Shown here piece after piece: positions 1 to 64,000 of a stretch of DNA of 64,000 nucleotides (the first letter of the stretch is position 1; the number at the start of each line of letters is the position of its first letter). Origin of the DNA: Glycera tridactyla (lineage: Eukaryota); contig OZ286459.1 of assembly GCA_965644265.1 (NCBI GenBank), positions 131,006,001-131,070,000 on the forward strand, in the 5' to 3' direction. The notes beneath the pieces were generated by a model. The model saw only the letters and a program-made list of their open reading frames with translations. It ran no database searches and was not told where the DNA came from. The position numbers and the translations under genes are program-made.

Positions 1-30
1 GAACATTCAGAACGCTATGTATCCTCCTAG

Positions 31-122
31 GTGTCCCTGCGATCCGGTACTTGGCATTTCTGTGGCGGAACCATAATCGCGAGGGAATGGATCCTAACAG
101 CAGCTCATTGCGTCGTCGGGAA
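31..122 (+). CDS. Trypsin-like S1A serine protease, internal exon carrying catalytic His57
   Basis: Acceptor cctcctAG at 29-30; reads [30 protein letters not shown]+AA; donor GTAAGT at 123. TAAHC motif and C42/C58 pair present. Not in the ORF track (too short). Upstream exons lie outside the window. Confidence 0.95.
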
Positions 123-821
123 GTAAGTTGAATAAAGAATCATGTCAGGAGTTCTGGAGAGATGACTTCGTATAGATACGGTATTCCATATTTTGTCCGG
201 TTCCAATATTTTAGAACGTATTGATATCTGAGACACGGAAAAGTTATCTGTCTCCCGACCATGATGAATCGGTGCTAGGCCTGCTACAATATGCTTCTTT
301 CTGTGACAAATCTGCGGCAGTTTCTTCGTAGTTTTCACAAGGTCAGACGCAGGATCAGATGCGTAATGAGGCAGGAAAAGGCAGATAAAGACAGATTGGA
401 CACGGATTTCCCATGGTCTGACCCAGAATGAGAAGAGGGATGGTGGTGGTGGGAGCTGTAGTAGACATTGAGATTTTCCTTCTCCAAACCGTGCCACTGA
501 TTTTGTTCGTACATTAACCCGATTTCACATGAAAGACAGTTTCTCATCTGCCGCCGATGGCGCGGAGAAATTTCACAAATTCAGCTCCAGGCCGCCTCAG
601 TGGAAAAGCAGCATTATCTGTAGAATTTATCATGTTGGAAACATTCGCGTCTGTCCCATACAGTAGATAAATTGCATAAGGCCCAAAATGCGAACGTAAT
701 CCAATCTGTCTATTCAAGCCCTATCCGAAGAATTTCAGGATTCAATTCACGGAGAAATTGTGATTTTCTGCAGTCAGCATCGACTCGTTTCTACGTTTTC
801 ACACCATAATTTTTGCTTCAG

Positions 822-1075
822 GGGTCCGTCCTCATTGCATGTGGTGACCGGCGTCCACGGCAGGACTGAGAAAGGTCAAGAACATCAACTCAGCGAAATC
901 ATCGTTCATCCCGACTTCAGTTATTGGACATTGAGCTCGGATGTTGCGCTCCTAAAGCTGGAAAAACCAATAGAATTTTCCGAAAGCGTTCACCCAGCAT
1001 GTGCACCAAGAAGTGACCCAAGAGACTACTATGGTGACACTTGTGTTGTTAGCGGCTGGGGAACCACAAGATCAG
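822..1075 (+). CDS. Trypsin-like serine protease, exon carrying catalytic Asp102
   Basis: Acceptor ttttgcttcAG at 820-821; phase 2 matches the previous exon (AA+G=Lys); ...SSDVALLKLEKPIEFSESVHPAC...CVVSGWGTTRS; donor GTAGG at 1076 (phase 1). Confidence 0.95.
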
Positions 1076-1289
1076 GTAGGCTGGTGGAATGATCAAAATC
1101 GTTCACAGTGATAAGATTGGTTGTGCCAGTGGTTGGTTCCAGAATGACATCGATTCATGAAGTCACGCAGGATCTGTGTACCAGATTGAGGTATGCCTTG
1201 TTCCAAACAAACATCGTTCCGTGACACCCTGAACACAGATGACTAATGACCGATGTAGATAGCGACACTATGGTGGTGGTGGTGACTGC

Positions 1290-1353
<64 letters not shown>

Positions 1354-1362
1354 ATAGTAGTA
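1290..1362. repeat. (TAG)n microsatellite in protease intron
   Basis: Near-perfect GTA/TAG triplet run. Confidence 0.95.
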
Positions 1363-1568
1363 TTAATGAATAATTAGTGTTAGCATTATTATTAGTAGTG
1401 ATGGTGAAACTGTGATTTTATTACTGTGATTAGGTGACATATAATCGGTGGGATATTCACAATGTTCAGTAACCAACATCATACATTTGACACATTATTT
1501 GATTACCCCATCTTACTATTTTTTACTACCAGGTAATGCACCGAGGAAAATAGAAGGGGGAGTGGTCA

Positions 1569-1705
1569 AGATGATGATGATGAGGAGGAAGAGGAGGAGC
1601 AGGAGCAGGAGGAGGAGGAGGGGTGGAGCAAGAGCAGGAAAAGGAGGAGGAGGGGCAGGAGGATAATGAGGATGAAGATGAAGATGTTGATGACGATGAC
1701 AATGA
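1569..1705. repeat. GAG/GAT-rich low-complexity tract in protease intron
   Basis: Imperfect triplet runs; source of spurious poly-E/D/S/R ORFs. Confidence 0.9.
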
Positions 1706-1720
1706 TTTTGATATTTACAG

Positions 1721-1881
1721 GAGGTCCGTCAGCGAAATACCTATTGTTTGTGCCACTACCAATCCCAAGCAACGAAGTCTGCCAAGAATCTTTCGAGAAG
1801 GAGCTGGGTTCAGGTTATACTATAGATAAAACGATGCTGTGTGCGGGCAGAACCCCAGAGACAGAATTCGATGCATGTCAG
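1721..1881 (+). CDS. Trypsin-like serine protease, exon carrying S1 Asp189
   Basis: Acceptor tttacAG at 1719-1720; G+GA=Gly keeps frame; GPSAKYLLFVPLPIPSNEVC...MLCAGRTPETEFDACQ; donor GTACGT at 1882 (phase 0). Confidence 0.95.
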
Positions 1882-2599
1882 GTACGTGACCTCTATGTCT
1901 TTCCCTTTACATTATAAATGTCAGTCTATCTGGTCTGATTTGTGTATGTTCATTAGTGCTTTGTTCTATAAAAGAAATTGTTTTGTTGTGCCTGAATTCA
2001 ACCACTGCTTTCCGTTCATCCAGAAAGTGTATTCCGGAAGAAGGATATAATTGGCAATATTCTACCTTGAATATAAGAAGCATTCCCATAACATGACAGT
2101 GAAGCACGGAAAAAAAGGGAAATGAGTGCTGATATTCAAATGGCCACGTAGGGCAGAACGTGTTTGTGGACTCATATGGGGAATGTACTCATTTGGCATA
2201 GCCCGGAAAAAGAAATCTCCTCTCACTCTTTTATAGCTTCAATTATACCTACAAACTCACTTCAGGTTTTGGTTACTCCCATTCATATACCGGCGGTATT
2301 TTTTGGCATATGATGAATGTTTATTCACCCAAGACAAGGGAGGGTCGTATCACGCGCTTATGCTAACAAGCAATACTTCGACGAAACAGAAACAGCAAGA
2401 ATTGCTACAAAGATGATGTCCAAGACACATAACAGCGTCCCACTCATGGGAAGTAACCCAGGCTTAGCACAGATCAAGCAGTCCTCCAGTGAATCTAAAT
2501 CATTTTTCGGGGAATCAAGTTTGACAGCCATGAGCGATGAGTCCCAATGCGTTCATTCAGCTGTATTCGTAAAAGCTGCGATCTACAGGGCGGCGACCT

Positions 2600-3100
2600 T
2601 TGCATGTTGCGGTATATAAATTCCACGGATCAGTAACATTTTGTTATCCACTTGCCATGAAACTGCCACGACTATTGTTCAATTGATCACAACCATTCAA
2701 TATTGCAAACAATATGGTGACCAGATATTCTTTTGAATTTGTTCCACATATTCGTTTTGTCTGAAACTACTTTGCTGATGGGAATTCAAGGATGCTAGAT
2801 AGTAGGATATGAAATATGTTACGAACAAATTGGAGACTTTGAGAAAGACGACGATCCTGTGGGCGCTCATCGTCCTTTTTTCGACGCAGAAATGATTCGT
2901 TGGGTGTCAGAGATTTCCATAAATGTTCACACTCCCCTATGATCCATAATAGACGAGTTTTGAATCATTCAACCTAGGCACATTACACAGACGTCTCAAT
3001 ATAGTTCATGGAATGCACAATGACTGTAAGACAACCATCAACCTAGCCATTGCAGCTAATATCACTCTCAAGCTCCGATCTGGATCCAGTCCCATTTTGG
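2600..3100 (-). mobile_element. Highly decayed LINE C-terminal relic (tentative)
   Basis: Minus-strand pieces YYLASLNSHQ...EYVEQIQK loosely resemble the LEYAxxxWxPH...LExIQR motif of CR1/L2/Jockey-like ORF2; multiple frameshifts. Confidence 0.3.
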
Positions 3101-3983
3101 TGACATATCACGAAAAGATTTCTCAAGTTTGATATAATTTGTTTTCCTGTTTAGACTCACATAAAGAAGGTTGCGAACAATCATATCTTCTTGGATAAGT
3201 ACAAGAAGAATGATATCGAGAACACATATACAATGAAGCCAACAGAAAAGTGAGATTATAAAGTAGAGAGTAGCAAGGACAAACTAGAGTAACTCCAAGA
3301 TAGACAGGCGGAAATCGCATGATATGAATTTGGATTTAAGTGTTAGGACAAATTCAGACATGAGTAGAGAAATAAATGTGATGATATGGTATGCTATAGG
3401 AAGAACTTATGGGAAGAAAATTTCGTAATTAATCACTTCTCTCACAATACACCTTGAAAATCTGGTAAGAAAATCCCGTAGTAAGGGTAGTAAGACCCAA
3501 GTGAAACCTTTATTTTTGCAATAGTATATAGTTCGGCTGGCGTCGTATTATACGTTTGTGCACACATAGTGCACCTAATCTAACACTTGATCTAAGATCA
3601 TACACAGTTTAACAATGCGGGGAAGTGCGAAGAAAATACAGGAAACGGTAGGTAGTGTAAGCATCCAAGATGAGCAAATCACATAGTCAAGTATGCCATT
3701 ATATCCTTAGAGGATCAGTTATATATTATTTACTAGATATTCTCATTTGCTGAGACATATACATACTAGTTTTTGGATATACATTCTCATGTAGTCTTAG
3801 ATTTGAAACTCGCATCACGATGTGAAGCTTACTTCATGTGTCTTAGCTGTTACACAGTACAACTTCCTCAGCCTGTTCCCGAAAACTCTCTACTAGAGCT
3901 GGGTGACTTCCATGCTCAGAGCCCACACCGACTTTACTTCACTATCTTTCTTGAAGCATCTTCCTTTCCATCTTTTCTTACAG

Positions 3984-4139
3984 GGAGATTCTGGTGGCCC
4001 GTTGGTGGTAGAGAACAACGGCCGATGGGAAGTGGTTGGTGCCGTCTCGTGGGGATACAGCTGCGCTGCAGGACCACCGGGTGTCTATGCCAATATCCCT
4101 TATTTCTACGACTGGATCACTAAGCAAATCTCCAACTAA
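3984..4139 (+). CDS. Trypsin-like serine protease, last exon carrying catalytic Ser195
   Basis: Acceptor tcttttcttacAG at 3982-3983; GDSGGPLVV...[25 protein letters not shown]; TAA at 4137-4139. The four exons total 663 nt, in frame. D189/G216/G226 imply trypsin-like specificity. Confidence 0.96.
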
Positions 4140-4322
4140 ACATTCTCTCATCATGCTATCCTACGAAACCCGTCGCGTAGCACCATGATGTAATGAAAAA
4201 AGAGACATACGAATCATACACCATCCTGATGTATCAACTGTGTATGAAGTCCACCATGTTTGTGATATGTCCGCATCCTCGCAGATCGAACATGGGCATG
4301 AGTTGTCAGAACAGAGATGTAT

Positions 4323-4328
4323 AATAAA
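4323..4328 (+). promoter_or_regulatory. Candidate polyadenylation signal of the protease gene
   Basis: AATAAA about 185 nt after the stop codon. Confidence 0.4.
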
Positions 4329-5328
4329 ATTCAAAGGGATTCGTGGCTCATTCAAACGACTCGTGTTCTAATGATCAACAACCCATATGATATTGACTGC
4401 GGTATGTGGCTTTGTTGATCATTTGTATTCAAATCCGTCTCCGTGGTTTCTGTGGGGTCGGTCAATGTCGGGCTGTACTTTTAAGTATTCACCACCCCTG
4501 ACTCAGGCACATCATTATGCCAGTCATTCCGGCGACTTCACAGTGCATGCCGTTTGGCATTTCCAGTTTTAGTTCGTGGTTCTTCTGTACTACAGCGCGC
4601 CTAGGTGCAGTCATCCCTATCTTTTCTCGTGATTCGAATATGTTTAGGCCTGGAACCGTCTCTGATCCCGGCTCTTGCATTTTTACCTAGCTCAGCCCCA
4701 GTCTCCAAATAATAACTAAAGACTTCCATTGACATTTGATGCAACCCATGACCCATTATCTCATCAAGCAGACATTGACTGTGATCCCTGGCTAGGCAAC
4801 TGGATGAATATCCTCCGACGATTTTGTCTGCTTAGCCTGCAGTGAATCTCAGTGATCGGTTAGGGAATGATCAGACCCAAAACAGCTAGAAGTATGACTC
4901 GAAAAATATGTAGGGGATTGATTAGACATTTGAATACCCCGCATCAGGTAGAATGCAAAAGAAAAATGGATAACCTGGATTCATTGGGACGGAATATAGC
5001 ATGCAACAAGTGTCAGTGATCTGCTAGGGCTATGTATTATCTTCGACACTCGTGATTTGTTCGGACTGCGTATAACATGCACTAGGTGTCAGTTGTCAGA
5101 TTGGAATACGCATAACCTCCGGTAGGTGTCGGTGATTTGTATAAAGCGATCCGCATAAAGAAACGATGATTCATAGGAAGTATGCCATGCAACATGTGTG
5201 TATGCTTGACAAAGGATTTGCACACCTAGCAAGAGTGTAAATGATTTCCTAGGACTAATTATACCCTGCACCAGGTACAAGCGATTTATGAGAGATATGA
5301 CTACAGCAGGTCTTCATGGTTGACACAT

Positions 5329-5657
5329 AGGGTGTTTCATAATTCGGCCTTTTTCATACCAAATTGCACTTTGGACCAGTCCATTCCCTACGTGAAATAA
5401 GTCAGCAGAAACAGAATCATCCAAATCCGTTGACTTTCAGAACCCCATATACATGAGACATGCACTAACTCCCAAACTTGGCGATTTTGTTACATTCTCG
5501 GACTTCCATGTCTAAACTGTCATGATTTAGGGGTCAAAGCATGTGTTTAATCTTGAGCTGGTCCCCATGGCACTTAAAGTTGATATATATTTCTGATGAA
5601 TGGTAATGTTGCATATGTGAAACTGGGGAGAAATTGGTGAAAATTATGGAACACCCT
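5329..5657. mobile_element. MITE-like element with 16-bp terminal inverted repeats
   Basis: AGGGTGTTTCATAATT (5329-5344) versus AATTATGGAACACCCT (5642-5657), 15/16 complementary; no coding capacity; TSD ambiguous. Confidence 0.6.
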
Positions 5658-8600
5658 TAGAAACAATATGCATACCGAGCAAAGAGTGTTGGTGATCTGC
5701 TGGGACTGATCTGTTTGGAATAAGAAATATGACTTGAAGCACGTAATTATGGGAGACTAAGGATATGCACACCCAGCAGAGTGTGTAATTGATTTGTTGT
5801 GGCTGATCATATACCACTGCAGGCGTAAATGATTAGTTAGGGCTAGGCATAACCAGCAGCATGTGTATGCAAATATCAAAGACCACTATCCTACCACTAC
5901 ATGCATGAATGTGATCATTATCAACACTGAGCGAGTCAAATTCGCTGATTCCTCATCACTGCCAGAACACCGTATGTGACAATTGGCCAGTTGAAGTAAT
6001 CAATACCTCTCAAGGTAAGTATCCCATGAGTCCTAGTTATATGAATCGAGACTGACAAGAGCGCCCAGTCACATTTTGGAGGATGTTCTTCATCAGCTAT
6101 CTCAAACACTTGCATTTTCACACATGAGAATATATTCGAAGTTCACCAAGCTGCTCTCCCTCCATATTTACACAAGTCCGCCTCTAGAACAAGTAGGCGG
6201 TGCCAGATCACCTGGAAAGGGCGCTCATCACTAGTAGTTTTTGTATTCAGACACTTTTGAAAGGCACTATTTCGACCCAGTCAAAGCATGCCCCAAACTT
6301 GTTCAGCATTCATTCATCTGTAGTAGACAGCGAGGATGCATGGAGTGAATCACATTACACTTGATGTTCTGCAACTATAGGAAATAGCCGCCAGGTCTGG
6401 TAATCAGCATAAAAACCAAAATCAGTGACCTGGATTCCTTCAATTGCCAATTCAACCAATTTCCAAATGTGGATAGATTTGTTTCGACGTATGCAGGCAC
6501 CACAAATATGATTACATATTGGCAAAATGTTCATGACAGTGCTCAGACAGTGGCGACTGAGCAAAGGACAGATTTGACGATTATGGCATAAGAATTTGGG
6601 AGCAACTTCTGCGAAAATGTAACCATTAAGAAAGAAACAACACTTCTGGCTATCTGTATATTTTATCTCCTTCACTGGTGACTATAAATATGTTTCATAC
6701 CCAGATGTGTTTCCCGAGATTGTGGATAAAACATATATAGTTCAGGCTTAAACTGATTCACCGAACTGGTCAGAACGGTAAAACGATGGTGAAAATCCGT
6801 GATGTGAAAAGCTGTAGTAGGACTGATCTAACCCAGCGGACGTAGGATTCACAATGGGAATGAGGGGCACTCTCCGATTCACAGTAGGTTATCCAGGAGA
6901 TAGAAGCTTGATGATTCTCCCTCCTGCTCATTGGATTGGTTTTGTTACTAGACGACAAACAGGCAGTTCGAACGGATAATGTTGGCAGAATCGCAATACA
7001 GTCAGTTGGGAATGTAAAATGAGTACGAATGAATTAAATGACATTCAGCTTGCCTAGACAGCACCGTGCGCAACAGCATGGGCTGGGTTAAACTGAGCAC
7101 TCGCAATTCTCCGCATTGGTAGGCGGCTATCCAATCATCTTTTCTGTCAGATTCGTCAGACTTTAATTACAAGAAAGGGACGGAAAATTAAAACGCAACA
7201 ACGGAAGTTATTTTTCATCCAGTCCCTGTTTCAGCAGGTGCCCAGGAATAACTACTCCAATATCAGAATCTGAAATGAGAATCGGGCCTGATAACTTTCT
7301 TGGACAGCTCCACCTTTATGGCCGGAGCAGTATATTCTCTTTGGTTAAATGAGACAGAGATTGGTCATTCATCTAGGATTGCAAATGTATGTACAGGATA
7401 ATACAAGGCTCTTGACAAGAAGGGTGTTCGAACACTTTTCTTAAAAAAGGACAACAATGAGAACATCAAAAGAACCTCACCTTCGAGATAAGTCTTGAAT
7501 ATACCAGTATTGATCCTTACATAATATCATCCGAATGTTGATATTAGGTTCATTCCACCCATACCCATCATTGAGAGCTTTCCTCAGCAACTGTCAATGG
7601 TGGAAATGACTTCGCATAACACTGCAAATTGACGCAAGCCAATCATTCTCCCGTCATTATCAAAGTCTTTTCTTGGCGTGGGAATGCACACACATGGCAG
7701 GCGAGACACCTGTAAGTGTAAACCCTAGTATGGAATACACATCCTCGGGCTGGGCTATCATAAATGACACCTTGAGTGTCTGAATTTCATAGCTTTTTCA
7801 CCTCCTGCTGGTGACCGGAGAAGAAGAGGTTTTGAATTTTCTCACTCATGCCTTTTGCATGACGTTGGACCAGATCAAACCTCAGGCCGGGATGGTGATC
7901 AATGTGACACGAACACACATTATGTACCCTCCATTGTGTGATAGTGAATTCCCAGTAATCAACGATAATTATTGATTGATTGGTTGTCATTCTCGTCAGC
8001 AACATGTGAGCTTCAATTGGACGCACATGCAGAGTGGCCTGCCATTTATCCAGAACGAAGCAAACATTCCCATGACCTGCAAGATGTATATGAAGGATAT
8101 ACGAACACCTTATCTGTGTAGAAGTATCAGTGTTCAAGTGTATGTGAGTGTAATATATCGGTGGGATGCGATTGGTGAGCGCCCTCTAGAATATGTGATA
8201 GGTGTTGTAATTGATACCATTATGTAGCAGAGTCCAAAGAACACACAACATTTTGAATGATTCATGTGATAATTTGTGATGAATTATACGATTCATATTT
8301 CAATATGACCTGTCATAAATCGTAATAACTAACATCGAGTCCGTCGGCTGCGTGGGAATGGTTTATATAGTGATTCTCTTGTGTAATCCTGACAAATTTG
8401 TCAATCTCTCTAGAGGAATAGACAGGATTTCGACCACCTTCCCTTGTCTAGTTTGTCACATCCAATCACTGGGCTTCATTAATGTTCACCTACTGTTGGG
8501 GTAGAAGGGGGAGGGGTTCGAAGGCAAGATGATTCGCCCACAGACATCTAACAATAAATAAGAATATTGACCGAATAGGAGACGGATGAAACCATCCAAG

Positions 8601-9600
8601 CAACTAATCTACTGATGGAACATCCGACCCACCAATCGATCCACCCAAGCAACTGACCAAGCAATCAACTAGTCATACGGCCAATGAACTCAAAACTAAC
8701 CTTTTGCGCAACAAGCCAGCCAAACAACCAGATCATACAATTATTTCAGCATGAACATGGTTGCATGTATTCCCTAAACAATGTTTTGTATGCAGAGAAT
8801 TGGTCTAGGCTCACTGAAGCCAACTAGATAGAGTCTCATGTCGAGGGATGAGTTTTAATATCAAAACGGTGAGTGGGAATGGATGTGAATCACAGGATAG
8901 TGGTCTCCCCCGATGATTCTATCTGGAGATAGGCTGTATGTTTGGAGTATCGCTAGGCGAAATCACTTGATGATCGGTAGCAAGAATACCCATCCAACAT
9001 CATATAGCCATAGGGGATATCCGTTCATCAGCTTGTGAGATATTGTTGTCTTCTAGAAAGACGGGTTTATCGACCGAAGATGCGTGCATTGCATATATGG
9101 AATAATCGACAGTCGTATGCCGACTTTTAAGTTACGGAAATACTTCGAATGGGTAGACACCAATTCAGCACCCGACCTACTTCGCATGCGGATGCTATCT
9201 CGCAGTTGAACATCGTTTGCTTGATCGTGGAAAACTTTGAAAAAGAGCAATGAATCACGAAATATATTGTGTAGAATATGAAACAAATTTTCATGAAAGT
9301 CGATTCACCAGACGTATCCAATTATTTGCATGAATTGGGTGTATTCAGACAATTATGAATCGTATGCATGCTGAGTCAGTGCATGCAAACTGGAGTATCA
9401 AAGTCCGGCCGTGTGTACAGGAGTCGATTCCCTTAGGCACGTAAAAAAACAGCTGTCCTTCACAGAAAATATGCGATTGCCCGCGGCTGCTGTGTCTCCT
9501 TTTCTCGACATTTTCAGTCCGATATATTATTGGAAATGTCTCTGATTCATATGTGTTTTCACCTTCTGTAAGGGACCCAGTAGAAGTAGCCATGAATAAT

Positions 9601-9680
9601 CCCATCCATGCTCATCGTATGGGCGTCACAATATAGCACAAATGGAGGTGACGCGACGTTAAACCAGAATCTACCTACCC
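9601..9680 (+). mobile_element. SINE-like dispersed repeat, 3' end (copy 1)
   Basis: ccatgctcatcgtatgggcgtcacaatatagcac...gacgttaaaccagaa; shared with the other copies listed; B-box-like GGAGTCGATTCCC near 9420. Confidence 0.6.
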
Positions 9681-10322
9681 ACTTACCTTCAGTCTGATAT
9701 GATACAAGGAGTCTGGGAAAACGCTGAAGCTGATCAAACAAACAAATAAAAGCTGGTACATAAAATGCTGTCATTCTGTTTATTCGGTTTATTTGGTGAG
9801 ATTGGTATTGTTTGGCCGAGTAAGCCAGCATTCATCTAGTTGGCATGTCGTCAATCTGGCGACCATCACAAGAGGTCTGGTCAGCTAATGAAACATACAC
9901 TATATGTGCTTCCGGTCATGAAACCAGTCAAGATAGATGGAGATTGGAGGCTTTTCTCTCGTAATGCACGATAGTTACACAGCATCCATCCAAGATAAGA
10001 TGTTTATCTGACACACATTTTGGGTAGTGCATCGTGATGATAATGACGATCTGCGTGTCAGATCCCCGGATGTGTGCTCCAATATTAGTGAGCGCAATTC
10101 TCTATCCCTGGTTGTTTTTAATGCTATGACAAGAATCTTTTTTTTGACAGTGCGTGTCCTTGAACTGCGGCAGTTCCATGTTTCTCGTATTAATTGCCAG
10201 TTGACTTAGCAGAATGCAGCTCACAGGCAAGCTGTCCACACGTCTCTCCTATAACACAACTTAAGACCATTTGCAAGGGTACAGGCTCAATATTGCCATT
10301 AACGTATTGCCCCCAAAATTTC

Positions 10323-10342
10323 ATGAAATTTATAAATTTCAT
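10323..10342. repeat. Perfect 20-bp AT-rich palindrome
   Basis: ATGAAATTTA|TAAATTTCAT is its own reverse complement. Confidence 0.9.
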
Positions 10343-10394
10343 AAATTTTCGCCTTTTTGCGGACCCAGAAAGAGGAGTCTCGATTGATCTCCAT

Positions 10395-10465
10395 TGTGTG
10401 GGCGTCACAATATAGCACATATACTGTTGACATTACGTAGACGCAGGACCAACCAACCAATCAGC
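10395..10465 (+). mobile_element. SINE-like dispersed repeat, 3' end (copy 2)
   Basis: gtgggcgtcacaatatagcac...ccaaccaacc tail. Confidence 0.55.
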
Positions 10466-11389
10466 CCATGCCGAGTGGCTCTCTCGATAGAAGAATGGTG
10501 AGAATTGTCATCTTGATTCGAGTGGACGGACCCTATCTTAATCGTATTGCTCACCAGAGAGGACATTCTGACCAAGTGTGGCAGGAATGTAATTCAATAT
10601 TATGAAGATTGAATACAATACTGATCATTCCAATCACAATTCAACCTACACGAGAGCTCAGCAAGTCAAGGATATTCAGTGATTCGTATCAATTCTTATG
10701 CTACGTCCAATCCCAGAGAGGCCGCTCAGCTAGGATGACATCATCATATACGGTATGAGACTGCTAGGACTAGCCTGAATGGCTGGTGATCATGCACTCG
10801 TCCAGCTATACACTTGCTATCACGCATCCCAGTATTGCTCAGTGATCGCGTGTGAGCATCACATTCAGCGATCACAATCTGCCACGAATGACATAATTCA
10901 ATCAGGATCTACCCATATACATGTCTGTACGCTGCACAGATGATCATTGATCTGCCTCAGTGTTGACAGAAATAACCTGGCTCCATCATCATGATAGTCA
11001 TAACATAAGCGTGGGAGATTCAAGTATGACATGGTACAATGTCCGCTCCTTCGAGACCATGGGCAAACCGGCACTCAGTGGTAAATGATTTAATACTTCC
11101 GAAGTGGGACTCTGTAATGAGTGACCCAGAAAGTGGTTGCTGAATACAGATGGTTAGATGGTTGTTGATACCGGTGAATCAGGTGAAAAATCATCTATAG
11201 GAAAATCATTAAGTGGCTGCTTGAGACAAGTGGTCGCTGAATACAGTGGTTGCTTACTACAGGTTCAACTGTATACGTATTGTATATATGTTTTAACATT
11301 ATTTGATCAATGAAAGTGAGACAGTATTGACTCAACAACATTGATAATTACTCACGGAGCCTCGTGACTCATGTCGTTAATGCAGATTT

Positions 11390-12070
11390 AGTACATTTGA
11401 TTGTGTATCCAACACCTATTCAGATATTGATTTCTTGAACAAGATGATAACACCTTTCCCCCAACTGAAGTAAGTAATGATTGAGGAAAGAACATGACCA
11501 TTAATTCAAGTTGCATTCTGATGCCAAAACCATCACCTTGGTTGCCATGGCAACCATGAATTTTATCTCGTTGTTTCATATATGTCCCTGGCGCCATGTC
11601 TTGTGTATATTTACATGGATGATTTGTTCTTGGTAATGTGGAGGGATTCGACCATGATCTTTCAAAACATATATGTTTTTGAGTTAGGTTTTTCTCATAA
11701 TGATATTTGACATCATATTCACAAAAATATGCATTTCTCCGATTTTTTTGACTTGGAAATCCAATGCTGACAAAAATAATGCAAAAATAAAAAATATACA
11801 TCATTGATATTGCATGAGTAATGTTCCTTCATGAAATAGAATCATCATATAGGGAGTTGACATGAAGGAGACATGGTCAAAATGAGTGATTTTTCATTTA
11901 AATTTAGGTAGCCTGGTTGCCATGGCAACCATTGCCATGGTATTGGATATGATATATGTCTCACTTTGAACTCTTTCATTAGGACAATACATTGATACAA
12001 AATCATCTTTCCATTATGTTAGGTACTCCTGCTAAAAACTAAATACATCTGATACTGAATTTCTAACTTT
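11390..12070. mobile_element. Probable DNA-transposon arm relic carrying two identical 18-bp palindromes
   Basis: TGGTTGCCATGGCAACCA at 11539-11556 and 11914-11931 in AT-rich non-coding sequence; a related ccatggttgccatgg occurs in the TIR arm near 19024. Boundaries are approximate. Confidence 0.4.
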
Positions 12071-12409
12071 CACGACATAACAAACTGCATTAAAGACATG
12101 AGAAGCCGTATGAATACAACAACGACCGAAGCTGAATGATATCTCCCTACAAGTCACATTGACTCCCGGGTATCGATCTCTGGCCTTGGGGACCTACCTG
12201 GTGGAAGGATCCGTCCGAAACGCAGATATTCCTGTTTATAATACTATCGTATGTTATGTCCATGAGTCTGAATTGCTCGTGTCGAAGGAGAGCTGAATGA
12301 TCATGGTTATTTGTTCTGAACAAGCATACTTTTGCTTGAATGCCGGTGAATATATATGTAGATGGGCGAATATATATTTCTATATATGACAATTCTGTAT
12401 GATTAGAAT

Positions 12410-12601
12410 CGCTTCAACAAGTCTATGTATGTTGTCGCTGGCCTCCTTGTCTTCGGCGACCTCAGTCTGGAGTCCAGAGGACTAGTTTTGAAGCCACCTC
12501 CTCCTTATGTATTATGAGGTGACCAGCTAGGTTCAGTCTTCTCTGCCTGATCTTATCAGAGATTCCGGAGAGTTCACCATATACCTCTTCATTTGTGACA
12601 T
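12410..12601 (-). mobile_element. RTE-clade LINE, 3' part of ORF2 (downstream piece)
   Basis: VTNEEVYGELSGISDKIRQRRLNLAGHLIIHKEEVASKLVLWTP then, frameshifted, RPATTYIDLLKR: typical RTE ORF2 C-terminus. Confidence 0.8.
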
Positions 12602-12929
12602 AACTGCATGAAATTTGAGGTTTACTTTGCAAGTAAACTAAAAGTAAACCAAAAGTATACATGATGTTTACATGAAGTTCAATTTCAAATTATACATGAT
12701 GTTTACTTTGGGGTATACTTGGGGGTATACTTTACAAGTAAAGGACCAAATTTACTTGGGTATAAGTTTACACTTTTACTTCAGTATACCTGATGTATAA
12801 TTAGTTTAACATGTCATTTTATATGTTGTATACTTTCACATTTGGATTTTGTATACCAGATATATACCATCCTTGCTGCTATATTTCACAGTTGACATTG
12901 TGTCTGATGCAGATAAACCAATTTCAATG

Positions 12930-13340
12930 TATTGATATGATGTATACTATATCCAGTTTACCCTGTTTACATGGCATTTACTTGCCAGTTTACCCAATTA
13001 TATGCAGTTGGCATCATGTACACTGCATGCAGTTTACTCTATTGACATGACATTTACTAACCAGTTTACTCAATTCTATCTCATTGACAAGATATATACT
13101 GCATGCAGTTTACTCTGTTGACATGATATTTACTGACCAGTTTACCCAAATCTACATCATTGACCTGATGTATACTGCATGCAGTTTACTCTGTTAGAAT
13201 GATATTTACTGACCAGTTCACCCAAATCTACATCATTGACATGATGTATACTGCATGCAGTTTACTCTGTTGACATGACATTTGCTTGCCAGTATTCTTC
13301 ATTCCACCCCATTTACATGATGTATACTGCATGTTTACTT
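12930..13340. repeat. 76-bp minisatellite (about 5 units), left subterminal region of the CACTA-like element
   Basis: ctgcatgcagtttactct recurs at 13023, 13099, 13175, 13251; partial at 13327. Confidence 0.9.
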
Positions 13341-15773
13341 GAAGAGTCACCCCCCCACACACACACAAACTCACTGTTTCCCAGGTAGAGATTTGCACAT
13401 GCACATATATACTTGTATCAGTATATCTATCATGTTTGAGTCATTGGGCATAAGAAAATATGGTTTAAAAGATAATATATCGACAATGAGAAGTTTCTTT
13501 CATGGACTTTATTCAACATTAAATGAGTCACTTGGCTTTTTTCGAGACATCTTGCTGTGCTGATCTTCTGGAGACTTGCCCTCTATCCACCCGCCTCAAC
13601 TCCTGGTAATGACCATGAGGTGCCCTGGTTTTCCTTGCACTGCTGTCTGGTTCAGCAAGGATGTCGCTAGCGTGACACTTCTCCAGAGAATCAAATTCCT
13701 GAAGAGCACTTTTGTGTCACTGGTTCATTTGTTGTAGTATCAAGTCTGAAACAGAGAAAAATATCATCACTTTGTAGAATGAACTCTATGCAGTTTGTCA
13801 GAGTTCAGTAAGTGAGGCAATTAAGCTACAAATCAGGCAGAGAAGCTGGCAAAGATGCACATGGAAATACACACACACACGTGAATGAATTGATTCAGGA
13901 CTTTTTGCCAGGAGGACTGTGACCATTTCATTTCTCATAGTTTTGTTGATCCTCATAATTCAAGATCACCCTTTTGACATTCAGCAATTTTCATTCTTCT
14001 GTATTGCTGTCCACAGCCAATCCTGAAAAATGTGGACTGATTCTATGCAATTGAAACACCCAAATTACCATTACCAAAAATATTTTATGATCCATGAACA
14101 TAAAAACCCCAAACTATGAAAGTGAGTGATCTGCCAACCACTGTCATTCAGACAGACACACATCAGACATTTTTGAATGGGGTTGGAGTTTTATCACATG
14201 CACAGCACCTGACCTGCTGATGAACCCAGGGGGGAAGTGATTCAGTGGAAACAATGGTCGGTCCATCTCTTCCACAATTCACACTCATTTTGTTTCATGA
14301 TCTGCATTCTGATGGACCCATATGTTGTAAATACCAATACCCCATGTGGAGGAACAACACTAGATGCCGGAGGTGTGTGGGTGGGTGTGAGAGGAGGACC
14401 TGGGTTTGTTACTGTACCAAGTGAATATGTGTATGTGCATGTGTGTGTGTACGTATGCTCGGGACCTAATTCTCACATATTTGTCAATTTGTGGATGATA
14501 GTACATAAATGCACAAATTTCAGCACATTTGAATGTAAATGTGTACATCTCAGGCCAGCTTTTCAATTTGATGTAGTTAAATATTCTTCTGGTGAGAGAC
14601 CATCTCTTCTAAGAGGCAACAATTTGGTAACATTTGAGATGTCCTCTCATCACAGGTTTCACTCTATGAAGGATAAAACAGACATAATTCTCTGTTACTC
14701 TGAATTGTCTCGGCATGAAAGAAGAGGGGACGGGTCTCAGTAATCCTGCTCTTCACTGATAAACTAACAAATGAAGGAAATCATGATCTACAACTCAAGT
14801 CTTTTACCTACCCTGCATCCAGGTCATATTGAGTTGATCCTGATACCCATCTACACCAAGATGTGGGCTATCATGTATGTATATGGGGTGAGGGTGAGGG
14901 GGTGTATAAAAATGAAGTAGGTAGATTGAGACCAACTGACAGATAGATGTGTGGGTGCATGGGGGGTTGCATATCAGTGGAAATCTGAAAAAAGACTGCC
15001 TGGGGTGTCCTTAACCAAAGCAAAGTGCCGCCCTGGTGCCCCAACATCCCCCCCCAACACCTTGCCCTCTTCACCGAGTTAGTTATCTTGTGATTGATTA
15101 CTCCATGCCATCAGTTGCAAGCATCTGTGTGGGCATGAGAGAAAATGGGGAGTGTGTGTGAATGTGTGTATGTATGCATGTTTGTTCCACTGACTATCGT
15201 CTATGTTATTGTTAATGTTATTACACGCATACTCACATATCACAGGTGAACCTGCATTAAGCATGCACTGCACTAAACAAGAACCACTCTCAAGCAAATA
15301 TGCTGAATCCATCTCGCCAGGGTATTTTCACTTTAACTTACCTGTACCAAGCATGCACCTGTCCTAAACATGCACTTTTGTGCCGTCCCGTGACCGCATG
15401 CTTAGAACAGGTTTGACTGTAGAATGTTCAATGCCTAGCTGATTTCAAGTTTATTAGGAGGAAATTTGATATCTCAGATAAAATGATAAAATTGGGTGAT
15501 TAGAGCAAGCACATGCCTGATACAAGCAGAATATAGTGAAATATACTCTGATGAGATAAGGAAAAACTTCTTCCCTTGCAAAATTCCCTGCTTAGTACAG
15601 TTTTGCCATGGATGTGTACTGACATGTCCTATGCCTTTTCAAATTTGACCCAACATGACTTGTGATGTTTTGTCTCTCTTCTCTTTGATGCTATGGTGAA
15701 ACTCCATGCTTAATCCTAAATTATTGCACAGTAGAGTGTGTTGAGGAGCACAATATCTTTGTGAAAATCTGCT

Positions 15774-16020
15774 GTAAAAGGGGATATAATTGGTGATGTT
15801 TACACAATTATACACCATGTAAACTCCTTCACTTAAACGCAATTAGGATTAATGTATAATTTGTCTTATACCCAAAGTAAATCATTGACATGATGTAAAA
15901 GGGGATATAATTGGTGATGTTTACACAATTATACATCATGTAAACTGCTTCACTTAAAGTCAGTTTAGTTCGCCGTAAAAGGCTGACTTAAATACCAAGT
16001 GAATCTTTGACATGATGTCA
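15774..16020. repeat. 121-bp tandem duplication, right subterminal region of the CACTA-like element
   Basis: gtaaaaggggatataattggtgatgtttacacaattatac at 15774 and 15895. Confidence 0.85.
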
Positions 16021-16073
16021 AGTGTGATTTAAGTGATCAAGTTCACAAAGTAAACACCATATTTCACGCAGTG

Positions 16074-16440
16074 CATGTTCTAACTAATTAATGTCTGCAG
16101 CCTTCCTCAACATCCTGATATAAAGCCCACTAAGGCTTCAGGTCTCACATCCATAGAGAAGGACTGATTTTGCATACTCTCCAGGCTGTTCCTTATCTTG
16201 CCTTTGTGTCTGCTTCAGTATTGGACATCAGTGACTCCAAATAGTGGAAGCCATTGACAGATTCCAGGTGTGATCCATCCATGACTTCATTCACGTGGTT
16301 GAATGTCATTACTTTTGTTTTCCTGGCATTCATTCCTAGACCCACACTGGTTGCTGCATTTTCCACTCTAGATAGTAGCTGTTGAGCATCTCAATATAGC
16401 TCAAATGGTGCCCGCTGGTCGTGGAGTGACCTGACAGTCT
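16074..16440 (-). mobile_element. RTE-clade LINE, RT/thumb piece (upstream piece)
   Basis: DAQQLLSRVENAATSVGLGMNARKTKVMTFN...LESVNGFHYL...SVLLYGCET*...YIRMLRKAADIN*LEH; joins the 12410-12601 piece once the insertion is removed (...EH-VTNEE). Confidence 0.8.
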
Positions 16441-17677
16441 AGTAACCAACCACTCCACTTCTGCGTGACGCATATAAACTGTCTGTGATGTCACACTGAT
16501 ATCCAGCTTTTGTGGCTGCTTGGCTGTGCGGGCCATTCACTTACATTGCTGTGAGCTCTGCAAAGCCTCTCACAAATGAACACAGATATGATACGATGGA
16601 TCACACCACTAAGAGAGAGAACAACCGTCTTATCGCCGATTCTCAAACATCGTCGACTGATTCCTATTTCACAAGAAAACGCAATCTTTTGCAAAATTTA
16701 GAATCTCTTTTCAAACCACATCCATATGATCAGCCGATAAGTCGGCGAGGGGAAATTTATTTCAGCCTGTTTTAACACTATCGGCACGCCGTATGCAATT
16801 CTCGTATCGAGCTTCTTTCTTCTTACAGTCTTGAAAATCAAATATTCGAGTCGATATTGAAGAGATTGAAGGATTAGGTGAAGCGTCCTTCAAAATGTGC
16901 TGGTGCATTTGGAAATCGAATGGCAAGGATTTGGCTTGTTGATTGAATTAATGAGATTTTCCGCGGGTGAGATCACTGTATTCAGACTGGGGATTTTTTG
17001 AAACGATTTCGTTAACGGAATGTAGACGCATTGTGAGGACTGAGTAAAATCCATCGAAACACAGGATATATCGAGATGGCTGATGACACAAAAATGCAGT
17101 CTCATGAAGGGTGATTGACAACATCGATTTGTCTTCAGCCGAGATGTGAAAATCATCTATCCTGCAAGTTGCCTCGTATCTATAGGACTTGAAAGGGCGG
17201 GGGTTCCTGAGGTTGTGGTACATTTGGTGAAGGCAGAATATGCTGTGTTATGAGAGTTACTCGTGAACGTGACGAGAACACGTAAAAGGCGTCACCAGTG
17301 CCAGTTTCAATCGTCCAATTAGCCGCTACTCGAGTACTCCTCTCTCCCGATGTACTAACATTGCTCAAGAATGCCAGAAACCTTTTGAGATTCTTCAGAT
17401 GTTGCTAGGTGGACNNNNNNNNNNNNNNNNNNNNNNNNNNNNNNNNNNNNNNNNNNNNNNNNNNNNNNNNNNNNNNNNNNNNNNNNNNNNNNNNNNNNNN
17501 NNNNNNNNNNNNNNNNNNNNNNNNNNNNNNNNNNNNNNNNNNNNNNNNNNNNNNNNNNNNNNNNNNNNNNNNNNNNNTTGAATTCGGTCTTGTCCATATG
17601 TACCGATCCTAGTGAGATCATATTGTTTGAACATTATGTGATGTGTTGAAGGGCATTGCCTTCAGATCCATTAAACC

Positions 17678-17801
17678 ATCCATCCACCCGTCCATACATC
17701 GATCAATCTATCCATCCATTCATCCATCCATCTATCCATTCATCCATCCATCCATCCATCCATCCATCCATCCACCCATCCATCCATCCATGCATCCATC
17801 C
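17678..17801. repeat. (ATCC)n microsatellite
   Basis: Imperfect tetranucleotide run. Confidence 0.9.
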
Positions 17802-18437
17802 AACAATACCTACACTACGATTTTGAGGTAGTGATTCGACCGCGGAGAGATTCAATGGCATTTGTAGAGACCTGCTATCATGATACTGTACGCTATGATA
17901 ATGAGTACAGTTGCTCTCGACGATTTACCTACCTCCACATATCAGAGGATATGGTATCTTTTTTTATTATATCTTTCGCCTTCATTCACACTTCATCGAG
18001 GATTCAATCTGTTTATCCATGCTTGAAGATCTTGCTTGAAGAATTGATCGGCTCTTTGTCTCTCTTTACTTTTGCGAAATGCTTCGTTTGAACTCAAGGT
18101 GCTCTGTTTCCAACTACAATACAATAGAATAAAATAAGTGAGCAGCGAACATATTCAAGGGCAGTACATGACCATACCTGTGGAGAGAGAGAGAGCTTCC
18201 AATTCCATGGGTCAAAGAGGTGTCCACCTGCTGAACGTGAAAATGTGTAATGTCTCTGTTGTGCCCTGTCTCGACACAAGGCTCTGGTTAACCCGAGCCG
18301 CTATGTTAACCCGGGCCGATGATACTCATGACGAGATTAAACACCCTCATCCATATAATCATCATCAGTGTGTCTTCGTCTTCGCCTTCGTATTCGTCTT
18401 CGTCCTCGTTCTGGCAGGCAGGCAGGTTAAGAGCGGA

Positions 18438-18471
18438 AGAGAGAGAGGGAGGGGATAGAGAGAGAGAGAGA

Positions 18472-18520
<49 letters not shown>
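18438..18520. repeat. (GA)n microsatellite
   Basis: Direct inspection. Confidence 0.95.
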
Positions 18521-18568
18521 GTGGGGGTTACATAAATCAATGAAGCATGGTAGCTCAATTGGTAAGAA

Positions 18569-21331
18569 TAGTCTGTGGGCCAATTCATGAAAATTCAGTT
18601 TCCGTAGGACCGGAAGGGAAATTAGGTTTTTGGCTCAATTTCATAGATTGAAGTACAACAAACAAATTTGGACAGGGGTACCTCTTCAAAAAGTGTCCAA
18701 AGGTGGATTTCAGACTAGAATCCAAAATGGCTGCCATGGGCCAATTCATGAAAATCCAGATTCCCTAGGACTTGAAGGGAAATTAGGTTTCTCTGCTCGA
18801 TTTCATGGATTAATGTATGACAAACAAATTTAGATGAGGGTATCTCTTCCAAAAGTGAATTTTGGGCAAAAAACAAGATGGCCACCAATATTTTGAAAAA
18901 AAAGTACAAAATTCACTGATTGTTCCCAGTGCATTGCAATCATGGGCCAATCCACATTACAACTCATATGCTGATATAAACTGTATTCCATACTCACAAA
19001 AGACCTATGCAGAGTCAAATTCACCATGGTTGCCATGGTTACCACATAAAATCAAATCAAAATGTGACTAGAATGGGACATGATATCGAGACTTCTGTAG
19101 CTAGCAGGAAAGCATTTTTGGCAACATGATATACAGATTGTGAGTAAATGGACATTCCACCACCAATTTGTTAGATAGAAAATATTTTTAGCAAAACGGT
19201 CTAAGAGTGTGGCCAGACAGTAGGTTATAGTCCATGTTACACTATGATGCTGTTCTGCTACTCAGTCAATTCAGTTGCCATGCAGACTGAGTCTATACAT
19301 AAGGAAGTAATTAAAATGATAGACCAGGGTGTGTATGAGAAGCTTGCACCTTATACTGAGGGTCAAATAAAAATGCAGGTCTCTGTTGGCTGTAGCTTTC
19401 TGGATAATATGTCCTTATCGTTAATCTCATGATCAGGCACAAAACAAGTATATCTGCTTCCATCGAACCAGACAAACCCACCAAATTTGCCATATCTCCC
19501 TTGAAACTCTTTCTGATTTTCATGAAATGAAAAAATTAATTGAGGCTTAAGAACCATCTATATACATCTGAATAACAATTAATGTTTCAAACCAATGCAT
19601 AACTATCTAGAACTTCATCGAACACGAAAAATTGGCTTTACAGTGGAGCTAACATAACTTGAGTCATCAAGAATCAAGTTTTGTTCTGAGACCCATGATC
19701 TTGAATTTCATCAATAACTGCACATCATGTCCACCTGACTTAGTTTTTATACAGTCATCGCTCTACTTTCTCTTTCATTTTTGACAACCTGAAATTCGCC
19801 ACAAATCTATCAAAATGTGTTTCATACACCAATCCTATCTTCTTTTCATCTGGGGAGTAGGTCATATCCAGTAAGTTTTCACTCATAAAGAAATGTCCTT
19901 CAATGACACTTGTCTGAGGTGGGAACTCTGATCCATAGTCATCACAGGCAGAAGATGAAAGAAACTGTTTGGAGGTGACTTGTTTCAAATTAAGGTCAAC
20001 TGATGGCTCAACTTGAGCAGCAATCACTACTGTGTTGCCACCTCCTGAAAGTCTAATTAAACATGGTTTGACAATGTAATATGCATGACTGGATATTTCA
20101 TGTCATATTTTTTGTGTAGATAAAAAAAACATGTTGTTCACCAGCTAGTGCTGTGAAATTGCACATGCAGAGACTCAACACATGAAATGGAGGGAATCCA
20201 GAATAATGAGGTGATACAAGGAAGGAGACATCTGAAAACAATCTTGAAATTTGGTAAAATTGTTTGAGTCTCGAAAATTGATCACTGGAAATCATGCATC
20301 ACACTCTTCTTCTTGATGCTTGATAAATGCGTCCAGTCCTCAATTTTTTGTTTATTTAGATTAGCAAGACCCTGGACCAATAAAAAAGCAAATTATCACT
20401 CTTCCAAATTCTGTTAGTATTCTAGACAGAAAAAATGGACATTCTTTTAACAAGCATCAGTGTACCCCACATTCACAGCATTCATGGCTTACAAAAATCT
20501 TTTTCCTACCACCCATAAAATATCACTGGCTAATACTATATCAAAAATTGTGATGTTGTTTGATGATCTTGGAAGATATGGTCTTCTAAGTAACATGTTA
20601 TTGATTTCCATGTATAACTGGACATGTCAAAAAGGGATGATTTTGAGACATTTGAGTTCAGTAATGCTTTGATGTTGTACACGAACACCACTTTATATTT
20701 GGGCGATCCATAACCATGACAATTTGAGATTCTTGGGTGGTTGATGAAAGTGAATATCTTTGTTAGTAAGGAAATGGCAGCTGATTATGTGTTAGAAAGT
20801 GCACAATTACACCTATTCTCTGGATTGTCACCTATGATTTCATTCTGTGCTTATCATGATATATTATATACATGGTGAATTTGATTCTTCATAAGATCTT
20901 GGGTGAATATAAAATACAGTTTATATCAGCATACAAGTTGTAACATTGATTTGACTATGATTGCAGAGCTTGAGAATTAAACCAGGAATTGTGTATCCGA
21001 AATTTCGGTGGCAATCTTCTTTTGGACACTTTTTGGACAGGTACCCCCCCCCCATCTAAATATGTCTGTTATACATCAATCCATGAAAGTAAGCAGAAAG
21101 ACCCAATTTTTTTCCCAATCTGATGGATTTTGGATTTTCATCAATTGACCAGAGGCGGCCCTTCTGAATTTTGGACTGACAACCACTTTCAGACACTTTT
21201 TGAAGAGGTAGCCCTGTCTAATTTTTTTTGTTATACTTCAATCTTTGAAATTAAGCAGAGAAACCTAATTTTCTTTCTGGTCCTACGAAGAGTGGTTTTT
21301 TAGCCTCTTTTGAGAAATGGCACACGGACTA
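18569..21331 (-). mobile_element. Degenerate long-TIR DNA transposon, Academ-like
   Basis: Termini TAGTCTGTGGGCC...GGCACACGGACTA; diverged inverted arms of about 460 bp (18569-19028 versus 20871-21331) with internal sub-repeats; possible 3-bp TSD GAA/GTA; broken protein-like reading frames on the - strand at 19363-20300. Family call rests on TAG termini and long TIRs only. Confidence 0.6.
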
Positions 21332-21363
21332 GTACCGATGGTGTTGTTCATGCCTATCCTAAA

Positions 21364-21450
21364 GCCGTGACTTCACTCCTTTTCCATGACCGTGGCTTCG
21401 TACCTTTTCTATAGCCGTGGCTCCACACCTTCTCCACCTCCGTGGCTTCT
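21364..21450. repeat. Short tandem array (about 25-bp unit, ccgtggcttc core, 4 units)
   Basis: ccgtgacttc / ccgtggcttc / ccgtggctcc / ccgtggcttc at roughly 25-bp spacing. Confidence 0.7.
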
Positions 21451-24023
21451 ATCTACTCGCTTTCATCGTCACATCAAACAGAACATGATGTGAAATCTGT
21501 AGCCGAACCTTTCTTTGTCCATTTCTTTTTCTCTCAGAAACGGGTTATGAATTTCTGAATGATAATGATGATGTCGATAATTCCGAGNNNNNNNNNNNNN
21601 NNNNNNNNNNNNNNNNNNNNNNNNNNNNNNNNNNNNNNNNNNNNNNNNNNNNNNNNNNNNNNNNNNNNNNNNNNNNNNNNNNNNNNNNNNNNNNNNNNNN
21701 NNNNNNNNNNNNNNNNTGGATGGATAGATTGGCATCGGCCCTGGTTTAACCTAGGCCGTCCTGTCTCACTCCGATCATCGTGACCGAGACGGGACACCGT
21801 CCCGGGTTAACCCGGACCGATGGTCGAGACGGGGCACAACATCTCCAGAATAATATAATATTATAGCGCACATTTGTCTGCACATATGGGAAAGAATGGT
21901 ATAGTGGATGCCTCATTCTGTGGTTTGCACTGATCATACTGGGTTTTATAGAGTTAAATGCGTGGGCACACACAACAATTAAGTCTCGATTGAATTAATA
22001 ATGGACTAATACAAAAAGCACTCGTTGATTGACATTTTACGGGACCATTCCTAAATGACATGCAGACGGATGCAATAGAGGCTGGAGAATAAGAGACAGT
22101 GACAGAGGCATCTCTTCTTCAACGCAATGCAAATTCAAATTGGTGTAGGACACATTTCAGGCTGATAATTTATCAAACTTTGTGCTCTGATTTAAACAAT
22201 GACACATGTGTCGGATGTTGTCGCATATATTTCTATCAATATTGGCATACCCTTTCTATAAATATTGGCAAAACGTACCGGTGAAATAAAAAAGGATGTG
22301 ACGCAATGTTGGGCATGCCTTTAATCATGACGTCATGATCGAAGCCCGCAAATGGTAGATGACGTCACATCTCGATTACCGGAGGAGGCTGCAGCATCCA
22401 CCCTGGAACAAGAGACAGAAATCTAAAGGAGGCCCATGTATGTATTCTTGTGATCCACACTTTCTATTCATCTATTTTCGAGCTTTATCTTCCGATTCAA
22501 AGATCTCCATGAATACCGATGTTCCAACTTTCCGGTTCCCCAATTCGCCAGCTTCGTGGTGACACCATCTGTATGCGACTATTAGTAATTTGGGAGATCC
22601 AAGATTCGCTTCAGATTCGATCGCATCTGAATGAATCGATTTACGGATTTCTCATTTCGATTCATCGACATTTCTGAATCGANNNNNNNNNNNNNNNNNN
22701 NNNNNNNNNNNNNNNNNNNNNNNNNNNNNNNNNNNNNNNNNNNNNNNNNNNNNNNNNNNNNNNNNNNNNNNNNNNNNNNNNNNNNNNNNNNNNNNNNNNN
22801 NNNNNNNNNNNNNNNNNNNNNNNNNNNNNNNNNNNNNNNNNNNNNNNNNNNNNNNNNNNNNNNNNNNNNNNNNNNNNNNNNNNNNNNNNNNNNNNNNNNN
22901 NNNNNNNNNNNNNNNNNNNNNNNNNNNNNNNNNNNNNNNNNNNNNNNNNNNNNNNNNNNNNNNNNNNNNNNNNNNNNNNNNNNNNNNNNNNNNNNNNNNN
23001 NNNNNNNNNNNNNNNNNNNNNNNNNNNNNNNNNNNNNNNNNNNNNNNNNNNNNNNNNNNNNNNNNNNNNNNNNNNNNNNNNNNNNNNNNNNNNNNNNNNN
23101 NNNNNNNNNNNNNNNNNNNNNNNNNNTTTCTCTGCCGGTTTGATTATGTCAGTATTCTTCTGTAGTTCCTGGACTCTGGAGACGCTCACATTATGCACGA
23201 AGTGTACATCTACAAGGCGTGTCTAGTGGCATTCCGACCAGTTCAAGAAAAAAAGCAACTGAGTATATCTGTTGTTTGATGGACTGTGGTACGACTGTCA
23301 TTGCCCATGTCATGCGCGAACAGCCGGAAAGTGGGTAAAAGAGAGGGAGAGAGATACAAAATGAGAGAGNNNNNNNNNNNNNNNNNNNNNNNNNNNNNNN
23401 NNNNNNNNNNNNNNNNNNNNNNNNNNNNNNNNNNNNNNNNNNNNNNNNNNNNNNNNNNNNNNNNNNNNNNNNNNNNNNNNNNNNNNNNNNNNNNNNNNNN
23501 NNNNNNNNNNNNNNNNNNNNNNNNNNNNNNNNNNNNNATGAAGAAGGGTGGAGATGGGAGGGGGTCGGACATAAATAAAGCATCGAGAGGAGAGTAAGAA
23601 GGGAATAAATAAGGTTGGCCGAATACAATGGCTGTCTGCAGCGCGTCTCACGCAAGAGCTATCACCTGACTAGCCATCTATCAATGATGTAAGCTTGCTG
23701 CTGAAGGAATAAAACAGTAGTCAGCTGGCCGGCTCCCACTCACATGGCAATCATACCGGCCAGCGTATTGCTCATCAAAGCACACACTCTCTCGCGTAAA
23801 GCCTGAGTGTCACTACATTGAGAGAGAATTGAGCAGGATGCAGTGCACGGCAAAAACGATACAATCGTCGACTTTGTGCAGGAACCCGAGGGATGGGGTC
23901 CATTCACAATAATCTTGCGATGTCACCTTATGCGAAAGCACCTTACTTGCATAGTATCCAGCTTTCTACATTTCAGTCTTCTGCGAATAAATAGCAATGT
24001 GTCTGTACCACTTCAATGTCGAT

Positions 24024-24451
24024 GAATACTATCATTATCATTATTATCATTATTATAATTATTATAATCATAATTATTATATTATTGTTGTCATTGTCAT
24101 TATTATTATCTTTATCATTATCATTATCATTATCATTAATTGTTATTATCATTATTATTCAAAACAGAAGATCACCCCAAAACACTTCATCAATATGCTC
24201 CAAAGATCAATTTCATTCTAAACCTAAGTAAATCAATCGACCAAAGACAATGATGATGAGGATGATGAGAACATGGCGATGACAATGATGACGTGGACAA
24301 TAGTGATAATGATAAAGATGAGGGAATCGCTGGTGATTATAATGATAATAGTGGGACGATAATCATAATACCGATAATAATGAAGATAATAACACTGGTG
24401 ATGATGACGATGACGATGACGATAGCGATGACGACGAAGAAGACGACGACA
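24024..24451. repeat. ATT/ATC and GAT/GAC triplet low-complexity block
   Basis: Direct inspection; runs into an N-gap. Confidence 0.9.
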
Positions 24452-26395
24452 NNNNNNNNNNNNNNNNNNNNNNNNNNNNNNNNNNNNNNNNNNNNNNNNN
24501 NNNNNNNNNNNNNNNNNNNNNNNNNNNNNNNNNNNNNNNNNNNNNNNNNNNNNNNNNNNNNNNNNNNNNNNNNNNNNNNNNNNNNNNNNNNNNNCAACTG
24601 GATGAACTACTATTGCAACAAGTTGATAATAATCTTGCATGTATCTTCGTCATTGAACATGAAGTCGGTTGAATTCGGGCCAAGACAATGTCACATTCCA
24701 CACAATGAGTTGATAGCCTGCGGTCTGAGGCGACAAGATGAGTCATCTTTTGTCCCATTCAGACAGACGCTATTGTTTTTGAGAAAGAACTGAATCATGT
24801 TATTGGGGGATGATTAAAACATGATCTATCTCACTTTGCCAGCAAACGATAATGACAGCGATTTCTCGTCTTTCTCATATGAATTTATAGACAGTCGAGT
24901 GGTGTCGGTGATCAATTCTTGAGAATAGATTGGTCGGAAGTAGCCCGTTTTCCTCAGCGCGAGCCCAGTGTATTGAGTATCGAAGAGATGTCGTAAAGAT
25001 GTTTGGAAATCCAATTAGATATACTGAAATCGTCAGCGTTGTCTGGAAAATCTTCCCCTTTTCGGATCAGTTCCATCGAGTTCGTCAAGATCAGAACCGA
25101 CTCGGATATAGTATTTCCAAAAAAAGTCGGAACCGTCAAAACCTGATTGATATTTTCAGTACGAAAATGAATTTTGAGCCGGTATGAGTGCGATAAACAC
25201 CATCATGAAAAATCAACAGCCTCGCTTTGCACAGGTTGAGCCTCCCCCACCCTCCCCATCGAGTTGGATCTGCAGTGCTGGTGGCGATAATCCTTTAGCC
25301 GCAGAGCAGGTGGCTAGTAACAGGATATATGCCATATTTCTCCAAGGAGTTTGATTCGGTCCTAGACAATATTTGTATCTGTGCTTGGACCCTTCTCTCA
25401 TATACTATTCAGTCTGAAGACTGGTCGGATCGAGTGTTCAGTTATTGTTCACCCTATACTTTCGAAATGAGACGTGCTCAATACTGTCTAAACTGATGCA
25501 CTTTTGCTTCTTGTCTAACAGCCCTAAACTCCATGATTGCAAACATTCACTCAATTGATACACTTGCTCTGGCCATTATGGTGATGTGGCCAGAGAGTGT
25601 AAGGAAACTACAGGGTGGGTTGTTCTATTACCCTTGAGCGCCATCCAGGCCATATTCGGACGCCAATGCTATGGAGTCCTCCGTCTGGGTGCCCAATTCA
25701 ACTCACAGACACTGAAAGTGCATTTTCTGCCATCGGACAAATAATTGATTCACATGGCTTTCACTAGGTCCATTGCTTTTTGCCACTGTATCACACTGTG
25801 ACCATGAGAGCAGTACTTTTGTTCTCCACTTGGCCGTAGGATCGAGTGAGTTGAAAAATCGAGAAAAACAAGCTCATGAAAGTCATATGACTAAGACACA
25901 GACACATGCATACTTCCCTGATCTGCAGGAAGAGAGGTCATTCAGTTCCTCATCATTGAGATAGGATTCATTCATGGATAATTGTGATATCTTTTCAATT
26001 CGATGATTGAAGCAAACCTATTGCCGCCATCGATACTCTACTTTGTGGCGTGTGTGAGCCTCTATCATTAGGTCACTTTTCATATATGTTTTGATAAATC
26101 TAGTTATGTGTTATGAAGTATGAAGACCTGGCGTGAAATAGTCGATCAAACGCCATGGGTTGGTTTCAAATGAGTAGATATGCAGGGAAGCACCAGACAG
26201 GTGAGTATCCGGGGCGGAAAGATTGGAAGGACGTCTATCCCAACGATCGATATGGAAGAAATTGATTATTATTATAATGTAAATGAGACAGACAAGGGTA
26301 TGAAATGGATTTGAGCGATCAAGGTTTTGGATGAATATTTATTATCAAGACAGAGGAGGAGGGGTGGGCAAACAACCTCATCTGAAGCGCAGCGT

Positions 26396-26396
26396 G

Positions 26397-26464
<68 letters not shown>

Positions 26465-26480
26465 CACACACACACGCACA
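26396..26480. repeat. (CA)n microsatellite
   Basis: Direct inspection. Confidence 0.95.
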
Positions 26481-51185: not shown

Positions 51186-52860
51186 ATTTTTGTGTTAGGC
51201 ATCTTCTCCCTCTGCTGTGAAATGCTATACAGAACCCCGGTGGAATAGTTTCTTCTTCCTCAGGCCCTGTCCTATTCCTGTTATTTGATTGTACGTTATT
51301 TTTGTGACCCCCTGTGATGCCCTTTTTCAGTGCCTTTTGATGTAGGATTGAATGGAAGGAGTTCCATGGGTATGGATTTTCTAGGAAAGATCTGTGGCAT
51401 CTGAAATTTTCATCATAGAAACGGTAGTCCCCTCCCATTGCCTCGATTTCTCTTATATCATTCAGATATGTTAACATGTCCATGCCATCTTTTGCTTTTT
51501 GTTGCCAACTTTTCAAAGGATTTTGAGTGTATATTGCTTGGTATGTCATGAAAGCTTCTTCCCAGTCTTGAAAAGATCTTATTGCTTTATGTTTTTTGGC
51601 TATTACAAATTTTCCCGTTTTTCCATCTATCAAATACTGGTTATGGGACATTCTAGCTGGGGCTAATAGTTCTGTGAAATCCACATACCGGTCCTGCCAA
51701 ATATCCAGTTTAGAGTCCCAATCCACATTGTATCCTATAGGAAGTCCTCCCGTGACTATTTGTCTTGGTTCAGGATCACCTAGCCATCCAAAATCGCTAC
51801 TGTTGCCTGGTCTGTTATTATCTCCCGAACCACTGAAAGGTGATCTCATATCCCTGTAATCCATTCTGTTCCTGGGACCCCCTTCTCTATATCCCCTCTG
51901 TCTAGCTGCTTCAGCAAAATTGTCATCCAAACTTGATTTTTGACCATTGATTTTTGATCTCATGGTTTCAAGCATTTGAAATCTGGAAAAATTTTGTATA
52001 TCGGTGGATTCATTGTTCGGGGAAGTTACTGTGTTCGATCCCCTGCTATTTTGCCCACTCTGTAGCCCCCCTTGATTGTTTAAATAGTTACTGCCATTGT
52101 TTCCCATGTGTCTAAATAGATTTCCGTGTGGTGTGGCTGTAAAACTGGTATCTGATGAACAATTTGTATTGTTGTTTGTTTGTTGCGTGTTTGCATTTTT
52201 GGTTGTGTTTGTTTTCATATACAAATCATTCGTACCTGATTGTTCATTTCTTTGTTCCTGCTGGATGTTCTCCGATGTTCTGGGTTCTGATCTTGTTTGA
52301 AGTCCATCGATTTTTGTCTTCATCTCTGCCATAATTGTTGCTAGGCTGTTCATTTGCTCGAATGCTTGAGACATCGTCGACTGGAACTCACTTCGTAGGT
52401 CTTTGATGGGGTTTCTCCTCGTGCTGTCTTCGTTTGACGAGTCTCCGCATGAAAAACCAAAATTCACATTTGCATCAGCCCAGTTATACCCTCTGTTCGT
52501 CCCTTGTAACCTATGTGTACAGCTGCTTGCATTTAATGCATGTTTCCTAAGTTTTTCAAGTTTTTGCCCCATTGTGTCATGTTGGGTGTCCTTCAGAGAC
52601 TGTTGGCTTTCTTCACTCAGCTGTGACATATCCCTGGGCTGTTGTCCACATGGTATTTGGCTTTGACTCTGTGCTTCTAAATCTATGGTAAAAGGGCCCG
52701 ACTGCTCCTCTCCCACATCATTAGATTCAGATATTTGTTGTTCAGCATTCCCCAATGTCACTGGTTCGAAGTCTTTGTCATCTGGACACTTCCCTAATGC
52801 TTCCGGTTTGCGTTTTGGATCTCCCCCTCCACCGTCAACTGATTTCCTTTTTGAAGCCAT
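51025..52860 (-). CDS. gag: Gag-like ORF1 with C-terminal zinc fingers (611 aa from ATG 52860)
   Basis: Open frame; IRSFQDWEEAFMTY block and CIAFHSRGRRCLTQKCGYKHACPKCGNRHPIFMC (CCCH+CCHC) as in DIRS/Ngaro Gag; overlaps pol by 161 nt. Confidence 0.88.
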   Translation of the reverse strand: MASKRKSVDGGGGDPKRKPEALGKCPDDKDFEPVTLGNAEQQISESNDVGEEQSGPFTIDLEAQSQSQIPCGQQPRDMSQLSEESQQSLKDTQHDTMGQKLEKLRKHALNASSCTHRLQGTNRGYNWADANVNFGFSCGDSSNEDSTRRNPIKDLRSEFQSTMSQAFEQMNSLATIMAEMKTKIDGLQTRSEPRTSENIQQEQRNEQSGTNDLYMKTNTTKNANTQQTNNNTNCSSDTSFTATPHGNLFRHMGNNGSNYLNNQGGLQSGQNSRGSNTVTSPNNESTDIQNFSRFQMLETMRSKINGQKSSLDDNFAEAARQRGYREGGPRNRMDYRDMRSPFSGSGDNNRPGNSSDFGWLGDPEPRQIVTGGLPIGYNVDWDSKLDIWQDRYVDFTELLAPARMSHNQYLIDGKTGKFVIAKKHKAIRSFQDWEEAFMTYQAIYTQNPLKSWQQKAKDGMDMLTYLNDIREIEAMGGDYRFYDENFRCHRSFLENPYPWNSFHSILHQKALKKGITGGHKNNVQSNNRNRTGPEEEETIPPGFCIAFHSRGRRCLTQKCGYKHACPKCGNRHPIFMCGNAFRNFSQNTSHQPPARTKTGTSGDTNKGNQAA

Positions 52861-52934
52861 CTGTAACAATTATGTGCTAATGTGCTATGTTTGTGCAAAG
52901 TGTGTGTAAACAACAATAACATGCTCATTCTCGG

Positions 52935-53651
52935 CTACTGCCATATTGGTAATACTTCCGCAAGCCCATTCATACAAGTTAACATTGCTTGTCTCATCTC
53001 GCAAGTGTATCTCTTGAAAAATTTTGAATTCTCTCTGGGATGTATCCCATCGTCGCTCCATATATGCACTAGCGAAGGAGAGTCGTCATTTAGGTTTCCA
53101 AACCAACGTGTATTGTAGAACTTTAGTCCCAAGTTACCTTCGCATGCAAACTCCAATTTCCCATTGAAACGAACCGCTCGTTGTTTGAAATCTTTTGGCC
53201 CAGCTGTTCTATCTAGAACTGACATAAAACCGACCATTTTTATGTCATGCTGTACCCGTAATTTGACCCCGTATTCAAATAAGTCTACTGCTAATTGTCC
53301 AGGTTCAATTGATTTTTTAACCAAGTCATTACTCCCTAAATCAATCAAAACTATGTCGGGAGACAGAGCTGCAATAGCGAAAGCTTCGTCTTCAATGGAT
53401 ACTGCATTGTCGTATGTTTTTATAAGAGGCCGTGACCTGAAATCGATCGTCTGTATGCACCTGTCTAAGTTGAGTAGCGACGCGTTGATTTGTCCTCGTT
53501 TCGCTTGACCAGAGTTCACCTGTTCGACTAATCCCAAGTTTTGTATGCGGCGCCATAAATCATCGTCTTGTCTACGCGAGAAAGAATGACCGAGAACCGT
53601 CAGCTTGGCTTTCCGCCCTAACCAATCCTCTACTTTAATATATTGTGACAT
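52935..53651 (-). CDS. SGNH/GDSL hydrolase ORF of the retrotransposon (238 aa from ATG 53651)
   Basis: Block I VLGHSF, block III LGSNDL, block V DDGIHP; catalytic Ser/Asp/His and oxyanion Asn all present. The ORF track start at 53759 lies upstream of the predicted TSS. Confidence 0.88.
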   Translation of the reverse strand: MSQYIKVEDWLGRKAKLTVLGHSFSRRQDDDLWRRIQNLGLVEQVNSGQAKRGQINASLLNLDRCIQTIDFRSRPLIKTYDNAVSIEDEAFAIAALSPDIVLIDLGSNDLVKKSIEPGQLAVDLFEYGVKLRVQHDIKMVGFMSVLDRTAGPKDFKQRAVRFNGKLEFACEGNLGLKFYNTRWFGNLNDDSPSLVHIWSDDGIHPRENSKFFKRYTCEMRQAMLTCMNGLAEVLPIWQ

Positions 53652-53725
53652 GGTGAATACTATGCGATTATTACCTAGCAACAACAACAACAACAATGGA
53701 CAACGAAATTGACAACGTGTTTTAC

Positions 53726-54045
53726 CTTCGAAACGCAGCCGAGAATGAGAACGAGTCATTGCAAGAGTCGCCTTATATACCCCCTATCATACTCCCTCTG
53801 GTGTTTCACACAATTCCTAAAACATAGAACTTTTTCATGTACAATTCATCACAATTATACAATCCTGCCAAATATGTACATCAATCAAATGATCATCAAA
53901 TAATTGTGAATAGAAATAATTATTGAATATCCATATCATACATGAGTGCCCTCTCTGGTTAGGTCCGTTCAAAGTTTCACTTCCCTAACTTAAACCCTTA
54001 TCTTTGTTCGCAAAAATAAAATTTTTTGGGAAAACAATTTTTGAT
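53726..54045 (-). repeat. Split direct repeat A1 (320 bp)
   Basis: Copy of 47484-47803. Confidence 0.97.
53743..53779 (-). promoter_or_regulatory. Pol II core promoter in repeat A (TATA box + initiator)
   Basis: Minus strand TATATAAG at 53779-53772 and TCATTC at 53748-53743 (A at 53746), about 31-33 nt apart. Confidence 0.65.
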
Positions 54046-55249
54046 CTGTGGTATGGGAATAAGTAGCAACAGTCTGCCAGTGACAGATGTGACCCCCCCC
54101 CCCCCCGATGGTTTCTGTCTACTTATCGTTTGAATTCTATCTGATGACTCGCATAAATCTCGTCACAGTTTCCCACTTCAAGGAACTATGAAACATTGGA
54201 TCCACTCCAAGAATTTGAGCAAGAACAGCCAACAGTACCAATCTTAGATGTTGTTGGCCATTGTGAATGCAATGGCACTATGAAGATGGGACTGCGAATT
54301 CGAGCCCGTTTCCAAAATCAAGCTTGGTACACTATAATCTGTCTCACTGCAACATAGGTCACCACTTTATTTCACTGGCTAGCATCTTTGTGCTGAAGTG
54401 AATGGCATTACCAGCAACACGCAAGCGGTCATTGCAGCAGTCTTATCCATCAACAGGCTGACAGGAAGTGAATGATCCCGCGATCTATGGGCTATATAAG
54501 TCACGCCTTCGCGCTTGCTACTCTGCATAAATTTAGCGATTACTCCTCATAATGGCACTCTTTATTTGAACATGTCGGATGCGTATTTGTCCATTGTGAA
54601 CTCATCTAACCTCTCTCTACAGAGCACAGTAGATGTCTCCTACACTAGGTGGACATTCTGCAGCTCACTCACCTCCACGTAGTGCCTTCGTACCATCCAA
54701 AGCGAATGCCACATGTGATCAACATTTCAACAAACAAGCTTTACTTGAAATTTCAGTTGTTCTCTGGTCGTTGACCAGATAAATAGTGCAACCACTTCAG
54801 GCTCGTCGATCATTGACAGCGCTATGACTCCCCGACCGAAGAACAATAATCTGTTCGAGGTTTGAAATTAAACAGGCTCTCTGCACTCAAAGATGTATGA
54901 CATTAGTGCAATGTGATCTTTCTATTTGATGAATCTTTTCTGCAGAGAGAAGTGATCCGAGATGATCACTAAACATTACCCTGGATAGGGGTATGTTTCA
55001 CCTACATCAATTCAATTCTACTTGGCTTGGTTTGAGTATGCCCTGCGCATACATGACCAATGTTCAGGTTCTAGAATCCATAGCCTATCTATTGTCTTAC
55101 ATTAGTGAGGGTACCTAATGCTGAAACCTTCTCCACAATCACACAGCCTGTCGACAGCCCTTCTTCGGCCAATCATAATTCACTTAGGACGTGATGTGTC
55201 ACATTTCCCAGAGGATATTCTTTACGAAGGGGTGTGTCTATCCTCAGCT

Positions 55250-56150
55250 CAGAACTCTATCTTTGAGATAACATGTTCAAGGAGTGCATGATGTCTTAGG
55301 TGCGAAAGGCTTGTCATATATGGAAATCTGTATGCACTGTATCCACTGCCGTTCTACGCAAATCAGTAGTGCTACTTCTCTGTTTCAGCATTTTCAATTC
55401 GATATTACCCAGTAATGTTCAAGAGTTGTTAAACCCAGACAAACCACCTGGAAAAAAGCTCAGAAGGGTCTTCCCGCAATTCTATGACTTAGCCACACAG
55501 ATTAACTGATCATGCCCTGTGCATCAGGCTCACATATTTCACCACCTTCAATCCTGATATGAAGCCTGGGGAAGCGCTACTTTCTTCAAATTTGATGTCC
55601 AGTATGGTTTTGAGATACAGATATGAGGCGGAAACATATTCTCCTGTCGATGTGGGAACTATTATCACCTGCATAGTCGAAATGACTTTTAGCAATGTAA
55701 AGTTCTTTTTGTATAATTCATTATTTTTCCAGATTCGATATTGTTATCCCATGTACTGAAAGAAAGCTCTATCGACTTGAGCATATGTGACTCGCGCGAT
55801 ATAGTGAGGATGGATTGGATGACAAAGCAATGAAAAAATAAGATTCTGGGCCTATTGCCAGGCGATTCGATACGCTCATATAATAACCAAATATTAGCAC
55901 TCAGAGGTGGGTATTCAATCATCATAAATGTCAACCAGTATATTTGAGGAAGGTTCCCTGTGAGAGCATGTGCATTGCTTTCGAGCAAACTAAGAACAAG
56001 TGGACCTGCAAAGAGCTATGATTGTAGATATACTAGACAAAGTGGAGTTTTTATGGGTTGTATACAGTAGGTATAGCTTACCGAGTCATCAGCATCGATG
56101 ACTGGTCGAGTGTCTACATCGAGGACTTGATTACCATAACAATGACGGAT
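55250..56150 (-). mobile_element. Decayed non-LTR RT relic (tentative)
   Basis: Fragments resembling GP.LF (GNRPRILF), YAD (VTYAQVD) and YKYLG..LD.KL (YLYLKTILDIKF) occur in the expected order; heavily mutated. Confidence 0.4.
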
Positions 56151-57737
56151 GATTCCATGAAGAAGCATCCTCAAAGAGGTCTGTCATTGAATGGAGAATA
56201 AATCACTATCACTGGGTATGCAGTGCTTATCATGCGCAGACGTCGTGATTGTTAGCACACCCGACAATCGCTGGTCATTCAATCTATCCCCATTGAGCAT
56301 GCACCCTCCCTGATCCATTCTTCCTCAGTACACTGTTCCTCCAGGAAATCTCGTAATCTCGTCACTTTGACTTCTCTTGATTCTGCTACATTCATGATCT
56401 CTCCATGGAGAGGAGGAACTATGTTCACATCAAGGTAAAACCAATACCAAAACGCATAACGTGGAAAAGCTGTTGCTGTAATTCACGTTGTCTCACCAGA
56501 GTATCTAATCCAAAGACCAACGTGTTGATCCTCAATTTAGATGACACGTACGACCATTGTGAATTTTCTGCGTTGGATATTGGTTGGTTTCAATCATTGA
56601 TTGAGATCGGACGTTCACCATGTGATTATGTCTAAATCAGCCATCTCAATGATTTCCGGACATATCCTCCTGATCAACAATAGAGATTGAAATCATCATG
56701 TCCCTTCATATGTTCCCCCATACCCAGACATAGGGAGTGATCGAAATGAATACAGCCTGATGAACTTGACAGGTGAGGGTAGTGAATCTATAAAGGATCA
56801 TTCTTCTTCGTTGAGTCGTATCATCTGTGAATAGTGTGAGCAGTAGCGAATCTTCGTAGGCAACATGGAGACTGTACAGCAGACATTCGACCTGTGTGAG
56901 TGACTGAATATTCCACTAGATGTATACGTAACCTGGTCCTTGAGGACGTTACTCCGAAAAACAATAGTGAGGAACGTTTCATACCAAGACATGAGCTTGG
57001 TATCACGACCTCGCGAACTCTTTCAGGAGAGGCTGCAATGGGTTCTTGTTGAGATGCTGAAGCCTGACAGCTCCAAATGAAGTGATGAATTACATTTTTT
57101 TTATTCCCGAGGCTGGCCATGCCTAGAATGATCTAGTATGCGTTATTGTGTGATATCCACGGGCATATATGTCTCGAACTGCTTCTTTAGAGCATTACCC
57201 ATGCTTGCACTCACGGTCCCGCCCCGCATTTCTACGTAGGAGCTGCGGTAGATATGAGTGGAAATAAAACTGCCAAAATGCTGATTAAAGATTGCTTTTC
57301 CGCACAACTCATGCTTCATTATTCTTCGTCCACACACCATAAATGTGCTCCGCAAAAGACTCAATTTTCAGCTACGGGATATGCTGAAATGGTGTGAAAT
57401 CTTCCCCGCATATCACACAAAAAACTTCACATCGTCAAAGCCCACAACCTCAAAACTACGAACACGCATGCACAGTGGACAATATTCAGTGAACTGATAC
57501 ATGCTTTGAAAGCTGAAGGTGATGGTCGGAAGTGAAGCGAGGGGCAGAAATGGATGGCCTGCCGACATTCACTTTTTGCTACCGATGAAGTGATAAAACT
57601 CGTGATCTTCTCTGACCACATTAGGATTGATGATGTCCTAAGCTAAGACCATTATGGTGCTATACAATCGTCTACCAGAAGATAAACCTGCTATATCCAA
57701 TTAGAAGGCGGCTTACACCTTAGTTCTCCACCTCCAC

Positions 57738-57749
57738 ACCACCACCACC

Positions 57750-57820
<71 letters not shown>
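57738..57820. repeat. Compound (CAC)n(CAT)n microsatellite
   Basis: Direct inspection. Confidence 0.95.
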
Positions 57821-58899
57821 TATCCTTGGCCAATCGGATTCCTAATGAAATGATCACAGCGTGACATTTTGTTCAGAGTGGAGGCAATGTGAATGAATCC
57901 TATGGTAACTAAGTACCACCATGGCGACCATCCATCAGATTCTTCAACAGTCAGATACATTTATAGTCATATTTTCCATTAAATATTTAGGGTCACTGTA
58001 TAATCTCAATATGTTTGCACATTTGTGTAAAAGGTAGTTAGGTGCTGGTTGGTCCTTTCTACTCCGGCCAGTATCACCAGAATCGATGCTGTTGCCTACA
58101 GGAGTGCACCTCCGGGTGCCATCTGCATATCCGTAATTGCATCCAAGTGAGGAGTGAGAAGCAATCGAAAGACAGGCTTTGCTGGCCATGCATGAGGGCT
58201 ATGGTAGTAAGAAGGTAATTGCAATGATATCTTCATTTCCTGCACATAATGTCTCCTCATGAGAGTCACTGTCTATCGAATGCCTGTGCTTCTGTTCACG
58301 TTGTGAGGAATTCAGGGCTCCCAATTTGGTAGTGTACGTCGGAAAAACCGTGATGCACAAGGAGATCAAGCTCTGTTATGTGGATTTCGATTTTGAATTG
58401 CATATCGTCAGAGATGCAGTACAATACTGCCATTGGGATGCGGTGAACCTGACCCACCCAGGAGCATCCTTGCCATTTGTTTACCTGACATATTGATAAC
58501 CATGGCATATCGTGTTGAAGCGAATTACTTCATGACAATAAAATGGGAAAAGGTCGAGCTCCTGCTCTGCTCTACATTTACGTAGTGAGATATGGGTTGA
58601 TCAAATAATCAACCCTCATATCTAGTATTGAAAACTATGTAATGGATTTTCAATCATCTATCGCATTTAATCGTGTAATCTCCGTTATGTGAAGATGACC
58701 TCCTGATCACCAGTCGTATTGGGGTCACAGTTCGCCAAATTTCAAGTCCCATGTTACAAAAGAGTTCTTGGACTATCGAATCTTTGAATTGAAGAGAGTA
58801 TAGGATCTGGGTTATTTCCTACATCTGATACTTTTCTGGAGTATCTGAATTTATTCAGTAAAATGCAAGGAGACTGGGTATGACATACGCATCCATATT

Positions 58900-59450
58900 A
58901 ATTATGATGTTATCATCATTCCGTACTGGCTCATGAGAGAAGACCAGATTGCCATAACAACATACAATCGAAATAGTTGCCTGATTTCCACCATGATGTT
59001 TCACCGACAATGATTGACATGAAGCAAAACAGTGCTACCCACACTCATTCAAAGTATGCCCAGGAAAAAATGATCATACATGATTCATCTGTGGTGTGGG
59101 AGCAAGTGGGTGTTGATGGAGAGCATGTACAACCATTCATATTCCACTTGATGGTCCTTCCATGGGACCTCATGATGCCTCTATTATTTTACCAGGGGAC
59201 GGGTTTCAACAAGCAGTGGCACTTATTGAAGGAGCACCATCAATCGGTTACTGGCACAGGACACGATATATGTTGTGGTGTATTCATTCTTGTTTGGTCA
59301 ATAAACAAGTTTCTGACAATGCTCAAGGCAGTACCATGCTGAAGAACAGTTGCAGCGACCTTCGAGCTTGCAAAGTTGTTAATTTCCTGAACAACTTTGG
59401 GTAATGGTGCCCACTTCGAAGGGCAATATCATGTTAGGGAATGTCGGAGA
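58900..59450 (+). mobile_element. Decayed Gypsy-type integrase relic
   Basis: YWLMRED (cf. YWPxM..D), KYAQEKMIIHDSSVVWEQVGVD (cf. QKEPLxxH..PW..VGxD), NGAHF (cf. DNGPQF) in correct order; may extend from about 58250 to 60300. Confidence 0.45.
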
Positions 59451-61219
59451 AGATGATGAATTCTAGTTTGTGCCGTATTTATTCTGATGCTACTCATTCT
59501 ACACACTGATTTGTGTTAGTGAATGATTGGATCACTGTGCAGTTTGGAAAATGTGTCCATTCGTTGAAGTATCCCACTCGATTCTTCGTCAACTGTGTGC
59601 AATTTGTGTGGTTTCTTTTCAATCCTCATTATCTAATCTAAGCAATGTGACTGTTGCTTGTCATAATAGAAGCTGAATGATGCAGATTGCTGGTGAGCAG
59701 GCCAGATGATGTCTACCTGTGGTCTGTCAGTCCCGCTCACACTTTGCCATCATCAATATTCCCACGAAATTACCTGCCAGATGGCCATCGCCTGCCAGAG
59801 ACCAAGAAAGTGACACCCCTTGTGATATTTCTCAGTTCGTATTACTTATGAGGACAAATATAGATTTTGTTTTCGTATATCACTCAATGAAGCATTCATC
59901 GGTAGCTTAGTATATTATTCTCAAAAGAATACCTAATAGAAGTACCTAATGTCTAAACTTAAAATGAAATAGGCTTCCGATTGCTGTCTGACACTGATGG
60001 CAAATACCTCAAATCCGACCACCCGACCAATAAAAGATATCTTGACTGATTACTCACGATGACTTCGACGTGCGTCCTCAGCTTGTAAGGCCACTTTAAA
60101 TCGAGAGGAGAAGATATCAAAGTGTGTGACGTAGACTCGCTGGCGTATCAATTCCACGATCACGAATGCCGATCGATACACCTGGGACAAACTGACAACC
60201 CACAAGTGTACAAAAGCAAATATCTTGAGATCCGACTTATTCATGGACATGATGAAGCCATACATATTCATGGCTCAAACATGAAAGGAAAGCTACTTCT
60301 GCACCATGTAAGAGCCACAGAGAAATATGGTTCTTTGCTGAAATTCAATCAATACCCCTTGCACTGAAACCCACTTCTGACCCATGATCACAAATTATAG
60401 GTGAATGTTTGGTCAGTATATCACACTATTCAAAATACAAAGGATCTCTTTGAACAGATTGACACCAGAAATATCCCCGAATGATTCAGAGATTGGCCAA
60501 TCCGAACCATATGATTCTTGTACATGTTTATTCAATTATAATTCGAAGGGGTGAGGAGGACGGGACTGACGTCTTCTAAGGACGGCTAGATTTCTGGTTA
60601 GATGTTAGTCAAAAATAACGTCACTAATATGAATTATATGACATTGCAATTTGCTATTCCCAACCAAACGTCTGAGGAAACAAAATATAGAGCATTGTGA
60701 GATATGATTGCATGTGTATGAAATCACATGGCCCTTGCAAAGCGAATTAATTTTCTTTTTCGGAAGCACATCGACATTCCATCGATGACGTAAAGACACC
60801 GATTGTAGCGAAAAAGGATAACACACGTGTAATGTTTTTCCGCTAAAATTGTAAAGAACGAGGGTCACGAAGAACAGGAAAAAAAAATCATGAACCGGAA
60901 GAGATCACAGCAAAACAAATAGGGTACGAAGATTAGAGGATCGCAACAGATGCTCTCAACCAGATCGCCGGCAACGGCAGGTTTCTGGAGAAACAACAAT
61001 TATCCCCAGCTATCATGAGCTTCAGCAAAACCCTGTCCTTTCTAATTACAGTCTCTGTCGCATCATCTGTGAAACAAACTTCCTACTTAAATGGCTACAG
61101 GTGTGCTTCTGTGATTGGCAAGTAAATCATCGTCTGGGTACCATGGTAACGTTGCTTGAAGTGAGGAGGAAGTGACTATCTACCTGTAGACACAGAGGTG
61201 CATTATCTAATATACACAG

Positions 61220-61430
61220 TAGTACAACCGACCCCACTCGACATGACAATATTGACGATGTCGACGATTGCATGGACGACGACAACCATGATGGCGGAAT
61301 AACAACCGCGACGGCAGTAGAGACGATGACAGCGCTGATTATGGAGACGTATACAATCATGATAAACATTACGATGGCAATGACAACAGCAATGGTGATG
61401 ACGGCGACGGCAACACTTACAGCAATGGTG
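61220..61430. repeat. GAC/GAT-rich low-complexity tract
   Basis: Degenerate triplets giving M/T/V-rich spurious ORFs. Confidence 0.7.
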
Positions 61431-62998
61431 TGTGGTATATTTCCCCACATCCGAACCTGGCTGATCGGTTCCGATGTTGTATGCTCGATATCCGATGATA
61501 ACGGAACAACATGCCAGGTCCTTGAGAACCTGTTTCACTCTGTTTGCTCACTTCACTTTCCCGCCATTTCATGCATTTGTAGGTCACATTTGCCAAGAGA
61601 TTTCCCATCGAAAGTGTGACAATCATGGGTTCTGCCGCCGCAAAAGTCAAGAAACCCTGTCCAATATATCTGTTTCTGTTGGATGAACAGAAAGGGTACC
61701 GGGCAACTTCGAACTTTGGCTGTGATGAGGACATTTGTGACCTAGAACGGAGGCTTTCATTCTGGTTTGCTATGATATCGACGACAATAATGATGACCAT
61801 GCTGATAGCGGTGAAGAAGGTGGTTTCATAGAGGATTTGATGTCGGCAGTGCCACAGTGGTAGTGATGCAAGATAACCATAACAATTGAGCATTGGTTGC
61901 CTCGAGAGCCCATTTATATATGCGCTCATCAACCTTGCTTAATCGTCAGCTTTTCCGGGATTCACACGGAGATCCTCAAGTCCGGTGTCTGTGCAATCAC
62001 CTTTCTTTACGAGAAGATATAAAGCGAAGTAGCGGCTTTAGTCCCGTTCCGAAGACTGGCACATGTTCAGGGCTATGAATAAGAAATGCGCTGGATAATG
62101 GAGAAAAGACGATCTATCGGTGTAAGGACGATACCAACAATGAATACTTCATCCCTGGCGTTTCTATCACCCCGATTCGTGGCAAGAATATCCCGGATTT
62201 TCTTGTTTCATCAATCCCCAGATGATATGAAGTTGGATATCTGAGGCTGTCCAGACTGCGGGCCTGATACATGTCTGTCTCCGCTCAACCCAGGGTACCG
62301 TTTTTACTGGTCCAATCGTAACAATATCTCTAGCGTTGTGTGGTCCTGAAGTCTCACCGCTTTTTGTATGTATGAGAATACATCGCCTATTCTTCCGTGA
62401 TGCTGCACATTGCTCATCTTCGATTGTTTGCATATTTCAACTCAATAATTGCGCGCTGTTGGGTGTATATCAGAATCTCATGCCACCATGGTAGCACATC
62501 AACTTCACTCGGTGAGTCATACACAGCATTGATACGGAGTCTTCGCAAAAACGTCAGATGAGAATTTCTAAAAAGAGCATTTCCAGTGCGGATGAAAAAG
62601 TTTCTATTCGTCTACTCTCATCACAGGGAGCTGCCTATATCACCTGGGCTTGAGTGACATTTACGAAGTAGGCGATATTAGTCATACAGTCACTTCCGAT
62701 ACCCCATTCATCCTATTACTCGACAGATAGTTACAATCACTTGTACGAAATAAGTAACACCCATATTATAAACAGGCAGTTACACTATTATCCATCATAG
62801 ACACAGTCATAAATCTGTCCATCAAATCAAGTTGACACTTCATAATAGTGATTTTATTTCATGTATTTTTAACAAGCTGACAGACACACCCTCATTAACC
62901 GAATTGTGTTTTCCCTAATTGGGCTCACGGTATCTGAATATCTAGGATTGACATCAGTGGATAATCTTGAGTCGAATCACCTACATTCAAATCAGTAA

Positions 62999-63708
62999 AG
63001 CCCACTTTACATAGGGCCGGCGACTGCTTGCGCTCGACTGCGTAGGCTGAACGCAGTCGAGTGCGAAGAGGAACGCGATGGAGCGCAGATGAGCAGCGAC
63101 GAGCACAATCGACTGCTAGTGGGCGCCTGGCTATTTCTGAGCGCCGTGGATATTTTGAGATGTTCAAAACTTCCGCGGTCGAGCGCGAGAAATTGATAGA
63201 AATGCAAGCAAAGCCGAGCAGGCGCGAGCAGGCACGAGCAGGCGCAAGCAGGCGCAAGCAGGCGCGAGCAGGCGCGGGGGAGCACAGTGGTGCCGCGGTC
63301 GGGCGCATTGAAGCGAGAAGGAGTGGTGACTGCTAGCTGTGCGCTCATCAGCGCCCGCTGGCGCCCTGCAACATTTGATGGCGCCCGCCTGTGCTCGACT
63401 GAGCGCAGACAGGCGCTATGGAGCGCGGGAACGAGCGCGGACATACACCTTGAAGCGCAGCTAGGCTTCAAGAAGTACGGGACTAAACAAGCAGGCGCGG
63501 CGAGTCGCCAGCGATAGCGTGATTCAACTACGCATTCAAGCACAGGCGGGCGCAGGCAGATGCAGGCGGGCGCGATAAGTCACGATGGAGAAGGGACAAG
63601 CACAAGAAAACGAAGAAAATGATCATTTTTACGTGCCCCACCGCGATTTTTCGTAGATTTCGAGCACGACCAGGCGCGTGACATCGCCGGGCCTATGTTA
63701 GGGTGGCT
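62999..63708. mobile_element. PIF/Harbinger-like MITE (710 bp, GC-rich)
   Basis: TIR AGCCCACTTTACATAGGGCCGGCGA (62999-63023) versus 63684-63708, 20/25 complementary; flanks TAA (62996-62998) and CAA (63709-63711); internal 10-bp gcaggcgcga tandem array near 63216-63275. Confidence 0.65.
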
Positions 63709-63711
63709 CAA

Positions 63712-64000
63712 GCTGCAGCATATTGATGGAAGAAGCGGTACAGCGATCGCGTGTACGCCCCGGTTGAAGTTGCAGTTGACAGACAATCCAGACTTGCAAA
63801 ATATTCTGCGTTATCGTTATGAACAGCCCGTTCCAGTAATTTACCAAGGGCAGAGAGGACGAAAATGGGTCTATAGGCATTTGGTACATTTCGTTGCTTG
63901 CCCTTAAGGATCGCAGTAATGATCCCGCGTTTCCAGTCTGTCGGGAATAAGGTCTTTGTAATCGATAGATTTAATATCTGAGCAACTATTCTTTTCAATC
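63712..64000 (-). mobile_element. Non-LTR (CR1/L2/Jockey-like) RT fragment
   Basis: FPTDWKRGIITAILKG...AYRPIFVLSALGKLLERAV matches the WK.A....K....NYRPIS.L....K..ER start of LINE RT; runs off the window; cut by the MITE. Confidence 0.8.

What the first reader, a model, noticed from the sequence alone, without database searches (positions are those of the whole stretch)
52861..53725. SGNH hydrolase ORF sits inside a predicted intron: splicing switch between hydrolase and Gag
Seen: repeat A1 ends exactly at a donor-like GAAG|GTAAAA (GT at 53725-53724; the A2 copy diverges at exactly this base). An acceptor-like TTGTTACAG|ATG ends at 52861, directly abutting the gag start codon at 52860. The 865-nt interval contains the entire hydrolase ORF (53651-52935). 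Inference: unspliced RNA presents the hydrolase ATG first, while splicing yields a 21-nt leader fused straight onto the gag ATG, so one promoter makes two mutually exclusive proteins. I know of no description of this arrangement in YR retrotransposons but cannot search the literature. The polypyrimidine tract is weak.
Basis: partly seen in the sequence, partly recalled or inferred. Interest (0 to 1): 0.85.

Follow-up and report, generated by a model that had tools for sequence, protein, structure and literature searches.

The report
Hydrolase gene inside a retrotransposon intron
A young jumping gene of the tyrosine-recombinase (Ngaro) type keeps an esterase-like gene inside what looks like a real intron just ahead of its capsid gene. 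The two splice signals, and an RNA helix that ties the intron ends together, are conserved in very distant relatives, but no RNA data could be obtained to show the splice itself.

Summary
Repeat A1 (54045-53726, minus strand) ends at GAAG|GTAAAA. The identical A2 copy diverges at that base. TTGTTACAG|ATG abuts the gag start at 52860. The 865-nt interval holds an intact SGNH hydrolase ORF.

This is more than chance. AAG|GTRA and YAG|ATG are kept in all 11 copies of this family (72-77% identity), in two deeply diverged families of the same genome (hydrolase about 50% identical) and in related elements on foreign contigs.

New here: the whole short leader is complementary to the stretch at and after the hydrolase stop codon. 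This 13-25 bp helix has fully compensatory changes between families, so the hydrolase ORF is looped out.

Every copy has upstream ATGs between the hydrolase stop and the gag ATG, so gag is hard to reach without splicing.

No RNA run was listed, so the junction is untested, and no intronless genomic copies were found.

Verdict: probably a real intron, giving hydrolase from unspliced RNA and gag from spliced RNA. It is a new variant of the Ngaro kind. Other first readers of this scan noted the same layout elsewhere in this genome.

The parts
53726..54045 (-). Split direct repeat A1 (320 nt). It carries the promoter and the whole leader / exon 1, and ends exactly at the exon-intron boundary.
   Evidence: 100% identical to A2 at 47484-47803; identity ends after GAAG
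53772..53779 (-). TATA box TATATAAG preceded by a G run
   Evidence: Sequence. Conserved in all three families of the genome; mean pairwise identity 0.94 in family 1.
53726..53749 (-). Leader / putative exon 1 (21-26 nt; start inferred from TATA spacing and the initiator TCATTCT with A at 53746). It is also the 5' arm of the long-range helix (core CTCATTCTCGGCT, 53749-53737).
   Evidence: Identity 0.91 against 0.51 at codon position 3; complementary to 52936-52924
53720..53728 (-). 5' splice-site-like AAG|GTAAAA (GT at 53725-53724)
   Evidence: AAG|GTRA invariant in the 13 A1-type copies of family 1 and in families 2 and 3 (GAAG|GTGAAT, GGAAG|GTAGAA). Foreign families: A|GTAAGT, CG|GTAAGA, CG|GTAAAA, GG|GTAAAC.
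52861..53725 (-). Putative 865-nt intron containing the whole hydrolase gene
   Evidence: Intron length is 837-971 nt in all families.
53679..53696 (-). (TTG)6 tract about 30 nt downstream of the donor
   Evidence: Sequence. A similar T/G tract follows the donor in family 2 and in L080. Function unknown.
52935..53651 (-). SGNH hydrolase ORF, 238 aa, with the catalytic blocks GHS (S23), GSND (N108) and DGIHP (D201, H204) intact
   Evidence: Pfam Lipase_GDSL_2 E=6.3e-5, below the curated cut-off. Blocks invariant across families. AlphaFold pLDDT 92.5; best PDB folds are PAF acetylhydrolase Ib, GDSL lipases and sialate O-acetylesterases. Purifying selection: codon position 2 identity 0.90 against position 3 identity 0.51.
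52913..52965 (-). 3' arm of the long-range helix (core AGCCGAGAATGAG, 52936-52924, overlapping the stop codon), followed by the conserved GTTATTGTTGTTT (52920-52908)
   Evidence: RNAduplex -26 to -34 kcal/mol against shuffles of -11.7 +/- 2.3. Present in the minimum-energy and centroid folds of the 909-nt 5' region. Compensatory changes between families.
52861..52869 (-). 3' splice-site-like TTGTTACAG, directly abutting the gag ATG
   Evidence: YAG|ATG in all copies of families 1-3 and in L079 and L080. The bases just upstream vary (TTACAG, TTTTAG, TTGCAG, TTTCAG) while AG is kept.
51025..52860 (-). gag-like ORF (611 aa from ATG 52860), with a basic N-terminus and a Cys/His-rich C-terminus
   Evidence: no Pfam family. 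The position and the N-terminal M-x-x-K-R-K motif are shared with relatives.
49480..51185 (-). Reverse transcriptase (49800-51185) and RNase H (49480-49791). The reading frame changes inside RNase H near 49800-49806 in this copy.
   Evidence: RVT_1 E=2.3e-13, RVT_3 E=0.0044; frame analysis
48599..49579 (-). Tyrosine recombinase ORF (326 aa)
   Evidence: Phage_integrase E=2.7e-5, below the curated cut-off
47802..48566 (-). Split direct repeat B1 (765 nt). It overlaps A2 by the dinucleotide AT.
   Evidence: 100% identical to B2
47484..47803 (-). Split direct repeat A2. It has the same leader but is followed by the spacer x instead of a GT donor.
47451..47483 (-). 33-nt spacer 'x' between A2 and B2, conserved among family copies. 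Function unknown.
46686..47450 (-). Split direct repeat B2, the 3' end of the element

Best explanation
The window holds a very young 7,360-bp Ngaro-type tyrosine-recombinase retrotransposon (A1-internal-B1-A2-x-B2, minus strand). Its first gene is an intact SGNH hydrolase that lies inside a genuine spliceosomal GT-AG intron.

Proposed mechanism:
- Transcription starts about 21-26 nt before the end of repeat A1, from a TATA plus initiator promoter.
- Unspliced RNA is the genome-length template and the mRNA for the hydrolase, whose ATG is the first one.
- Removing the 865-nt intron joins the short ATG-free leader directly to the gag ATG. This gives the gag(-pol) mRNA.
- A conserved long-range RNA helix pairs the whole leader, up to a few bases from the donor, with the sequence at and just after the hydrolase stop codon. 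The hydrolase ORF is looped out and the two splice sites are brought together.
- This helix exists only in unspliced RNA. It most likely sets the splice ratio, marks the unspliced RNA as the replication template, or both.

Shown: the sequence features, their conservation and covariation, the SGNH fold, and the element architecture.

Inferred: the transcription start, the splicing itself, which protein comes from which RNA, and the role of the helix.
For: 1. Family 1. The donor AAG|GTRA and the acceptor YAG|ATG are invariant in 11 full copies of this family at 72-77% identity. Codon third positions there are only 0.51-0.54 identical and the hydrolase 5' UTR 0.38.

2. Deeper families in the same genome. 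The same layout occurs in two families whose hydrolases are 50-54% identical and whose non-coding DNA is not alignable. These read GAAG|GTGAAT...TTGCAG/TTTCAG/TTTTAG|ATG and GGAAG|GTAGAA...TGTTGTTTCAG|ATG.

3. Foreign contigs. The layout recurs in L080 (A|GTAAGT...TTGTGTTTAG|ATG), L079 (CG|GTAAGA...TTTGTTTCAG|ATG), L075 (CG|GTAAAA...GTGTTTTCAG|GG) and L085 (GG|GTAAAC...GTGTTGTAG|ttatcATG).

4. Translation context. Position -3 before the gag ATG is always C or T. That is a poor translation context, so the conserved YAG is not explained by translation.

5. Upstream ATGs. Every copy has 1-4 ATGs between the hydrolase stop and the gag ATG, mostly out of frame and overlapping the gag start. The leader has none.

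6. The leader/3'-arm helix. Energies are -18 to -40 kcal/mol against shuffled means of -8 to -15. It is present in families 1-3, L079 and L080 with completely different sequences: CGGCTA/TAGCCG, CGGTT/AACCG, CGTCTAGA/TCTAGACG, TCTATTCTCGTTTGACTTGG/CTAAGTCAAGCGAGAATAGG, and a perfect 22-bp pair in L080. There are 32 G.U cells against 3 C.A mismatches, so pairing holds on the sense strand only. The helix closes the minimum-energy and centroid folds of the 909-nt 5' region.

7. The hydrolase is under purifying selection and has the SGNH fold.

8. The genome holds at least 1,908 hydrolase candidates, most of the scored ones with open frames, so the design is successful.
Against: - No RNA evidence: no RNA run was listed for this stretch, so no junction read was examined.
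- No intronless genomic copies (leader fused to the gag ATG) were found for three families by junction patterns. If gag-pol mRNA were readily reverse-transcribed, such copies would be expected.
- In this copy the polypyrimidine tract is weak, two AG dinucleotides lie within 25 nt upstream of the acceptor, and no canonical branch point is evident.
- A first exon of about 21-26 nt is unusually short.
- The helix abuts or includes the donor, which could hinder U1 binding rather than help splicing.
- The families share ancestry, so conservation counts are not independent trials.
Confidence: 0.7

Rival explanations
1. There is no splicing. Gag is translated from the unspliced bicistronic RNA because the leader/post-hydrolase helix lets ribosomes bypass (shunt over) the looped-out hydrolase ORF or reinitiate after it. 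The GT and AG are conserved for other reasons.
For: The helix starts at the predicted 5' end of the RNA, and its 3' arm ends 50-85 nt before the gag ATG. This geometry resembles shunt structures in plant pararetroviruses (established knowledge, not tested here). The absence of intronless genomic copies needs no further explanation under this reading.
Against: It does not explain why GTRA follows the leader and YAG precedes the gag ATG in every family while neighbouring bases vary. There are 1-4 mostly out-of-frame ATGs between the 3' arm and the gag ATG in every copy, several of them inside or just after the arm, and they would capture shunted or scanning ribosomes. There is no short upstream ORF before the helix of the kind classical shunting uses.
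Confidence: 0.12
2. The complementarity and the boundary at the end of A1 serve replication, not gene expression. Possible roles are template selection, strand transfer or self-priming of cDNA. On this reading the splice-like dinucleotides are incidental to that role.
For: The end of repeat A coincides exactly with the putative exon end in every A1/A2 pair of family 1. Repeat boundaries in DIRS-type elements are set by the replication mechanism, and DIRS-1 needs its internal complementary region for transposition (PMC7192593). A conserved 33-nt spacer follows A2.
Against: G.U pairs are tolerated only on the sense strand, which argues against a structure in minus-strand cDNA or a double-stranded DNA protein site. 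This reading also does not account for the conserved YAG abutting the gag ATG, 55-126 nt beyond the helix. It is compatible with, rather than exclusive of, a real intron: the helix could mark unspliced RNA as the template.
Confidence: 0.1
3. The acceptor before gag is used for spliced-leader trans-splicing, which resolves a hydrolase-gag bicistronic transcript. The cis donor is not its partner.
For: A strong acceptor sits directly before the second cistron. Some invertebrate phyla resolve operons in this way (established knowledge).
Against: A consensus donor is conserved at a fixed place after the leader in all families. That would be unnecessary under trans-splicing. No spliced-leader gene or outron signal was looked for or seen. 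The nearest named relatives of the reverse transcriptase are from bivalve molluscs and an annelid, groups not known to me to trans-splice.
Confidence: 0.04

Closest known systems
Ngaro-like YR retrotransposons with an SGNH hydrolase ORF (Goodwin and Poulter 2004, as cited in PMC9210276; Xenopus DIRS-53_XT and DIRS-54_XT)
   Same: Split direct repeats A1...B1-A2-B2, gag-like ORF, RT/RNase H, tyrosine recombinase, no methyltransferase, and an extra SGNH hydrolase ORF of unknown function.
   Different: In the amphibian elements the hydrolase ORF comes after the recombinase and all ORFs overlap (PMC9210276). Here it is the first gene, between the promoter and gag, flanked by conserved GT and AG and by a covarying RNA helix. 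No intron or splicing is described for Ngaro elements in the literature I could search.
Retroviral and LTR-retrotransposon subgenomic splicing (env mRNAs; extra ORFs of plant Ty3/gypsy elements; ORF3 of bdelloid rotifer LTR elements, PMC5408684)
   Same: One promoter. Unspliced RNA serves as genome and as one mRNA, and a spliced RNA expresses another gene. In retroviruses the packaging signal spans the major donor, so only unspliced RNA is packaged (established knowledge).
   Different: The logic is reversed. The accessory gene would be read from the unspliced RNA and gag-pol from the spliced RNA. The accessory gene sits at the 5' end inside the intron instead of at the 3' end.
Esterase (SGNH) domains of CR1/L2-type non-LTR retrotransposon ORF1 proteins (PMC3905857)
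   Same: A retroelement carries an SGNH-fold esterase, for which a role with lipids or membranes in retrotransposition was proposed.
   Different: There the esterase is a domain of ORF1p in a LINE. Here it is a free-standing protein in a YR retrotransposon. No sequence-level match to solved structures was found.
Intron-bridging RNA helices that bring splice sites together (for example in yeast ribosomal-protein gene introns; recalled from memory, not checked here)
   Same: Complementary segments near the 5' and 3' ends of a long intron loop out the interior.
   Different: Here the 5' arm is the capped first exon itself, and the loop contains a complete protein-coding gene that is used from the unspliced form.

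Membership tests
Ngaro-type YR (DIRS-order) retrotransposon | Reverse transcriptase/RNase H together with a tyrosine recombinase instead of a DDE integrase | tested here: met
   RVT_1 E=2.3e-13; RVT_3 E=0.0044; Phage_integrase E=2.7e-5, which is below Pfam's curated cut-off. RT relatives at 50% identity sit next to recombinase ORFs on foreign contigs.
Ngaro-type YR (DIRS-order) retrotransposon | Split direct repeats A1 ... B1-A2-B2 | tested here: met
   A 320 nt and B 765 nt, each pair 100% identical. B1 and A2 overlap by AT. A 33-nt spacer separates A2 from B2.
Ngaro-type YR (DIRS-order) retrotransposon | No methyltransferase domain (this distinguishes Ngaro from DIRS1 and PAT) | tested here: met
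   No methyltransferase family among the Pfam hits of the five ORFs
Ngaro-type YR (DIRS-order) retrotransposon | Placement of the RT in the Ngaro clade of a phylogeny | not tested
   No tree with named reference elements was built. Assignment rests on architecture.
Spliceosomal GT-AG intron | 5' splice site matching MAG|GTRAGT | tested here: met
   AAG|GTAAAA matches at -3 to +4. AAG|GTRA is conserved in families 1-3, and GT followed by A is kept in the foreign families.
Spliceosomal GT-AG intron | 3' splice site YAG preceded by a pyrimidine-rich tract | tested here: met
   YAG is kept in all families. The tract is weak in this copy (TTGTTACAG) and strong in others (TGTTGTTTCAG, TTGTGTTTAG).
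Spliceosomal GT-AG intron | Recognisable branch point with no AG between it and the acceptor | tested here: inconclusive
   No canonical yUnAy was found by eye. There are two AG dinucleotides within 25 nt upstream of the acceptor in this copy.
Spliceosomal GT-AG intron | RNA molecules with the exon-exon junction | not testable with these tools
Exact-protein contig look-ups found nothing. All related contigs fetched are from genome or metagenome assemblies or from sequencing runs of unstated type.
SGNH/GDSL hydrolase | Conserved blocks I (GxS), III (GxND) and V (DxxH) with the Ser-Asp-His triad | tested here: met
   GHS (S23), GSND (N108) and DGIHP (D201, H204) are invariant or nearly so in 30 aligned homologues.
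SGNH/GDSL hydrolase | Three-layer alpha/beta/alpha SGNH fold | tested here: met
   AlphaFold pLDDT 92.5, pTM 0.90. Foldseek probability 1.0 to PAF acetylhydrolase Ib, GDSL lipases and sialate O-acetylesterases, with TM 0.46-0.57.
SGNH/GDSL hydrolase | Score above Pfam's curated threshold | tested here: not met
   Lipase_GDSL_2 scores 24 bits against a cut-off of 32.9 for the window protein. The homologue in L080 has a precomputed unmarked hit, meaning E at most 1e-5.

The most novel reading that the evidence does not exclude
A whole clade of invertebrate Ngaro retrotransposons runs a reversed retroviral programme. The accessory esterase is read from the unspliced genomic RNA, and gag-pol only from a spliced subgenomic RNA. 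A covarying cap-to-intron helix acts as the switch: it exists only in unspliced RNA, tunes use of the adjacent donor, and marks that RNA as the sole template for reverse transcription. This would explain why no intronless copies accumulate even though gag-pol is made from spliced RNA.
Probability: 0.35. Interest if true: 0.8.

Novelty: new variant of a known kind. Interest (0 to 1): 0.66.

Why it matters
YR retrotransposons are the least understood order of retroelements. How they express several ORFs and choose their replication template is largely unknown, and the role of the Ngaro hydrolase is unexplained.

A conserved intron that hides the hydrolase gene, together with a covarying helix between the capped leader and the intron's 3' part, gives a concrete and testable expression mechanism. 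It also gives a candidate cis-acting RNA signal.

The element supplies its own natural mutants: families with different helix sequences, families with a catalytically dead hydrolase, and a relative without the hydrolase. The family is abundant, with at least 1,908 hydrolase candidates in this 2-Gb genome, and this copy has identical repeats. RNA tests should therefore be easy in the host.

Tried and rejected
- RNA evidence: the look-up of sequencing runs listed no RNA run and its cap is one, so read laying could not be used.
- Exact-protein look-ups for the window's hydrolase and gag found no contig.
- The word-indexed protein search with the hydrolase found nothing. The exhaustive profile search did find relatives.
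- Intronless (spliced and reverse-transcribed) genomic copies were sought with leader|gag junction patterns for three families. None was found.
The sample within this genome is therefore three families.
- I tested whether the 33-nt spacer after A2 is a second exon or a copy of internal sequence. It occurs nowhere else in the element, so the idea was rejected.
- The bacterial promoter/terminator scan is irrelevant to a eukaryotic element.
- The PDB sequence search gave no hit; the fold search was needed.
- Two Logan contigs (L082, L083) and L077 were checked as possible transcripts. They are distant families without a hydrolase and say nothing on splicing.
- In L075 the bridging helix is not better than shuffles, so that family is counted for the splice sites only.
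- The extra pairing of CAATGAC (53761-53755) with GTTATTG lies upstream of the predicted start site. It is treated as unproven.
- Goodwin and Poulter 2004 could not be read.

Full report
**The observation**

- A TATA box (TATATAAG, 53779-53772) lies upstream.
- A short conserved leader ends GAAG at 53726.
- GTAAAA follows, with GT at 53725-53724.
- An ORF of 238 codons runs from ATG 53651 to TAG 52937-52935.
- The acceptor-like TTGTTACAG (52869-52861) abuts the ATG of a 611-codon gag-like ORF at 52860.

The interval 53725-52861 is 865 nt. Exact extension of the repeats gives this layout:

| Part | Coordinates | Length |
|---|---|---|
| A1 | 54045-53726 | 320 nt |
| internal region | 53725-48567 | |
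| B1 | 48566-47802 | 765 nt |
| A2 | 47803-47484 | 320 nt |
| spacer x | 47483-47451 | 33 nt |
| B2 | 47450-46686 | 765 nt |

Both repeat pairs are 100% identical, so A2 does diverge from A1 at the base after GAAG.

The longest frame formally begins at ATG 53759. That ATG lies upstream of the predicted start site and is not conserved.

**What the element is**

Pfam finds RVT_1 (E=2.3e-13), an RNase H-like stretch, a phage-integrase-type tyrosine recombinase and a weak GDSL-lipase match for the first ORF. Together with the split direct repeats and the lack of a methyltransferase, this is the Ngaro architecture.

The hydrolase is real.
- Blocks GHS, GSND and DGIHP are invariant across families.
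- Codon position 2 is 0.90 identical against 0.51 at position 3 in family 1.
- The AlphaFold model (pLDDT 92.5) matches PAF acetylhydrolase Ib, GDSL lipases and sialate O-acetylesterases at Foldseek probability 1.0.

In this copy the reading frame changes inside the RNase H domain near 49800-49806. The copy may therefore not be autonomous, or the assembly may have a homopolymer error.

**Are the splice-like sites more than chance?**

The genome (2.04 Gb) holds about ten further full copies of the same family at 72-77% identity. In all of them the leader is followed by AAG|GTAA and the gag ATG is preceded by YAG. The bases just upstream vary (TTACAG, TTTTAG, TTGCAG).

Mean pairwise identity in family 1:

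| Segment | Identity |
|---|---|
| leader | 0.91 |
| donor +1 to +6 | 0.83 |
| third codon positions | 0.51-0.54 |
| hydrolase 5' UTR | 0.38 |

A protein search of the genome found at least 1,908 hydrolase candidates. Loci from two much more distant families (hydrolase 50-54% identical, non-coding DNA not alignable) show the same plan. That plan is TATA, a leader starting TCTCATTCTCG or TCTATTCTCG, then GAAG|GTGAAT or GGAAG|GTAGAA, the hydrolase ORF, and finally TTGCAG, TTTCAG, TTTTAG or TGTTGTTTCAG abutting the gag ATG.

Relatives were found with the RT and with a hydrolase profile. They sit on contigs of other assemblies and repeat the plan:

| Locus | Donor | Acceptor |
|---|---|---|
| L080 | A\|GTAAGT | TTGTGTTTAG\|ATG |
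| L079 | CG\|GTAAGA | TTTGTTTCAG\|ATG |
| L075/L076 | CG\|GTAAAA | GTGTTTTCAG\|GG (first ATG 21 nt later) |
| L085 | GG\|GTAAAC | GTGTTGTAG\|ttatcATG |

Position -3 before the gag ATG is always a pyrimidine. That is a poor translation context, so translation does not explain the conserved YAG.

**A new feature: a covarying leader-to-intron helix**

The leader (core CTCATTCTCGGCT, 53749-53737) is the reverse complement of the sequence overlapping and following the hydrolase stop codon (AGCCGAGAATGAG, 52936-52924). This is its only complement in the element.

RNAduplex gives -18 to -36 kcal/mol for leader against intergenic region in families 1 and 2. Shuffled means are -8 to -15. In family 3 the partner lies in the last codons of the hydrolase (20-22 contiguous pairs, about -30 to -36 kcal/mol).

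The pairs change in a compensatory way:
- CGGCTA/TAGCCG in the window copy.
- CGGTT/AACCG in L048.
- CGTCTAGA/TCTAGACG in family 2.
- TCTATTCTCGTTTGACTTGG/CTAAGTCAAGCGAGAATAGG in family 3.
- TCTCACTCGTTCATGAACCGAAG with its perfect 22-bp complement in L080.
- CTCACTTCGGTCTCT/AGAGGCCGAAGTGA in L079.

There are 32 G.U cells against 3 C.A mismatches. The structure therefore holds on the sense strand, which points to RNA rather than a DNA inverted repeat or a minus-strand cDNA structure.

Folding the 909 nt from the predicted start to just past the gag ATG closes the whole region with this helix in both the minimum-energy and centroid structures. The 5' arm begins within 2-3 nt of the predicted start site and ends 0-8 nt before the donor. 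The 3' arm ends 50-85 nt before the acceptor. The helix therefore loops out the hydrolase ORF and brings donor and acceptor close together. It can exist only in unspliced RNA.

**Why gag would need the splice**

In unspliced RNA the hydrolase ATG is the first ATG. Between the hydrolase stop and the gag ATG every copy has 1-4 further ATGs, mostly out of frame and overlapping the gag start. The leader has none. After the splice, the gag ATG would be the first ATG.

**What is missing or speaks against**

- No RNA run was listed, so the junction is untested.
- No genomic copies lacking exactly the intron were found for three families. Either spliced RNA is excluded from reverse transcription, or there is no splicing. 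The first would fit a selection signal that needs the intron, such as the helix. DIRS-1 RT was shown to act in trans (PMC7192593).
- In this copy the pyrimidine tract is weak, AGs lie shortly upstream of the acceptor, and no clear branch point is seen.
- The first exon would be only 21-26 nt.
- The helix may occlude the donor rather than help it. The direction of its effect is open.

**Comparison with what is known**

The searchable literature describes Ngaro hydrolase ORFs only after the recombinase, in amphibians, with unknown function (PMC9210276; PMC6681497; PMC7192593). It describes esterases in LINE ORF1 proteins (PMC3905857) and extra ORFs in rotifer LTR elements expressed from spliced messages (PMC5408684).

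I found no description of a hydrolase-first Ngaro, of an intron in a Ngaro element, or of the helix. The original Ngaro paper could not be read, so prior mention there cannot be excluded.

Other first readers of this scan noted the same hydrolase-in-intron layout in other pieces of this genome. Those notes are unchecked and add no independent evidence.

**Verdict**

The reading is partly supported: the comparative evidence is strong and the RNA is untested.

The most likely account (0.7) is a real intron that lets one promoter give hydrolase from unspliced RNA and gag-pol from spliced RNA, with a conserved helix as part of the control. It is a new variant of a known kind of element.

Noticed in passing
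window 47451-47483 (minus strand); also L015, L016, L017, L020, L024-L026, L029: A 33-nt spacer (consensus about TCCCACCACCARCCCCAACACCAYC.AGRAGA) sits between A2 and B2 in every copy of the family. It has no other copy in the element. The usual A1...B1-A2-B2 scheme has no such piece, and its role is unexplained.
   Followed up: partly
window 49800-49806 (minus strand): The reading frame changes inside the RNase H domain at a short T run, so RT and the rest of RNase H are in different frames in this copy, although its repeats are 100% identical. It may be a defective copy mobilised in trans or a homopolymer error of the assembly.
   Followed up: partly
window 47802-47803, 54045/54046 and 46685/46686: B1 and A2 overlap by the dinucleotide AT. 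The element is flanked by ...CCACAG and GTGTGTG... with no target-site duplication. This fits a tyrosine-recombinase crossover within AT.
   Followed up: no
window 53679-53696 and 52908-52920; the same in families 1 and 2, L079 and L080: T/G-rich tracts, (TTG)n about 30 nt after the donor and GTTATTGTTG just after the 3' helix arm, recur at both ends of the putative intron in four of five families. They may be binding sites for a splicing or packaging factor.
   Followed up: partly
L074:40-963 and L085:222-1091 (foreign contigs): Relatives keep a hydrolase homologue upstream of gag whose catalytic residues are all replaced (GHEW for GHS, R/GANEL for GSNDL, NGFTPD for DGIHP). It is followed by a local hairpin instead of a leader complement. 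The ORF appears to be retained without esterase activity.
   Followed up: partly
L077:330-440 (foreign contig): A related element without a hydrolase has a G run, then TTTTGCG|GTAATT...CTTGTAG|GT, about 43 nt between GT and AG, upstream of gag. This may be a remnant or a precursor of the intron.
   Followed up: no
window 53780-53786 and the same place in L007, L018, L020-L025: The G run just upstream of the TATA box varies from 5 to more than 20 G between copies.
   Followed up: no
window, whole: The window contains 1,567 N. They were left as they are and not examined.
   Followed up: no
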